Below, one piece after another: positions 1 to 64,000 of a DNA stretch of 64,000 bases. Location of the stretch: positions 138,583-202,582 of the IMG/VR virus record IMGVR_UViG_3300033121_000493, one strand, 5' to 3'. The notes below the pieces were generated by a model that searched no databases, had not been told where the DNA came from, and saw only the letters and a program-made list of their open reading frames with translations. This DNA comes from a virus (taxonomy: Duplodnaviria > Caudoviricetes). Position numbers and translations under genes: made by a program. Each line of letters starts with the position of its first letter. Within the stretch, counting starts at the first letter, position 1.

Positions 1-257
1 CCTATTAGCAACTTAATTATGTTATACAAGTACTCTACGGGTGCGTCTCGAATATCTATAAACTTACCGTCTGCAGTTCGCCATTTGTATGCGTTGATAA
101 CTACAGCACGACCACTATGGCCGATACTGTTAAACATTTGATGGCGGTGTAGCCAAGTTTTGGGCGTACCACACGTAGGACAAATCCGGCCTGGTCCACC
201 TTCGTACACACCGGCTTTTTTGCACAAAGGGCACGGACGTACACTATCTGACTTCAT
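1..257 (-). CDS. Zinc-ribbon hypothetical protein (runs off window edge; not in ORF track)
   Basis: Manual translation from ATG at 257: MKSDSVRPCPLCKK...ICPTCG...WRTADGKFIDIRD..., two CxxC motifs; start overlaps the stop of the upstream ORF. Confidence 0.6.
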   Translation of the reverse strand, partial: MKSDSVRPCPLCKKAGVYEGGPGRICPTCGTPKTWLHRHQMFNSIGHSGRAVVINAYKWRTADGKFIDIRDAPVEYLYNIIKLLI

Positions 258-1137
258 ACGTATAAGCATTTTCGTCTGCACGCGGTAACCCGCCTTTTCC
301 TGTTTCGCCTGGCAGTTCAAACCCAGATGTGACTATGCACGAGTTCGAAAACTTCTTATGTGCAGTATAAGATTGAGTAATATCATGTGTTGGATACGGC
401 TCAAGCCTGGACTCATCCGAATGTGTTAAAAATGATAACCTCGAAGAATCGTAGTACTTAACAACTTCTCCGCAATCATCAGCTGCTAACCGTAATCTAG
501 TAGTATAGTCTTCAAACTCATAGCCCCATCCAACAGGAGTTTCCATCATCAATTCGTTAAACCCGTTTACGCGGGTATGCAACCATCGCTTTACGACTAC
601 TAGCTTACCGGCTTCAGCGTTATGCGGTACGTTGTGTAAAAACACGTCATTAATATAAGCAGCCCACGAGAAGTTGTGGAGGTTTAAATCAGACAAAAAG
701 TTATCGGCTGGCAAAATATCAGCTGTTGTAAAAACAATGATCTCGCTGGTGGTGGCGCGAGCTCCGATATTAAACGCATTAGCTATATTCCAATTAGGTG
801 TATTAATGAATACGTTACGCGTTGTTTTGTCATTAAAAATGATAGAATCAGTCGAATAACTGGCCACAACGATCTCTAACTTGCCGTCGTATGTGCAACG
901 TTGCCAGGCTGTAAGTGCTTCTCTGAGGTGATCAGATCTAGAATAGAACGGAATAACAACTGAAATGCTAGGTTTATTTTTAGGAGAACTGCTAATATCT
1001 AGGGGTACTTTACGTACCGACGCCGAAATCTGGCTCGTCGTCCTCATCATCGGGGGTCTTAAAGGGCTCATCAGTTTCTTGCTTCCCAGCTTCGGCCTCA
1101 GCCTCGGCAGCGTTAACTTGACGCGCAAACTCTTCAA
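244..1137 (-). CDS. Glycosyltransferase, GT-A fold (GT2 N-terminus, GT7-like C-terminus); true start probably downstream
   Basis: SVVIPFY start motif; GFNE...GWGYEFED motif typical of galactosyltransferase-like C-terminal domains. Confidence 0.8.
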   Translation of the reverse strand: MKSLRVKLTLPRLRPKLGSKKLMSPLRPPMMRTTSQISASVRKVPLDISSSPKNKPSISVVIPFYSRSDHLREALTAWQRCTYDGKLEIVVASYSTDSIIFNDKTTRNVFINTPNWNIANAFNIGARATTSEIIVFTTADILPADNFLSDLNLHNFSWAAYINDVFLHNVPHNAEAGKLVVVKRWLHTRVNGFNELMMETPVGWGYEFEDYTTRLRLAADDCGEVVKYYDSSRLSFLTHSDESRLEPYPTHDITQSYTAHKKFSNSCIVTSGFELPGETGKGGLPRADENAYTYEVR

Positions 1138-1288
1138 AAAAGAGATTCACCAAAGTAGTGCTTTGGCTTAAACTAAACGCCGGTAAAGACGCAGCCTCAT
1201 CGTCTGTGATAAACCCTTCGTCGGCTTCATCAAGTGGAAACTCGTGTTCCATTTTCCTGTTCCTTGTTGTGTTTCTTGATTTTGTCAC
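1010..1288 (-). CDS. Small acidic hypothetical protein
   Basis: D/E-rich ORF between GT and SIS genes; probable start at MEHEF. Confidence 0.5.
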   Translation of the reverse strand: MTKSRNTTRNRKMEHEFPLDEADEGFITDDEAASLPAFSLSQSTTLVNLFFEEFARQVNAAEAEAEAGKQETDEPFKTPDDEDDEPDFGVGT

Positions 1289-1871
1289 GGATACGATTGC
1301 ATATTAGTTGCGTTAACAAACAGTGAACAGACTCAACACAATACGAGGATACTGGATCAGTATCACCTATGGCTTGAACGCGCATAGCTGTATGTGCAAA
1401 CTTAGCTATTGGTGTACCAGGATATGACGTTGATACTATAACAGATATACCGGAGGCATGAGCTACACTAGCGGCCTCTATGATATCGTCAGAAGAAGGA
1501 TCATAGGCAAAAGCCCAAAAACAATCACCGACTGACGCTTGTCTAGATATATCCATTGCTGGTATTCCATGTTTCTTAATTCGCCTGTTGGCTGGATTAA
1601 AAAAGTCTGTACCTACCAGTGAAGCACGCAGCCAGCTCTGCTTAATTTTATTGTTAGGCTCGTATTTAGTTAATAGCCTAGCTGCTTCTGCTGCCATCAA
1701 ATATCCTGAATCCGATCCGTATAGCCATAATGTTCTATTAGCTGTGTAAGTTTTAAACAATAGTGCACATGTGGTGTCAACTGCTTTAATTAGCATATCG
1801 TCGTTTAATTGCTGAAAAACAGTTTCACACGTTACACGTGCCGCTCTGAGATCAATAAGATTAGCTGCCAC
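1230..1871 (-). CDS. SIS-domain protein, phosphoheptose isomerase (GmhA/DiaA)-like, divergent
   Basis: LWLYGSDSG (cf. GNGGS), GDCFWAF...SSDDIIEAASVAHASGISVIVST, VESVHCLLTQLIC (cf. IQExHxxxxHxxC). Confidence 0.7.
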   Translation of the reverse strand: MAANLIDLRAARVTCETVFQQLNDDMLIKAVDTTCALLFKTYTANRTLWLYGSDSGYLMAAEAARLLTKYEPNNKIKQSWLRASLVGTDFFNPANRRIKKHGIPAMDISRQASVGDCFWAFAYDPSSDDIIEAASVAHASGISVIVSTSYPGTPIAKFAHTAMRVQAIGDTDPVSSYCVESVHCLLTQLICNRIRDKIKKHNKEQENGTRVST

Positions 1872-1878
1872 AAAAGCC

Positions 1879-2340
1879 TCAAATATGAAAGGTACGTTTA
1901 TTTACAACTACATTAGCTTTATCACCCAGCACAGCGAGCGCTACAATAGTTGGCAACCATGAAATATCGCCAAATGCGTGCTGTAGATAGTCTTTTGCTT
2001 GTTTGATAGTACAAGCGTTAGCCATTAAGTCAAATTGTATTTTCGATAAGCTAAATCTTGTTACCGATATAAATGTCAGTATTCTGGTTAGACTAATCTC
2101 ACAATGCTCATTGAGGACTTCTGCGCCATAAATGTTATCGTCATTTTTAGCAGATGACTCTGTCGCATCGTTCACCAAGAGCATCGCTTTGTCTTGCAGC
2201 AATTTATTCAGTTGCTGTAACAGTAGCACAAAATCTAAAACGGGACCGTCTTCTGGGTAGTCTACAATAGTATTATAAGCGCCAAACGCGGGCTGTAGCG
2301 CAACAGTGGCAATAGAGGCGCTTACTACTGGTCTATCCAT
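1879..2340 (-). CDS. Hypothetical protein
   Basis: 153-aa ORF packed within the operon. Confidence 0.55.
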   Translation of the reverse strand: MDRPVVSASIATVALQPAFGAYNTIVDYPEDGPVLDFVLLLQQLNKLLQDKAMLLVNDATESSAKNDDNIYGAEVLNEHCEISLTRILTFISVTRFSLSKIQFDLMANACTIKQAKDYLQHAFGDISWLPTIVALAVLGDKANVVVNKRTFHI

Positions 2341-3073
2341 TACTCACCGGCAAAAGTTTCACAAAAGATTGCTCCTGCAACAATCTGTTCAAAATAACAG
2401 TACGCACGTCCTCCACAGATTCTAACGGACTGTACGGTACACCAATCACAGTTTTACCGCACATCTTGTACTGAGAGCCAGTAGCTAAATAGGCTACTGC
2501 GTTGTAGTCTTTTGCTCTAGCCTGGTATTCTTCAAACCCGTTAGCTTCGTATTTATCTTTTACGTTATCTTTACCAGCTGCTGCCAACGCGCGCGAATAA
2601 GCTACTTTATGATCCAGCATTAAAATCATAGTTATGTCAGGAGGCTCTAAGCGCACAGCTGTCATCATTGAATACAACTGTCCAGCTAAATTATACTGCC
2701 CTGATGTTAACGTAGCGTCAGGCCAATTATTAAGCTTCGCTAGCGCCTGCCAGCCGTACACATAAAAGCCAACAGCAAACCTGTCTAACACAATTATGGC
2801 ACCAGGATTATCAGTTTGTATTTTCTTAATCGCAGAAGCGCACTCTAGCTTAGCGGCAAGAAATAGCATCAATCTAGTAGCGGGATTTTCAAATTCAGAA
2901 TAGCGGCCTAAACGTCTAAGTTCTTGCGCCGCCGTATGATTATCGTCAACGCCGGGATCGCGAAAGCTATAAACGCTATTAGGGTTACCAGTCTTTTCTT
3001 TAAGCCAGTCTACCAGAAGTTTAGCTTGCGTACTTTTGCCGGTTCCGTGTGGTCCTTCTAAGCAGATTACCAT
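2333..3073 (-). CDS. tmk: Thymidylate (dTMP) kinase
   Basis: P-loop EGPHGTGKSTQ, FRDPG, LFLAAK, VLDRF, DKYE motifs. Confidence 0.9.
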   Translation of the reverse strand: MVICLEGPHGTGKSTQAKLLVDWLKEKTGNPNSVYSFRDPGVDDNHTAAQELRRLGRYSEFENPATRLMLFLAAKLECASAIKKIQTDNPGAIIVLDRFAVGFYVYGWQALAKLNNWPDATLTSGQYNLAGQLYSMMTAVRLEPPDITMILMLDHKVAYSRALAAAGKDNVKDKYEANGFEEYQARAKDYNAVAYLATGSQYKMCGKTVIGVPYSPLESVEDVRTVILNRLLQEQSFVKLLPVSNG

Positions 3074-3579
3074 ACATCTTGCTCCATTAAATAGAACGGA
3101 CTAAGCATATCAGACGAAGGAATCAAACTAGCTATCTTACTAACAATATTAGCATGCCTGGCCTGTAACGATTGTGCGCTGGTGGCCGTATTAAAAAGTT
3201 GCGGATTTGTAAGCATATTATAGACGTATATTAAGTCATGCACAGTTAGTTTAAGCACCCTAGTTTTAGCGAGCTCGTCTACGGTGACTGGTTTAAGTCG
3301 TTCAGACAAAAAGGCGGCTTCTTTCTTTTTACGCAACAACTCGTCAGGACGTATTCTGTAGTATGAGGACGATTTTGGAAGTCCCAGGCTATTGAGTATT
3401 GTTGCCATCTCTGAGTAAGTAGCGCACTCTACATCAAAACTACCGTAGGCTACGCCCCTGAGCTCTCTTGCCCGCTTATCACCATTAATTCCACATTTAG
3501 CTTTTAGCTCGTCTACACTATGCCAGTTACCGTCTTTCAAAATATTAAACGCGTCGAACGGTGAGGCTGTTTTACGCAT
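3067..3579 (-). CDS. Putative winged-helix DNA-binding protein
   Basis: N-terminal LKDGNWHSVDEL...KRARELR pattern. Confidence 0.45.
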   Translation of the reverse strand: MRKTASPFDAFNILKDGNWHSVDELKAKCGINGDKRARELRGVAYGSFDVECATYSEMATILNSLGLPKSSSYYRIRPDELLRKKKEAAFLSERLKPVTVDELAKTRVLKLTVHDLIYVYNMLTNPQLFNTATSAQSLQARHANIVSKIASLIPSSDMLSPFYLMEQDVW

Positions 3580-4435
3580 GGCTTAGCTCAGCTACAAACT
3601 TAGTCATGGCAGCGTGAAGAATATCACGTTTGACGTACCACATAGGTGTCAAAAATTGACATGGGGTATTATGAGGATTCCAGTGTTTGGTGTACCTATC
3701 ACGGATATTGTCACTTCCGCCACCCCATACTATATGTGGCGTTTTAGTATACGCCGCTAGATGCATAGGTCCAGATGACGACCCTATAACAAAACTAGCA
3801 CAGTTATAAATGGCGATAAGATCATCTAGAGTAGTAGAGTTAGTGAGATTAATACCACACTCGTTATGAAATTTATCGTTTACATTACCTACAAAAATCA
3901 GCTTTTTACCATTATGATCACACCACTCAGACACAGCGTCAATCGACAACTGAGAAGTATTCTTTTGCGGGCTTCTATGTAGCATACGCAAGTGCATAAC
4001 GACAGCGTCGCCTGCTATCTCGCTCCATTTGTCGCGATGCGCGGTGTCCGGCTTTAGCGTAATCGCCGCTTTTTCATTATTACGAAAACCAAACATACGA
4101 TACGCGGCACGCGGCAATTTAATAGTAGTAACTGTATGCCCTAACAGTTGTAAGCGTAATACTGCTTTGTCAGCGGCAGCATACAGTTCTCGAAAGTAAT
4201 CGTGAGCTTCTGGTTTATGTGTGAGAAAAGCGTTACACTCGGTAAACGCTTCAAACTTAGTAACACTAGTTATTTCAGGATTAAATATCCGGTATAAACC
4301 TTCTCTAGATACGCGTGTACCTGCGTGTACTGCGTCAAATTCATGTGAAATAAACTCATGGTATACGCGCGGAAGCCAATTACCTAGCTCCCAGCCGAGT
4401 TCACCACAATATGGGTATGCATATAGAATTTTCAT
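3572..4435 (-). CDS. Glycosyltransferase family 9 (heptosyltransferase-like)
   Basis: NLTNSTTLDDLIAI...FVIGSSSGPMHLAAYTKTPHIVWGG matches the GT9 DSGPMHLAAA signature. Confidence 0.85.
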   Translation of the reverse strand: MKILYAYPYCGELGWELGNWLPRVYHEFISHEFDAVHAGTRVSREGLYRIFNPEITSVTKFEAFTECNAFLTHKPEAHDYFRELYAAADKAVLRLQLLGHTVTTIKLPRAAYRMFGFRNNEKAAITLKPDTAHRDKWSEIAGDAVVMHLRMLHRSPQKNTSQLSIDAVSEWCDHNGKKLIFVGNVNDKFHNECGINLTNSTTLDDLIAIYNCASFVIGSSSGPMHLAAYTKTPHIVWGGGSDNIRDRYTKHWNPHNTPCQFLTPMWYVKRDILHAAMTKFVAELSHA

Positions 4436-5262
4436 TGGCTTTTCAGTCCAAACTGCTCGGTAATATCCGAGCCAATAGTCTCACGAGTTCCACCGACCGA
4501 TGTCACTTTTGATATGTTAGACCCGTTGTTGACTACGTATATAACAGCGCGAAATGGTAGCGGAAAAGTAACTTTACCTGCTTGCCTAATCCGCTCAAAC
4601 ACACTCGCGTGCCCCGCAAACAACCAGTGCGTTTTACGATCAAACGCATTTACGTTTCCATGCGTATTAAACAACTCACGGTCTTGTACTGTTATTCTAT
4701 TGATATTACAAGAGCCACATGTCTTATGAAACGCGTCAAGTAGTCTTAGCTCATTAGTACCTAAAACGTGGCTATAGCCTTTAGTTACGGTATAACCGCC
4801 ACAATCAGGCTGGTTACTAGTCATAACGTAACTAGCTAAATTGCGGTTTACCATGTCGTCAGCGTCTACTAACATAACGTATTCACATTCCGGATCTTTG
4901 AGTGCTTCTGTTAGGCACACTTTAATCTTTGAATACTTATCGTTAACTTTGCGACGTGTTATATCTGGCAAAGCAGGAAGTATTTTACCTGACAACTCGT
5001 TGTACTCATCCAGTTCTATCGTTTTAGGTGTTGAAAACGTTACGCGATGATGTTTCAATCTGCTGTTCGCTAACAACTCAGTATCGGCTATTGGAAGATC
5101 GTCATGAGAAGCCACGTTGACCTGAACACCGTCGTACGACTGGCGCAGCAAAGACTGTAGACATAACGTAAACGTAGTCTCTACCGAGTTTAATTTACCG
5201 CTCCAATTATCTTGTACCATGACACGAGGCATGAGAGGAACCAGAAAGTGGAATTTAGCCAT
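4432..5262 (-). CDS. Glycosyltransferase, GT-A fold
   Basis: CLQSLLRQS, DKYSK, YVMLVDADD (DxD). Confidence 0.75.
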   Translation of the reverse strand: MAKFHFLVPLMPRVMVQDNWSGKLNSVETTFTLCLQSLLRQSYDGVQVNVASHDDLPIADTELLANSRLKHHRVTFSTPKTIELDEYNELSGKILPALPDITRRKVNDKYSKIKVCLTEALKDPECEYVMLVDADDMVNRNLASYVMTSNQPDCGGYTVTKGYSHVLGTNELRLLDAFHKTCGSCNINRITVQDRELFNTHGNVNAFDRKTHWLFAGHASVFERIRQAGKVTFPLPFRAVIYVVNNGSNISKVTSVGGTRETIGSDITEQFGLKSQ

Positions 5263-6226
5263 TAGGCACCTGTCTAAGGCAGTTCAAGATGTTATCTACT
5301 GCTCGATCTATAGATAGATGATTGGTGTAATGATTTCTCGGACTAAGTTTATTGTAATTACGCAGCGCCCAATCTAAGTCGTCGCTAAATGTGGTTTCAT
5401 CAAAAACTCTACCGACATTCTTAGGGCAGTATAAGTCAAAGTTTAGCCTGGTAGAATTACTTACCAGAATAGGACAACCACACGCTAACGCTTCCGGCAC
5501 GACACGCGGGCATGAATCTTGTCCGCGCGTATGTATTACAGCAACTTTAGCTTGCGCGTACAACAGTGGTAATTCTTTGCGCGGTACCCAGCCCGTAAAC
5601 GTACCAGTAGGACAAGTCTTTGCCCATTTACTGCGACTAATGCCTACGTGAATAAACGGCACGCCTTTCAGGGCGTCTAGCACAAACGTATGACCTTTAT
5701 AGGCGTGCTTACTGTAATTAGCCACAAAGATAACGTCATACCGTTTTTCAGCTGGCATCGGCATAAACACATTATCAGCAGCTGGCTTAACAAACAACGA
5801 CGCGCAGTAGCCATTATTCTGCGCGGCCATTAGCTGTTTAAGAGTATCTACGAAAACCAGATCCCAAGGACCACCGGCTGGCGGTACAGCGCGGGCACCG
5901 GCACCATAGTAAATCTTTACTGCAGACTTGTGTCTGGCAGCTTCAACAGTCATAAAGTCGAAACCGCCGCGCGCAAACACTACGTCTGGTGTGAATAAAC
6001 ACTTAGTTTTAGCGTATCTATCCACCCAGCGCTCTTTGAACGCGTCCGAATAGTCTACAACTCGGTTGCCTTTTTCGTACCACAGCTCGCCATACCCGTT
6101 TGTTTTAGTAACAAGTCTATTAGCGAGCTGTAACCACATATCGTCATTTTCAGACAATGTATTAAACGTTATCTGACTCGCTGGGCGGTCAGACGGCACT
6201 TGTCCTCGTAGAAATAGGAGACGCAT
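5255..6226 (-). CDS. Glycosyltransferase, GT-B fold (GT4-like)
   Basis: KGH, GWVPRKELPLLYAQAKV, DSCPRVVPEALACGCPILVS; start moved to MRLLFLRG. Confidence 0.85.
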   Translation of the reverse strand: MRLLFLRGQVPSDRPASQITFNTLSENDDMWLQLANRLVTKTNGYGELWYEKGNRVVDYSDAFKERWVDRYAKTKCLFTPDVVFARGGFDFMTVEAARHKSAVKIYYGAGARAVPPAGGPWDLVFVDTLKQLMAAQNNGYCASLFVKPAADNVFMPMPAEKRYDVIFVANYSKHAYKGHTFVLDALKGVPFIHVGISRSKWAKTCPTGTFTGWVPRKELPLLYAQAKVAVIHTRGQDSCPRVVPEALACGCPILVSNSTRLNFDLYCPKNVGRVFDETTFSDDLDWALRNYNKLSPRNHYTNHLSIDRAVDNILNCLRQVPNG

Positions 6227-6233
6227 TCTTATA

Positions 6234-6935
6234 CTATCCTGCAGGTTTACCGTCAGAGTAAACCCAATGAGTAAACTTGTCCTTAGAAAATCCAATATCT
6301 CTAGGCTTTAATAAACCACGTTCGGCGCGCCAATCTGCGCCATTGTCCTTAACTATGCCTTTTTTGTTAGGATAAATAACGGCCAATAAGTGTGTACCGT
6401 ATGTGTTTATCAGATGTCGGCAAAGTTGCTTCTCGGGATCACCGTCGCCGTGAAACGATTTTACCATAGCGTATATTAAATCGCTGCGTAAAACGCTAGG
6501 AGTCATACACACAGCAGGCTGATTAGCGGAATTTACTTTAGGCAATCTGCATTGCCACACAGGTCCGCTTTTATGCTTTGCTGCTTCGAGCGCAGTAATC
6601 ATGTCGTCTAAGTTCACCTTACGTAACATCAGCCAGTCGTCTTCTAGATGAAACGTATATTTGTAATCCGCTACCTGCGACCACAACCACTTTACCGCTA
6701 ATGGGAATGATGGTGAATTAGTCAGGTTAGCTTTAACTTTACCAAAGAACTGCTCAGCCACGGCTACAACATCTTCATAGGTGTAATTTGTAGATACGGC
6801 AACGTTATCTATATTGAGAAACAAAGTAAACTGCTTAAAGTCTACGCCTAGATTTTCCTGAAACGAGCTATACGTCTCGCGCAGGATATCCGGTCGTATT
6901 ACGGTAGGAGTAGTAAAACACAGCGTAGTATTCAC
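6234..6935 (-). CDS. Glycosyltransferase, GT-A fold (paralog 1)
   Basis: FHLEDDW motif; paralogous to the adjacent ORF. Confidence 0.75.
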   Translation of the reverse strand: MNTTLCFTTPTVIRPDILRETYSSFQENLGVDFKQFTLFLNIDNVAVSTNYTYEDVVAVAEQFFGKVKANLTNSPSFPLAVKWLWSQVADYKYTFHLEDDWLMLRKVNLDDMITALEAAKHKSGPVWQCRLPKVNSANQPAVCMTPSVLRSDLIYAMVKSFHGDGDPEKQLCRHLINTYGTHLLAVIYPNKKGIVKDNGADWRAERGLLKPRDIGFSKDKFTHWVYSDGKPAG

Positions 6936-7645
6936 GGCTTACTTCCGAATACGACTCCAGAACTGTCACACCATTTAGTAAATGATGTTTTCAGCCCGCC
7001 CAGCTCGTTAGGTTTAAATATCGAACGAGTTTTTCGCCACGCTCTACCTATATCAACAACCATATTGGTTTTTTTAGCGTAGGCAGTAATAGCGCACTTT
7101 CTCGTGCCAAACTGTGCCTCTACTAATTTCTTTACCTGCGACTCAAACGCCACAGCAGTATCTAACTTAGACGACACTAAATTGCACAAGGCGCGAGAGT
7201 ATATACCTGGCGACGTACATATCACCCTGTCGTTCATTGGCTTTTCACGCGGCAATCTAACTTGTAGCAGCGGCGGACTAGTTATAGTGTAATCAGCAAA
7301 GATCTTTAACATCTCGCTTATATTAAATGGCGCTTTAGCTTCCCAATCATCTTCTAGCCAAAATACATACGGCTCGTTACTTCGAGTCATAAGATGTAAA
7401 GCTGAAGAAGGATAACCCAAATTTGTAGTATGGATGCAACTACGCACATTTTTGAAATACTTTTTGGCGCAGTTAATAACGTCATCAGCAGTACAATCTG
7501 GGTTTAGCGGCGCATTATCAATACAGATATTTGCGTCAAATTCGCTAAGACCGGGCGTACAGTGTTTACTAAAACTAGACAGTGTTTTGTCTAGTACACT
7601 AGCCCGCAATACAGCCGGGATACAGAACACTAAATCGTTAGCCAT
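6932..7645 (-). CDS. Glycosyltransferase, GT-A fold (paralog 2)
   Basis: FWLEDDW; shares QxRLP, DxGxxWR and KP...FTxW with 6234-6935. Confidence 0.75.
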   Translation of the reverse strand: MANDLVFCIPAVLRASVLDKTLSSFSKHCTPGLSEFDANICIDNAPLNPDCTADDVINCAKKYFKNVRSCIHTTNLGYPSSALHLMTRSNEPYVFWLEDDWEAKAPFNISEMLKIFADYTITSPPLLQVRLPREKPMNDRVICTSPGIYSRALCNLVSSKLDTAVAFESQVKKLVEAQFGTRKCAITAYAKKTNMVVDIGRAWRKTRSIFKPNELGGLKTSFTKWCDSSGVVFGSKP

Positions 7646-7663
7646 GATAGCCTCAAGTTTCGA

Positions 7664-8602
7664 TTAAGCTGACAGTATAGAATCAATAGATTTTTCTATA
7701 GAAAACTGATTAACGGCATCTGATCGACAAGCAGTGTGGTTAGCTTCACGGCGTAAGGTTTCAGCCAAAGCTACTACATTTTTGCTGTTTGCCCTGACGG
7801 ATATGTTAGGTGAACCGTAGCAATCTGACCACGGCGCAGACTCATGATAAACAACGGGCAACCCGCACATAGCCATCTCAAGATAACTTTGTGGAAATCC
7901 TTCGTCTTCGTACGTGGTGAACACGGCCCCTACTTTACATTGCGCGAACAACGCCGGTAAACAATCAGTAGCCACATACGGAATAGTAAGACAGGAATGT
8001 TGGCTGATTTTTATGTCTATGACCTCTTTGCTACCACCTATCCACAAAAACGATCTAGGTTCAGCCAGGTTGTCCGCTAACTCATTGATAAACCAACCCT
8101 GGTTCTTACCAGCTTTAGGTTTTCCTATGACGCAGTAGTCATACTTACGTTCAGCCGTAAGCAACGGCCACTTGTCCGGATCTTTACCTTTTATCCAAGT
8201 ACGCATAGATTTGTGGTATATACGTTGTTCACAATCTACAAGACTGACGTCACAGTGCGGATTATACAAGTCATGTGCGCCGCACGAGTAGTGGATTTTT
8301 CTATTGCGTATGCGCTTTAACAAATCGGCTTTAGCGTCAGTCCACTTTTTAAGTGACCAAACAACGGCGTTTGGCCACGTGTTACAGTAATCGACAATAG
8401 CGTCCGTATCCGAAGTTGCCAACTCATACGATGCCATATCTCCGTCAATTTCAAACGGAAATATCAGTGCTCCAGCTAGACGAGCGTAGTCACGATAGCC
8501 GAACGTTATGTTCTTGGAGAATATCCGATTGTATTTCGGGCTGATCTCTTTGTGCGGATTGCCACATATGATTATCAATCGCGGATTCGCTGGGAGACTC
8601 AT
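7664..8602 (-). CDS. Glycosyltransferase, GT-B fold (GT4-like)
   Basis: KNQ; EGFPQSYLEMAMCGLPVV (E-x7-E). Confidence 0.85.
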   Translation of the reverse strand: MSLPANPRLIIICGNPHKEISPKYNRIFSKNITFGYRDYARLAGALIFPFEIDGDMASYELATSDTDAIVDYCNTWPNAVVWSLKKWTDAKADLLKRIRNRKIHYSCGAHDLYNPHCDVSLVDCEQRIYHKSMRTWIKGKDPDKWPLLTAERKYDYCVIGKPKAGKNQGWFINELADNLAEPRSFLWIGGSKEVIDIKISQHSCLTIPYVATDCLPALFAQCKVGAVFTTYEDEGFPQSYLEMAMCGLPVVYHESAPWSDCYGSPNISVRANSKNVVALAETLRREANHTACRSDAVNQFSIEKSIDSILSA

Positions 8603-9242
8603 CTGCTACCTCACGCGCGGACTCGGCACAATTGCATGGTTTATCTTTAATACAGAACAAAGTATGTCGTTTCTTAAACTCGGTATCTTGAACTTTACGA
8701 GACGTGTAGCCGGAGCAGTAACTGGTGATATCCGCATAACACGATAGTAGCTCAGGACGCTTGTCATTGATATCGTCAACAACCAGTGTACTACCATGTG
8801 CCAAAACGTGCTTTACAGTAGCTAGCCCGGCAGGAGCAACACGTGACTTCCACCTATCGGGACCATCTACAATAACTAAATCATACACGTCTTCGGCTGA
8901 CGGCGTCCACGCGTACCATCCAGTAGCCGAGTCAACGTCGACAACGACAAAGTCAATAGCCGGTAAATCTTTTGGCCACAGTGCTAAAAGCTTGTCATGC
9001 CACTCCCCAGGCATATTCAACGATTTTACTTTACAGCCAGTAGCTTTGGCGTATACTCCTAACAGCACAGATGACAGCCCAGAACCTAATTCAAGCACAG
9101 TTTTTGGTTTTGTAGCTACAAGAACATCAATCAGCTCGCGTAACGCCTGAACCGACATCACATGCGATCCAAATACTTCGCGAAATGCTTTGACGTTAGT
9201 ATCTAGTGCTGCGTTTAATCGTTTAGCTAAACCACGTATCAT
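8490..9242 (-). CDS. Class I SAM-dependent methyltransferase
   Basis: VLELGSGLSS, YDLVIVDGP, LVVDD. Confidence 0.85.
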   Translation of the reverse strand: MIRGLAKRLNAALDTNVKAFREVFGSHVMSVQALRELIDVLVATKPKTVLELGSGLSSVLLGVYAKATGCKVKSLNMPGEWHDKLLALWPKDLPAIDFVVVDVDSATGWYAWTPSAEDVYDLVIVDGPDRWKSRVAPAGLATVKHVLAHGSTLVVDDINDKRPELLSCYADITSYCSGYTSRKVQDTEFKKRHTLFCIKDKPCNCAESAREVADESPSESAIDNHMWQSAQRDQPEIQSDILQEHNVRLS

Positions 9243-10171
9243 TTATTTTCCTTAATCGCTGTAAGTTTACTAACAAACTGAGTCATTTGACTAGCTCTAG
9301 ACCCAAACTTGTCACTAAGTAACTTAAGCATATTGCTGTTTAACTCTTTACGCAACTTGTCGTCTGATAAAAGACGATTGACGTATTCTACAGCTTTATC
9401 TAAATTTCTGCTAGGATACACCAGCGCCGTCTGCTCGTGTATTGCGTAGTCTTGCATACCGCTACGGGGATGGTCAGTACACACCAAAGCACATCCAGCT
9501 AGCGATGCTTCAATAGGTGGGTTGTGTAACCCCTCTAGCTCGGTCGGTGCAAACCATACCTTAAGCCCGTTATACCATTTATTTAAAGCACTAGGGTTTG
9601 GACTCTTTATATCCTTATTCAAAAACAGCATTTTCTCATCGAGGCGCGACGCTATGTCAAGCGCATCTTTTGAACGCTTAGTTTTGTGTTTATTGTGCAT
9701 TAGTGAGCCGACGCCAGCTCTACCAGTATCTTGGTTTACAAAAAACAAATCTGTATCTAGTCCGGGGTACTGCAAATGCGCCGAAATTCCATTATCGCGC
9801 ATATAAGTCTGTAGCCACACAGAGTTAACAAAAATATTTGGAATAGCTGTAAATGACTTAATCAGATTTGATTCTTGTGTTTTCCATAGCTCCAGCCCAC
9901 GTACGTAGTAACACTGTAGCGCGCTACGGTAAGCTGCCACAGTTTTCCAACTGTTATAGCCTGTCGCTATTGTCACATCGCACTTTGGGTGGTCTTTACC
10001 CGCTACAAGTTGCACAGCATGTTTGTGCCACGTATATCGGCTTTTACCGGAGTGGAAAAACGCGTAATGCCCAAGTGAGTTAAGTGTCTCAGCACACCTT
10101 ATAAGCGTTCTAGACCCGCCGTTATTAGCTAGCCCAACAGCGTACACATTAAAGCAAATGTTCACGCGCAA
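9239..10171 (-). CDS. Glycosyltransferase family 4
   Basis: NNGGSRTL N-terminal loop; EGLHNPPIEASLAGCALV. Confidence 0.85.
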   Translation of the reverse strand: MRVNICFNVYAVGLANNGGSRTLIRCAETLNSLGHYAFFHSGKSRYTWHKHAVQLVAGKDHPKCDVTIATGYNSWKTVAAYRSALQCYYVRGLELWKTQESNLIKSFTAIPNIFVNSVWLQTYMRDNGISAHLQYPGLDTDLFFVNQDTGRAGVGSLMHNKHKTKRSKDALDIASRLDEKMLFLNKDIKSPNPSALNKWYNGLKVWFAPTELEGLHNPPIEASLAGCALVCTDHPRSGMQDYAIHEQTALVYPSRNLDKAVEYVNRLLSDDKLRKELNSNMLKLLSDKFGSRASQMTQFVSKLTAIKENK

Positions 10172-10173
10172 CT

Positions 10174-10914
10174 CTACAGTGGTGGGTAAACCGTTGTTGA
10201 TATGCCGTTATATCTATTTGCAAGCTCTATCGCTAAACGGCTCACTGCATCCGCATCAAACTCCAAGAGAGTTACAACAGAATTGTCCCCAGGCTGTACC
10301 ATACTTTTTAGCATAGTATCATGCTCGATGTCTTGCACAGACTGTTCAGGATGCGTGTTAACAGCATAAAGTTTACGTATATCTATATCAATCGTATACG
10401 GTACATAGTCACCGCCAGTATACAATTTAGCCGTTGATGGAAAAATAGCATAGCGGCGCTCTCGGAGCATTGTCGTAATTTTAACAGTAGGCCACTCACT
10501 GGAGAACTTTAAGCTTGTAAACGGGGTTTTTTCATCTTTAAACATTTTCTCTGCGCGCGTAAGATTTTTGGCCGCAGGGTGAATTTTGATACACATATTA
10601 TAGTTGTCGTATAGATTAGTCAGTGCTAGCCAAAAATAGTCAGGCTCGCCTAGTTTACAATCATCTTTAGACCTAGTGCTAATGTATGTAAGCGACGTCC
10701 AGCGAGAGTGCGCCAGCGCACGTACATAAGATATATGCTTAGCGGTAGTTTTAGAGTAAGTGTTAGTAGTTATAGAAACACCATTAAAATTGTTCCACCT
10801 GGCTATTTCATACCAGCCATACGAATATAGACTGGCTCCATCAGATACTAAGTTCTTTGATTTAGCAGAATCTCTTTGGAAAAAAGCTTCGACTACACTT
10901 TTATTCGTAATCAC
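10174..10914 (-). CDS. Phage hypothetical protein
   Basis: LYSYGWYEIA...YSKTTAKH pattern recurrent in phage proteins. Confidence 0.55.
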   Translation of the reverse strand: MITNKSVVEAFFQRDSAKSKNLVSDGASLYSYGWYEIARWNNFNGVSITTNTYSKTTAKHISYVRALAHSRWTSLTYISTRSKDDCKLGEPDYFWLALTNLYDNYNMCIKIHPAAKNLTRAEKMFKDEKTPFTSLKFSSEWPTVKITTMLRERRYAIFPSTAKLYTGGDYVPYTIDIDIRKLYAVNTHPEQSVQDIEHDTMLKSMVQPGDNSVVTLLEFDADAVSRLAIELANRYNGISTTVYPPL

Positions 10915-11336
10915 TCAAACCCCGTAAATTTCTTTGGCCTGTTGCCACGTGGCTGATCCGCAGCCGTACCTCCAATAATGGCCATAGCTATATCATTATC
11001 AAAGTTTGAAAAAACATCTTGTCTAAGTTTACTAAACAAGTCCGCAACGGCTGGCATGTTACTTGAGTGGAAACCGTAATACGAGCCAGCGTATGTAGTC
11101 ATCGTTATGTCTAAACCATCTATATTACAAGATCTACCATGTGATTTAATAAGATTTGCTATAGCGTCAGCTATGAGCGCTAACTGTATGGTTTCGCCCG
11201 TTTTGGGTGGGCTTTCTTTAGTTATACGTACAGTGTTTAAAACAGCTTTCTTGTAGTCTCTTACTGCTTCAACTACTTGAGTATACGACAATTGCATCTG
11301 ATAGCTTCCAACACGAAATAACATCTTTAACTGCAC
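10911..11336 (-). CDS. Hypothetical protein
   Basis: ORF overlapping neighbours in the operon; start uncertain. Confidence 0.45.
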   Translation of the reverse strand: MQLKMLFRVGSYQMQLSYTQVVEAVRDYKKAVLNTVRITKESPPKTGETIQLALIADAIANLIKSHGRSCNIDGLDITMTTYAGSYYGFHSSNMPAVADLFSKLRQDVFSNFDNDIAMAIIGGTAADQPRGNRPKKFTGFE

Positions 11337-11536
11337 ATTCGATTGCTACTATCATATTGTTTGTGTACAAGAATGTAAACGTAGCGTACGCCACAGGCCG
11401 CACAAAGAATTCACCCTGTACACTAATGTGCGTACGTGATCGACGTTTTGATACGCGCAATAAAGCGCCAGCGGCCATATCCAGCAAGACTTGCTTTGTC
11501 GCTTTGTTGCATTTAAACACTTCAGACGAAAATTTA

Positions 11537-12121
11537 TCAAACACTACGATTGATAGAGTGTTCCGTCGAAAATTTTCCATCTGGGTATCTCTTGTACAGC
11601 TTTTTGAGATTTTCTGCGACAATATCGGCAAGAGTACCGGCACCAGTAATGCTGGCGATTGTAACTATTTTAGAAATAATTGCGTGCGCAGAAACATTAA
11701 CTTCAGATTTAACTTCATCAGTTATTGGATGCCCGTGAAAAGCTGTTCTTTTCGCGTGCCGTATAAATGGATTAGAGATAATTAGCAGCGTATGAAATTC
11801 TTGAATGGCGTCATCGTCATACAGCCAACTTGAGGCACTAGTTGTTATTCGCGCAGGATCAAACGTAGTCAACCCATACTGATACATGCCAACGCAGCAG
11901 TACCACAACAGGTCACCTAGCTCCTCACGTATATGAGCGATCTTAGTATCTTTATCAAGCCCAGCTTGTAGGCCTGCATCTGTAAAAAATATCTCAGCCA
12001 GCTCACCGAGCTCGTCTGCTACGCCTAGTCCGCAATTTGCAATCTTATCATTGATGGCTAGATTTTCGTTCATCAGACCAATCGCTTTAGCCTGATATTC
12101 TTGCAGTACTGTCATTACCAA
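11537..12121 (-). CDS. mazG: MazG-like nucleotide pyrophosphohydrolase
   Basis: GVADELGELAE...IREELGDLLWY; C-terminal NLKKLYKRYPDGKF. Confidence 0.85.
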   Translation of the reverse strand: MVMTVLQEYQAKAIGLMNENLAINDKIANCGLGVADELGELAEIFFTDAGLQAGLDKDTKIAHIREELGDLLWYCCVGMYQYGLTTFDPARITTSASSWLYDDDAIQEFHTLLIISNPFIRHAKRTAFHGHPITDEVKSEVNVSAHAIISKIVTIASITGAGTLADIVAENLKKLYKRYPDGKFSTEHSINRSV

Positions 12122-12133
12122 AAACTCCTATTG

Positions 12134-12592
12134 TTAACCTGGTCGAGCGCGAGAAGGTAGACGGTCTATGATACTGTCTAGCCGTCTACGTAGCGCTTCA
12201 AACTCTTCTGTTGCAGCTGATTGCTCTTTCAATGTATTAACAATCGTAGGATAGCTATGTACGAATGCCACGATTTCTTTGGTTATATCCAGCAAATTAT
12301 CGTACTTGGTTGTTAACGTAAGCATCGCAGTAGTGATGGTACGACACTCGACGGTTAACGCCGCGTTTATTTCTTTGATCGATTTAAGATCCGCACTCAA
12401 CGTGCGTATTGTCTCTATGAGAATTTTAGTTGAATCGTCATTGTTTTCTTTTTTCTTTATTATGCCAAAGTCCATTAGACCTTTTGCAAATATGAACAAA
12501 CATACTGCAATATAGGCTACGTCCTGTGGTGACCAATCAATAGCGGCTAACAGACTACTGGACAATAGTACCCCCGACATGTATCCCAGCAT
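12134..12592 (-). CDS. Membrane protein with coiled coil (holin-like candidate)
   Basis: N-terminal hydrophobic segments followed by heptad-rich helix. Confidence 0.45.
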   Translation of the reverse strand: MLGYMSGVLLSSSLLAAIDWSPQDVAYIAVCLFIFAKGLMDFGIIKKKENNDDSTKILIETIRTLSADLKSIKEINAALTVECRTITTAMLTLTTKYDNLLDITKEIVAFVHSYPTIVNTLKEQSAATEEFEALRRRLDSIIDRLPSRARPG

Positions 12593-12765
12593 AATACCAC
12601 CGCCATTTGCTAACGGACAATCATGTTATGACAATTACAACTTTGATATCACATGTAAAGTTACGATAATCGTAAACAAAAACAGTGTCGTATCAAGGCT
12701 GCTACATCGCTTCGCGCGTTCGATTATATCACGCATAAAGCACACTGTGCAATTTTACGCAACCA

Positions 12766-13032
12766 CTAGAGTTGGATGTCAAGATCGTTAAAAAGTGCCT
12801 TGCCGTCATCGTCAGTCTCCTTATTTGGTAGACCGGCATTTATATTAGCCTTTACGGCAGGCGGCGTATAAGGAATGTTTAACTTATTAAAAACACGTTT
12901 CTTATCATCTTCATTATCTAGAGCCGACACAATAAGCCAATGTGTTCCGCATAAATTAACGCCCAAGTATCTTACAGCGTCGCCTTGTTTTGTACATTTA
13001 GGCCAACCGCACATATCGGACTGGTCAGACAT
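12766..13032 (-). CDS. Small Zn-binding hypothetical protein
   Basis: CGWPKC...LCGTH; GGAGG RBS upstream. Confidence 0.55.
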   Translation of the reverse strand: MSDQSDMCGWPKCTKQGDAVRYLGVNLCGTHWLIVSALDNEDDKKRVFNKLNIPYTPPAVKANINAGLPNKETDDDGKALFNDLDIQL

Positions 13033-13041
13033 ATACCTCCA

Positions 13042-14148
13042 TTAATACTCAATAATTCGGCTACCAGCCGGATTAGAAGTTTGTAGGTTGATTGGGACAA
13101 ACGCAGCGCTAAGCACAGACGTGTAATAGATGTTTGCCGAGGATGGCGTCATAGTTACACCGTCTAAAGTTATATTGTTACCGCCGTCGATATCAACTGC
13201 GCGTGGGTTCGGATTACCTATCGTGTTTGTGTACTCAATAGTCAGATTCTTCAACCAAGTAAACCCAGGATACCGCACAGTACCGGACTGGTTACGCTTT
13301 GAAAGTTTTACGCCAATAGTGGGTTTTGTTGTGTTAGGCCGCACAACGGTGTCTTCCACCACAGAATTACCGATATATCCGTAAATGAAAATCTCGGAAT
13401 CGGTTACGCCATCTTGGCAATTGTACGTCACGGTACAGTTACTTATTGCGTTGTTAATACTATTACCTACGGCACTTGACGACGCATCTAAGTAAATACC
13501 ATGTTGCATATTTTGAGACGCTGTGAACTTATTAGCTAGAAATCCGTGTAAGTCGTAACCTACGACGTGTAATCCGTCTCCAGCACAACCTGTAGCAGAA
13601 CACGAATACAGACTAATCCGCTCACCGGCATAAGTTGCGCCATTAAAGAAAAACCCATGCTCTGGAGCGTTATATACGTCTACATTAGATATAGCCGAAG
13701 CTGGTCCAGCTTTATCTATGCGTATCCCGCCACCATACAGCTTAAAATTAGATACATAACAGTCATATAGCGATACGCCTGACTCGCCAAACAGGATGGC
13801 GTAACTACCAGTGCCAGTGTAGTTTATTGTAGTGCCTTCCGGATGTCCGCGTAGCAAATTGTTAAAGGATACCGTAATAGGCTTATCTAGTGTAACTATG
13901 CCTGGTTGCAGATTAACAGGGCGATTAGCGTCTAGCTCTGTCTGTATCTGATCGGCCGATGTGTACTGCGTATACGCACTAACGGTAGTAACCTGCGTTA
14001 GTTGTTCGCGATCGCCGCGTCGCGTGTCTGGTCGGATAATAGCAGCGCCGTCCAGCGATACTATGTCGCGTTCAGCTACAGGATTAGGTGCTTTTGGTCC
14101 AGCATTTGGATCAAATCCTAGTAGATCTGCAACAGTTTTAGTACCCAT
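13042..14148 (-). CDS. Right-handed parallel beta-helix (pectin lyase-like) protein; tailspike/depolymerase candidate
   Basis: IQTELDA..VNLQPG, LRG, repeated NxxxG[IF] beta-helix turns. Confidence 0.75.
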   Translation of the reverse strand: MGTKTVADLLGFDPNAGPKAPNPVAERDIVSLDGAAIIRPDTRRGDREQLTQVTTVSAYTQYTSADQIQTELDANRPVNLQPGIVTLDKPITVSFNNLLRGHPEGTTINYTGTGSYAILFGESGVSLYDCYVSNFKLYGGGIRIDKAGPASAISNVDVYNAPEHGFFFNGATYAGERISLYSCSATGCAGDGLHVVGYDLHGFLANKFTASQNMQHGIYLDASSSAVGNSINNAISNCTVTYNCQDGVTDSEIFIYGYIGNSVVEDTVVRPNTTKPTIGVKLSKRNQSGTVRYPGFTWLKNLTIEYTNTIGNPNPRAVDIDGGNNITLDGVTMTPSSANIYYTSVLSAAFVPINLQTSNPAGSRIIEY

Positions 14149-14157
14149 CCGTAACCC

Positions 14158-15282
14158 CTAGACATTAACAATTTTATTGTCGGCCAGTAAATTTGTATTC
14201 AAATTAGTTGGCTTATAGTCATTTTGTGGCGATCCGTGCCAGCTAACAAGGGCAGACGTATTGCCTGCTATAAACAACGACTGAATAATAGACCTATACG
14301 CGTTCGTAAACTTAGCGGCATATGTTGTCTGCGCGGTAACTGTATTGGCGTATACAAATACGGCCTGGCCTATCACAACGTTTCGCGGCTGTAGATTCGT
14401 AGAAGATATTGTTGTGTCACTAAAATCCATAGCTGTGATAGGAACGGCGGTACGATACGACTCGAAGTGCGTTGTTGTGATTAGTGCGTCATGGAATCCG
14501 CCCACAACCTTTAATTCAGCTGGATAGTCAGAATTTGAACCGTTACTCTGTAATGTTGAGTGGTCTATTTTGAAGTTTGTAACTATGCCGGTAGCTGCGA
14601 CTGATCTGATAAATAGACCGTATCCAGCATTATTTTCACTGGCTAAATGGGTAAACGTTAACCCATCTAGTGTGTGCGACGCTTCAACCAATACACCGTG
14701 TAACGGATTACCGTACGTGCCAAACGACCTAATCGTGACTGGACCGTCAAACGCCCCATCGGCGTCAGTGACGTATAACGCGGCTTGCGCGGCGTCTGTT
14801 ACATAGACACTCGACACAGCGCAATCTGTGCCGCCATTGACAATCTTTAATCCGGCATCGTCTATATTTATGTCTTCTATTAGACCTGCGTTACATGGGA
14901 TACCAGCTTCACCCAGCACAACTGCGTAATTGCCAGCTCCAGTGTAGCGCAAAAGTGTGCCAAAATTATTACCAACGAGCCGCTGTCCGGCTCTAACTAC
15001 AATGGGCGTAGATACGTTTATTGTTCCTGTAGGCAGCAAAGCGTAACCACTAGAATCCAGTGCTGCCTGAATCAGCGCCGCATTAGTCAAACCTGACGAA
15101 TAATCTTCTTGTACCACTACAAGTGTCGGTAATCTACCACCACGGCGCATATCTGGAGCTGGACCAGTGCCACCAGGATTACTTACTGGCTGAATAAGAC
15201 CTGCCCTAGGGGTAAGGTTAGGAGCCAGATACGGTAACACAGTAAGGCCACCGAGCTCCTGCATCGCTGTTCTGGTTCCCAC
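14158..15282 (-). CDS. Right-handed parallel beta-helix protein, paralog of 13042-14148
   Basis: IQAALDSSGYALLPTG, LVG, YTGAGNYAVVLGE; GGAG RBS with GTG start. Confidence 0.75.
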   Translation of the reverse strand: MGTRTAMQELGGLTVLPYLAPNLTPRAGLIQPVSNPGGTGPAPDMRRGGRLPTLVVVQEDYSSGLTNAALIQAALDSSGYALLPTGTINVSTPIVVRAGQRLVGNNFGTLLRYTGAGNYAVVLGEAGIPCNAGLIEDINIDDAGLKIVNGGTDCAVSSVYVTDAAQAALYVTDADGAFDGPVTIRSFGTYGNPLHGVLVEASHTLDGLTFTHLASENNAGYGLFIRSVAATGIVTNFKIDHSTLQSNGSNSDYPAELKVVGGFHDALITTTHFESYRTAVPITAMDFSDTTISSTNLQPRNVVIGQAVFVYANTVTAQTTYAAKFTNAYRSIIQSLFIAGNTSALVSWHGSPQNDYKPTNLNTNLLADNKIVNV

Positions 15283-15356
15283 ATATAGCTCCAGCTAACA
15301 TTAAACCCGAGTATCAAAATGCAGTATAGCCCGTTTTTTACTACAACGCCAAAACT

Positions 15357-18016
15357 TTACAGCTGACGAACTAAGCCATAACGGCGTAAGAGACCGGCTC
15401 GTCTAAGTTTTCGTGATTTTTGATAGCGCAACGCTGTAAGAGATTTAGTATAAGTAGCTATGAGATCTTCTAAATTTTTGATCTTATCATCAAGATCGTC
15501 AGTAGTGCCGACTATATCACGAGGGCACCACGTGCCTAAACGCTTTAAAATACTAGACTTAACGACAGCACACCGACTCAACGAGTTTTCCTTTTCTGTT
15601 TGCGTTTTCCAAAGCTAGACCTGAGCCGCAGTCTAAAGGCGTTAATACGCTTTAAGCTCAGAACACTGGCCCGACTAACGCCTTCTATAACGCGGAACAG
15701 ATTAATGTATTTCTCGCAAAAACTAGACTCGTAAAAAGTATCATTAAGCCTTGAAAATGGGTAGTCTATTGGCGACGAATCCTCAAATAAACCAGCAATT
15801 TCATCCAGCATAAGCGAAGACTTCGCACAAACCTCATCACCTACAGACTCAAATCTAATAGCGAAGCTTTTTTTACTACGGTATATACGCCGATCATTAC
15901 AGTCGTAATCACGTGCGTCAAGATGAAATATTACTGCTGGATTGCTTTGCCCGACTGTTAACCATTCCCAGGCCAACTTATCATGACGACTACTACTCAA
16001 CGAGTTTTCCTTTTCTGTTTACGTTTTCCAAATAACCGTCTAACCTCCAACCTTATTAAATTAGCAACTTCTAACATATAAGCATGGCGCAAACCAACTT
16101 GACCTATATGTGCACACAGACGTCCAAAGTTATCAAAAAATAACGAATCATAATCGGCATGTCTTGCCGAGTAGTGTAGTCGTAACACACCACGTACCCA
16201 ATATCCAATTCCAGTTATGTACGATAACTGTTCAGAATTAGTACATTCTATTTCGTCACCTGTGGGCGTAAATATAACAGCAAAACTTTTTTTCTTTCTA
16301 TAGAATTTTTGCCATTCTTCCTTAGCGTTTAAGACATCGTGAGGTGAAAAACCGGCAGAGGTTAAACGCAGCACGACTGTGCGGGTGGTATCTACAATTA
16401 ACCGCCAATATAGCTGGTATAGTTCGCTATTCAATTACTCACTCCTCGAATAGTATTGTGTAAAGCTGTGACCGTAACTTGTTAACCCGATGTAAAGCCT
16501 CCAAATTTGCGATACTGGCAGCGCTTATACACATGGCAAGCGCATGAAAATTGCTCCAGAAAATTTTAGCGTACATAGCAAGTCGCGCCGACTCGTATGT
16601 ATCGTTAAATATAGTTGATATGGCTATGTTGGTTTGCATCTCCATATCGCGAGAAAACAGTGACGTTATTTCATCACCATTTGACGAAAAAGTAATACTC
16701 CAGCTTTGCGGCCGAGTAGAAAACCGTCGCGCGTATATCGGATGGTTTGACGAGTCGGCAACGAGTTGCTGGGCGACTGATGACTTAGGAGCGCGTAGCA
16801 TGCACACTACAGTTGCAATATCCGTATTGTATATATTCCAAACAAATTTAGTGTTCATATACCACGAATAGCGCATATATACGCAACTCTGACAGCATGG
16901 CCTACAAGATAACCGCGCCTAGCAATTGCGGTAATTATAGTTCTATCCCAACTGTAGGCCGTAGAGATTAAAGACAAATTAATCTGCATGTCGTATGACC
17001 TTGGGCTTGCCACATTAAAAAACAGAGAGTTCTCAATTTTAATATAAGGCACGCCCAGGTAAGATAATATATTTAGCATCATTGACGCTTTTTACTAAAC
17101 GCGTCTTTACAAAAGTCTAGTACAGAATCAGTGATAACCGTAACACGGATAGAGACCGTCAAACGTGTAAGATCAAAAAACAACCGATCAAGATGAGCAC
17201 GTGTGTCTAACAGCCTTTCAAAACAGTAATCTAAGGCGTAGCTATGACGCCTAGCTAGCGCTGTAGAGCTATTGTCCTCAAACTCGCCGGGCATAAATCT
17301 AAAGAAGTCAGACTGGCGATTACGTAAAGATAATGCTTCCCAAATCTTAATTGTTGCTTCAGTCGGCTTTTGCACGGTGTAGGCTAGCCCTGGCTCGTGG
17401 GGTTTACATAGGCTGTGAAAACATAGATCTAACTAAACAACACGAAAATTCATTCTAACGCTCCTTGCAGCACGCTTTAGTATAGTCACTATACTGTCGA
17501 CGTATACGCCAAGTGGAGCAGCGTATTGCGCAGTATTCCACTTGCTAGCAGAATAAGTATCAAACTCGACAAAACAAATCTCCAGGGCTACATCGTAAGA
17601 CAATGCTTGCATATTACCCTTATTACCATGAAAAAATGTAGCAGTACCGATATAAATAGAGGTACGATCACTCTGTATCGAGGCTTGAGCTATAGATAAC
17701 ATGCCTACTTTAGACAACATCACGACCATGCCTTTGCGCAACAACTACTGTGTATCTCGCTACAGACTGTCGAAGTGTAGTTACCCACGACGTGCGAATG
17801 AGTAGATTGGTTAAAAAGCTCAGTAAAACCAGTAGGTACGCTAGTTTCAACCACGTCACACACGTAAAAATTCAAACCAAAGCTACGCTTTCGGTATATA
17901 GCCGGTTGAGTACCGTCATGTCCAGATAGCACAAATGTAAAATTTGTCGAACAGCGTGGGTCGCGGTTTAATATACTTTCCCAAATCTTAATTGTTGCTT
18001 CAGTTGGCTTTTGCAC
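15357..18016 (-). other. Array A of 8 short ORFs, mostly diverged paralogs
   Basis: Shared KKSFAxxF/GDE motifs, identical C-termini FGKRKQKRKTR and identical N-termini MQKPTEATIKIWE. Confidence 0.7.
15576..16032. repeat. 38-nt direct repeat (15576-15613 and 15995-16032, 37/38 identical) at gene junctions
   Basis: actcaacgagttttccttttctgttt[g/a]cgttttccaaa. Confidence 0.95.
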
Positions 18017-18018
18017 GG
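17337..18018. repeat. 41-nt direct repeat (17337-17377 and 17978-18018, 40/41 identical) at gene starts
   Basis: ttcccaaatcttaattgttgcttcagt[c/t]ggcttttgcacgg. Confidence 0.95.
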
Positions 18019-19287
18019 CGCAGTTTTGATCTCGCTCTCAAGGTTTTGTATGCGCGATAAAAATATGGCTCAAAGCTTAATTGGTCGCACGGTATCCACA
18101 CTTCGCTACACTCGTTAGCTATTGAAATGTTTTTATGCCAGCTGACATGGCGACACTTTGCTATCTTGTAATTGGCGTGCTCTAGCACTTCTAAAACAAC
18201 GACACGGCGTACACCGCCCTCAGCCCACATGAGCTCAGATGCGATATACGCCGTGTCGCCTGGTTTGACATCAGCGACGACAACAGCCTGTTTAAATTTT
18301 CTGGCTTGACGCGCCATAGTCAAAGTACATTAACAAGCTCGTCTGACACTAGTACCCACGTTTGCGGCGGGTCATCAAACGTCTCTATATTTACAGAAAA
18401 ATTGCCAGACTCTTTACCAGCCTGCGCAGCTAAGATGCTGACAATTTTTACAAGTTTACCATGCGTGCTGTGACCTTTTTTGTTAACGTAAACTAGACTG
18501 CCTTCTTTCAGTCTACTACTGTTCTTGTTGTAGTTTGACATCTTGAAGCAACCCGTCGTCACTAGAACAAAGATCATCAAACAATTTAAAATCGGCATCA
18601 TTATCTGTTTGCATAGCCTCTACTGTAACCGTAGGCGCAGGAAACTCTGATACAGTTAAGTATTTAGACGATGCGCCTGCGTACTTAGTGGCGTACACTT
18701 TATCAAAGTATAGTCCAAAGTCTCGGGCGGTTCCGTGTACGTTGAATCTGGCGTTCGCTATCTTAAGAATGCAACCTATGATGCGTACAGTTCCGTCCCC
18801 GTCAAGCAATCTTACCGACAAGACACCAGTTAAATAATCGATCAGAAATTGAAACCTGGAGTCTGACGGCGCAATCTTATTAAAATCACCTTTACCTAAC
18901 GCTACAGGAACACCTGTCGGGTCGGCAAAGAAAAACGCTACACCGTTACTGGTGATAAAATGTAAACGATATACACCTTTGTTAATACGGTCGTTATCGG
19001 TGTCCACAAATACATTTACTTGTGGATATTTTAAGAGTTTATGTTCAGGTATCAGCATCGACAATACCTGCTACTAAATCGTTATCCGCTCGCGTACATT
19101 CGCTGTCCTCGACTTCAACGGTAAACAGACCACTGGCGATTTTGCCAATAGGTTTACCGGATTTGTCTACAAACTGGATGATAACTGAGGCTGCACTAAT
19201 AGTTCGCTCTATGTCACTGGTACTACCAGACATAACAAACATACGCATGCAGCCTTCAATAATAAGAGATACTTCAAATTCACGCAT
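18000..19287 (-). CDS. Four hypothetical genes (18000-18323, 18320-~18541, 18516-19064, 19045-19287)
   Basis: Overlapping stop/start packing; the first two have SH3/KOW-like patterns (VKPGDTAYI, LKEGSLVYV). Confidence 0.5.
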
Positions 19288-19289
19288 GG

Positions 19290-19994
19290 TTACTCGGCTT
19301 CAACGACCGCCTTAACCTGGTCGATACGAGCATCAATTGCCGCTTTAAGCTCTTCAAGTTTAGTCAGCACATCCGTACTAATAGTAATGGTATTCTGCTT
19401 AACCTCAGCGTTATCAATGCTGTTAACCTTGTCGCCGATACCGTCCAGCCAGCAAATTTGCTCTACGGCTTTATCTGCCGTACGTATGAACTTGGCTAAC
19501 GCAGCCGTAAGCTTAGCTGGCTTACGCGATTTTTTAGCCGTTCGCCCGGTGAGCTCGTCAAGCTGGTCTGGAAACTTATCGTTAGTAAGGTTGCCCTCTT
19601 TTAGTGCTTCAATAGCTTTGTTTTGCTTATCTTCGTCCTTAATGGACATAATAAGATTCATCATTCTTATTGACGGCGGGTTGTCAGACTTAGCTAGCGT
19701 TTCAATCTCTTCAACCGTCATCTTACTGGCTAGCCGCATAGACAGTTTAATAGACTGCTTTTTACAGTTAAAATTAGCGGCAATATCGTCTAACGATCGC
19801 TGCCCGTAAACGTTAGGCTTAGTCAAAATAGTATTAGCTGCATTACCGCGTAGATACATTAACTTGATATTAGATCCCTGAACCTGATTTTCTTTCTGCT
19901 TGAGCTCTTTGACGCGGTTAATAAACGCCGTGTTCTGATCCGACGTAATAGCCACAGCCGCTTGCTTAGCAGACTTTTCTTTCTTCTTAGCCAT
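19290..19994 (-). CDS. Basic helical protein, possible DNA-binding
   Basis: K-rich; YGQRSLDDIAANF HTH-like segment; GAGG RBS. Confidence 0.5.
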   Translation of the reverse strand: MAKKKEKSAKQAAVAITSDQNTAFINRVKELKQKENQVQGSNIKLMYLRGNAANTILTKPNVYGQRSLDDIAANFNCKKQSIKLSMRLASKMTVEEIETLAKSDNPPSIRMMNLIMSIKDEDKQNKAIEALKEGNLTNDKFPDQLDELTGRTAKKSRKPAKLTAALAKFIRTADKAVEQICWLDGIGDKVNSIDNAEVKQNTITISTDVLTKLEELKAAIDARIDQVKAVVEAE

Positions 19995-19996
19995 GC

Positions 19997-21298
19997 TTAT
20001 TCTTCCTCTTTTATCTTAAACACTTTGCAAACCTGTGCGTCCGATATGCCTGACGCAACTTTAGCTACCTTTTCCCAGTCCAAGTTGACCATCTTACCTG
20101 CGATCATATTCAATTGAATACGACGAAGATGGTCATCCGTGGCGCGTGCTACACGTGTAAATGCGTTTTGAACAACAAACGCCGACAATTCGGACGTGTT
20201 AAGCGCGCTGCGCTCAGCGGCAGTCGCTACCGCCATTAGCCGAATATCTTTATTAGCCAACATGCCTCTAAAGAAAGATGCGGTAGCAATACACAGCCGC
20301 TCTAACGCATACTCGCTATCAGTAGTAAAAATAGTAGTCTTTAGCGCAAGCAGTTTTTCAATCGCAATATCGACTAAAGGAATCTGCTCGTGAACAAAAT
20401 CTTTCAACTTACTACGCAAGCTATCAATATTCGACACTGCGTTGTGTGTAACGTGCCAGCTAGAATCAAAGACGGAAACGCCTCGATTCCTAACACGAAA
20501 AACAAACGGCATAACACCAGCGCGGCGGTTGCCTACTTCCCCCGAGAAAAAGTACAGACCGCCGCCGTACTCACTCTCTTGCTCTACACGGCAGATGTCA
20601 GGCAACAACATCGCACCAGTAAGCAGATCGCCGTCAAAATACAAATCCGAAACATTACCGGTTGGACATAACTCAAATAATTGCTCCATGAGCCACAGAT
20701 GACTAATGTCATCTCTGAAAGCCGAGTTAAGAACAGCTCTAGCGGCCCAATTGTTAGGCCACACGCCAGACACATCTGGCTTAAGCATACGCAGCTTAAT
20801 TTGTTTATGCTGTCGGTCTTTGGTAACAAACTTCTTATTAAACTCGGCGCACAAGTGCTCCAAAAGAAGTTTAGCTGTTTCTAGCCCACGCTCGGCGTTT
20901 GGATTTCCAAGCGTACGAAGAAAAGTACCAGACAGTGACTTAATATGAGTGTTTGTGACGATAAACCGAGACAGCGTGTTAAAGAAGGCTGGCGACATTT
21001 TCATCGTACGGTCGCCAAGCTTTAACTGTATCTGACGCTCGTCAATAACAAACTGCAAATCACTAACAAATCGTACTTCATCGTGTATGAGCGATGAGAA
21101 CCGCTTAACGTTGAGAACTACGTCGGAGCACGGCAATGTGTTTGCGGCAACGTGTCCTGTCAGAGTATCGAGCCCGTCTACAGTCTGAACGCGTAACTTA
21201 GCGCGATCAAACTGAGACAATTTAGGTATTTTCTTAGCACGCTCGATGAGTGTGCCTGTTTCTTTTATTGGCGCTGGAGCGACAGTCAAAGTAGTCAT
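19997..21298 (-). CDS. DUF932-like protein
   Basis: GGLYFFSGEVGNRRAGVMPFVFRVRNRG resembles the DUF932 NSExG...RxxCxNG region, with the Cys lost. Confidence 0.55.
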   Translation of the reverse strand: MTTLTVAPAPIKETGTLIERAKKIPKLSQFDRAKLRVQTVDGLDTLTGHVAANTLPCSDVVLNVKRFSSLIHDEVRFVSDLQFVIDERQIQLKLGDRTMKMSPAFFNTLSRFIVTNTHIKSLSGTFLRTLGNPNAERGLETAKLLLEHLCAEFNKKFVTKDRQHKQIKLRMLKPDVSGVWPNNWAARAVLNSAFRDDISHLWLMEQLFELCPTGNVSDLYFDGDLLTGAMLLPDICRVEQESEYGGGLYFFSGEVGNRRAGVMPFVFRVRNRGVSVFDSSWHVTHNAVSNIDSLRSKLKDFVHEQIPLVDIAIEKLLALKTTIFTTDSEYALERLCIATASFFRGMLANKDIRLMAVATAAERSALNTSELSAFVVQNAFTRVARATDDHLRRIQLNMIAGKMVNLDWEKVAKVASGISDAQVCKVFKIKEEE

Positions 21299-21316
21299 GT
21301 TTCACCATGTGTATAG

Positions 21317-21898
21317 CTATATAGCCGGAGTCCACGAGAATCGTAAGATGTTTACAAAATCTTTAAATGGCTGCATTATGAGTTGTGTATGTTTAGTGTT
21401 CCAGGTCAGCATAGTGCCTTCTACTGGATACTCGGCTGATGGCGTATGCTGCAACGCATTAGTGTAATTATGTAGACATAACTGTACAGTCGCCCAAGGC
21501 GCTGTAAAACATACGCATACTTTAGTATTGGCACCATGCCTATCTATCGTTTCTTCCCACACCGTACGCCAAAACTTAGTGCTTTTATATCCGTCAATCC
21601 TATGAGTTAAGAACCAGTTAAAGTTAGTTATTTCCGCTACAGCATTTTGGTCTTTAACAGCTCTAAATATTACCGGAGAAGAAATACGCTCAGAAAGCCA
21701 CTCTGGCGTAAAACCAGTAACTTTACTAGCGCCTTCTTCAGCCTCGCGCCGCAGAGCTGCTATCTGTAGCGCGCTAGCGCCAAGATACTTCAACAAAGCG
21801 TTGCACACCCGAACTTCAAACTTTTCTTGTTTGGCCGAGTTCAAATTTTCGAAAAACGCATCAACCTGTTCCGATACAGTCGTCAGTCCGCCACGCAC
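21317..21898 (-). CDS. Hypothetical protein
   Basis: 193-aa ORF coupled to the RecA-like gene. Confidence 0.55.
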   Translation of the reverse strand: MRGGLTTVSEQVDAFFENLNSAKQEKFEVRVCNALLKYLGASALQIAALRREAEEGASKVTGFTPEWLSERISSPVIFRAVKDQNAVAEITNFNWFLTHRIDGYKSTKFWRTVWEETIDRHGANTKVCVCFTAPWATVQLCLHNYTNALQHTPSAEYPVEGTMLTWNTKHTQLIMQPFKDFVNILRFSWTPAI

Positions 21899-23109
21899 AG
21901 TTTTTCCTTGTGAAAGATGTCAGGCGAGAATTTAGTACAGCGTGCAATGTGTAGATGATCTTGTAGGTCGCTCATCAGTTTACTATCCTGGCGTAACGCA
22001 ATGCCAAAATCTTCACCTGATACCTTATCAACGCCTAGTTGCCTACAGCTAAACGTAGGATTTTTTACAGTTGGGCCTTGTACTACATTACAAATATCTT
22101 TAAGCCCGGTGTCTAGCTCGTAGCCAGCTAAAAATTGCGCCGTAGCTAGATCCCATTCCCACTTCGGTACTTGCTTTTGTTTTCCAGTCGCTGGATCGAT
22201 TATCCAAGTCCAGCCAAATCGTACATCGCACTGTAATTTATCAACGCCAATAGCGTTTTTGTGGCATTTAATGCGAACTAGGTTATAGCCATAATCCGCG
22301 TCGCCACGTTCACGCTTGATAACTGAAAATCTTAGATCAATAGTACCCTGATAGTCTGGAGCTTTACCGCCTGGCGTATTACTCTGTGGTTGTCCCATAG
22401 AGAATCCAGTTGCAACGCCGCCATCTTTTTCATGTCGTACAACAAGTACAATCCACGGCAAATTTTTAAATGTCTCAACTTGCAACCATCGACTGATAGC
22501 ATTGGCTATCTGCATACCTTGGGCTAAGTTAGTTTCACCCTTAGTTTCATACTTCTCATTGATGTCGGCGGTGGCTCGCCCAGTTAGCGAATCAATAATA
22601 ATACAAGCTGGTATTAACGGTATACCAGTACCTAACTTATCGCCTTCTTGTAACTTAAACGTTTTACGATAAAGACTAACGTCGCCGCTTAGCGAAGTAG
22701 CCCACTCGTCAATATTACTGGGCCTGCGGTACTGCCATTGACGGTCTGTCACATCGCCAATGATGCCAGCAGACAGCTCAGGGTTATACTTATGCTCAGC
22801 ATCAAACAAGCGCGCGTATCCGCCATTTGCAATTACCCACTTAGCGAGCTCAAAGCAAAAGCTGGACTTGTGCGAAGCTGGTTTACCAGCGAGCATAGTC
22901 AAAATGCTCATAGGAAAAATATCGTTTTGCAAAACATACTGTAATGCTAGCGACGGTATCGGTATCCCAAACTTAAAAACCTGGTCTGCTGATCCGACAA
23001 GCACATCGTCACTTCCCATTACAGCACGAGCTTGTTTTAGCTCAGCTGCAAAAAAAGCATCTAATGCGTCAGATCCGTCTGTCAACGATTTTGCTGGTTT
23101 TTTAGCCAC
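21883..23109 (-). CDS. RecA/UvsX-like recombinase
   Basis: AGKPASHKSS (variant Walker A), FDAEH, IIIDSL, TPGGKAPDY, KNAIG; GTG start at 23109 with GAGG RBS. Confidence 0.85.
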   Translation of the reverse strand: MAKKPAKSLTDGSDALDAFFAAELKQARAVMGSDDVLVGSADQVFKFGIPIPSLALQYVLQNDIFPMSILTMLAGKPASHKSSFCFELAKWVIANGGYARLFDAEHKYNPELSAGIIGDVTDRQWQYRRPSNIDEWATSLSGDVSLYRKTFKLQEGDKLGTGIPLIPACIIIDSLTGRATADINEKYETKGETNLAQGMQIANAISRWLQVETFKNLPWIVLVVRHEKDGGVATGFSMGQPQSNTPGGKAPDYQGTIDLRFSVIKRERGDADYGYNLVRIKCHKNAIGVDKLQCDVRFGWTWIIDPATGKQKQVPKWEWDLATAQFLAGYELDTGLKDICNVVQGPTVKNPTFSCRQLGVDKVSGEDFGIALRQDSKLMSDLQDHLHIARCTKFSPDIFHKEKLCVAD

Positions 23110-23172
23110 AAAAGCCTCAAAAAGCCAGAGGTGCAAAAGCACCCCTGGCTGTAGTTATACTGTACGGTTTAT

Positions 23173-24546
23173 TTAACCTGGTTTATTCGGCATATTGGCC
23201 ATCATAGCCGTCAACGCCGACAAATCAATAGGAGCCGGGTTAACACCGGGGATATGCGACTGTGACTGCACTGGTGGCGTTGTAGCCGTTGGACCAGAAG
23301 CAGTTTGCGGTACCCGCAACGGCTCAGCGACTGTCTGGCTATCAAAAACCATACCGCCGGGCACTGCAGCCGGTTTTGGCTGCTCAGCGGCTGTCTGGCT
23401 ATCAAAAACCATACCGCCAGGCACTGCAGCCGGTTTTGGCTGCTCAGCTGGCGTAGTCGCAAAATTAAACTGTATTGGAGCATTATCTGCTGCAGCGTGT
23501 TTAAACGAACCGCCACGTTGCATTGTCATTAACTTTTGTTTCAGACGATCAGGAAGAATGTTAGGAGTATCGCGGAATGACCACGCAAGTAGATCGTCTG
23601 GTAACCCAACCGACAACGCGTTAATCATAGCCGTTTCGTCGGAGTGTACGCGCAGAGCTTTGTCCCACGGCAATTGCCAGGTTTTTCTGACAATGTCAAC
23701 TGGAATTTTCTGAACGTCACTGACCGTGATTGCCACGTTAAACGCATCGTCGTCGTCAAATTTACTGCTTGTTTTATTGGCACTGAAATTAAGGTTACCA
23801 GCGTTTGGCTGCTTAAACTCTCCAAAAGCTGTACCTGGCTTATGGAATTGTAGCATCCTACCAGTGTCCAATCCTATCACGCCATTATTCTTGAAAATCT
23901 TATCCCACTCTTGAGTATTAAGCGAAACAGCACTTTCGTACTCTTCCATCACAAGCTGCTGAAGCGCGGATACGGCACGCGATTTCATGCCGATAATACA
24001 CATCAACTGCGGCTTCTGACGACTAACGTACTTAGACGGACCTTGCGCGGTCATCTTACCTGTTATAGCACCGCGTATAAACGCCATAAGTTTAGCTTTA
24101 GTTTTGGACTTTGGTCCAAAGACCGCATCTCTAGCTTCTTTAACCCAGCCATACCACCGCGCATCTGGAGCATTGCCAGTCTCAGTAAGACTATACAGCG
24201 TGTTGCGGATTGTCTCCCACACACGCAGACCGCGCTTCTCACTATCGTCGAGCGTATCGTCGCCTTTGATATGAATCAAAGTTGACAACTTTGGCTTGCC
24301 GTCGGCACCGCCGATGTAATCAACAGCGCGATACTTATGGCATACCCAACTGCCAACATCAGACGGCTCTCGCCCTGTACGAATAGGCAACTCATTAAGC
24401 CCGTCAGCTGTTAGTTCTGGGTAAATACGCAATTCAGTACCGGATTGAGTCACATTGTGGTACGATAGGCCAGCTGCTTTAGCTGCTTCAGAAAGGAAAA
24501 GAACGCCAGCAAGTCCAGTATTACCAGTGTCTGTAGAAAAACTCAT
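23173..24546 (-). CDS. Replication-associated protein, ssDNA-binding protein candidate, with Pro/Ala-rich tail
   Basis: Position directly upstream of the recombinase; ELRIYP motif; low-complexity C-terminus. Confidence 0.4.
   Translation of the reverse strand: MSFSTDTGNTGLAGVLFLSEAAKAAGLSYHNVTQSGTELRIYPELTADGLNELPIRTGREPSDVGSWVCHKYRAVDYIGGADGKPKLSTLIHIKGDDTLDDSEKRGLRVWETIRNTLYSLTETGNAPDARWYGWVKEARDAVFGPKSKTKAKLMAFIRGAITGKMTAQGPSKYVSRQKPQLMCIIGMKSRAVSALQQLVMEEYESAVSLNTQEWDKIFKNNGVIGLDTGRMLQFHKPGTAFGEFKQPNAGNLNFSANKTSSKFDDDDAFNVAITVSDVQKIPVDIVRKTWQLPWDKALRVHSDETAMINALSVGLPDDLLAWSFRDTPNILPDRLKQKLMTMQRGGSFKHAAADNAPIQFNFATTPAEQPKPAAVPGGMVFDSQTAAEQPKPAAVPGGMVFDSQTVAEPLRVPQTASGPTATTPPVQSQSHIPGVNPAPIDLSALTAMMANMPNKPG
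23322..23448. repeat. 60-bp in-frame tandem repeat, about 2.1 copies (AEQPKPAAVPGGMVFDSQT)
   Basis: Lines 23341 and 23401 are near-identical. Confidence 0.95.
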
Positions 24547-24562
24547 AATGTCCTCATGTTTT

Positions 24563-24620
24563 GTGTGTTGTAAATAAGCCCTAAATTAATTTAGCGGGCG
24601 ATTAAACTATAGCAAACACA
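24563..24620 (-). promoter_or_regulatory. Structured leader upstream of 23173-24546
   Basis: 14-bp palindrome ctaaattaatttag flanked by GC pairs; outer GTGTGTT/AACACAC stem just 5' of the GAGG RBS. Confidence 0.5.
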
Positions 24621-24626
24621 CGATAG

Positions 24627-25256
24627 TTAGTCAAACTCAAGGCGATACAAAACCGTATCAAAATCGAGATTCTTATTGCTACAATAGGCTTTAAGCTCAT
24701 TGGCAAACGTAGTGTATGCTTCTTTAACGTCATGAAACCAAGATTGAATCTCGTCAAGCTTTAAAAATGGCTTAATCGCTAAACCTGAAATATCAATAGT
24801 GTCAGTATCAGCTTCGGCCTGTTCGCGCAAATCAAATGACTTATTCAAAGGACGAAGAACATCCACATCTCGGATATTGTAAGTAATGTTAGCGGCAGAA
24901 TCGAACCCAAACGTGGCATTGTTAGCATGTAGATTAGTCTCGCTCAAACTTAGCTTTAGATCGAAAACGACATTAGCCGGAATAGAAATGACTTCATCAA
25001 GACTAAATGTGTTAGTGTCACGAAGATTGGTATACGATCTCCAATTTGTAATTTCATCAACCGCATTAGCGTAATCGGTATCAGTCGGTTTTGACTGAGC
25101 TGTTAGCGGACAAGCGGCATTAGAGCACGAGTCACCACGTATAGCAGCAAGGACTTCGTTAACGATTGCTTTACGTGAGGCGGCATCGAGAGTAATGCCT
25201 AAAGGCTTATTGTCTTGTCTTGACATGTTCGTTGTAGCTCCGGATGGCAGTTTCAA
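24627..25256 (-). CDS. Hypothetical protein
   Basis: About 200-aa ORF; probable start MSRQD. Confidence 0.55.
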   Translation of the reverse strand: MKLPSGATTNMSRQDNKPLGITLDAASRKAIVNEVLAAIRGDSCSNAACPLTAQSKPTDTDYANAVDEITNWRSYTNLRDTNTFSLDEVISIPANVVFDLKLSLSETNLHANNATFGFDSAANITYNIRDVDVLRPLNKSFDLREQAEADTDTIDISGLAIKPFLKLDEIQSWFHDVKEAYTTFANELKAYCSNKNLDFDTVLYRLEFD

Positions 25257-25479
25257 GTTGATCGACGTACGTGAACAACAATTCCTGGTTGCGAGTTAAC
25301 TTATTACGAATAGGCTGCGGTAAAGCTGCCCACTCGTCGTACGTTATTGGGTCTAACTTAGGGCGATCCTGTACTTGAATTTTAGGATAATTAGCTACGC
25401 CAGGACATCCGGCGATATTAATCGCGATGAGTATTCCAGCGGCGGATACCAAGAGGATCTTTACTAGTCTCAGACTCAT
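25207..25479 (-). CDS. Outer-membrane lipoprotein, o-spanin (Rz1-like) candidate
   Basis: Signal peptide with lipobox IAGC, Pro-rich segment then helix; overlaps the 3' end of the i-spanin candidate in another frame. Confidence 0.65.
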   Translation of the reverse strand: MSLRLVKILLVSAAGILIAINIAGCPGVANYPKIQVQDRPKLDPITYDEWAALPQPIRNKLTRNQELLFTYVDQLETAIRSYNEHVKTRQ

Positions 25480-25657
25480 CCAGCTCGACTGGCTTAATTG
25501 ACTGTACAGCATCAGTAATATCCTTTTCAATTTTTAACGCAGCTTGCTCGCGCTGTAATTTTTCTTGGTCATCCTTGATTTTTTGCTCAGCCGACTGAAG
25601 GCGTATTAGCCCAAAAATTCTACCGATAAACTCAAGAACTAGTGTGAGCCAGCGCAC
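25418..25657 (-). CDS. i-spanin (Rz-like) candidate
   Basis: N-terminal hydrophobic helix plus coiled coil; overlapped by the lipoprotein gene. Confidence 0.55.
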   Translation of the reverse strand: MRWLTLVLEFIGRIFGLIRLQSAEQKIKDDQEKLQREQAALKIEKDITDAVQSIKPVELDESETSKDPLGIRRWNTHRD

Positions 25658-25663
25658 TGTACG

Positions 25664-26080
25664 TCACTTCTTATCGATATAGGTTGCCTGAATGCAGTCA
25701 GCCAACTCGCGGAAATTGAGACTGTACACGTCGTTTAACTCTCCAATACTCTTAAACAAACCTTTACCTTTTGTGTTAACTTTAATCTTGGTCTTATGCT
25801 CTTTGACGAGCCGCTTATTAATGACATTAACGGTCTCATACGGTACGTAAATGTATGGGTCTGAAGAATTAAACCCGTAGTGCTTGCGTGCTTCCTCGGG
25901 AAGCGTACTGGCTTGCGGAGAAAAATCAATCCCGGCAATGACGCACGCTACGCCAAGTGGGTCAAACCGATTCTTGTGCTTAAGCGTACCGGTTGTAGTC
26001 TGCTTATACTTATCAGACCGAAGCGCTTTAATCCACGAACGAATACGAGTAATCTTTTGTTGCTTAGAAATTCTTGCCAC
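25664..26080 (-). CDS. Phage hypothetical protein
   Basis: WIKALRSDKYKQ...LGVAC...LND...FRELADCI pattern recurrent in phages. Confidence 0.6.
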   Translation of the reverse strand: MARISKQQKITRIRSWIKALRSDKYKQTTTGTLKHKNRFDPLGVACVIAGIDFSPQASTLPEEARKHYGFNSSDPYIYVPYETVNVINKRLVKEHKTKIKVNTKGKGLFKSIGELNDVYSLNFRELADCIQATYIDKK

Positions 26081-26089
26081 AGTTACACA

Positions 26090-29000
26090 TCACTTTTTTG
26101 GTTTAGGCCACCAGCGCTCGTTTACGCCGAGCGCTTTTAATTGGTCAGCTGTAGGTTTTTCATCCCATCTAATACACAAACTCTTATCGGTTTCTAATCC
26201 AAAGCCATCAGGCATAAAAAGTTCTGGATTTACGTTGGCGTAAAGTCCATCACATATTTTTCTATCTGGTAAAGCAACTTTAGCGTTAGTAGTCATGCAA
26301 CAATCTATGACGCCATCTGGTAACAACATAGCGTCGACATGCTGCGGAGCAACCTCTAACATCATAGCGTCATGAATACCCAACAACAGCCGGTATGGTA
26401 AATCAATTCCAGCCGCTTTTAACTGACGCCTAGTCATATAGAAATTGTACGTTGCCTTATTAAGACATTCGGCTACAAAAGACTGAATAGGAAAGTTACT
26501 GGCTTCACGCTCATTGGCAACTTGTAGCATCCTATCATCAGTCTTAGGAAATCTACGCAATCGCCCAAGTGCGTTTGCAACATAGCCGAGATTAGTAGCC
26601 GCCCATTTGCACTTATCTAAAAAGTATGCAACTAGATAAAACTCAGACAAAAATCCATTAATCATTATCTGCGCGTCAGATTCGGCAAGGAGTACCCCTT
26701 CTTGCTTTACCTCGCGGGAAATAGCAGCTGCGCCACGTCCGTATGGAATTCCAAAATTTACAGTTTTAGCTGCCACGCGCTTGTCTTCGGCTGTCGCTTC
26801 TACGAAGCCTTTGGGAGGACCATGTAAGAATCCTGAATATGGCATTTTGAAACCTGCGATAGCGCGCTCAGCATGTAGATCTCTGCTCCACTTAGTGCGT
26901 GTGACTTTTATAGGTGTAGTAGTGGTGAATTGCTGCCACTTACTTCGATGATCGACGTATTCACCTATACTAACGCCAGCGGGAATAATATCATCATCTT
27001 TTACAGTAAACCCGCGACAGTAGTCTGGGTGTAGCCACCCTACAATTTTATTGTTTGTAACATCGACTAACGTCTGGTATATCGGCTTCTCGGTTAGGGT
27101 ATTCCAAAATTTAGTGTCACCTGACACGACGGCCAAAGTCAACAACTCAGCCTGCTTATAGTCAGCCTGAATCATTACCATACCTGGCGTAGCCGTAAAC
27201 ACAGAGCGAATGCCGGGTGGTTTATTGTCTGCCGGAAAAAGACTCTGTAATTCACTTTCTCTACGTTTAGGTATATTTTGTAAATTAGGTTTTGACGAAG
27301 ACCAACGACCAGTCTCAGTCATCTGATAGATTGACGTACGTATTCTATTATCTGGGTCTATATACGACAGTAACCCAGATTCTTCAATTTCACCAGTTGA
27401 TTCGTCTACAGACGGAGTAGACGTAAACATTTTTATTACCTGGTCTACAAACTTAATCTTACGTAGCTTGTTAGCAAAAGGTGTTTGCTCTGCAAGAATA
27501 CCAAGCGTTTCTTTATCTGTGCTGGGTGAGTGCGTAGCCTCCTCGTTTGCCGCTACTACTCTTGCCCAATCTTTTGCTGGTTTATCTGTAGTCTTAATCG
27601 GTATAAGTCCGCAGCATACAGCGCCCTGCGGTCTAAGCCTGATTGTATTTCCATACTGGTCGCGCTTGCCATTGAGCTCTTCACCATACAAAAACTCTTT
27701 AACGTGCTGCACACTTCTAAAGTTAAACTCAGGCCATGCAATTTCACGCTTAAAGTCGTCAAAGAGCTCGTCGCGCTTACTGGTATACATTTGGGCAAGC
27801 TTTAGCAATCTATCTCTATCGACATAGATGCCGTTAGCTTCCATTTCTTTAATACCAATACAGGCAAGCATATCGTTTTCAATACGCTCGCGTAGCGCGC
27901 TACCGAACGTTTGATTTGCGTCTAGTTCTTTATTTAGGCATTCGTCAATCCTAAACGTAGCGTCTACGTCAGTCATAGCGTATGGGTATAGCTCAAACTC
28001 TGGTATAAGGCCGTAGCCAGATACTGCTTCATCAGATAGTGACTTAAGCTTATCAAACCATGAATTAACACCGTTATCGTATCTAGGGATATCGGTGTAT
28101 TTTAGAGTGAGCGTAGATAGATCCTGCTTTTGCGACTCGTACAGCATATGATGCTTGATCATAGTGTCGAAGCCGTTAATGTATTGTTCGGTTAAATCAA
28201 ATCCTAAATTGGCTAGTGCGTGCCAGTCGGCTCTAAAGTTGTGTCCACCTACAGATACGTTAGGACGCTCTAGTAGTCGCTTGAGCTCGGCTATAACTTG
28301 CTCAAATTCAGAGCTGGCAAAGTGCGGAATAAGTACGTTCAGCACTTCTACTGCGTTAGTATCCAAACTTGCAGAATACGTTACGAATTTATGCTTGCCA
28401 ACAGGCACTCTGTAGCCAATGTTATCTATGACGTCGGTATGAAAGGCTACTAGGTCTGAATTACGTAACTTTTTAATTGAACTCTCTACTATAGCGTCTC
28501 TGGTTACGCGAGCGTGTTTGTGAACAGGGATAAGAACCGCGTGACCAGAACAATCCGAAATTTGAATAGTTAGTAGTTTAAAGTCGGCATATGCGTTTTT
28601 GCCGTGCCACTCACAGTCAATAACGAACTTTTGTTTGCCGCTTTGAATACTATTGGTTACATATTCACGCACCTGCTCAACAGTACGTAGCTCTGAATAA
28701 TCTAACTTAGCCTTCGCGCTAAGGGTATTGGTTACAAACTTGTAGCCGCGCAACAGATCTTGTGCTAGCGCGCTACGCAAATCTGGGTCACGCAATACAG
28801 CATTTGGGCTAAACGTACCTAAAACGTTAAATGAAATCTGCTCATCGCCTACGGTTATGGTGTGTGGCTGTAACATTCCTCGACACGAGTTAACAGACGC
28901 CGACTTGCCGCAAAAATACTTTATCGGCTCAGACCCCAGCGCTATAACAAGTTTAGGGCGGATAATGGCCAATTCAGCCCACAGTAGCCAGCTAGCTTCT

Positions 29001-29500
29001 TTGATGAATATCTGCTTTAGCGTACCAGGAACTGAATGCTTTACTAAACCTGTTACATAAGCGGTGTCAAGAAAATAAGGTATTCCAGCTTCTGCCAGAG
29101 CAGAACGCATTACGTGACCTACTTCTCCGGACAAGTAATACTCTAGCATCTGGCTAGTAATCTCTGGTGTTTTGCAGACTACAACTACGTCTGCGCAACC
29201 TGGGGTCGGTCCACGCTTAAACGTAAACGTCGGAACTGTAAATAGCACAGTAGATGGATCGATGTTAGGAAAATTGATATGACCTGGAATGAAGTAAGCC
29301 GGTAAATCATTACCAGGCCCAGCACCATTTTCAATAGGTATATTATGTGGCACAGACAACAGGTTGTGCAACGTATCCGCCGCCGATTGGCCTGTAGCTG
29401 CGTTGCATAACAGAATAAACTTAATAATGGAAGACTGTAATGGCGGACCATAAACTTGGCCGTCATCACCTATTAATTCTTGTATAAAATCAGGTGTCAT
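26090..29500 (-). CDS. polA: Family A DNA polymerase with N-terminal uracil-DNA-glycosylase-like domain and 3'-5' exonuclease
   Basis: Exo: IDCE, GHNFRAD, YAMTD. Pol: TGRWSSSKPNLQNIP, ADYKQAE, RVAAKTVNFGIPYG, IHDA. UDG-like: ELAIIRPKLVIALG, TFSPNAVLR. Confidence 0.95.
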   Translation of the reverse strand: MTPDFIQELIGDDGQVYGPPLQSSIIKFILLCNAATGQSAADTLHNLLSVPHNIPIENGAGPGNDLPAYFIPGHINFPNIDPSTVLFTVPTFTFKRGPTPGCADVVVVCKTPEITSQMLEYYLSGEVGHVMRSALAEAGIPYFLDTAYVTGLVKHSVPGTLKQIFIKEASWLLWAELAIIRPKLVIALGSEPIKYFCGKSASVNSCRGMLQPHTITVGDEQISFNVLGTFSPNAVLRDPDLRSALAQDLLRGYKFVTNTLSAKAKLDYSELRTVEQVREYVTNSIQSGKQKFVIDCEWHGKNAYADFKLLTIQISDCSGHAVLIPVHKHARVTRDAIVESSIKKLRNSDLVAFHTDVIDNIGYRVPVGKHKFVTYSASLDTNAVEVLNVLIPHFASSEFEQVIAELKRLLERPNVSVGGHNFRADWHALANLGFDLTEQYINGFDTMIKHHMLYESQKQDLSTLTLKYTDIPRYDNGVNSWFDKLKSLSDEAVSGYGLIPEFELYPYAMTDVDATFRIDECLNKELDANQTFGSALRERIENDMLACIGIKEMEANGIYVDRDRLLKLAQMYTSKRDELFDDFKREIAWPEFNFRSVQHVKEFLYGEELNGKRDQYGNTIRLRPQGAVCCGLIPIKTTDKPAKDWARVVAANEEATHSPSTDKETLGILAEQTPFANKLRKIKFVDQVIKMFTSTPSVDESTGEIEESGLLSYIDPDNRIRTSIYQMTETGRWSSSKPNLQNIPKRRESELQSLFPADNKPPGIRSVFTATPGMVMIQADYKQAELLTLAVVSGDTKFWNTLTEKPIYQTLVDVTNNKIVGWLHPDYCRGFTVKDDDIIPAGVSIGEYVDHRSKWQQFTTTTPIKVTRTKWSRDLHAERAIAGFKMPYSGFLHGPPKGFVEATAEDKRVAAKTVNFGIPYGRGAAAISREVKQEGVLLAESDAQIMINGFLSEFYLVAYFLDKCKWAATNLGYVANALGRLRRFPKTDDRMLQVANEREASNFPIQSFVAECLNKATYNFYMTRRQLKAAGIDLPYRLLLGIHDAMMLEVAPQHVDAMLLPDGVIDCCMTTNAKVALPDRKICDGLYANVNPELFMPDGFGLETDKSLCIRWDEKPTADQLKALGVNERWWPKPKK

Positions 29501-30513
29501 TTTATCACTTTTGCTATAGCGGCCTGTAGCTCTTCAGTAGTGTGGTCCCCAGGGTCTTTATCTGTCAAGCCAGCATCAGTGACCGACAAAAACGTGTCTG
29601 GCATAAACGGATCTTTATTTGTAAGAGCATTTACAATTTTTTTAGCGTCATTACTAGCGTCAGGGTCGAGCATCACGATAATATGCTTACCTGCGCACGT
29701 AAGCTTTAGTAGTCGCACCTGCTCAGTTGATATGGATTTACCGAACATGCACACGCCGCAGGCGCCAATTTTAGCTACGTCCATTACACCTTCAGATATT
29801 ACTATTACGTTACAGTCTACAGTATTGTGTAGATTGTAAAGCACACGGCTCTTTTGAAACCCGCGCATTGTCCAATACTTCGGTTTGTCTGTTGCGCTAA
29901 GGAGTGGTACTGCTCGTGTTTGACAGCCAACTAGATGTAGCCCATCGTCAAATTTATGATATACCGGAATTACAATTCGTTTGGATACCATGTATTCGGA
30001 CGAATTTATGCAATACAACCAACCAAACTGCCTGTCTATGAATTCTATGTCGAACCCGCGCGTCATTAAATATTCTATAGCTGGATGATCAGCATTAAGT
30101 TCAGTCAGTTTTACATAGTGACCTTCTGGTAACGTAACTTTGTTTATCGGTATAGTTGTATTTACTTCTTCAACATTACTCAATCGTACTTGCTTACCAA
30201 ACGGCGGTGCGACCCTATCGAGTACATCTGCGCCAAGCGGTTCATTACATCTATAGCAAATAGCTGTGTGTCTAATTTGAGTACTTGACACCGGGTCATA
30301 AGTACCTAGCAAGTACGATATCCATAGTTTAAATTCAGTATCATGGCAATATGGGCAATTAACTCTATAGTATTCGCCACCGTGTACATTTATTCGCGTG
30401 CCTTTACCGTATTTAACACGAGAGATAGTAGCACGAGTACCGTTACCTGTTACTTTAACCTGATTAAAATACGACTTTAGAGCCATATACAGAGTAGGGT
30501 TTAGTACTTCCAT
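29497..30513 (-). CDS. DnaG-type primase
   Basis: CPYC...CYRC zinc finger, YLMTRG, RIVIP, PKY, TOPRIM EGVMD and LDPD, KDPG. Confidence 0.9.
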   Translation of the reverse strand: MEVLNPTLYMALKSYFNQVKVTGNGTRATISRVKYGKGTRINVHGGEYYRVNCPYCHDTEFKLWISYLLGTYDPVSSTQIRHTAICYRCNEPLGADVLDRVAPPFGKQVRLSNVEEVNTTIPINKVTLPEGHYVKLTELNADHPAIEYLMTRGFDIEFIDRQFGWLYCINSSEYMVSKRIVIPVYHKFDDGLHLVGCQTRAVPLLSATDKPKYWTMRGFQKSRVLYNLHNTVDCNVIVISEGVMDVAKIGACGVCMFGKSISTEQVRLLKLTCAGKHIIVMLDPDASNDAKKIVNALTNKDPFMPDTFLSVTDAGLTDKDPGDHTTEELQAAIAKVIK

Positions 30514-30515
30514 AA

Positions 30516-31928
30516 CTACTCCACTACCGGTCCAATAGCGCCGTCACGTGCACTACGACCGTAGTCATTGTCTTCTTGTCGCATAAACGCACCAGTTGTT
30601 TCATTTTCCGTAAAACCTTCTGCTACGTCAACGCGGCATTTCCATCCGGCTACGTGCACGTGAATAGCTCGCGGCTGTGTCGTACGGCTACATGACAGAT
30701 TCAACCACGCAATATTATCTTCTGCGTTTCGTACGCCTAGCGCAGTTACGTCATGAAAATACTGAGGTAGCAACTTACATTCTGCTGCATCCATATGCGT
30801 AGGCTGCCGCAACGGATCTTTATTACCCTTAGCGTCCATCTGGTGAGCCATGATACCGGCAACATCGCACGCAGCTATAGTCTCAACAAAAGACTTAGAC
30901 GCGTCGAGAATAAAATGTCGCATCTGCGTCTTGTCAGCGCCTTGCGCTGCCATATGGCTTGTTACCATAGGATACAAGTGATCGACTATTACTAACTTAC
31001 CTAGTCTACCGGCTTCATGTAACGACATAAGACATTGCTGTAATTCAGCCGGACCACCATGTCCTTGACCGCGCGTACCAGACATATCCACAAAATTGAT
31101 TCTTTGATTAACATACGTTGCTGCTACTTGTAAGTCTTTTTGTATCACAGCAGGCATATCAGAAAATTTCTTACCGTTTAAATCGTCCAACTTATACTTA
31201 TTCATAAACGATACGTACATCTTTGGAATTTGCTGAGCAGCTGGCTCTTCGTACGATACAAACGTTGCCCTGTTTTCCGGCGACATCTTGATAAAATCAG
31301 TTATTATGCTATGGGCTAGTGACGTTTTTCCGCCTTTCATTGGGCCAAGTAAACATATAGATTCTTTAAACCGTATACCGCCCATTAACTTATCGACAGG
31401 GCGATTCCCGGTCATAGTTCTAGCGCGTTCAGCAAACAGGTCTAAGCCCAGCGACGACAGGTCTTCAACCATTACCGAAGACACAATAGTGCGTTTAGCA
31501 ACTTTAGATATGTCATCAAGTAACTGCGTATAGTTTCCGCCGCTAAATGCAACGCTGTTTAATTTAGGCGTAAGTTGTCGCTCTATTAAAAATTCGCGAA
31601 GCCAATCAGCTACAAAATTGTAGCCAATAGATTCTTTTGGGTACGAGTAGATAGTAGCTAACGCCGTAGCTAGAACTTCAACGGTTACGCCGCTTTGTGG
31701 AAACTCTTCATTGATTATTTTACCTACTTCAGCGCCAAATACTTCTACTGGAACTATTTGGCTATGTTTAGCAAAAAGTGTTCTGGATACACGCCAGAAC
31801 ACTAACGGCAACGTTTCATTCGTAGCATCAAAGAGGTAGTCTTCAAGCTTGCCCGCTGCTGCCCGAATAGTTGCCGGGTCACGGACAAGATGAATGACCA
31901 GCACCCTCATCTGCTCTGCTGTTAGCAT
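30516..31928 (-). CDS. DnaB-like replicative helicase
   Basis: GPMKGGKT Walker A, SYEE, VIVDH; adjacent to primase. Confidence 0.85.
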   Translation of the reverse strand: MLTAEQMRVLVIHLVRDPATIRAAAGKLEDYLFDATNETLPLVFWRVSRTLFAKHSQIVPVEVFGAEVGKIINEEFPQSGVTVEVLATALATIYSYPKESIGYNFVADWLREFLIERQLTPKLNSVAFSGGNYTQLLDDISKVAKRTIVSSVMVEDLSSLGLDLFAERARTMTGNRPVDKLMGGIRFKESICLLGPMKGGKTSLAHSIITDFIKMSPENRATFVSYEEPAAQQIPKMYVSFMNKYKLDDLNGKKFSDMPAVIQKDLQVAATYVNQRINFVDMSGTRGQGHGGPAELQQCLMSLHEAGRLGKLVIVDHLYPMVTSHMAAQGADKTQMRHFILDASKSFVETIAACDVAGIMAHQMDAKGNKDPLRQPTHMDAAECKLLPQYFHDVTALGVRNAEDNIAWLNLSCSRTTQPRAIHVHVAGWKCRVDVAEGFTENETTGAFMRQEDNDYGRSARDGAIGPVVE

Positions 31929-32571
31929 GCTGGGAGACTCCAGATAAAACGCCAGGAAAAACAGTATTTAGTGGTTTTACGTAGCCAGGATTAGTAGCAA
32001 GTTCTACTTTGGCACGTTCAAAAAATTTATTAGCTACGTCTGACAATCCAGCCCGCATAGCCGCGCAGTAGCGAAACAGCGGAGATAACGAATTACCGGT
32101 GTCCAGCAATACTTCAGCCGGGTCTCGGCCAATCGCCAAAAGTCCGGCCAAATGCGCAGCCTGTGAATGAATGTCAAAAATGTAGTCTACAGCTAGATTT
32201 TTTACATATGTTTGCGTCCTATGTACTGCAACCGGCCCTAGTAACATGTACGGGTACGGGTTGCGAACTTGAGTCAATAGAGCCCTTACATGTAAATCGT
32301 AAGGAAGACCATTAGCTACACACAAGTCCGCCGCACTACGCCAAACGTGCTCGTGGTTTTTACTAGGGCGATAATGAGCGTAAGATCCACCGCGTGCCTG
32401 CATAGTCGTCGTATACAGGCGCTTGATTTTTAAAGCTAGGTCTTCCAGCTCAAGTGGTGATAACGCCTTGCGGTGTTCTGTATTCAATATTCCACCCTTT
32501 AGCCGAATAGCTTCTAATTCTATCTTTGGATCTGCGTGCAAATCTATCGTCAAACTTATCGATGAAATCAA
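31879..32571 (-). CDS. Hypothetical replication-module protein (start probably downstream)
   Basis: Lies between the SF2 helicase and DnaB. Confidence 0.5.
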   Translation of the reverse strand: MISSISLTIDLHADPKIELEAIRLKGGILNTEHRKALSPLELEDLALKIKRLYTTTMQARGGSYAHYRPSKNHEHVWRSAADLCVANGLPYDLHVRALLTQVRNPYPYMLLGPVAVHRTQTYVKNLAVDYIFDIHSQAAHLAGLLAIGRDPAEVLLDTGNSLSPLFRYCAAMRAGLSDVANKFFERAKVELATNPGYVKPLNTVFPGVLSGVSQHANSRADEGAGHSSCP

Positions 32572-33940
32572 CTAATAGGCCATATTTACCTCGCGCTAAA
32601 CGGCCTGGGATTTGAGTACTAGGAATCTCAGACGCCATAGCGTCGCAGCGAATTAGCACATCTAAATGTTTAAAGTCAACGCCCTGAGACCAAACGCCCG
32701 TGGCTATAGCCGTACGCAGCGCTCCGCGTTCAAAATTCTTACGATGCGTTTCTCGGCTTTTCTGATCGCATAGTACACGATCACCGGCCGGTAGTAAGCC
32801 TATATTCTTAAAATACGTTATTTGTTCATCGTCAACAGGGCCATGCACTATTTGCCACGTAGGTAGCAGCATTTTTAGTCTAAGCAGATGCTCTACCTTC
32901 GATGTAATGATAAGTACCTGCTTACCTTCAAGTTCATATTTTAGTGCTAATTTAGCTGCAAGACGGTTTCTAGGCTCGTTCGCCCAAATTCCAAATCGCT
33001 CTCGCAGCGTATCATCGTCGTACGGTATAGGGTCACCAGTTACAGTATACAAATGTACGTCGATAGAGGCAACGTTGCCTTCCGCCTGTGCCTGTGCGTA
33101 CGTAATATCACAGATAGTAGGACCGAACATCGCTTCAGTTGCTAAATTAGACCCATCTGAACGTCCGGCTGGACTAGCAGAAAACCCAAACCGTCTGGCG
33201 TTTCGAACAGCCTGAATTTTTACGGATCTACCAGGCGACGCGGCTTCGTGTACTTCGTCGTAAATAAACAACGCACATTTTTCTGGCGAAGTGCTATGGA
33301 GAGAATCTACCGTGCATACAGTCACGCGGCGCGATTCACCTTTACCGCCGCAACGTAAGCCTACCTGATGTGACGGTACAACACTTTTAACGCGCTCATA
33401 TATCGACTTAACGACGTCTGTTCTATAACTTGTGATAGTAATAGGAATCGTAGGGTAGACCGCAGCAACTTGGCATATCAAAAAAGTTTTACCCCACGCA
33501 GTAGGACAACTTATGACGCCCATATCGTGGGATAATATTGCCTGCAACGCCTGCAACTGATCAGGGCGGTTAGCTAGCGCTGCGTGGTCAAGTAATTCCA
33601 GTTTAGGCGCTGGAAATACCAAATTACGTAAATCTTGAAAATCAAACTTGACGTTTATCTTGGTCAGAAGATCAACAAACCGTTTAGTAAGTCCTGCCGG
33701 AAACAGAATTACCTTTTGACCGTCATTTAAAGTGTTGAGCTGAGATAGCTTATGAGTTTCTACGACATACTTTTTACCGCCATTAACTTGTTTTGTTTTC
33801 CAGTCGGCCCTAACGCGCTTACTATAGCGTAGCAGCGCGTCTACAGTAGGATAGATGGTAGAAGCGCAGAGGCCATTTTGGCCCCGCGCTTCTACCAAAA
33901 ATCCTGAACGGCGTAGCAAAATATTATTCATATGTACCAC
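32450..33940 (-). CDS. SF2 DExH helicase (UvsW/XPB-like)
   Basis: PTAWGKT, YDEVH, FSASP, QGVD, QIPGRLAR. Confidence 0.9.
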   Translation of the reverse strand: MVHMNNILLRRSGFLVEARGQNGLCASTIYPTVDALLRYSKRVRADWKTKQVNGGKKYVVETHKLSQLNTLNDGQKVILFPAGLTKRFVDLLTKINVKFDFQDLRNLVFPAPKLELLDHAALANRPDQLQALQAILSHDMGVISCPTAWGKTFLICQVAAVYPTIPITITSYRTDVVKSIYERVKSVVPSHQVGLRCGGKGESRRVTVCTVDSLHSTSPEKCALFIYDEVHEAASPGRSVKIQAVRNARRFGFSASPAGRSDGSNLATEAMFGPTICDITYAQAQAEGNVASIDVHLYTVTGDPIPYDDDTLRERFGIWANEPRNRLAAKLALKYELEGKQVLIITSKVEHLLRLKMLLPTWQIVHGPVDDEQITYFKNIGLLPAGDRVLCDQKSRETHRKNFERGALRTAIATGVWSQGVDFKHLDVLIRCDAMASEIPSTQIPGRLARGKYGLLVDFIDKFDDRFARRSKDRIRSYSAKGWNIEYRTPQGVITT

Positions 33941-33950
33941 GATTAGAACA

Positions 33951-34967
33951 TTACGACACGGCGGCGTTGTAAGCCGTTTTGGCTACTGCGCGTTCTGCAG
34001 CAAAAAATCGAGTTTCGTTCATCGGAGCAATACTGTTACCCGAGTACATATAGTCCATCCATGACAAATAGATAAAGTTCAAAAGATGGATACCGTACTT
34101 AAACATTGCCGCAACAACAGCATCGTACGGAGCTACACCCTCAGCTTGTAACTTTTGGGCATGCCGTAACGCGTAACGCGCAAAATAGAAACTAGGGTCT
34201 ATAGCAGATGCAAACGACAAACCTTTCAGCGAATCGTGCCACATTTTCAAAATCGCCATCCACAATCCACGCTCAGGCGATTCTAGCATGACAGCTGAGT
34301 CTGCGTCTACGTCATTGTTGGTTAACTCATCAGCAACAACGATACAAGCTTTACAAAATTTTGTTGTCGTGCGTGGACTACTTTTATCAAGGTACCACAT
34401 AGGGTCAACAAAATTTTGAATTATGCTAGCTACCGTTAGAGGATTTATACCGTGAATCCAAGACACACGTTTCCACAGTCCGTGGTTAGACGTGGCGACA
34501 ATTGCGTTAGTTATCTCTTTCTGCATACCGTTTTGCGCGGCCGCTAATATACTAGGAGTTAACGGTCGCCCATTTGACGTAGCAGACGCTATAAAAGCCT
34601 TATACTTATCAGAGCACGCTTTAGCGGTAAGAAGTACACGCGCATTCAGCACGTCAGTCTCAGACGCTTCTTTAAACCCGCCTAAATTTGTGGCAACCGG
34701 CTCAAACCAGGCTGCACGGATTGCATTATTGGCTTCTTCAAACGTAGTCGGAGGACTGTCTGTTGGAAAGACTACATAAACTCCAGTATCAAAATCATTT
34801 GTTTCGTAGAGCGCGTGCCAAATATCAATCAGTAAATTCGCGTTATTCGCTGTAGGAATAATGACATGCATTTTCTCTAACGTATGGATCTTACTGTACG
34901 AAGTCTTAAAAGTATCTATATGTGTTTTGCCGGTGTTGTCGACAAAATGATGCGTGATTTCTGGCAT
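33951..34967 (-). CDS. IS110/TIGR-Tas-like protein (degenerate RuvC-like N-terminus plus Nop-like C-terminus), predicted catalytically inactive
   Basis: HGLWKRVSWIHGINPLTVASIIQNFVDP resembles the IS110/Tas hairpin motif; C-terminal AAMFKYGIHLLNFIYLSW; N-terminal HHFVDNTGK, VYVVFP, ETDVLNARVL. Confidence 0.55.
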   Translation of the reverse strand: MPEITHHFVDNTGKTHIDTFKTSYSKIHTLEKMHVIIPTANNANLLIDIWHALYETNDFDTGVYVVFPTDSPPTTFEEANNAIRAAWFEPVATNLGGFKEASETDVLNARVLLTAKACSDKYKAFIASATSNGRPLTPSILAAAQNGMQKEITNAIVATSNHGLWKRVSWIHGINPLTVASIIQNFVDPMWYLDKSSPRTTTKFCKACIVVADELTNNDVDADSAVMLESPERGLWMAILKMWHDSLKGLSFASAIDPSFYFARYALRHAQKLQAEGVAPYDAVVAAMFKYGIHLLNFIYLSWMDYMYSGNSIAPMNETRFFAAERAVAKTAYNAAVS

Positions 34968-37213
34968 TAAACCTTTGCCTCTTTGCCGCCATTTAACACA
35001 ATGGTTTGATCAAAAGCTGTGCGTAACTGGGGCAAATGCGTAATAATGAATATTTGCATCCCTGAATTCATAGCGTAACTTTGAATATACGTTAAAACGT
35101 CCAATAAATGTTGCTTGTTATCCTCATCCAGTGCGTCAGTTGGTTCATCAAGCGCCATCATACCAAAATTACTAGCAAACGTCTCGTTGATTGCCAGTAA
35201 CAGACTTAGAGAGAATCGCACTTTCTCGCCGCCAGACAGTGAAATCGCGTCTCTAACTGTGCTGTCGTCAAACGTGCATTTGAACGAGTAGCCATCTTCA
35301 TTAAGGCTAGCTGTAGCTGTAAACCTAGACTGCATCAGAGTTAAAAAGTACCTAAGCTTTGAATCAATCAAGTCTAACTTAGCCGTAGCCAGAACTTTAG
35401 GTAACGCGTCTCTGTGAAACACGTCACGCGCATCTGTAAATAGCTGACGCGCAAATTTACATTTAGCCGCACGCTTACTCAGCTCGTTAACGCGCGCGAG
35501 TTGAGCCGTCAACGTGGTTAGACGTAGCTGTAGCGCGCTATGCTGCTCTTCCAATCGAGCAAGTGCTATACGCGCCGCTGAGTTTTTTTGCAATAAATCT
35601 TGACAATTAGAAATGTACTGAGCGGATAATCTCCCAATATCGCCTAGCTTATTTATATCAATTTGGCACGTTTCATATTCTGCAGCCACAGCAATAGCGT
35701 GCGATTTCGCGGTATTAAGCTTTGTACTGAGCGCGTTTAGACGTATACGCTCAGAATTACACTGGCTTTTAATAGTAACGTAGGCGTCAGTTATACCTTT
35801 GTAAACGGCAACGTCTACATTAGCAAACTCGCTTAATTTAGCAGAAGCTGCGCTGAATTCGGCAGCCTGCTCTGAGTAAAACTGCGCTCGCTGCTTAAAC
35901 ATTGCAGCTTTGGCGTTGTACTCAGCAACTGCAATATTGTACTCCGTAACCGCTACATTATACTGTCGCTGTTTTGATAGCAGCGCGTCAAATTTAGGCT
36001 GCAAATCAGCAATTGCGGCTTTATGGTTTGTCACGTGCGTAGCTACGTCTGGAACTTCCTGGTCGCACGTAGGGCATTTGACAACACTACCAAGCGTATA
36101 CTTACTGTAGGCTGCCAGCGCAGTTGTATGCCCTCTAAGTTCGGTATCCAACTGCGTAAGCAATGCTGCGTCTTCTGGTGTCCACGTCAACGTAACCGGG
36201 CTAGGCACTTTTGTGCTGTGAGCCGTGTACTCAGTCTGAAAAGCTACAACTTGCTTTTTAAGCTCTTCAATCCGTGTATTGATTTTTGCGTACTCAGCGG
36301 CACCATTTAACTTAGTTTCAGCGTCAGCTGCCGCAGCGGCGTAAGACGTCACCTGGTTTGATATTTCATCAATTGCCTTAACTGTGACTGCAACTTCAGC
36401 TTCGGCCTGAGTAACCGCAGTATTCGCTGCGGCTAATTTAGTACTGAGCTCAATGTTGCGTTCGCGTAATACTGTGTTTTTGTTAAATAAGTCAATGTCA
36501 GCCAACAACGCGTCGCGGTCAATAGTCGCTACTTCAGCCTGCTGCGCTCGTATAGCTGTTACTAAGTCTGTTAACTGTAAGTTACACGCGGTAATGTCTT
36601 TAGATAACTGTTCAGCGCTGTCCGTTAGCTGTACGGTAGGTATTGTTGTTACATGGTTACCAAGTAGTGTCCAAATAGATTCGTATTTATCTAGCCCTAA
36701 TAGCCCATGCATTAATTTAGTTCGCGAAGCTGGGTCGCTGTGAATGATATCGTTAATTTTGCCTTGTTCTATAAACGCGTAACCGCCAAGTGTCGATGGT
36801 ACTGTACCTAGTATTTCAGATAAACGTTTGTCTACATCGTTAACGCCTGTTATTTTTTCGAGCTCTTTTCCGCTAGCTGTAATCGTCAACGTCGCGGATT
36901 GACGAGCGCGTGTATATGTATCATCTTTTTTTACGGCAGTCAAGGTACGCGTTATGGATAACTCTAACCCATCATGAGCTACCTCTAAATGGATAGAGCC
37001 GCTAGAGGCTTTACCGTCTGGAGTATCCCTGACGTAATCAACCAGGTTGGCAAAACGTCTAAAATGCCCCGTTATGCCAGAATAAATAGACTCCAATAAC
37101 GTAGATTTGCCAGAACCGTTATGCCCAACAAACCCAATTATGTTACCGGTTAACTCAAATTTAGCGTCCGTAAACGTACCGATGTTCTTTAAGCGTATAG
37201 ACAATACTCGCAT
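34967..37213 (-). CDS. sbcC: SbcC/Rad50 (gp46-like) ATPase
   Basis: GHNGSGKST, Q-loop EQG, CPTC zinc hook, coiled coils, LSGGE, LDEPT, ITH. Confidence 0.95.
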   Translation of the reverse strand: MRVLSIRLKNIGTFTDAKFELTGNIIGFVGHNGSGKSTLLESIYSGITGHFRRFANLVDYVRDTPDGKASSGSIHLEVAHDGLELSITRTLTAVKKDDTYTRARQSATLTITASGKELEKITGVNDVDKRLSEILGTVPSTLGGYAFIEQGKINDIIHSDPASRTKLMHGLLGLDKYESIWTLLGNHVTTIPTVQLTDSAEQLSKDITACNLQLTDLVTAIRAQQAEVATIDRDALLADIDLFNKNTVLRERNIELSTKLAAANTAVTQAEAEVAVTVKAIDEISNQVTSYAAAAADAETKLNGAAEYAKINTRIEELKKQVVAFQTEYTAHSTKVPSPVTLTWTPEDAALLTQLDTELRGHTTALAAYSKYTLGSVVKCPTCDQEVPDVATHVTNHKAAIADLQPKFDALLSKQRQYNVAVTEYNIAVAEYNAKAAMFKQRAQFYSEQAAEFSAASAKLSEFANVDVAVYKGITDAYVTIKSQCNSERIRLNALSTKLNTAKSHAIAVAAEYETCQIDINKLGDIGRLSAQYISNCQDLLQKNSAARIALARLEEQHSALQLRLTTLTAQLARVNELSKRAAKCKFARQLFTDARDVFHRDALPKVLATAKLDLIDSKLRYFLTLMQSRFTATASLNEDGYSFKCTFDDSTVRDAISLSGGEKVRFSLSLLLAINETFASNFGMMALDEPTDALDEDNKQHLLDVLTYIQSYAMNSGMQIFIITHLPQLRTAFDQTIVLNGGKEAKV

Positions 37214-37215
37214 GG

Positions 37216-38379
37216 TTAACCTAGGCTACTTGCGTCTGGGATGTCATTAACATTTCTAAACGACAGCAAATAATCATTTGGCTGGCGAGCACCGGCCAGA
37301 TTACTAACAAATTCGTGTAAATTAGGCGATACAGTCTTATCGACAAACGTATCAATGACGTCTTGCGTGTTTATACCCACAGCTGCTCTAGGTAAATCAC
37401 CGCTGGACGCTCTATCGTGCATAGGCATCATATGGAGATGCACCCTGTTTTTAGCTATTAGAGGGCTTATAGCGCGTTTAACCTCTGCTGGTACTTCAGG
37501 TACCGAGGTACTGAACTTAAGGGCTATAAAAGGCGCGCATAAAGAATCTGGCACCTTTACGCCGTAAGTATCAAACGTGCCACTTATCGACTTTAAACCA
37601 TCTATTAGTTTAGCAATACGATCTGGCAACTGATCGCAGAATGTTAGCAAAGAATCGCGAGTTGTCACAGCAAAACCTATAAACGGACGTGTTACAAGTT
37701 TACGCCGAGACACAGACAACGTGCCTTTAGATTTTTCTACTGTAATAAACGATTTAAGAGTTGGCTCACTGATACTACGCATCGACGAACTACCGGTGTA
37801 AAACCAGTTAACGTCGCCTGTGACGCCTGAATCTGGGTTACCATGATAATCACCAGCCAAAAGTAACTTAGACTGTTTAACCCAGGCAGGATCAAATGTC
37901 CAAGCACCTTCTAGCCCCATTGCTTGTGGAAACAACTGGTGAACGCAGACAATGTCACAGATAGGCGCGCGCGACATAGTAGCTTCAGCTTGATCTCTAG
38001 GTAGGTTATCAAAACCCCATAAAGATACGCCGTCAGCTGCCGTATACGGAGCGACGGAGTCACCGCTCAAATGGGTAACGCTAGCGCTGCAGTGCTTGGC
38101 CAAATCTAGCCACTGAAAATCACCGTATTGGCGGTCATGCTGGCCAACTATGTATACGACGTGTAAGCCACGCAGCTTTTGTAAAACCCAGCCTACGGTT
38201 TCAGCAGGTGGATGCTGTTTATCAAAATTATCACCAAGTAATACTAGAGGTGTAGTTACGGGCTGAGACCTACAAAAAGCCGTAAGCTGCTCAAGCGCGA
38301 ACTCAGAGTCGCCTCGCATGCTTGGGTATGAGCTGTAGATCGTTTCAGACGCGTGTAAATCACCAGCAAAAACTAGCAT
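37216..38379 (-). CDS. sbcD: SbcD/Mre11 (gp47-like) metallophosphoesterase nuclease
   Basis: GDLH, GDNFD, GQHD, HQ, GDYH, YTGS; adjacent to SbcC. Confidence 0.9.
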   Translation of the reverse strand: MLVFAGDLHASETIYSSYPSMRGDSEFALEQLTAFCRSQPVTTPLVLLGDNFDKQHPPAETVGWVLQKLRGLHVVYIVGQHDRQYGDFQWLDLAKHCSASVTHLSGDSVAPYTAADGVSLWGFDNLPRDQAEATMSRAPICDIVCVHQLFPQAMGLEGAWTFDPAWVKQSKLLLAGDYHGNPDSGVTGDVNWFYTGSSSMRSISEPTLKSFITVEKSKGTLSVSRRKLVTRPFIGFAVTTRDSLLTFCDQLPDRIAKLIDGLKSISGTFDTYGVKVPDSLCAPFIALKFSTSVPEVPAEVKRAISPLIAKNRVHLHMMPMHDRASSGDLPRAAVGINTQDVIDTFVDKTVSPNLHEFVSNLAGARQPNDYLLSFRNVNDIPDASSLG

Positions 38380-38391
38380 AGCGCGCTACGC

Positions 38392-38739
38392 CTAAAAATC
38401 ATCGTCATGGAAAGTGTAGTTATCTTCATCAGTTTCATCAGCCCATTCAGTTGAATTGTCAAAATCGTCATCCTCAAAATCGTCCTCATCGTCCTCAAAA
38501 TCGTCATCATCGTCATCATCGTCATCAAAATCTGCATCGTCATCAAAATCTTCGATGTCGTCACGGGGGTCTGGTTTGTTTGGATGCATTGGATGCTCGC
38601 GAGGATCGTACTCGCCTCTGTTTAAAGGTGTGGCGTCAAATGGTGAAATATCATTATCAAATTCACTGCTATGTGGGATGTCAGAATTAAGCATAAAACG
38701 AAACGCTCCTGGGGCGCTCCCTTGGAAAGTGCATCGCAC
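38392..38739 (-). CDS. Highly acidic small protein (DNA-mimic candidate)
   Basis: C-terminal half almost entirely D/E/F. Confidence 0.55.
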   Translation of the reverse strand: MRCTFQGSAPGAFRFMLNSDIPHSSEFDNDISPFDATPLNRGEYDPREHPMHPNKPDPRDDIEDFDDDADFDDDDDDDDDFEDDEDDFEDDDFDNSTEWADETDEDNYTFHDDDF

Positions 38740-38762
38740 GTTTTTGGTTTACGCACTGCATA

Positions 38763-39004
38763 TTACTGAATTTGGATTTAATAGCTAGTACTAAGTTCAA
38801 AGTTTGATGTTAGACCAAAGTACTATGTGAAACGCTGTTTTATAAAATGGCGTTTCAAAATCCAAAATCTAGTAAGTCAACTTATCTAAATATAAACGTG
38901 GCGACAACACCCCCCGTGGGGGTTGTCGCCGTTATTTCGTTATAACTCCCTATGTTTAAAAGATTGTTATTTAAGGGAGTTATAACTGTAACTGGAGTTA
39001 TAAC
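38763..39004. other. Multi-stem structured intergenic element (ncRNA or origin candidate)
   Basis: Five stems and three copies of gttataac; see findings. Confidence 0.65.
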
Positions 39005-39009
39005 AAACT

Positions 39010-39834
39010 TTACTTATTAGAATTTGCTACGGTAGTTAACCGAAGCATCGGTAGTACCTGTAATAGAACGTTTACATATCTAAGTGGCGATTCGTAAAAA
39101 GACTTAGACAAACCAAATTTACTTAATACCTGGTCACCAGGTAATGAAAATCTAGTAGCTTGAAAGTCACTACGTCTATGACTGAGCTTTATTCCTGCCG
39201 CGATAAACTCATGTATGATTTGAAAATTTTCAACGTACACACGGCAGCCAACTAAACATCTGTCGCTTTGGCTACGATACGCTGCTGTAAACTTTTTCTT
39301 AGTAGCTAGTAGTACTTTTTTGACTTGCGCTTTATCGTCATCGAACGTATCGACGTTTACGATATTAGTTTTGTAAACAGCTAGCTCTACGCGAATTGCC
39401 GTATCTATCCACGCTAAGTTTTTAGCGATGGCTACGATTCTTCTGTACTCGCAATTAGGACAAACTCGCAAGTCACAAGACCGGCGTTTATTCCATCTAG
39501 GAGTTGCGACTCCTGCAATACGACAAAGTTTAGCTCTAGTATATGTTTTCTTATTTAGCCCTTCATGCTGCCAGAGATCTACGGCTGGCTGCCACATCTC
39601 ATTATTAACTGTCACAACTTTAGCTGCTAGATCTAGATTACGAGCATGTAGTTCTTCATTGTTAGTGCGATCTGCAAAATTTACTAAGTCATAAGTGTTT
39701 GGCGACCCTTCAGTTAAACTTCCAAACGTCATTTTATGCGCAATTAAGTTGTGTTCATTTTGCCAGACCGCAGCTACGTTATTTGGATCTATAAGTAGTG
39801 GTTTTTGTTTTATTGAATTGATACTCGCCGTCAT
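39010..39834 (-). CDS. Protein with RCR-Rep/IS91-like zinc motif
   Basis: LCR...RSCDLRVCPNCEYRR resembles the CxxRxCPxC motif; no intact HUH seen. Confidence 0.45.
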   Translation of the reverse strand: MTASINSIKQKPLLIDPNNVAAVWQNEHNLIAHKMTFGSLTEGSPNTYDLVNFADRTNNEELHARNLDLAAKVVTVNNEMWQPAVDLWQHEGLNKKTYTRAKLCRIAGVATPRWNKRRSCDLRVCPNCEYRRIVAIAKNLAWIDTAIRVELAVYKTNIVNVDTFDDDKAQVKKVLLATKKKFTAAYRSQSDRCLVGCRVYVENFQIIHEFIAAGIKLSHRRSDFQATRFSLPGDQVLSKFGLSKSFYESPLRYVNVLLQVLPMLRLTTVANSNK

Positions 39835-39837
39835 GAC

Positions 39838-41277
39838 TTACTGAATAACGTTAAGTGATATTCTCTTAGGCAGCGAGGCCAAGTAGTCGGTCAAAGTGGT
39901 ATTATAGCTACGGTCTGCTCTTACTAGCCTAGCCCAGTCAGACACTTCGGCGTTAAGGTCTACATGTCGAGCCAGCGCATGGTCGCTTGTTGTGCTACCG
40001 CAGCATGTTGGATATAGTTTATTTACATCACGTAGCCAAATTCTATCACTTTCGACGGCCCATATGTACAATTCCTCTTTTATCACGCGGTCAAAGCCTA
40101 CGCTAAACTTCCAATCTAGTGGTTGATCCCAGTTTAACATATTACACGCGTCAGCCACAGTTGTCGGAGGCGTAAATCCTGTTATGTTAAACCAGTCGTC
40201 TATAGTCACGGCTATATTCCACCGATTAGTTCGCATCGCAGGTCTAAGTATCACAAGCAGCGGATTACTTTGCTGCTGCTCGTCGGTCATTTTACTAATG
40301 GTGCTTACCTCGAAGCGCCGTACGTTTTTGTATCTGCGCAGTCCAATTGTCTTGCAGTCGTAATTTTTGGTATTTATACCCGTAACTTTTTTAATCTGTT
40401 TATCGTCTAGTGTTACATTATAACTGCCTAAAATAAACAGCAGTACCGGATCGATCTCTGGTACACGTATATGTTCATCTTTGATCGGCCCTGCACAATA
40501 GTCGGGTGTCTGCCGACAACTTGTTACTTTTGTGACTTTATCGCAAAACATACAGTTGCTGCACAGCATTTTCTTTAGTCGTTTTGTATTGGTAGCGTTG
40601 CTGGCGTTTACTTTTTTATTAGCTAGATTTTGAGCTATTGCGTCGTCGTCCATACTCAAGTTTATGAACGCTTTAGGCTCAAACGGCGCTACGTTAATAG
40701 CGTGTTTATTGTCTACAAAATTATCACCAAAGAATGCTTTGTAGTTAGGCTGCTTTTGCATCCGTAGGTCTGTAGCATCTGGCATCCCGGTGCACGCTAC
40801 TGTTGCATCATTGCGCCGATTTATTTCGGTAATTCCAAACTTACAATTACCCGCAATATTATCGAACATACCAGGACAAGCCGAGCACCAATGATCTGTT
40901 GCATTACTTTTGCTATCTATAACCAGCGCAATTTGCCGCGTGATATTTTTTATGCCATATCCCCAATATTGCTCACGAAGTCGTAGCAAAAATTTTGTCA
41001 TAAACAGCGGCGCGGCTACTAATAGATATCTAGGCTTTGAATCGTTCCATTTTTCAAACCGTAACGTTATTACTATAGCGTTTTCCAGTAGGCTAAACGG
41101 ATACTGAAATAAGCTGTCGTTATACGCTATAGCGCCAGCAAAGCTATATGCGTTTAAGTCAATGCCGGTGTAATTTTCCTCGCCGCGATTGTTTACATAC
41201 CCTGTTACAGGACATCTTGATTCGACTACTGCCTTTGTAACTGGCAGCGTCGTCCAACGTGGAGAATTTGCATTCAT
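39838..41277 (-). CDS. Cys-cluster hypothetical protein
   Basis: CSAC...C, CSNCMFC...C...C. Confidence 0.55.
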   Translation of the reverse strand: MNANSPRWTTLPVTKAVVESRCPVTGYVNNRGEENYTGIDLNAYSFAGAIAYNDSLFQYPFSLLENAIVITLRFEKWNDSKPRYLLVAAPLFMTKFLLRLREQYWGYGIKNITRQIALVIDSKSNATDHWCSACPGMFDNIAGNCKFGITEINRRNDATVACTGMPDATDLRMQKQPNYKAFFGDNFVDNKHAINVAPFEPKAFINLSMDDDAIAQNLANKKVNASNATNTKRLKKMLCSNCMFCDKVTKVTSCRQTPDYCAGPIKDEHIRVPEIDPVLLFILGSYNVTLDDKQIKKVTGINTKNYDCKTIGLRRYKNVRRFEVSTISKMTDEQQQSNPLLVILRPAMRTNRWNIAVTIDDWFNITGFTPPTTVADACNMLNWDQPLDWKFSVGFDRVIKEELYIWAVESDRIWLRDVNKLYPTCCGSTTSDHALARHVDLNAEVSDWARLVRADRSYNTTLTDYLASLPKRISLNVIQ

Positions 41278-41399
41278 CGTTTTCTTTTATACCGTTTTAC
41301 GAACACAGATTTTACGTGTGTTCTAGGTCTGCTTCTGTAATGTTGATTTACAGGTTGTCTAAACCAGCTGTCCAACAATTCAAATAACCAATTAAGCAT
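41274..41399 (-). CDS. 41-aa basic peptide (below ORF-track cutoff)
   Basis: MLNWLFELLDSWFRQ...KRYKRKR; ATGA overlap with the next gene; fills the gap. Confidence 0.5.
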   Translation of the reverse strand: MLNWLFELLDSWFRQPVNQHYRSRPRTHVKSVFVKRYKRKR

Positions 41400-41414
41400 A
41401 CGAAACCTACATTA

Positions 41415-42782
41415 TTAGTCTTCTACATCGACTACCGCTACGTCTCCCCAGCTAGCTACACGTGCTTTAAAATCGTTGGCGTTCATGCCAGTTGATGTTA
41501 ACAGCCATAGAACAGGAAAACTTGGTGGATTAGCCGGAGCCGTACCGTAACCGTCGGTAAAATACACCATCATACTAGGCCAAGGCCGCATGTTCTCTGC
41601 GGCTTCAAACGCAGGAATAAAGCTAGTACCCCCGCGCCCAAAGAAATTATTCAGCTTAGAGAAGGCTTTAAACTCTACTGGATCGTGTGCCACGCTGGCG
41701 TCAACTTGCATAATCATGACAGTAGCGCCATTATTTGTCATGTACTTAGCTTCAGCTTCCACGCAGCGCAATTCTTTTGCGCCCATGCTGCCAGACGTGT
41801 CTACTACCAGTAGTACTGTAGTTTGATTTTTTCTTACAAGGTCGCCCTTATAGAAGTTATATTTTTCTCCACCTGGAACTTTGATAGGTGGACGGCGTGC
41901 AGGACGCGTGGGATTTTTTTCGCGCCTACGCGACTTAGCTTTAGCGAATGCCCCACGTAATATTCTAGTCCATTTAACTTTAGGCGGGCGATTTAACGAC
42001 TCAATGAACTCACTCGCCTCGCTCGGCATGTTGCCTTGCGTCTTGAGCGATTGCCCCATGTTGTTGAGTTTTTCTTCAACTTGCTGTACGAGTTGTTTAG
42101 TTTGCTGGTCTAACTTATCGGCAGTGTTATCATTTAACCCCGCAACTTCATCCATCCGCGCAATGCCGCGATTGTCTTGGACTTCTTGCACGTCAGGATT
42201 AGGTTTAGGATTAGGCTTTGGGTGGTTGCCGTCTTGCTCGCCAGCTTCCTCCAGCATTTTGCAGTAAACGTCAGTCGTTTTACCGCGAGGAAATCCAAAC
42301 AATTCTGGTACCGGCAAGACTATGCCGTTATCTAGTAACTCGGTAACTACCAAGCTCTGACTGATAACTATTTGACCGGCGAGCGCCGCTATCTCTTTAC
42401 CGTAGCGCGCTACAAGTTTTTGCATTCTACCGCTGCAATGCCCCAGCGGAATCTTAAACATGAAGAATTTGATAATCTCAGCCTGGCAAGCCTTATTTAA
42501 CTTTAGAAACACTTTAAAGTTCAGCAAAACTTCAAATCTGCCGTCGGTCAATGGCCGCATAACACCAAAGACTTTTGGCTCTTCTCCGTTTTGCTTTGTT
42601 AATTTCCTAAATGTTACAAACTGCGCAAACGTAGCCATACCAACCTGCTTGTGTTGGATTAGCCACAGTCTGGCACCGTTCAATTGTACTACTTCGTCTG
42701 AACCAACTACTAGCGGCTCAGACTCGTACGTACTATCGTTGTTAGCTTTTAGATACAATTCTAGTTGTTCGTAACTGTCCAT
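41415..42782 (-). CDS. VWA-domain protein (DUF2201-like) with degenerate N-terminal metallopeptidase
   Basis: VDTSGSM MIDAS, GRGGTSF, YFTDGYG, PVLW. Confidence 0.85.
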   Translation of the reverse strand: MDSYEQLELYLKANNDSTYESEPLVVGSDEVVQLNGARLWLIQHKQVGMATFAQFVTFRKLTKQNGEEPKVFGVMRPLTDGRFEVLLNFKVFLKLNKACQAEIIKFFMFKIPLGHCSGRMQKLVARYGKEIAALAGQIVISQSLVVTELLDNGIVLPVPELFGFPRGKTTDVYCKMLEEAGEQDGNHPKPNPKPNPDVQEVQDNRGIARMDEVAGLNDNTADKLDQQTKQLVQQVEEKLNNMGQSLKTQGNMPSEASEFIESLNRPPKVKWTRILRGAFAKAKSRRREKNPTRPARRPPIKVPGGEKYNFYKGDLVRKNQTTVLLVVDTSGSMGAKELRCVEAEAKYMTNNGATVMIMQVDASVAHDPVEFKAFSKLNNFFGRGGTSFIPAFEAAENMRPWPSMMVYFTDGYGTAPANPPSFPVLWLLTSTGMNANDFKARVASWGDVAVVDVED

Positions 42783-42791
42783 GTGGTGTGT

Positions 42792-44048
42792 TTACTTCGT
42801 GGGTCGGCCGACTCCGGCGGCAGCATTCATTACACGCGTAACGATTGGCTTGACGTCACTCTTCATGGCTTCAGAGAAGATCAAATCTTTACTGCGGTTA
42901 TTCTTAAAGGCAGACGAACAGATCATGAAAACAAGATCGTCCATACCGCTCATCTTTTCAATGACACTAAGGAGATTACGCACAGCCTTAGCGTCAAACG
43001 TATTGTTAGAGTCGCCCATGAACTGCGCGATATCGTGGCCGGTGGCGGCAATCAAACTGGCACGATTGCCATTGCGCATCCACTGCTCAACAATACGTAC
43101 GTGATCCTTGTGATGCGCTTCGTCTGCTGCTGCAATATTCTTTGCAAGGATCGGATACTCGGCTGGGTTGTCGCCGATTCGCAAAAACGTACCGAATGCA
43201 GCTGCGGTTTCGGTAGGGAGCTCCAGGCTGAGGAAATTGACAAACTGATCAATTGTCAGATTCCGCAACGCCTCCCAGCGAGCAACGTACTGTCCCAGCT
43301 GCTCCCACTTACGGGCAGAGACCGCACCCATGAGGCCGGTATTCATCAGCAAAAACTTAGTAAGAGTATCAGGAATTTTATTGGTGCTTTGCAGGTGATA
43401 GATGATCTCTTCTGACGTCGGCGAATAATACACCACAGTGAATCGATCGCGAACGCGAAGATCCAGCTGCATGTTCAGATGGTAGTCAACTTCGTCGGGG
43501 TTGGTAGCGGCGACCCAGTACCAGCCAGCTTTCACAAGGTGACCGTAGTACCCAGTCTTGTAGCCAGCCGTCAGAAGGGACGCAATACGGTTCTGATCCA
43601 TGTGGCTGCCGGTGCCAGCCTCGTCGATGAACGCAATGCCGCGTCCATTCTTAGGCGGACTGATTGGCAAATGCTTTGGCAGTGTGAACTGATGGTGGCC
43701 TGTGTCGTCGTACACAAAGCCGTCTTTGTCAGTCTTCAGCGCGCCGGTACTATCAAGATCGTTGGCTTCGCCCATCATGACACGACGGAAATCCATGTTG
43801 TTACGGTTAGCAAAATCGGCAACGAGTTGCGATTTGCCGCCGCCTTTGGGGCCGACAATCAGCAAACCCCAAGACGTCGTACAGTTATCGTCCCACGGAT
43901 CGTTGAAGTTGCTGCCTTTGACTTTTGGCATACAGTGCAGTTCAAGCACTGCCGTCAGCTCGTTGGCAGACAACGGCCGCTGTGCGGCCAAAGCTTCAGA
44001 ATCAAGAACAGCAGATCCAGCGGCGCTCTTTTGGGCTTTCTTACTCAT
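42792..44048 (-). CDS. MoxR-type AAA+ ATPase
   Basis: GPKGGGKS, FIDE, AATNP, LDxRVRDRF, SARKWE; partner of the VWA gene. Confidence 0.9.
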   Translation of the reverse strand: MSKKAQKSAAGSAVLDSEALAAQRPLSANELTAVLELHCMPKVKGSNFNDPWDDNCTTSWGLLIVGPKGGGKSQLVADFANRNNMDFRRVMMGEANDLDSTGALKTDKDGFVYDDTGHHQFTLPKHLPISPPKNGRGIAFIDEAGTGSHMDQNRIASLLTAGYKTGYYGHLVKAGWYWVAATNPDEVDYHLNMQLDLRVRDRFTVVYYSPTSEEIIYHLQSTNKIPDTLTKFLLMNTGLMGAVSARKWEQLGQYVARWEALRNLTIDQFVNFLSLELPTETAAAFGTFLRIGDNPAEYPILAKNIAAADEAHHKDHVRIVEQWMRNGNRASLIAATGHDIAQFMGDSNNTFDAKAVRNLLSVIEKMSGMDDLVFMICSSAFKNNRSKDLIFSEAMKSDVKPIVTRVMNAAAGVGRPTK

Positions 44049-44080
44049 GTACGCTCATGTTCCTTGACTGGTGCCCAGAC

Positions 44081-44114
44081 AATGAAACATGGCGTACGCA
44101 CGCCACGTTTCATT
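44081..44114 (-). promoter_or_regulatory. 15-bp stem-loop between the DUF1360-like gene and the AAA+ gene
   Basis: aatgaaac-a-tggcgt / acgcca-c-gtttcatt; the mismatch is a G-U pair on the minus strand; no U-tract. Confidence 0.6.
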
Positions 44115-44469
44115 TATCCGGGTCTAATTCTTCTACTACAAGGCCGTCTCTAGACGGCGTACGACTGTACGGCTTGGTTATATCGTTAAGTAGATTTGCG
44201 CATCTCACACTAGCCAGCCAAAATATCAGCACATTGAACGGATTAACGATATATCCGTAACTGTGTGCGGCTAGATTAAAAAGCGCGCAGATTGTGATGA
44301 CAAAGGCGGCGGTATGACTAAAACAAAAACCACAATTAATCCACTCTGAGAACATTGCGCCCTGGGCTTCTATTTTAGCGCGTATGCCGCTAAATATACT
44401 TCCATGACGAAACGTTTCAGCTAGTTGGCAAGTGGCTAAGCTACTCAGAACAAATAACCAAACATCCAC
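44110..44469 (-). CDS. DUF1360-like membrane protein
   Basis: LATCQLA...IFSGIR...INCGFCFS plus TM helices. Confidence 0.7.
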   Translation of the reverse strand: MDVWLFVLSSLATCQLAETFRHGSIFSGIRAKIEAQGAMFSEWINCGFCFSHTAAFVITICALFNLAAHSYGYIVNPFNVLIFWLASVRCANLLNDITKPYSRTPSRDGLVVEELDPDK

Positions 44470-44898
44470 GACTATCTCCTACCTATACAGTACCAAAAAT
44501 TTACAGCCGCATCGGCCAAAAGAAGGCCAGCGTACAACTTATAGTTTAAAACAAACAAAGCCAGATTTACAACAGCCATACCTATCAGAAGGAAATGTAA
44601 TCTTACAAGAAACAAGTGGTTGTCCTTTATTCACCTATAAAATTAGATTCTACGCCTTTTTGACTCGGAGACGGGTTGGTCCAATTTTCTTGGACCATTT
44701 CACCAGCTGGTGTGTCTGCGATAGGCTCTGAGTGGAGTTTATGTGTACCGCTTTGATAAGTGTCTGCGGATTTCTTAATGTGCCGTAATGTTTTATGTCG
44801 CTTTAAAAACCTGTCTGGTGACATTACTATACTCCTATATTATACGTAATCGTAGCTTATTTAGTATACTCCTATGCTTCTACTTTAGCGAGTTTTAT

Positions 44899-46908
44899 GT
44901 GATTAAGGGCAAAAACAAACAGGAACCGCAATCCACAGACTTTAATGTTGCCGAACTAAAGTCTATCGCAGACGGATTCCAGGCTTACCTGACTGATAAA
45001 CGTCAGAACGATAATACCGCTAATACGAAAACAGACCAGGATATAGCGCAACTAGATGCTGATATAATACAACGTGAACTTAATCTAGACGTAGTTGACG
45101 TGATGGACAACTACGCTAAGTTGTTTTCTCAAACGTCCAAAGATTCAGTAGTTAGCGCCCTACCTATCCTTCTGCGGTTACGCGGTAAGCCGTACTCACT
45201 TAGCGACCATTATCCGATGGAACCGCTATTTAAAACACAACAACCAGTTCAATTTTTGTTGAAAAGCGGCCGTCAGGTATCAAAGTCTACGTGTCTGAGC
45301 GCAGCTGGAGTTATCCAAAGCAGCGCAAATCCGTTTTTTAACTCGTTATTTGTTACGCCCTTATTTGAACAATGCCGTCGGTTCTCATCTAACTACGTAC
45401 GCCCGTTTATTACAGATAGCCCAATCTACGAGCATCTAGTTGACTACAACTGCGAACAAAACGTGTTACAGCGTACGTTTAAAAACCGAGCAACAATGTT
45501 CTTTCAATACTGCTTGAAAGACGCAGATAGAGTGCGCGGTATTGCAGCGGATTGTGTAACGTTAGATGAAGTTCAAGATATTGACTGGGATTTAGTGCCT
45601 ATTGTGCTTGAAACTATGTCTGCTTCAAAGTGGTCATTGTTTCGCGCAGCTGGCACGCCGAAAACCCTAGACAACACAATTGAACGACTATGGGAAAAAT
45701 CGTCTCAAGGAGAGTGGGTTACACGGTGTACCGCCTGTAACCATTTTAATATTGCATGTGTTAGTCAAGATCTTTTGAAAATGATCGGCAAGGAGACCAT
45801 TGTCTGCGCTAAATGTGCACGGCCGATAAACCCAAGGCCAGCCGCGCATCCTTCTCCAGAACTACGTGGAACTGGATTCTGGCTGCACACTTACCCAGAC
45901 AAAGCAACTGAATTCCCAGGTTATCATACGCCTCAAGTAATTTTTCCTATGCACTTTGCAAATGCATACAAGTGGAAATTACTTCGAGAAAAGATGGATA
46001 CGACAAAAACGCCTCATAACGTTTTTGTAAACGAAGTACTCGGCGAATCGTCCGACGTTGGCGCTAAGCTGATATCACAAACAGATCTTGTTGAGGCGTC
46101 TAAAATATACGGTAAGGCTAATAAGTATGCCGAAATGTTAATAGCAAAAAACGCATATGTTGATGTCGCTATAGGTGTAGACTGGGGCGGATCAACTGCA
46201 CCATACGGTAGAGATAGGGCTACTCGTTTAACTAATTCTGACTCGCAGTCGTACACTGCTATAGCTGTCGTAGGTCTACGTGCCACAGGTAAAGTCGACG
46301 TGCTGTACGTCACTCGACTTGACCTGAACAACGATCACCACGAAGAAGCCAGCGCCTGTATCAGAGCCTGGACAGACGTTGACGCTAATAAAAGTAAAAC
46401 GTTGTTCTGTCACGATTATGGTGGAGCAGGCAGCATCCGTGAAACTTTAATGGTGCAGTACGGGCTGCCTGTTAAGAACATAATGGGTTGTTGTTATGTT
46501 AGCGCGCCGCAATCAAAAATGCTTGAATCTAGAGCGGAAGGCGGACGCGTATACTGGTCACTAGACAAGGCGAGATCTCTGACGCTGTTATGCCATGCAA
46601 TCAAAGCTGGCTTTGTCGGATTACCGGAGTGGGAATCATCCAAGCGGTTTACTACTGATTTTTTGGCTCTGATTGAAGACTATATTGAGCGTCCTGGCGC
46701 AGCTAACATTTTACGAGTTATACGCAAGCCTGGAGCTCCAGACGATATCGCGCACGCGATCAACTTTGCTACAGTTGGCTTGTGGCATCGTCACGGCTAT
46801 CCAAACTTTAAAAACATAAGAGCAGCTGAATTAGCGCTAGACAAAATTAGCGCTTCAGCTGCTCTGGTGGAAGAGGACGCGTTGTACTTAGACTCAATAG
46901 CCGATTAG
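44899..46908 (+). CDS. Terminase large subunit (gpA-like)
   Basis: GRQVSKST Walker A, DRVRG, LDEVQD Walker B, GTPKT, CxxC...CxxC, NEVLGE, nuclease GVDWG; GTG start chosen at 44899. Confidence 0.88.
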   Translation: MIKGKNKQEPQSTDFNVAELKSIADGFQAYLTDKRQNDNTANTKTDQDIAQLDADIIQRELNLDVVDVMDNYAKLFSQTSKDSVVSALPILLRLRGKPYSLSDHYPMEPLFKTQQPVQFLLKSGRQVSKSTCLSAAGVIQSSANPFFNSLFVTPLFEQCRRFSSNYVRPFITDSPIYEHLVDYNCEQNVLQRTFKNRATMFFQYCLKDADRVRGIAADCVTLDEVQDIDWDLVPIVLETMSASKWSLFRAAGTPKTLDNTIERLWEKSSQGEWVTRCTACNHFNIACVSQDLLKMIGKETIVCAKCARPINPRPAAHPSPELRGTGFWLHTYPDKATEFPGYHTPQVIFPMHFANAYKWKLLREKMDTTKTPHNVFVNEVLGESSDVGAKLISQTDLVEASKIYGKANKYAEMLIAKNAYVDVAIGVDWGGSTAPYGRDRATRLTNSDSQSYTAIAVVGLRATGKVDVLYVTRLDLNNDHHEEASACIRAWTDVDANKSKTLFCHDYGGAGSIRETLMVQYGLPVKNIMGCCYVSAPQSKMLESRAEGGRVYWSLDKARSLTLLCHAIKAGFVGLPEWESSKRFTTDFLALIEDYIERPGAANILRVIRKPGAPDDIAHAINFATVGLWHRHGYPNFKNIRAAELALDKISASAALVEEDALYLDSIAD

Positions 46909-47438
46909 TTGCCAGTAGCTTTTAGCACGGCTTGTGCTTCTTTAACTTTAGCTCGTTCGTTTGCGTCAGCAAAGTCCTGTACTATTACAGTAAATGGATT
47001 TTGCTGCTCCCAGACAAACCGCATAGTCACACGAAATAGCTCTTGCGTTCTTTCGTGCTGCGTACGCGACAAGAAAGTGATCTTGTCTATTTTTGTAGCG
47101 AGCGTCGGAATAACGCCATTATTCTCGTCCGTTACGCTTGCCATCTGAGCCTTGGCTTTGTTGATTTTAACCATAATAGCGTCGCGCTCGTCTGGCGTAG
47201 TAGCAATTTGGTATTGCCGCTCCAGTCCTGGTATTTGCGCGAACGCCTCTACAGCGCTATCAAGTTTCGCTGCGCCAAGATTAACAGCGTCTTGTATAGC
47301 CATTGTTTCTAGATCTTTAACAATATCTCGATCATTAGCGAGGGCTTTGTTACCTGAGTCAGCAGCAATTTTCAGGTGCTGCGAGCAGCCGGTTAACATA
47401 AGCAACGTGATGGCAACTGATATAAGCCGCATTGGCAC
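46905..47438 (-). CDS. Lipoprotein
   Basis: Signal peptide with lipobox LTGC. Confidence 0.7.
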   Translation of the reverse strand: MPMRLISVAITLLMLTGCSQHLKIAADSGNKALANDRDIVKDLETMAIQDAVNLGAAKLDSAVEAFAQIPGLERQYQIATTPDERDAIMVKINKAKAQMASVTDENNGVIPTLATKIDKITFLSRTQHERTQELFRVTMRFVWEQQNPFTVIVQDFADANERAKVKEAQAVLKATGN

Positions 47439-47441
47439 TCC

Positions 47442-47732
47442 TTAAGCGTGCATAGACCCAATAATTAAACCTTTAACAAATTCGATAAACTTATCCATAA
47501 CAACAGAATCGGCTTCCATTTTAGTAATGGCATCCAGATCTTCGGCCGAGATACCACTTGTGTGAAGCGGGTGGTCTTCTCCGACAGCCCACTTACGCGG
47601 GCCATCTGTTGGCGCGTTGTTAGGGAGGGCTTTACCAGCCGCATACTCGCGGACAACACTGGCGAGATGCGCAAGTGCCGTTTGGCTGGTCTTAACAAAC
47701 TCAAAAAAATCAGGCTTCAAATTTGCGCTCAC
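47442..47732 (-). CDS. Hypothetical protein
   Basis: GGAG RBS; hydrophobic C-terminus. Confidence 0.55.
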   Translation of the reverse strand: MSANLKPDFFEFVKTSQTALAHLASVVREYAAGKALPNNAPTDGPRKWAVGEDHPLHTSGISAEDLDAITKMEADSVVMDKFIEFVKGLIIGSMHA

Positions 47733-47734
47733 TG

Positions 47735-50452
47735 TTATTTCTCCAGTTGTGTAACCGTCCTATTCCAAAACTTACCGCTAATAACCCAAACACTGTTACT
47801 TTCGCCCGTCTCGCCTTCAAGTATACCCTCGTTAGCGAGATTACTTGTAATAGCCAAAGTATCTATCTCTGGCGCATTAAGTCTTTTACACGTTGTGAGT
47901 AACTTGCGCTTAGAGACGTATACTCGACTATCGTCTTCTGTAAGAATTATCGTATGCGTAGTCGTTATTGTATCCAGGTTATTACTTCGTTTACTTGCTA
48001 AATACCCCGCTTTTAGCATCTGATAAAGCATCACGACAAACCGTTTACCAGGTGACATAACGGAGTAGTCTGTGATTATACTGTTAACATAGTCAAATAG
48101 CTTAGTGCAATCTCTGCCAACTGTATCGGTAATCCACGTATGTACAGCGCCGATAACTGAGCTCACACTGTCTGTTGCAGTTAAATTGATTTTGGTCTGT
48201 TTCTGATACCAGGCCAAAAAGTTTAACACTATATCTACAACAGAAGTTTGTCGCTGTAGAGCTCCAGTATCAGATTTTGTGTTTATTAAAATCCACTCTC
48301 CGCTATTTGTTGCAACGCCTATTTGTGCTGGCTGAATTGGCATAATTACATTCTTACTTACACCTGCCAGCACCCACGCGGATGAATTTACGGTGTTTTC
48401 GGTCACGTAGACTGGAAGATCATGGCTAAATTGTTCTACTTCAAACTTGTTTACGTCATCAAGTATGTCACTTGTTTTTTTACAAATAAGCTCAAAGTCA
48501 CTGTAGATTCTTGCAGCTACACGTTCTGCTAGCGGTCCCAGCACGCCTATTCCTTTTTTAGTACATCCTCGAATAGGCGCTAGAATATTATCAATGAGAG
48601 CTATTAGTACCGCCCATACAGTTCCGTTTGCTTCTGAAAAATCCAGCCAATCATTAATATCAAACTCAGGATTACGACTGACGTTGACGCACGGCATTTT
48701 CTTGTTACTAATTAAGCTAGTTTTAGTCGCCAAGATCTCGCCATTCCTAATGCTGCAGTTAGGCATGACAAACTCTAATTGGTCCTTGCTCCACCCTACT
48801 TTACTGATACCTGGGTATGTCTTACTGACCGACGAAAATCTGAATATGATGTCCCATAGGCGACTTTCGTAAAATCTGGACACAAACGGCGTACCACCGC
48901 CAGCCTTTTCAATGACTTTGATTATTGTGTCCACTGCAGAATGTTTTAGCTGGTACGATGTAGCTGAAAACGGGTACCGTTTACCTTTGTAAATGGCTGT
49001 ACCGCTGTACACAGTCGTATCTACGTCTTCGTCTATTGCACCGCTGTCAATGTGTACTACAACATCAGATATTCGCTCTTCATTAGTCCCCTTTTTAAAG
49101 GACCAATAGCACTCTTCATTACTGACGCGCTGGATAACTGTTGAGCCGAACATGTGACACGTTACAGCGTCGTTTACTTTGTTTAGTCTGTCATGCATCA
49201 ATTGCTTAATGTTTGTGTCGGCAGCTCTGTCTAATATTCTAGCCAAACTTTCAGGCTGTAAATTCAGCGTACTCATTATTCCGTTTAGCTCTTCATTAGA
49301 CGCTTTAAACAAGAAATCTAGCGCTACAGCGTACGGGTCTTTAGCCCCATAACTGAACTGAGCAATACGCTGCTTAGACGGCATCTGTACGTCAATGATT
49401 GCTTTGAATTTTTGAAATGTAGCCGGGTGTTCTATAGACCCATCCACGTACGCGATATCAAACACAGGTTTTTCTATAGTAGCAATACTAGTCTTACACC
49501 TAGCATTTAGCGCTTGTTTTAATAGGCCTGGTGTTACCTTATAACTCCAAAACACAATCTCTTGTATGCCAAGTTGCTCCCAGACGCTACAATCAGTGTT
49601 ATCGTTCCATACCACTACAGGAGCCGCATCACGTGTTTCAAAGAAATTCTTATGGTGTAGCCACAGCGCTAAAAACGGGCTACTAACCGCCAGTACTTTT
49701 TTAGGTTCTGGCTTTAAAGCGTCAATAAACATTATGCCGGTACTACTAGAGCTACTTGTTTCTGGTCTCCATGTTTGAAATTGGTTTTTCCATCCCATAA
49801 GAAACAGCGAATCTATTTTTCCAGGGCGTTTACACCAAGGTAGAGCAATACATGTGCTAAACGCGTCTTGTCGCAGCCCTGGAGCTATATTGTTGTTTAA
49901 TTTAGTTTGTATGGCTTTTCTAGTTGTAAAATGTAGCCATTGGCTTTCTTTAGCGTTTACGTCACTGGCGCTTTCTGCTATTTTTATGTTTATACCGGTA
50001 TGCTGTGATAGCATAGCGTGGCTGTCGCGATCCCGTATCCAGTCAGCATTAGATTCAGCTGCCCACGCTCTAAAGTTGGCATTTGGCATGCTGTACCAGT
50101 ACGTATACGAGCTCAGCGCGTCCGCTGTCGTGTATTCTTTTGGAATAAATATCTCAGGATTTGAGCACAGCATGTCAAAAACTGCGCGTAAATCCTTAAA
50201 CTTGTCAGTGGCGGCAAGTAACTCAATAGTATCAAACCCACGTTTACAGTTATAGCAGTACCAGTATAGCCCGCCGTCTGGATGGTCCATTACGCGCATA
50301 GTCCATGTAGCGTTATTTGCTTTACAATCTTTGATTCCGCATAATGGACAGGGTACTATTCCAGGTATTGATCTTACAGGAACTGATTGGCCAAACAGGA
50401 TGCGTACTATTGGTCCGTAAGATATAAACGAGTTGATGGATGGTCCACGCAT
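47735..50452 (-). CDS. Large protein with primase-type zinc finger; degenerate primase/helicase-like
   Basis: CPLC...WYCYNCKRGFDTIEL; later KVGW...FVMP (DUF927-like); no intact Walker A or TOPRIM acidic motifs seen. Confidence 0.5.
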   Translation of the reverse strand: MRGPSINSFISYGPIVRILFGQSVPVRSIPGIVPCPLCGIKDCKANNATWTMRVMDHPDGGLYWYCYNCKRGFDTIELLAATDKFKDLRAVFDMLCSNPEIFIPKEYTTADALSSYTYWYSMPNANFRAWAAESNADWIRDRDSHAMLSQHTGINIKIAESASDVNAKESQWLHFTTRKAIQTKLNNNIAPGLRQDAFSTCIALPWCKRPGKIDSLFLMGWKNQFQTWRPETSSSSSTGIMFIDALKPEPKKVLAVSSPFLALWLHHKNFFETRDAAPVVVWNDNTDCSVWEQLGIQEIVFWSYKVTPGLLKQALNARCKTSIATIEKPVFDIAYVDGSIEHPATFQKFKAIIDVQMPSKQRIAQFSYGAKDPYAVALDFLFKASNEELNGIMSTLNLQPESLARILDRAADTNIKQLMHDRLNKVNDAVTCHMFGSTVIQRVSNEECYWSFKKGTNEERISDVVVHIDSGAIDEDVDTTVYSGTAIYKGKRYPFSATSYQLKHSAVDTIIKVIEKAGGGTPFVSRFYESRLWDIIFRFSSVSKTYPGISKVGWSKDQLEFVMPNCSIRNGEILATKTSLISNKKMPCVNVSRNPEFDINDWLDFSEANGTVWAVLIALIDNILAPIRGCTKKGIGVLGPLAERVAARIYSDFELICKKTSDILDDVNKFEVEQFSHDLPVYVTENTVNSSAWVLAGVSKNVIMPIQPAQIGVATNSGEWILINTKSDTGALQRQTSVVDIVLNFLAWYQKQTKINLTATDSVSSVIGAVHTWITDTVGRDCTKLFDYVNSIITDYSVMSPGKRFVVMLYQMLKAGYLASKRSNNLDTITTTHTIILTEDDSRVYVSKRKLLTTCKRLNAPEIDTLAITSNLANEGILEGETGESNSVWVISGKFWNRTVTQLEK

Positions 50453-51512
50453 GATGATTGATCACATTGCAGACAAAAACTTACGCGTACTCAACCTCAT
50501 ATCTCAATTGGTTGAGTTGCCGACCTTTGTCAAGTCAGCAAGTATCAATAACATTGACAACCTACCTAGCGATTCGTTCGCAGACAGTGTGTCAAGATTA
50601 TTCCCGTGCCACACGCGACAGGATACTTGGCTATCATACGCGTATTTCATCAAACAAGCCAACTCCGCTAGCAAAGACTATTTTACCAAAGTTAGTTCCA
50701 AGTTTGATGAATTTATACGTCTATGGAATCTGAGCAGCGACTGTGCCACAATAAAGCAAGAATTACAAAAGCAAGCTAATGGCTTGGATTCTTTGTCCGA
50801 CGCCGATTTTGCTATAGTCCAAACTTACAATGGCCAGCTATACCGCGCGCTCCCAATCACAGACGAAACAACTGTCGCAAAAGCCGCCGAGCATCTAACT
50901 ATATACAGAGATAAGTACCCTGTAGCCTGGCGTAAAGAGGCAGCGGCTAGAATCTTGGATAAAGCAACCAAATTAAAAGTAACTATTGACAACCCGTACA
51001 TTACAAAAGCAGCTGGTGTAAATAAGCTGGCTTCAGCCGTAGACGTTGCCGCGCATATTATGCAAAGAGTTCTTCTTGCCAAGAAATATGAATTAAGCGA
51101 TAGCCAAACTGCTATTGTTAAATACGCTAAGAATATTGCCGACTCTGGTACGTTTAATCCGACAGAAGTCGAACAAGTTGTGCATCTATTTGATAAAGGC
51201 TATTCGCTAACCAAAGAATACAACAGAGGTATACCAGCACCGGAAGAAATATGCTATACGGCTACACCCAAGTCCGCGAGTGACGCTACAATCAGATTGA
51301 CGAATGGCGCAATATACGGTAAAGATAGTTTAGCTAAAGCGGGTTTAGCTCCATTTCGCGTCTTAGGAGACGATTTTGTCGCTGCCGTTACTGGACCTGA
51401 GATGCAGTTGGATATGACAAAACTAGCTAGTATCGCCACAACGCTACCGCTACCAGATGCCAAACTTCTTTGTAGCGCGCTAGCAGTTGCAGGTATAGGT
51501 AAACTCAAATGA
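50451..51512 (+). CDS. Putative virion/head internal protein with repeated KxA motifs
   Basis: Two LxxxxFA...RxxP repeats (DUF6582-like) and 10 K-x-A tripeptides. Confidence 0.55.
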   Translation: MMIDHIADKNLRVLNLISQLVELPTFVKSASINNIDNLPSDSFADSVSRLFPCHTRQDTWLSYAYFIKQANSASKDYFTKVSSKFDEFIRLWNLSSDCATIKQELQKQANGLDSLSDADFAIVQTYNGQLYRALPITDETTVAKAAEHLTIYRDKYPVAWRKEAAARILDKATKLKVTIDNPYITKAAGVNKLASAVDVAAHIMQRVLLAKKYELSDSQTAIVKYAKNIADSGTFNPTEVEQVVHLFDKGYSLTKEYNRGIPAPEEICYTATPKSASDATIRLTNGAIYGKDSLAKAGLAPFRVLGDDFVAAVTGPEMQLDMTKLASIATTLPLPDAKLLCSALAVAGIGKLK

Positions 51513-51829
51513 TAGTCGATGTGTTTGAAGAGAACGGATCAGTTGTCGTATGCGACGACACTAAAGGCCGAACTTCAATGCTATGGCAAGACGCGCTAGA
51601 GCGTTGTAAAGCCGTTATACAAACTGAAGAAGCAATGTATAGCCGCTACCATACACGTAAGTACGAATCGCCTGCCCGTAAATGGATTCCACATATCATT
51701 CGCGCAGCTGTTGCCGCCAGAAAATACCATGAGCCTGACTGGGTAGCACCAGCTTGTGTTCTAGACATACCGATAACGCCAAAACCTAGTCGTATAAGAG
51801 TACCAGGGCTCATCCTAGCTGATAGCTAA
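51509..51829 (+). CDS. Hypothetical protein
   Basis: ATGA-coupled to the upstream gene; followed by a terminator. Confidence 0.6.
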   Translation: MIVDVFEENGSVVVCDDTKGRTSMLWQDALERCKAVIQTEEAMYSRYHTRKYESPARKWIPHIIRAAVAARKYHEPDWVAPACVLDIPITPKPSRIRVPGLILADS

Positions 51830-51853
51830 AGTAAAACGCGCGAAATAACAAAG

Positions 51854-51889
51854 AAAAAGCGGCGGGCACTACACCCGCCGCAACTTTTT
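51854..51889. terminator. Bidirectional intrinsic terminator
   Basis: aaaaa-gcggcggg-cactaca-cccgccgc-aacttttt between convergent genes. Confidence 0.85.
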
Positions 51890-51964
51890 AGTGACATACT
51901 GCTTTGAGGCATACGAATAGCAGCCAGATCCCAAGCAACATTCCGAACACCTTGGAATGGAAAC

Positions 51965-52567
51965 TCAATTTGCACCTTCGCTAGTCAGCGTCGGCATACC
52001 AGTGAAACCGCGCAACCAGCCGTATTGCCACAGCTTGATATCATTCAGAATATCGCCGGGCAGAACTTTAAACGTCACAGGGCTGGTACCTGGTAAAACA
52101 GCGGCAGGATCATTGCTGAGCCCGCGCTTGTTGGAAAACGCAACTTGAGTCGTCTGGCTGCCACTACCTGCCACCGTCACCGATTTTTGCAATTTGCTGG
52201 CAAGGAGTTCGCCGGGAATACGTGAAATGTAAGCCATGAGTAGTGCGTTCTGCGCTGCCTTACGGAAAATTGCTGGCGCGGCTGACTCTTCAAGTCCAGC
52301 GTACGTTGTGGCGAGATCGAAACTCGCGGCTACTGGTACGTAGAAACGCGTGCTAAAAATAGTGTTACCGTTCTCGTCGATAACATTCCAGTACCCATCA
52401 GCACCAACAACGATGTTGGCCACGCGGTCGGGGCTCATACCACATCGCCGGGCAATGCAAGCGGCGACAAGAAACACTGGAAGCGTAAGCATAAGCGTAG
52501 TAAGCGTATAAAGATACGCAACGACGATACCAGTGTACGACAGTGCGCGCAGCGAGCGATTGAACAT
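51965..52567 (-). CDS. Hypothetical protein with N-terminal hydrophobic segment
   Basis: AAGGA RBS; GC-richer codons. Confidence 0.6.
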   Translation of the reverse strand: MFNRSLRALSYTGIVVAYLYTLTTLMLTLPVFLVAACIARRCGMSPDRVANIVVGADGYWNVIDENGNTIFSTRFYVPVAASFDLATTYAGLEESAAPAIFRKAAQNALLMAYISRIPGELLASKLQKSVTVAGSGSQTTQVAFSNKRGLSNDPAAVLPGTSPVTFKVLPGDILNDIKLWQYGWLRGFTGMPTLTSEGAN

Positions 52568-52590
52568 TTGTGTTCCTTGGGTTGGCGGTT

Positions 52591-53028
52591 TTTGTTACAG
52601 GCGGAAGTGGTCACACAGACAGTGCAAGCTTAGCGGAGGGAGTAAGTTTGAAAAACTTAACGTTACCTTTTGTCTTAGTGACAGTTATCAGTTTTGCTGC
52701 GCGCAATCTACGTAGTATGCGATTTCTGTACGACCGGTCGATGCGCTTTCCAGTTTTGCCGATATACAATCGGCCAATCTGATCTCCGAAAGCTTCGTCG
52801 ACGCTGTTGATACTCAGCAAGATAGCCCTGGCATTTGATGAAATATGTAACGGTTTATGGTTTTTGGGTTCAGTCTTTGCGATAGTTGTCGTAGCGAGCC
52901 AACTACGCATTGGTGAGTTCGTTTGGAGCATTTGTCGCCTTTCACGTACGGTGAGAGTTTGTCACGGTCGAGGGTCTTTGTTACAAGCGAAAGTGGTCAC
53001 ACAGATCGCGCAAGCTTAGCGGAGCGAG
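52591..53028 (-). repeat. 52-nt repeat (52591-52642 and 52977-53028, 46/52 identical) upstream of two consecutive genes; probable cis-regulatory element
   Basis: Read in different frames in the two copies, so conservation is at DNA level. Confidence 0.8.
52611..52931 (-). CDS. PadR-like winged-helix regulator
   Basis: ILLSI...ILRRLRAAKLI...KFFKLTPSAK. Confidence 0.7.
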   Translation of the reverse strand: MLQTNSPMRSWLATTTIAKTEPKNHKPLHISSNARAILLSINSVDEAFGDQIGRLYIGKTGKRIDRSYRNRILRRLRAAKLITVTKTKGNVKFFKLTPSAKLALSV

Positions 53029-56000
53029 CCAGACAGATACTAGTATCTTTTTTAATTTGTTAGTTGTAACACTGTGGTAATTTTCTACATTTAATCGTAT
53101 GTGGTTATCCAGCGAAGAAAATGGGTACTGCCTAGAGCGATCTGAGGCTACTCCAATACAACGTAAAGACATTGCTGTCAGTTTAACAAATGAAATGGAT
53201 GTTTTCATTGCGTTACTATATGGACCACATCTCATTAACGCTCCAATAAGCTCTTCTGATTCTACCCAGCGCTTTTTACATATCATTCATGCTCCAGGGT
53301 GTACTACTGATACGAGACAATCGCTCGGAATAACCGCTTCTCCACTAACTTGAATTACATCATCCAGGCGATCAAACACGCATTGCCAATATCCCATTAA
53401 GATATCTGATAACCTGGAAAATGGAATTTGTTTGAAAAACTGCCGACTAGGATAAAGAAACCACGGATCGCCAGGGCAGTCATTTCCTAGTCTACGCTCG
53501 TAATCTCCAACGTAGATATTAAACATTACAGCGCGTGCACTGATTACTACGGCTAAACCAATATGGCGCGATTCTGTTTGCCACATTTTAATCAGTAAAG
53601 CTCAAACGACAGCTATTAACAAAGTTCGTATAACCGGGGTATACTTTGTCATATAACTCTTGCGCTATGACGGACAATTGACCGAATATCGGTTGTTTAT
53701 ATAGCCACAGGCGATTTGCGATGCCAGCACTTTTTATTTTGCTTTCTGGGATAATATGAGGCAAATATGTAGTAATACCGCTATTAATTTGGGGTGTTGT
53801 GTATATCTCTTGCGACCTACGCACGCCAGGTTCTCCACAGACTAATGTCTATATTGCGCAATTTGCCGTATATCGCCACAGTAAATTGACTATGTAATTC
53901 CGCTAATAAATTTGAAAGATCTTCCATCCAGTTTACGTAAAAAACCCACGCAGGATTTTCCTTTGAATTATGGCGCAATTCATCTTCTGTAAAAATAAAG
54001 TTTTTAAAGCCAGGCATAAATGCTGGACTAGTGTATAGCTCTTGCGATTTACGAATACCGGGTTTTCCTCAGCCCAGTATCTATACTAGCCAATTCGGCG
54101 TATAGCACCGTAGTAACCTGACTATGGAATTCCGTTAATAAATTTGAAAGATCTTCCATAACATCTCTGTAATAAGCCCACGCAACATTTGCAGGTGCCT
54201 TACTACCGCACAATTCATCTTCTGTAAAAATAAAGTTTTTTAAGCCAGGTATAAATGCTGGACTAGTGTAGATTTCCTGGGATAAAGCCATTACTTATTG
54301 CAACACCTTTCTAGCCCACCAGCTTATACCGATAAGCATTTTCCGCATAACTATATTTCCGTATACCCGTTTCGTAAATCCAGTAAATTCTGGAAAAAAC
54401 TCAAATATGTAGTAACACCACGCCACAGCGTCCTTCTGGCTGCTGTGGTAAGATTCAACAACATTCACAATGTAATTTGGTATAGTCACAAGCTTGCTGC
54501 GTTTATCTAATCGTAAGCGTGACATGGTAGCGTATACTTCTAGAGCTACAAAGCGGCGATGCTGTAATGGTGTCGACAAAGTAGGTTCACCAGTCTGCGG
54601 CCTAACGCCTCAATTGCTCTACTATTTTTTTGAAAACTATCTGTTAAACAATGTACACGTGCGGTAAATAACATGCGCAAATACGGGCGCTTGAGTACAA
54701 TGTATGTAGTTACTATTACTCTGTTGCCGCAGGTTGATTCTACTATATTCGCATTCATACCTTTAGCAGGATCTGCTCTTATCACTAATACATTACTTAT
54801 CACTATTTCTTTTGACCTGGGTCTAGCCATACCCATTAATTTTTTGTTAGCTCGTCAATATGGGATTGCCGCAAAGCCCAGTCTATTGTGTCACTAAGTG
54901 TAGCTGTTGTATTAGGGTGTCTCCAGTTTGTAGACACGTAACTCATGAGTTCAAGAACACCTACAAATCTTAGTTGTAGCGCCTCTGGAACTTTATTCCA
55001 TTGCGTCTGGCTGTCGCTTTCCATGTCGACCTTTCTGTGAATAGCACTTCTCCGCTACTCGACGTACTGTAAAATTTACTACTCTATCTATTCCTACGGC
55101 AATTCCATCCACGCCTGGACGTTTCCATTTAGTAAGATTGTAAAGCCTGATGATTAGACTTACATCTATTAGTACGCAGGTAGTAAAACCACCCTTAAAT
55201 ACAGATACGCCCGGCTTGCAATCACCATCGGCGTTGTAGAAATCAAAGTTTACATTTTTAGCTACGTCTTGCGTGTGAATCGCGGCGGTACGAGTCCTAG
55301 TCATTTACGGTTGCTCACTGCGTGTATACCAATTATCCGTACGGTATTTGTACGATATATTGCACACTGTACGATGAATTATTTCGTACACAACGCTTGC
55401 GTCATTGCCTGCCCAGACGTGCTTGCCTCGCGTAAACCGACCGAGTTTTATTAGTAACGTTATGCGTATCGCTGCGCTGATAGCCGTACAATTATGCTCC
55501 AACTTTGGCGAAATTACATGATTAATAATTGAAGTAAAACTGGCGTTAACTACTTCAAAATATACAAATCTAGATTTGTCAGCTACGCTACTCACGACAC
55601 CAAAGACGCTTGTAATCTTCTCGTGCGACATCGGCTTGCGCGAAGATTTCTTCTTCGCGGTCTTCCATTACGGCGCTAGAAATGTTAGTCGCGTCAGACC
55701 GGTTTATCTTGCGGATTATACACGTATACACCGCCAATGCTGTGTGTTCGCTGTGTACTGTGGCACTAGGTAGGTTAGTTACTTCGGGATCATGGTAGCC
55801 TATAGCACGTTTACAATGGTAACTAAATACAAACATTACGGCTAGTGAGAACTTACAATCTCTTTGTACCATTGCATCCTTACGCTGGTTGCCGATAGGA
55901 GCATATTACGATACACTGCGCTGGCGTCAATTGCCTCACTAAACTTGTACGTATTTGGCGCTTTGATTGTGAGCCTAATAATAGGACCAAATATACCATG

Positions 56001-59000
56001 CATTACAACGTCACTTCTACTGCTGAGGGGAACACGATGGTATACAGATTTGTGGCTTTTTTTAGCCCGTAGCAGAAAAAACTCTATCTCAATACAGTTA
56101 AATTTACGTGTCATTTGTGATAAACATCCGCGTTACGGAAAACTTACAGTCGTTTTGCAGCATGCGTTGTTAGAGATTCTCCTTATCTAGCCCGCGTACT
56201 AGCTTTGCTCTTATACGTCGCATCATGTCTTTCGTTTCTACATCTGGCCGAAATGAAAAAAGAATATACTTAGACGCTGCTACTATACGCACATCTACAA
56301 GAACCTTTAGTAACATAATGTGCAGTATAGTAACGCGGGCCTGTAAATACGTAGGTGACCATATATAAAACTCTATTGGCTTAGACTTAACCATTTCCTA
56401 CAATCAGCAAAGTATAGTCTATAAAACCAATCAACAGCGTTATTAAAAACTCTATGCCGCAATCGGCGTTGGAGTAGAATAGCTTCGTCATTTGTAAACC
56501 ACGTGTGTGCTACGTATATCCATATCTGGCTGCCCACTTCTTGTTCATGCATTACCCTAGTAGTACCGTTATTACTTACTACAAATTTGACACTTGAAGA
56601 CCCCTGGTTGTTTTCACGCCACTTTGGCCTTTCTACGCCCCACAAAGATCTTTTTGAGTTTGGTCGCACGGATTAGCACCATGTTTGCTCGGCTAAAAAC
56701 TAAACTCATTACGTGGCTGACAATATTAGACGCGGTACTATTGTGACTAATCACAAATGCGTATAGATGCGTTAACGGCGCAACACCTAAAACTAGCGCT
56801 TTTCTATCTTTGAATTTAATCATGCCCACCGTGGCTTCGCTAGTCATGCAGTTGGATACGATAAAATTTAATTCTAGCGCCCGGACTTTTCTAGAAGCTA
56901 TAGCTTTAATCCTCTACGTAATTTGCTGTATATTTTACCGGCTATCATGAAAATCGGGTTTGTTTTTCTGTACTCCGTCTCAAAGTCTGTGCCATAGTCA
57001 ACAATTAATATATTAGTTAAGACAATCAACTCACTTTTGTATCTTGTGGAGACGTTAATAGCTTTATTCCAAGAACCAGCGCTGGATTCAAACCAGATAG
57101 GCAACGCTACAGTACCGACTTTTTCCACGCTCTAGCTACCTGTTGTAATAGATTTTGCAGTCTGTGTTCAACATTAAATAGAATTACTGCGTCTTTAACA
57201 GGCACACTATCGTCTGCTAGTAGCACAGGACAAACATGAACGCAGATATCATAGTTTAGACGATTCCATTTATAGAGCACATTCCACCCACCGTTAAATG
57301 AGCTGTAAATATCTACACTGAGCGCTAGCGGCTCACGCATGTGGACTTTCTGCTTCGGTAGTTTCAGTGATTATTAGGTGGGGTAGTAATAGCTTTTGCG
57401 TAATGAATGCTACGTCTCTTACACAGCGTCCAATAAAGAATACAATAGCTATACAGTCGGTTGTATACCCAGACCCAGTGTAATTTATGCCCCAGGCGAG
57501 TGCTGAATCCTCGTTAATGTCTTGATTGACAAGTATGTCGTTGCGCCGCTTCATATGTTTAACTTGTTGTATAACTTTTGGGTTAGCGTAACCAAACCCG
57601 TGACTTACAAAAATCACGTCAAATGATCGTTTTGCTTCAGCCATACAGCTATTTTCGTTAAGGCAGCAACGCTCATATGATATTTTGTAAACTTGACCTG
57701 TATGCGGCCACTACCGGACTATCGTCCCTGTTAACATTTGTGACATCGTACAGTAATACAAGTGCACCACTGGATATAACATTAACGTGGACCATAGTCA
57801 CTAAAAACTCGTCCTTTGATTTTTGTATATTAACTGCCCGGCGGTACTCTGGATAGCTTGTTGTCATAAATCTAACGCTTGCTGCTGCCTGCTTTGGCAC
57901 GGCTCTCCTTATTACCAAGCTTTGCACATTGTCAGGTATATATTAGTTGTTTTACTGCCTAAACAGGCACTTAACATTTCGGCGTTTTTATGCTCAAAAG
58001 TATTGTCACAGTATATAAAGAAACGTAATCCATGCGCTATACGTGCTATTTCTTTTAAATAGTACTCATCTATATCATCATCACTTGGCATTGGATAAAA
58101 GACACTGGTACCTATGGGTACGTGTTGCTTTATCCTAAACACAATATCGTGTGACTTGCTGGCTAACATGACTAATGTCACCTTACCATAGTACGTAACG
58201 CTATCCACTGCGCAGCTATAACGCGTCCAGTCTCCGAGTGCGCTAATTCAATTCTACGTGTGGTTATTGACGGTAATTTTCCAAGCAGCGATGTTCTGGG
58301 TACAATATACACAAAAATAGCTATTTCACTGTGCCATATTTCGGCAAGATTACGTAGTGTGATATAAGATAAACATGCATTACATATTGAAAAGCGTACT
58401 GCTCGGCTCGTGTCTAGCGCCATATTACGCTTTCGGTTTGGCGGCATGCTTGCATCGTTTGTCTGTCCAAAATGTCATACGCAATACTTCGTGCGAACAT
58501 ACGATTTGCGTGGCTGGACATAGTGCTTACGATAAATGTTATTACACTGTAATCCGGAGCGCCTAACTTGTGCAATATCTTACTGCCGCCACGGTTACGG
58601 CATATCCTGATAGTAATTTCATAACTATCACCCATGAGTAAACCCGCAACGACGCAACACTGAGTCGAACACTGCACGGATACAAATGTATGCTGGGTTT
58701 GGTTTGCTTAGTCTAAAAATAGTACTTCTATGAACAATCATACGACAGTGTATTGTATGTCTACTTTTAATTTCAAATTTTGTAATTCCGCAATTATCGC
58801 GCGAGGAATCCCAGAACTCATATTCAAACTCAATTTCATGTGAAAATCCTGTTCCGTACGGCATATAACAAGACAATGCATGGCTAAGGCGGTCAAGGGG
58901 TTTACGTGCTGTTCTAGCCATTGTATTGTGCTGTGGTATCATAACCACTTTATTATGCGCAAATAATGGTTGTGCTAGCAAGCTTTGGCGCAATACGTAC

Positions 59001-59110
59001 GCTCTACATCCTATTACGTTATGGAATCTGTCATTGTAGTACCCTATGCCCGCGTTATGGTCATACCCGTCTACCAGTCGAATGTTAACTTCGAGGCTTT
59101 CAGCTTCCAC
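52981..59110 (-). other. Array B of about 20 overlapping short ORFs (mostly 60-110 aa), including clear paralogs
   Basis: SQEIY/NFIFTEDEL/AWxxY/DLSNLL family at 53287-54579; weaker neighbour similarities further along. Confidence 0.65.
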
Positions 59111-59315
59111 TATGCGAGCGCCTATGTAACGGGTTTAATCATCTGTTTCGCGTCCTATCCTACTTCTGACAGCTGTGCCGTCTTCAAGTACACCCCAGAC
59201 AGCCCGGTTTGGATTGTACGGTTCTCCATACCCGTCACCGAAGCTATCTTTGAACGGACCTTCTTTGAACTTACGCGCTCTGGCTAAATCATTAAATTCA
59301 GATATGGGTATGAAT

Positions 59316-59531
59316 TTATGGGTTGTTTGAATTGAATCCACGCGGTCTCCAGTGTGTTGGCTCGTAATAAACGTACATTCCGTCGCGTAAAAACCACAGT
59401 CGTCCTTGTTTACGCAACTCAACAACTTTATATGGGTCTGAGTTATCGGGATCGGTTGTTGTTTCAATGAATATGTCGTTTGGCGCGGTAGCGATATCGC
59501 GCCAGCCATTTGACCAAGAACTATTAGCCAT
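59316..59531 (-). CDS. DUF551-like small protein
   Basis: WRDIATAP...PTHWRP. Confidence 0.7.
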   Translation of the reverse strand: MANSSWSNGWRDIATAPNDIFIETTTDPDNSDPYKVVELRKQGRLWFLRDGMYVYYEPTHWRPRGFNSNNP

Positions 59532-59739
59532 GTTCGCTGCTCGTGGTATTAGCCTCTTCTGCTTTTGAAAGTAGCCAAGTTTCATAAGAACACCACAGAC
59601 ATAGCTTATCGCCGCTTAAACAGCTGGCGCAGTGTATCTGTCCGCAATTAGCGCATGGTGCTCTATCTTCTACGTTTACGGCATAGCATAATGGGCATTC
59701 AAAGTAATTATCGTCGTCAAACTTTTCTGATACTGACAT
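59524..59739 (-). CDS. Cys-rich zinc-finger protein
   Basis: Four CxxC motifs. Confidence 0.6.
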   Translation of the reverse strand: MSVSEKFDDDNYFECPLCYAVNVEDRAPCANCGQIHCASCLSGDKLCLWCSYETWLLSKAEEANTTSSEHG

Positions 59740-59752
59740 TTAGAACTCTTTG

Positions 59753-59926
59753 CTAATTGGTATGATTATTACCAGCAAACATGCTGCCTACTACCAGAGC
59801 CAAATAAGCCGCGCCAACACCAAAAACCAAGAAATCCGTCAGAACCGCAAGCCACTTTGATGGCTCACACTTTTCCGTAGGAGTCAAATCACTATAGGCG
59901 CTAGGCATCGAACTACGGTCATTCAT
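59753..59926 (-). CDS. Small membrane protein
   Basis: AAGGAG RBS with ATG at 59926; one TM helix. Confidence 0.6.
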   Translation of the reverse strand: MNDRSSMPSAYSDLTPTEKCEPSKWLAVLTDFLVFGVGAAYLALVVGSMFAGNNHTN

Positions 59927-59958
59927 GGCTTTCTCCTTTTGTAAGATGTAACTAACAA

Positions 59959-60071
59959 CTGAGGTTGGAGGATTCGAACCGCCTGCTAGGTATAATCTAC
60001 TGCCAGTACCCAGTAGACATAAGCTAGCTACGTTAAAAATTACGTAGTGTGTCCCACCACACTTAACCCCA
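59959..60071 (-). ncRNA. tRNA-like RNA, 113 nt, with enlarged Lys(UUU)-like anticodon loop and about 45-nt variable arm
   Basis: Acceptor TGGGGTT/AACCTCA, D-arm GTGT/ACAC, anticodon stem CTACG/CGTAG, T-arm GGCGG-TTCGAAT-CCTCC. Confidence 0.75.
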
Positions 60072-60093
60072 ACCACACAGTTCGTGTAACGCG

Positions 60094-60825
60094 CTACGTT
60101 GGCGGACGCCAATTCCAGACCGGGTTTCCAGCTGCTGCTTGTTTAAGATAAGTGCCATCGACTTTGTCATGTCGTACATATTTAGCTAGAAATTCAACCT
60201 TGCCTTGGCTCTCTACGCGCCATACGCATCCTTCTACTGGATCTATTGCACCGTGTGCCTCTGCAGATAACTTACTGACTGCCACCTCTATAGACATAGG
60301 TGGCCCAACACTTATGAGTTGTGGTAAAACAAAGCGATCGCCAATGCGAGTCGCAAACTCACTGTACGTTAGCCTGGTGTCGCCACGCATTATGTCGAAT
60401 GGGACAAACGGTAGGTGTGGGAGGTTGTATCTAGTGCCGTGGGCCAATGCCAACCACTCACCTACAACACGCTCGCCGTCTTCAAGAAAATCAAATAATG
60501 AGGTGTTGGCGTAGGCCCATTGTGCAAACAACTTTAAATGCTCAAATTGGTGGGCAATAGCTGGAACGCCAGCGCGACTAAGTGGCACAAGCGCGCCATC
60601 TATCTTAGCCACAGCCGTGCACGCCCCGTCTAGCTTTTGCTGCACTATTACTATATCGTTTACGTTGCGCGCTTTACTTAATAGTATCGCGGTTTGGCCC
60701 TTGTTTATGTGATGGTCTCCAGGTCCAAGCCGACTTCCTGGAAGATGTGGTATAGAGCCGTAGGCTTTTCTGCCTAGCGGTTTAGTCAGACTGGTGTTTG
60801 TGGTTATGTCCATTGCCGCTACCAA
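60094..60825 (-). CDS. RNA ligase, Rnl2-like nucleotidyltransferase
   Basis: Motif I QKLDG, SR, GEW, FDI, EGCVWR, AKYV. Confidence 0.85.
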   Translation of the reverse strand: MVAAMDITTNTSLTKPLGRKAYGSIPHLPGSRLGPGDHHINKGQTAILLSKARNVNDIVIVQQKLDGACTAVAKIDGALVPLSRAGVPAIAHQFEHLKLFAQWAYANTSLFDFLEDGERVVGEWLALAHGTRYNLPHLPFVPFDIMRGDTRLTYSEFATRIGDRFVLPQLISVGPPMSIEVAVSKLSAEAHGAIDPVEGCVWRVESQGKVEFLAKYVRHDKVDGTYLKQAAAGNPVWNWRPPT

Positions 60826-60867
60826 AAGGGGCCACGTAATGTCTACATAGCCCCGCCAAATAGAAAA

Positions 60868-61113
60868 TCAACTCGTCACCTTGTTCAGGTGGATTTTCCA
60901 GTCCGCCATCACCTTGTCGAAGTCCCTATTGCCGTAGATTAGGTTGTCACCGGCGTGGCAAATCACACCATTTCTGACGGATGTGTTTGATCTTGAAATA
61001 GCTGTGACGTAGGGTAGAAGAACGAACGCATCGCCGAGATCTAGAACTTTGTCGAAGCCGTGGTAAACTTCATGCGGGGCTTCACGCTTGGTTTTTGCTT
61101 TGGCCTTAGCCAC
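60868..61113 (-). CDS. Hypothetical protein
   Basis: AAGGAG RBS; GC-richer codon usage. Confidence 0.6.
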   Translation of the reverse strand: MAKAKAKTKREAPHEVYHGFDKVLDLGDAFVLLPYVTAISRSNTSVRNGVICHAGDNLIYGNRDFDKVMADWKIHLNKVTS

Positions 61114-61143
61114 GATTGCTCCTTTTGCGTGTGGTTGGTTGCA

Positions 61144-61575
61144 CTAGCCGATCGGCCTTATGTCGCACACTGCCTGCTTGCGCGTTATGTCCGATAGCAT
61201 GTCAGAGTACCCGGCCGCGCGCACCAGTGGTACTTCGCAAACAATAATATGTTTACCGTCACGTATGTCGGTAGCGACAATAGTACCTCCCCGACTCATC
61301 AAATCGTTATTCACTATACCGACAAAATCAAACGGCATCGTTACTTCGATTTTTACAAGCTGTTCGCGGCTTTTTTGCTCGTTAGCTTCTGAATATTCGC
61401 GCGTATTCCACTTAGTGTCGGCTTCAGCTTGCGTATCACCACGTGCAGTAAGGCTTACAGGACAATCCTTATTAGAGCATTTAGTAGCAAAGTGGGTTTC
61501 CCGATACAATTTACGTTCGTAACGTTCTCCAGGCCTACCGCAAAACGGGCATGGAAGAAGCGGTACAGCACTCAC
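61144..61575 (-). CDS. Lar-family zinc finger fused to an EF-G domain V (EFG_C)-like module
   Basis: LLPCPFCG...C...C...KWNTR, then KIEVTMPFDFVGIVNNDLMSRGG...EVPL...GYSDMLSDIT. Confidence 0.75.
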   Translation of the reverse strand: MSAVPLLPCPFCGRPGERYERKLYRETHFATKCSNKDCPVSLTARGDTQAEADTKWNTREYSEANEQKSREQLVKIEVTMPFDFVGIVNNDLMSRGGTIVATDIRDGKHIIVCEVPLVRAAGYSDMLSDITRKQAVCDIRPIG

Positions 61576-61789
61576 AATGCTTCTCCTTGAGACTTGGTTT
61601 CACGCCATGTATTATTGTGTATACTAAAATAGTTAAAAGCGTTACTAGAAACATCCCCATAATCAACGTTATTGCCGGTAAGAATAAATCTGGTTTATGT
61701 TCCGATAGCCACACGCAGCCATATGCTGCCCCATATATCAGCAAAACTATTACTATACCGATCCCAGCCGCAATGAAAATATCGAACAT
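61535..61789 (-). CDS. Two-TM membrane protein
   Basis: Two hydrophobic helices. Confidence 0.55.
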   Translation of the reverse strand: MFDIFIAAGIGIVIVLLIYGAAYGCVWLSEHKPDLFLPAITLIMGMFLVTLLTILVYTIIHGVKPSLKEKHCECCTASSMPVLR

Positions 61790-62194
61790 TCACTCTTCCT
61801 TTATGCCTAACGCAGCTCGCTCGGCTTTTGTCAGCTTGGCAAGAGCTCGTTTGCGCGTAGCATTTTTAGCTTTTGCCTGTTGTTCATCTTTTAAACGCTT
61901 AGCGTCAGCTTGTTGGTGTTTTTCCCACCACTCAGCAAGCTTACGGCTTTCTGCGCTTCTACCGTTGTAAATGTATTTGTCGAGCTCTTTTTCAGTAAGT
62001 TTGCTAATCATGTAACATAACTTAGCGGCGGCGTCATTATGTTTAGCTACAGTACTGTAATATGATGTTCCAGCTGAAATCCATTCTGGTATGTCTCTAT
62101 TAAGCATAACCAGCAAATCACGTAATCGTTCAAACGTATTGCGAGCTGCGCGCTCGGCATCAGTTGCTTCCATGCCAATACTGTTGCAACCCAC
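61790..62194 (-). CDS. Phage hypothetical protein
   Basis: LC...LAEWWEKHQQADAKR...ALAKLTKAERAALG. Confidence 0.65.
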   Translation of the reverse strand: MGCNSIGMEATDAERAARNTFERLRDLLVMLNRDIPEWISAGTSYYSTVAKHNDAAAKLCYMISKLTEKELDKYIYNGRSAESRKLAEWWEKHQQADAKRLKDEQQAKAKNATRKRALAKLTKAERAALGIKEE

Positions 62195-62629
62195 TCATTT
62201 TTCCTTTTTTGGGGTACGCCATTTAGGGACGGCTTTTTTGAATTGTTGAATTAGCCATTTACGTCTGGCTCTAGCAGCAGTTCGCACTGTTGCTAGCAGA
62301 GCTAGAGCATCTTCATCTAAATGTTCTTTGCGTGAGCGCGCTAAATGGCCTGCGCATCCCAACGCATCCTCTAGTGCGTCAAAGGTTCGCGTTACGCACG
62401 GCCCGTCGCCAGGGCTGATAGCGCTATGAGTTATCCCGATTGGGCATTTAGTACAATCTCCAACACGGCCGTCTGTTAGTGCCGCGCGGCACAGCTGACA
62501 CCCTCCGGTTGTGCCGTAAAAACACCATGCGTTAAGGCGTTCTCTAGGGTTGGCAATTAACAGATCGTATGCCACGATTGTTTTGTCCATCGCCTTCAAC
62601 ATCTTTTGTGTAGGTTTATATTTTTTCAT
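62195..62629 (-). CDS. Cys-rich hypothetical protein
   Basis: CQLC...CTKCP...PC. Confidence 0.6.
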   Translation of the reverse strand: MKKYKPTQKMLKAMDKTIVAYDLLIANPRERLNAWCFYGTTGGCQLCRAALTDGRVGDCTKCPIGITHSAISPGDGPCVTRTFDALEDALGCAGHLARSRKEHLDEDALALLATVRTAARARRKWLIQQFKKAVPKWRTPKKEK

Positions 62630-62720
62630 TTGTCAGTTATCTCTACGTACATGGCGTATATAGTCAATAAACTTATTATCAGTACAAGTACACTAGCGAT
62701 AATACACCCCGCGTTACCGT

Positions 62721-63077
62721 TCATTTGGCCTCCGGATGAGTTTTAACTGCTTTGTCTGCGGCATAGTCATATTTACCGATAACTGCGTCAGCACAAAATT
62801 TCCAGTGTCCGGCAACAGCATCACTGTATGACGAGTAGCGTTCACAAGCTAAGTCAATCATTTTTGCGCCATTGGCAAACACCATTGTTTCAAACAATAT
62901 CGGCGCGCCTTCTTCTAAAAAATTGTGGTCTAATCCTAAAAAGACAGTAGACACCCGAACTTTTGGATAATCAGTTCTTAGAAGCCGCCAGTGAGACGTA
63001 TCTTTTGGCGGAAAATCACATTGTACTACAGTGTTATCTTTATTAAGATCGTACCAGGCGTACCATCTTTTTGCCAT
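62721..63077 (-). CDS. Phage hypothetical protein
   Basis: VSTVFLGLDH...PILFETMVF...RY...A..GH motif common in phages. Confidence 0.65.
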   Translation of the reverse strand: MAKRWYAWYDLNKDNTVVQCDFPPKDTSHWRLLRTDYPKVRVSTVFLGLDHNFLEEGAPILFETMVFANGAKMIDLACERYSSYSDAVAGHWKFCADAVIGKYDYAADKAVKTHPEAK

Positions 63078-63093
63078 TGATAGTTATCCTTTA

Positions 63094-63946
63094 TTAACTA
63101 GCGTTGGGATCAAGTCGATAGGCGACAACGCGGTAGCCGTTCTTGTTCCAAAGCTCGCCCATGCCTTCGCTGTCGCTTTGCTTGACCGGCTGCCCATCGT
63201 CGTTGTAAGCGACGTACAAGGTCATTGGCTGTAGCGGCCGTTGCTCCGCGCTTATCACCTGCTCAACTCTAGCTTTAATTGGTTCATTCATGTTTACACT
63301 CTTCTTGCTTTGAGCATGGCCTTTGTTGTTGCCTTTTTCGCGTCGTCCAGACTTGTACTTCAGTGCGGCATTCATGTCGCTAAGTGTATCATTAGCCAAA
63401 AACGCTATCTTTAGGTCTGCTTTCTCGGCAATCCGTTCGAGAGATGCCCTCGCAATAGGATGAACCGACCGCCACTCCCGCCACTTCGTCGGCGTTTTTG
63501 GAGGTGTCTTGGTTGCGGTCTTGCGCTTGGTCATTTCCTGCCCCAGTTCTCGGAGATACCGTATGTGACTATCAGACCAATCACCACGACGCACCCAAAT
63601 ACGCACCAACAAATTGCTTGGATTCCACCTTCGCTCACTCTCGCACCCCCAGTTGGCGTTCGGCGGCTTTGTAGCCCTTTGTGAAGTCGTCCTCTCCAAA
63701 CTTAGACGCATCGCTACCCAGAAACCACTTGTGAATTTCCTCATCGCTCGCAGGCTGCATCGGCGGGGTGATGGTGACGATGGCATAGGTGAAGGCGGGA
63801 TTCCTTTGTACGCCTTCGATGGTTTGTCGGTCGCCATAAGAATTCGGCCACCACCTACCATCTTCCCAATACCACAGTTGGCACGGTGGCAGCGGCGGCA
63901 GTTGCGATTGGATTACTTGGGCAGTTGCGTTGGCGTTGGTTGTCAT
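63094..63946 (-). CDS. Two hypothetical genes (63635-63946 and about 63094-63534)
   Basis: GGAG and AGGA RBSs; starts uncertain. Confidence 0.45.
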
Positions 63947-64000
63947 TCGGTCTCTCCGTTCCAGAGTTTTGCGGTTTTCTTGGCGGTCTGCTCGTCAAGC

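Follow-up and report, generated by a model that had tools for sequence, protein, structure and literature searches.

Whole translation factors in huge phages and single ribosomal-protein domains in phages (such as the bL12 head) are already known, and phages capture other stalk-region modules, e.g. bL12 domains, which are often embedded in larger proteins (PMC6375957). The protein described here is comparable to the phage domains surveyed by Mizuno et al. 2019 (bL12, the bL9 N-domain, bS21 and HPF) in that it likewise offers one domain of the factor-binding region, at ~30-40% identity to the cellular form, embedded in a phage-specific protein, as is the case for bL12 (PMC6375957). In contrast to the members of that survey, the domain captured here is that of a translation factor rather than of a ribosomal protein, and its partner is a Lar ribbon; EF-G domains are absent from the listing in the survey (PMC6375957), and no report of a phage with an isolated EF-G domain was found in the literature searched. 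The full-length EF-G of huge phages (PHROG 6880) is a phage-borne EF-G-family sequence whose domain V aligns with the fusion at 35% identity; it is, however, a complete five-domain GTPase that can act as a factor, whereas the fusion contains one domain only. A 708-aa five-domain EF-G gene of this kind is found in an uncultured 636-kb phage (L013:2165-4291; LR756504.1), the record of which carries no annotation.

Among cellular proteins the counterpart of the captured piece is domain V of bacterial EF-G (9ghd chain W, 1dar, 6not), which has the same fold and belongs to the same family, with the core and the H43/H44-facing hairpin conserved in the phage version. Unlike bacterial EF-G, the phage protein has neither the G domain nor domains II-IV and is fused to a zinc ribbon. 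This ribbon resembles Lar/RalR of the E. coli Rac prophage and the PF14354/TIGR03655 families in its N-terminal CPFC...C-x4-C...WNxR pattern; Lar itself is only ~60 aa long, whereas the phage ribbon carries a 72-residue translation-factor domain. The Lar-EF-G fusion extends two known kinds of protein, namely fusions of the Lar ribbon and phage captures of domains of the translation apparatus. A functional analogy in terms of target protection is provided by the fusidic-acid resistance proteins FusB and FusC, two small proteins that work where EF-G meets the ribosome. FusB contains a zinc finger. FusB binds EF-G but does not imitate it, and no sequence or fold relation between FusB and the fusion was found; FusB/FusC are also able to attach to the ribosome close to the SRL, H43 and H89 (PMC12008383).

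Gene and domain architecture

The gene lies in the window, i.e. the whole stretch of 64,000 nucleotides analysed here, which is the final 64 kb of a 202,582-bp IMG/VR virus record rated complete by CheckV. The genome of this uncultured phage (~203 kb, 45% G+C) contains 11 tRNA genes and encodes a family A DNA polymerase, SbcC and a gpA-type terminase. Among isolates, Salmonella phage Arash and some Vibrio phages come closest, with a terminase (TerL) only ~27% identical to that of this phage, and a TerL pattern search recovered no close kin phages. The features of the gene are:

61144..61575, minus strand: gene for a Lar zinc ribbon, a linker helix and an EF-G-type domain V, 143 codons plus stop (ORF list, translation)
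61583..61588, minus strand: Shine-Dalgarno sequence AAGGAG, 7 nt upstream of the GTG (read from the sequence)
61399..61560, minus strand: Lar-family zinc ribbon, residues 6-59 (PF14354 match, invariants, model)
61363..61398, minus strand: linker, residues 60-71, with a modelled short helix at 63-71 (AF2 secondary structure)
61147..61362, minus strand: complete EF-G-type domain V, residues 72-143 (PF00679 match, VIA-align superposition)

The GTG at 61573-61575 (minus strand) is the sole start codon ahead of the CPFC zinc knuckle. An ORF for a predicted membrane protein of 84 aa (61535-61789) overlaps the start of the fusion gene by 41 nt (61535-61575) in another frame, an 81-aa ORF begins 30 nt downstream of the gene, and together with its neighbors the gene forms one co-directional array of small genes. 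The AF2 model of the 143-aa protein has a mean pLDDT of 92.3 (alignment A2), with the lowest confidence in the linker block (pLDDT 76). As to identity and architecture, it is practically certain that the product comprises two autonomous modules, an N-terminal Lar-family zinc ribbon and a C-terminal bacterial-type EF-G domain V. This agrees with the first-pass annotation, which had read 61144-61575 as a Lar zinc finger fused to an EF-G domain V-like module and had proposed an hmmscan for PF14354 and PF00679: the ORF is as described, and both Pfam domains score above their cut-offs on it.

The assignment of the first half to the Lar restriction-alleviation family, which had also been made there, is borne out by the match of residues 6-59 to Lar_restr_allev (PF14354), a marginal pass with 28.9 bits where 28.6 are required (the genome scan gives 30.4 bits), and by the presence of all the invariants of the family. 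The zinc ribbon motifs consist of Cys9, Cys12, Cys33 and Cys38 together with W56-N57-x-R59. In 70 aligned Lar-domain sequences the residues C9, P10, C12, C33, C38, W56 and N57 are invariant, and seven out of seven are present in the fusion; P8, F11, G13, A52 and R59 are nearly invariant, and all of these are present too. Of the alignment, 69 members, namely the fragments homologous to the N-terminal part of the fusion, are themselves PF14354 members, and in the PHROGs collection the fusion protein is matched by phrog_599, 'Lar-like restriction alleviation protein' (E 2.9e-8). The closest Lar relative (P0002) is located on an unrelated small contig. With the TIGR03655 subfamily model of NCBIfam the ribbon scores 29.6 bits, below the cut-off of 39.6, and the equivalog model for the RalR type I toxin DNase (NF007260), which requires 113 bits, is not matched (9.9 bits, E 1.1). 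In the AF2 model the ribbon forms three strands and a helix (residues 16-58, pLDDT 86-95), and it reaches a pLDDT of 84 when folded alone. Searches with the ribbon model yielded no informative structural relatives in the PDB by Foldseek (best E only 0.49), and by VIA-align against 48,161 chains the best Z was 4.8, for a dsRBD-like topology, which is within noise.

The C-terminal half recovers EFG_C (PF00679) over residues 71-140 with 42.9 bits against a cut-off of 27.9, spanning profile positions 4-74 of 89, and the match is confirmed on the genome. A second PHROG, phrog_6880 ('translation elongation factor'), also matches the fusion protein. A phmmer search against the PDB gave matches to EF-G, mitochondrial EF-G2, TetQ and EF-2, at domain V each time; nearly all of the 44 matches listed are EF-G domain V (best 6not_A, E 1.6e-5), and the one row outside domain V is a weak MutM zinc-finger match (E 0.36). 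When the NCBIfam models are ranked on this part of the protein, true EF-G comes first, followed by EF-G2, the Tet protection proteins, LepA and archaeal EF-2. The full-length EF-G models TIGR00484 and NF009381 stay below their cut-offs of 583 and 659 bits, with 31 and 27 bits, respectively. Residues 73-141 of the AF2 model form a beta-alpha-beta-beta-alpha-beta unit with the last strand included, and residues 72-143 superpose by VIA-align on residues 603-674 of S. aureus EF-G with a Z of 15.1 and an rmsd of 1.0 A over 72 residues. The best structural match of the model is 9ghd, the FusB-EF-G-70S* entry; the structural matches are to domain V of EF-G, EF-G2, mtEFG2, BipA, LepA, EF2 and Snu114, the Foldseek PDB list consists almost entirely of translocase-type factors, and the shape search of the ESM Atlas returned EF-G clusters only. 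The feature search of the ESM Atlas yielded no usable match for the fusion protein.

Given the specific Pfam score and the superposition at 1.0 A, the C-terminal half is domain V of EF-G itself, something more specific than a ferredoxin-like fold. A generic fold of the latter type, which the first-pass annotation had named as the outcome that would speak against its assignment, is ruled out, as this half scores and superposes specifically as EF-G domain V. A remnant of a decayed fusA gene is likewise ruled out: EFG_III and EFG_IV have no match anywhere in the phage genome, and GTP_EFTU gives only a sub-threshold match of 12.5 bits, inside a 752-aa frame. The best identity of the fusion protein to any of 1.84 billion protein-cluster representatives is ~42%. 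Domain V is a complete copy of a bacterial-type EF-G domain that has diverged to ~40% identity, without any other EF-G domain.

Occurrence of the fusion

The identical ORF was read on seven contigs from independent ENA and Logan assemblies, one of these contigs being 156 kb long. The junction between the domains is bridged by contigs of three further samples, and the order of genes on independent contigs is constant (84-aa membrane protein, Lar-EF-G gene, 81-aa gene, RNA ligase). Thus, the identical ORF and gene order in independent assemblies rule out an assembly chimera; the possibility raised in the first-pass annotation, that two genes had been joined by an assembly error, is excluded by the same uninterrupted ORF in independent assemblies, in which the junction is intact. 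The stretch is present in runs from 9 studies, which sampled activated sludge, wastewater and river water; the gene is a genuine and intact part of the genome of this uncultured phage.

The DNA of positions 58000-64000 of the window is 99.98-100% identical to independent contigs (L014-L018) over ~6 kb. The phage population is very uniform and widespread across assemblies of different studies, and the runs that carry it span 2018-2025. A single variant strain was found, the changes of which are mostly non-synonymous: a contig from a metatranscriptome library (X4) has D103G, K108R and one synonymous change, and a further version of the protein (P0151) has R25W and G86S in addition to D103G and K108R. 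The fusion gene occurs on contigs of metatranscriptome libraries, which is no proof of transcription, as such libraries can contain DNA.

The rarity of the architecture was examined by an exhaustive HMMER search of all 1.84 billion protein-cluster representatives, which recovered no protein with both domains except the query. In this search 111 representatives match the ribbon only and 38 match domain V only; those of the latter that were checked were for the most part pieces of ordinary EF-G genes or belonged to chimeric contigs. No protein with both domains was found in GenBank phages, where only the full-length EF-G of the 636-kb phage was returned, or in BFVD, where only a giant-virus EF-2 fragment and Lar proteins were. 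A word-index search for relatives of the fusion recovered only the protein itself, and a pattern scan of IMG/VR recovered none. Two proteins with long alignments to the query (P0100 and P0106) were rejected as candidates, in that the alignments extend past the ribbon, yet the extension is not a domain V. The literature on Lar ribbons, phage EF-G domain V and anti-defence yielded no description of a Lar-EF-G fusion. With no second protein of this kind in the 1.84 billion representatives, GenBank phages or BFVD, and none in the literature searched, the suggestion that the fusion had not been described holds up; the architecture is a singleton restricted to one phage species.

The longer ones among the 111 ribbon-only relatives have tandem ribbons or, most often, a ribbon N-terminal to diverse extensions that match no Pfam family. 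The Lar ribbon is a common and promiscuous building block that occurs alone, in tandem or N-terminal to many extensions. The same phage encodes a second protein with a Lar domain outside the window (G000:C1:2581-3069, minus strand; PF14354, 35.4 bits), whose C-terminal half is a Cys-rich module resembling the neighboring 65-aa ORF at 1123-1320; if the phage genome is circularly permuted, this gene would lie ~5.4 kb away.

Genomic neighborhood

A gene of the RNA_ligase family (PF09414) lies two genes downstream of the Lar-EF-G gene, and it is flanked by two structured elements:

60828..60854, minus strand: terminator-like hairpin followed by UUUUGG, with a 12-pair stem by pattern scan (-20.9 kcal/mol, z -3.25)
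59959-60072, minus strand: tRNA-shaped element adjoining the RNA ligase gene on its downstream side, with a canonical GGUUCGAAUCC T arm

The hairpin is situated directly after the stop of the 81-aa gene and ahead of the RNA ligase gene, and is likely to be an intrinsic terminator or a processing site. The tRNA-shaped element has a long extra arm and an irregular anticodon loop, and overlaps a doubtful 119-aa ORF; against the Rfam tRNA-Sec model it scores 18.2 bits (E 0.6, gathering score 47), and no tRNA was found in the window by ARAGORN or by Rfam at the gathering score. Apart from the ligase, the neighboring genes had no translation-related or otherwise informative family matches. Seven relatives of the RNA ligase in other viral contigs showed no synteny around them, their neighbors being different. 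The first-pass annotation had seen in this region an island for the protection of translation. The ligase two genes downstream agrees with that idea; the hairpin and U-run in between, the tRNA-like RNA with its mere 18.2 bits and the other neighbors without any translation match do not, and such an island is weakly supported; a joint function with the ligase is possible but finds no support.

Ribosome-contact residues and possible functions

The residues of the phage domain V were compared with those of the 38 nearest EF-G domain V sequences, and published contacts were mapped by structural alignment. Residues critical for the EF-G fold are kept (P81, G86, D91, L92, R95, I99, R105, V115, P116, L117, G122, Y123 and L127), and the net charge is ordinary for a domain V. 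In E. coli EF-G, Leu641 and Gln644 (3j9z numbering) touch A1067 and A1096 of H43/H44 (PMC4517844). Their equivalents in the phage protein are I99 and T102, which are both majority residues of EF-G, a statement about conservation of the positions only. In T. thermophilus EF-G, Arg660, Ser661 and Gln664 form a hydrogen-bond network with A2660/G2661 of the sarcin-ricin loop and with uL6 (PMC6562825). These are replaced by S128, D129 and R132, so that all three residues of this network are changed, at positions where the EF-G consensus is R (89%), S (82%) and Q (71%). The signature concerned, LRSxTQGRA, is the most conserved one of EF-G and reads LSDITRKQA in the phage domain V, a difference from bacterial EF-G that removes the Arg/Ser/Gln network with the sarcin-ricin loop. 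The conserved EF-G positions R96, F121, G133 and R134 are also changed; with these and the sarcin-ricin-loop residues altered, a part of the ribosome interface of EF-G is gone. The stalk-base face thus looks preserved and the GTPase-activating face looks lost, and the pattern of residues argues for a putative binder rather than an EF-G-like activator. A complex prediction for domain V (residues 66-143) with E. coli uL11 gave a score of 0.21 and a mark of 0.32, which speaks neither for nor against binding.

We favor, tentatively, the reading that the protein might be a partial EF-G mimic that binds the ribosomal stalk base, which we consider a real possibility. The domain may have been captured from a fusA-type gene and thereafter kept under selection; the signal of selection is that the best identity is only ~42%, yet the fold-critical residues of EF-G and all the Lar invariants have been kept. 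Domain V would dock in the cleft that it occupies in EF-G, at the stalk base formed by uL11 and H43-H44 next to helix 95, with the zinc ribbon supplying a second contact to RNA or protein and making up for the missing EF-G domains. With the residues of the GTPase-activating network at the sarcin-ricin loop replaced, the protein is proposed to occupy or shield the factor-binding site while activating nothing, and during infection could in this manner modulate how EF-G, other translational GTPases, RelA or ribosome-directed toxins reach that site. Tight ribosome binding by a domain V on its own is not known. In the FusB-EF-G-70S* structure only domains IV-V of EF-G are ordered, domains I-III being disordered; domain V keeps its place between H44 and H95, where it touches the SRL, H43/H44 and uL6 (PMC12008383). 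By analogy, autonomous docking of domain V without the rest of the factor appears plausible. A more elaborate proposal, which we hold to be on the doubtful side, is that this would be the first stand-alone domain V mimic of a phage, tethered by its ribbon, and that it would occupy either the cleft from uL11/H43-H44 to helix 95 or a defence protein that reads this surface, thereby protecting or reprogramming translation.

Alternatively, the ribbon could be the working part, in a Lar-type role unconnected with translation: it might, for instance, alleviate restriction or bind DNA, as has been reported for Lar/RalR of the Rac prophage, and the EF-G domain might serve only as a stable ferredoxin-like scaffold, an oligomerisation unit or a generic nucleic-acid-binding unit. 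The promiscuity of the ribbon among the 111 Lar-only relatives, in tandem or with diverse extensions, would fit such a role, as would the second Lar fusion of this phage with its different Cys-rich C-terminal part and the position of the gene within an array of small accessory genes that have no informative families. It is harder to reconcile with the retention of EF-G-specific core and hairpin residues, and not of the fold alone, after long divergence; furthermore, Lar has been described both as a restriction alleviation protein and as the RalR DNase toxin (PMC4041452), and the RalR model is unmatched, with 9.9 bits against 113. On balance this role is rather unlikely. A decoy function, which the first-pass annotation had suggested alongside a modulator that binds the ribosome, is a further alternative: domain V would imitate the surface of host EF-G and titrate a defence protein, toxin or modifying enzyme that recognizes EF-G, or it would bind the G domain of EF-G in trans, at the place where domain V usually packs, and thereby tune the host factor. 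The literature searched yields no defence system or toxin that recognizes domain V of EF-G, and a domain with ~40% identity to any EF-G and with several conserved surface residues changed would make a poor imitation for a sensor adapted to the factor of the host. On the other side, the domain is specifically EF-G-like and not LepA-, BipA- or Tet-like, it is structurally near-identical to domain V, the loss of SRL-contact residues is in keeping with a surface for which the ribosome has become dispensable, and domain V directly contacts the G domain within EF-G (PMC5207388). We regard a decoy as unlikely.

That the ORF is a recent chimera devoid of function, or an artefact of assembly or gene calling, might be suggested by the singleton architecture in one phage species and by the few strain variants with mostly non-synonymous changes. 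This is very unlikely in view of DNA that differs little or not at all between independent assemblies, which come from several studies and years, the strong Shine-Dalgarno sequence and intact frame, the family invariants that both domains have kept despite 40-50% identity to the nearest relatives, and the confident AF2 model; its artefact part is largely refuted. In classical EF-G/ternary-complex mimicry domain V takes roughly the place of a tRNA arm, and one could conceive of a module for RNA repair or tRNA protection that includes the neighboring RNA ligase and the tRNA-like element, with domain V as a mimic that distracts tRNA-directed nucleases. The PF09414 gene two genes downstream, the tRNA-shaped element with a canonical T arm after it and the gene order, which is fixed in all contigs, would be in keeping with such a module; the stable terminator-like hairpin between the ligase and Lar-EF-G genes, the failure of the tRNA-like element to reach any detection threshold and the 7 ligase relatives in other viral contigs without a nearby Lar-EF-G gene speak against it, and we consider it the most improbable of these explanations.

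Returning to the partial mimic of EF-G, if the stalk base or a host protein that recognizes EF-G is bound, the fusion would be a naturally occurring compact tool that acts at the factor-binding site; true binding would also mean a new viral way to interfere with, or to protect, host translation. The Lar ribbon, which is widespread and mechanistically obscure, would thereby gain a testable role as a tethering module, and the more elaborate proposal of a tethered mimic, if true, would amount to target protection or decoy counter-defence made from a piece of a translation factor. If neither kind of binding takes place, the gene would simply be another orphan among accessory genes, unusual in its evolutionary origin.

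Outside phages, a small family of bacterial proteins of ~180 aa (P0013 and P0030; L019:4001-4543, L020:4001-4552, L021:561-1112) combines an N-terminal part of 80 residues with a canonical EFG_C domain (87-94 bits); in P0030 the N-terminal part has a weak match to EFG_III (17 bits). Their genes adjoin genes for XRE-type HTH proteins, in a context that is toxin-antitoxin-like or mobile, and they look like an independent case of C-terminal domains of EF-G occurring outside EF-G.
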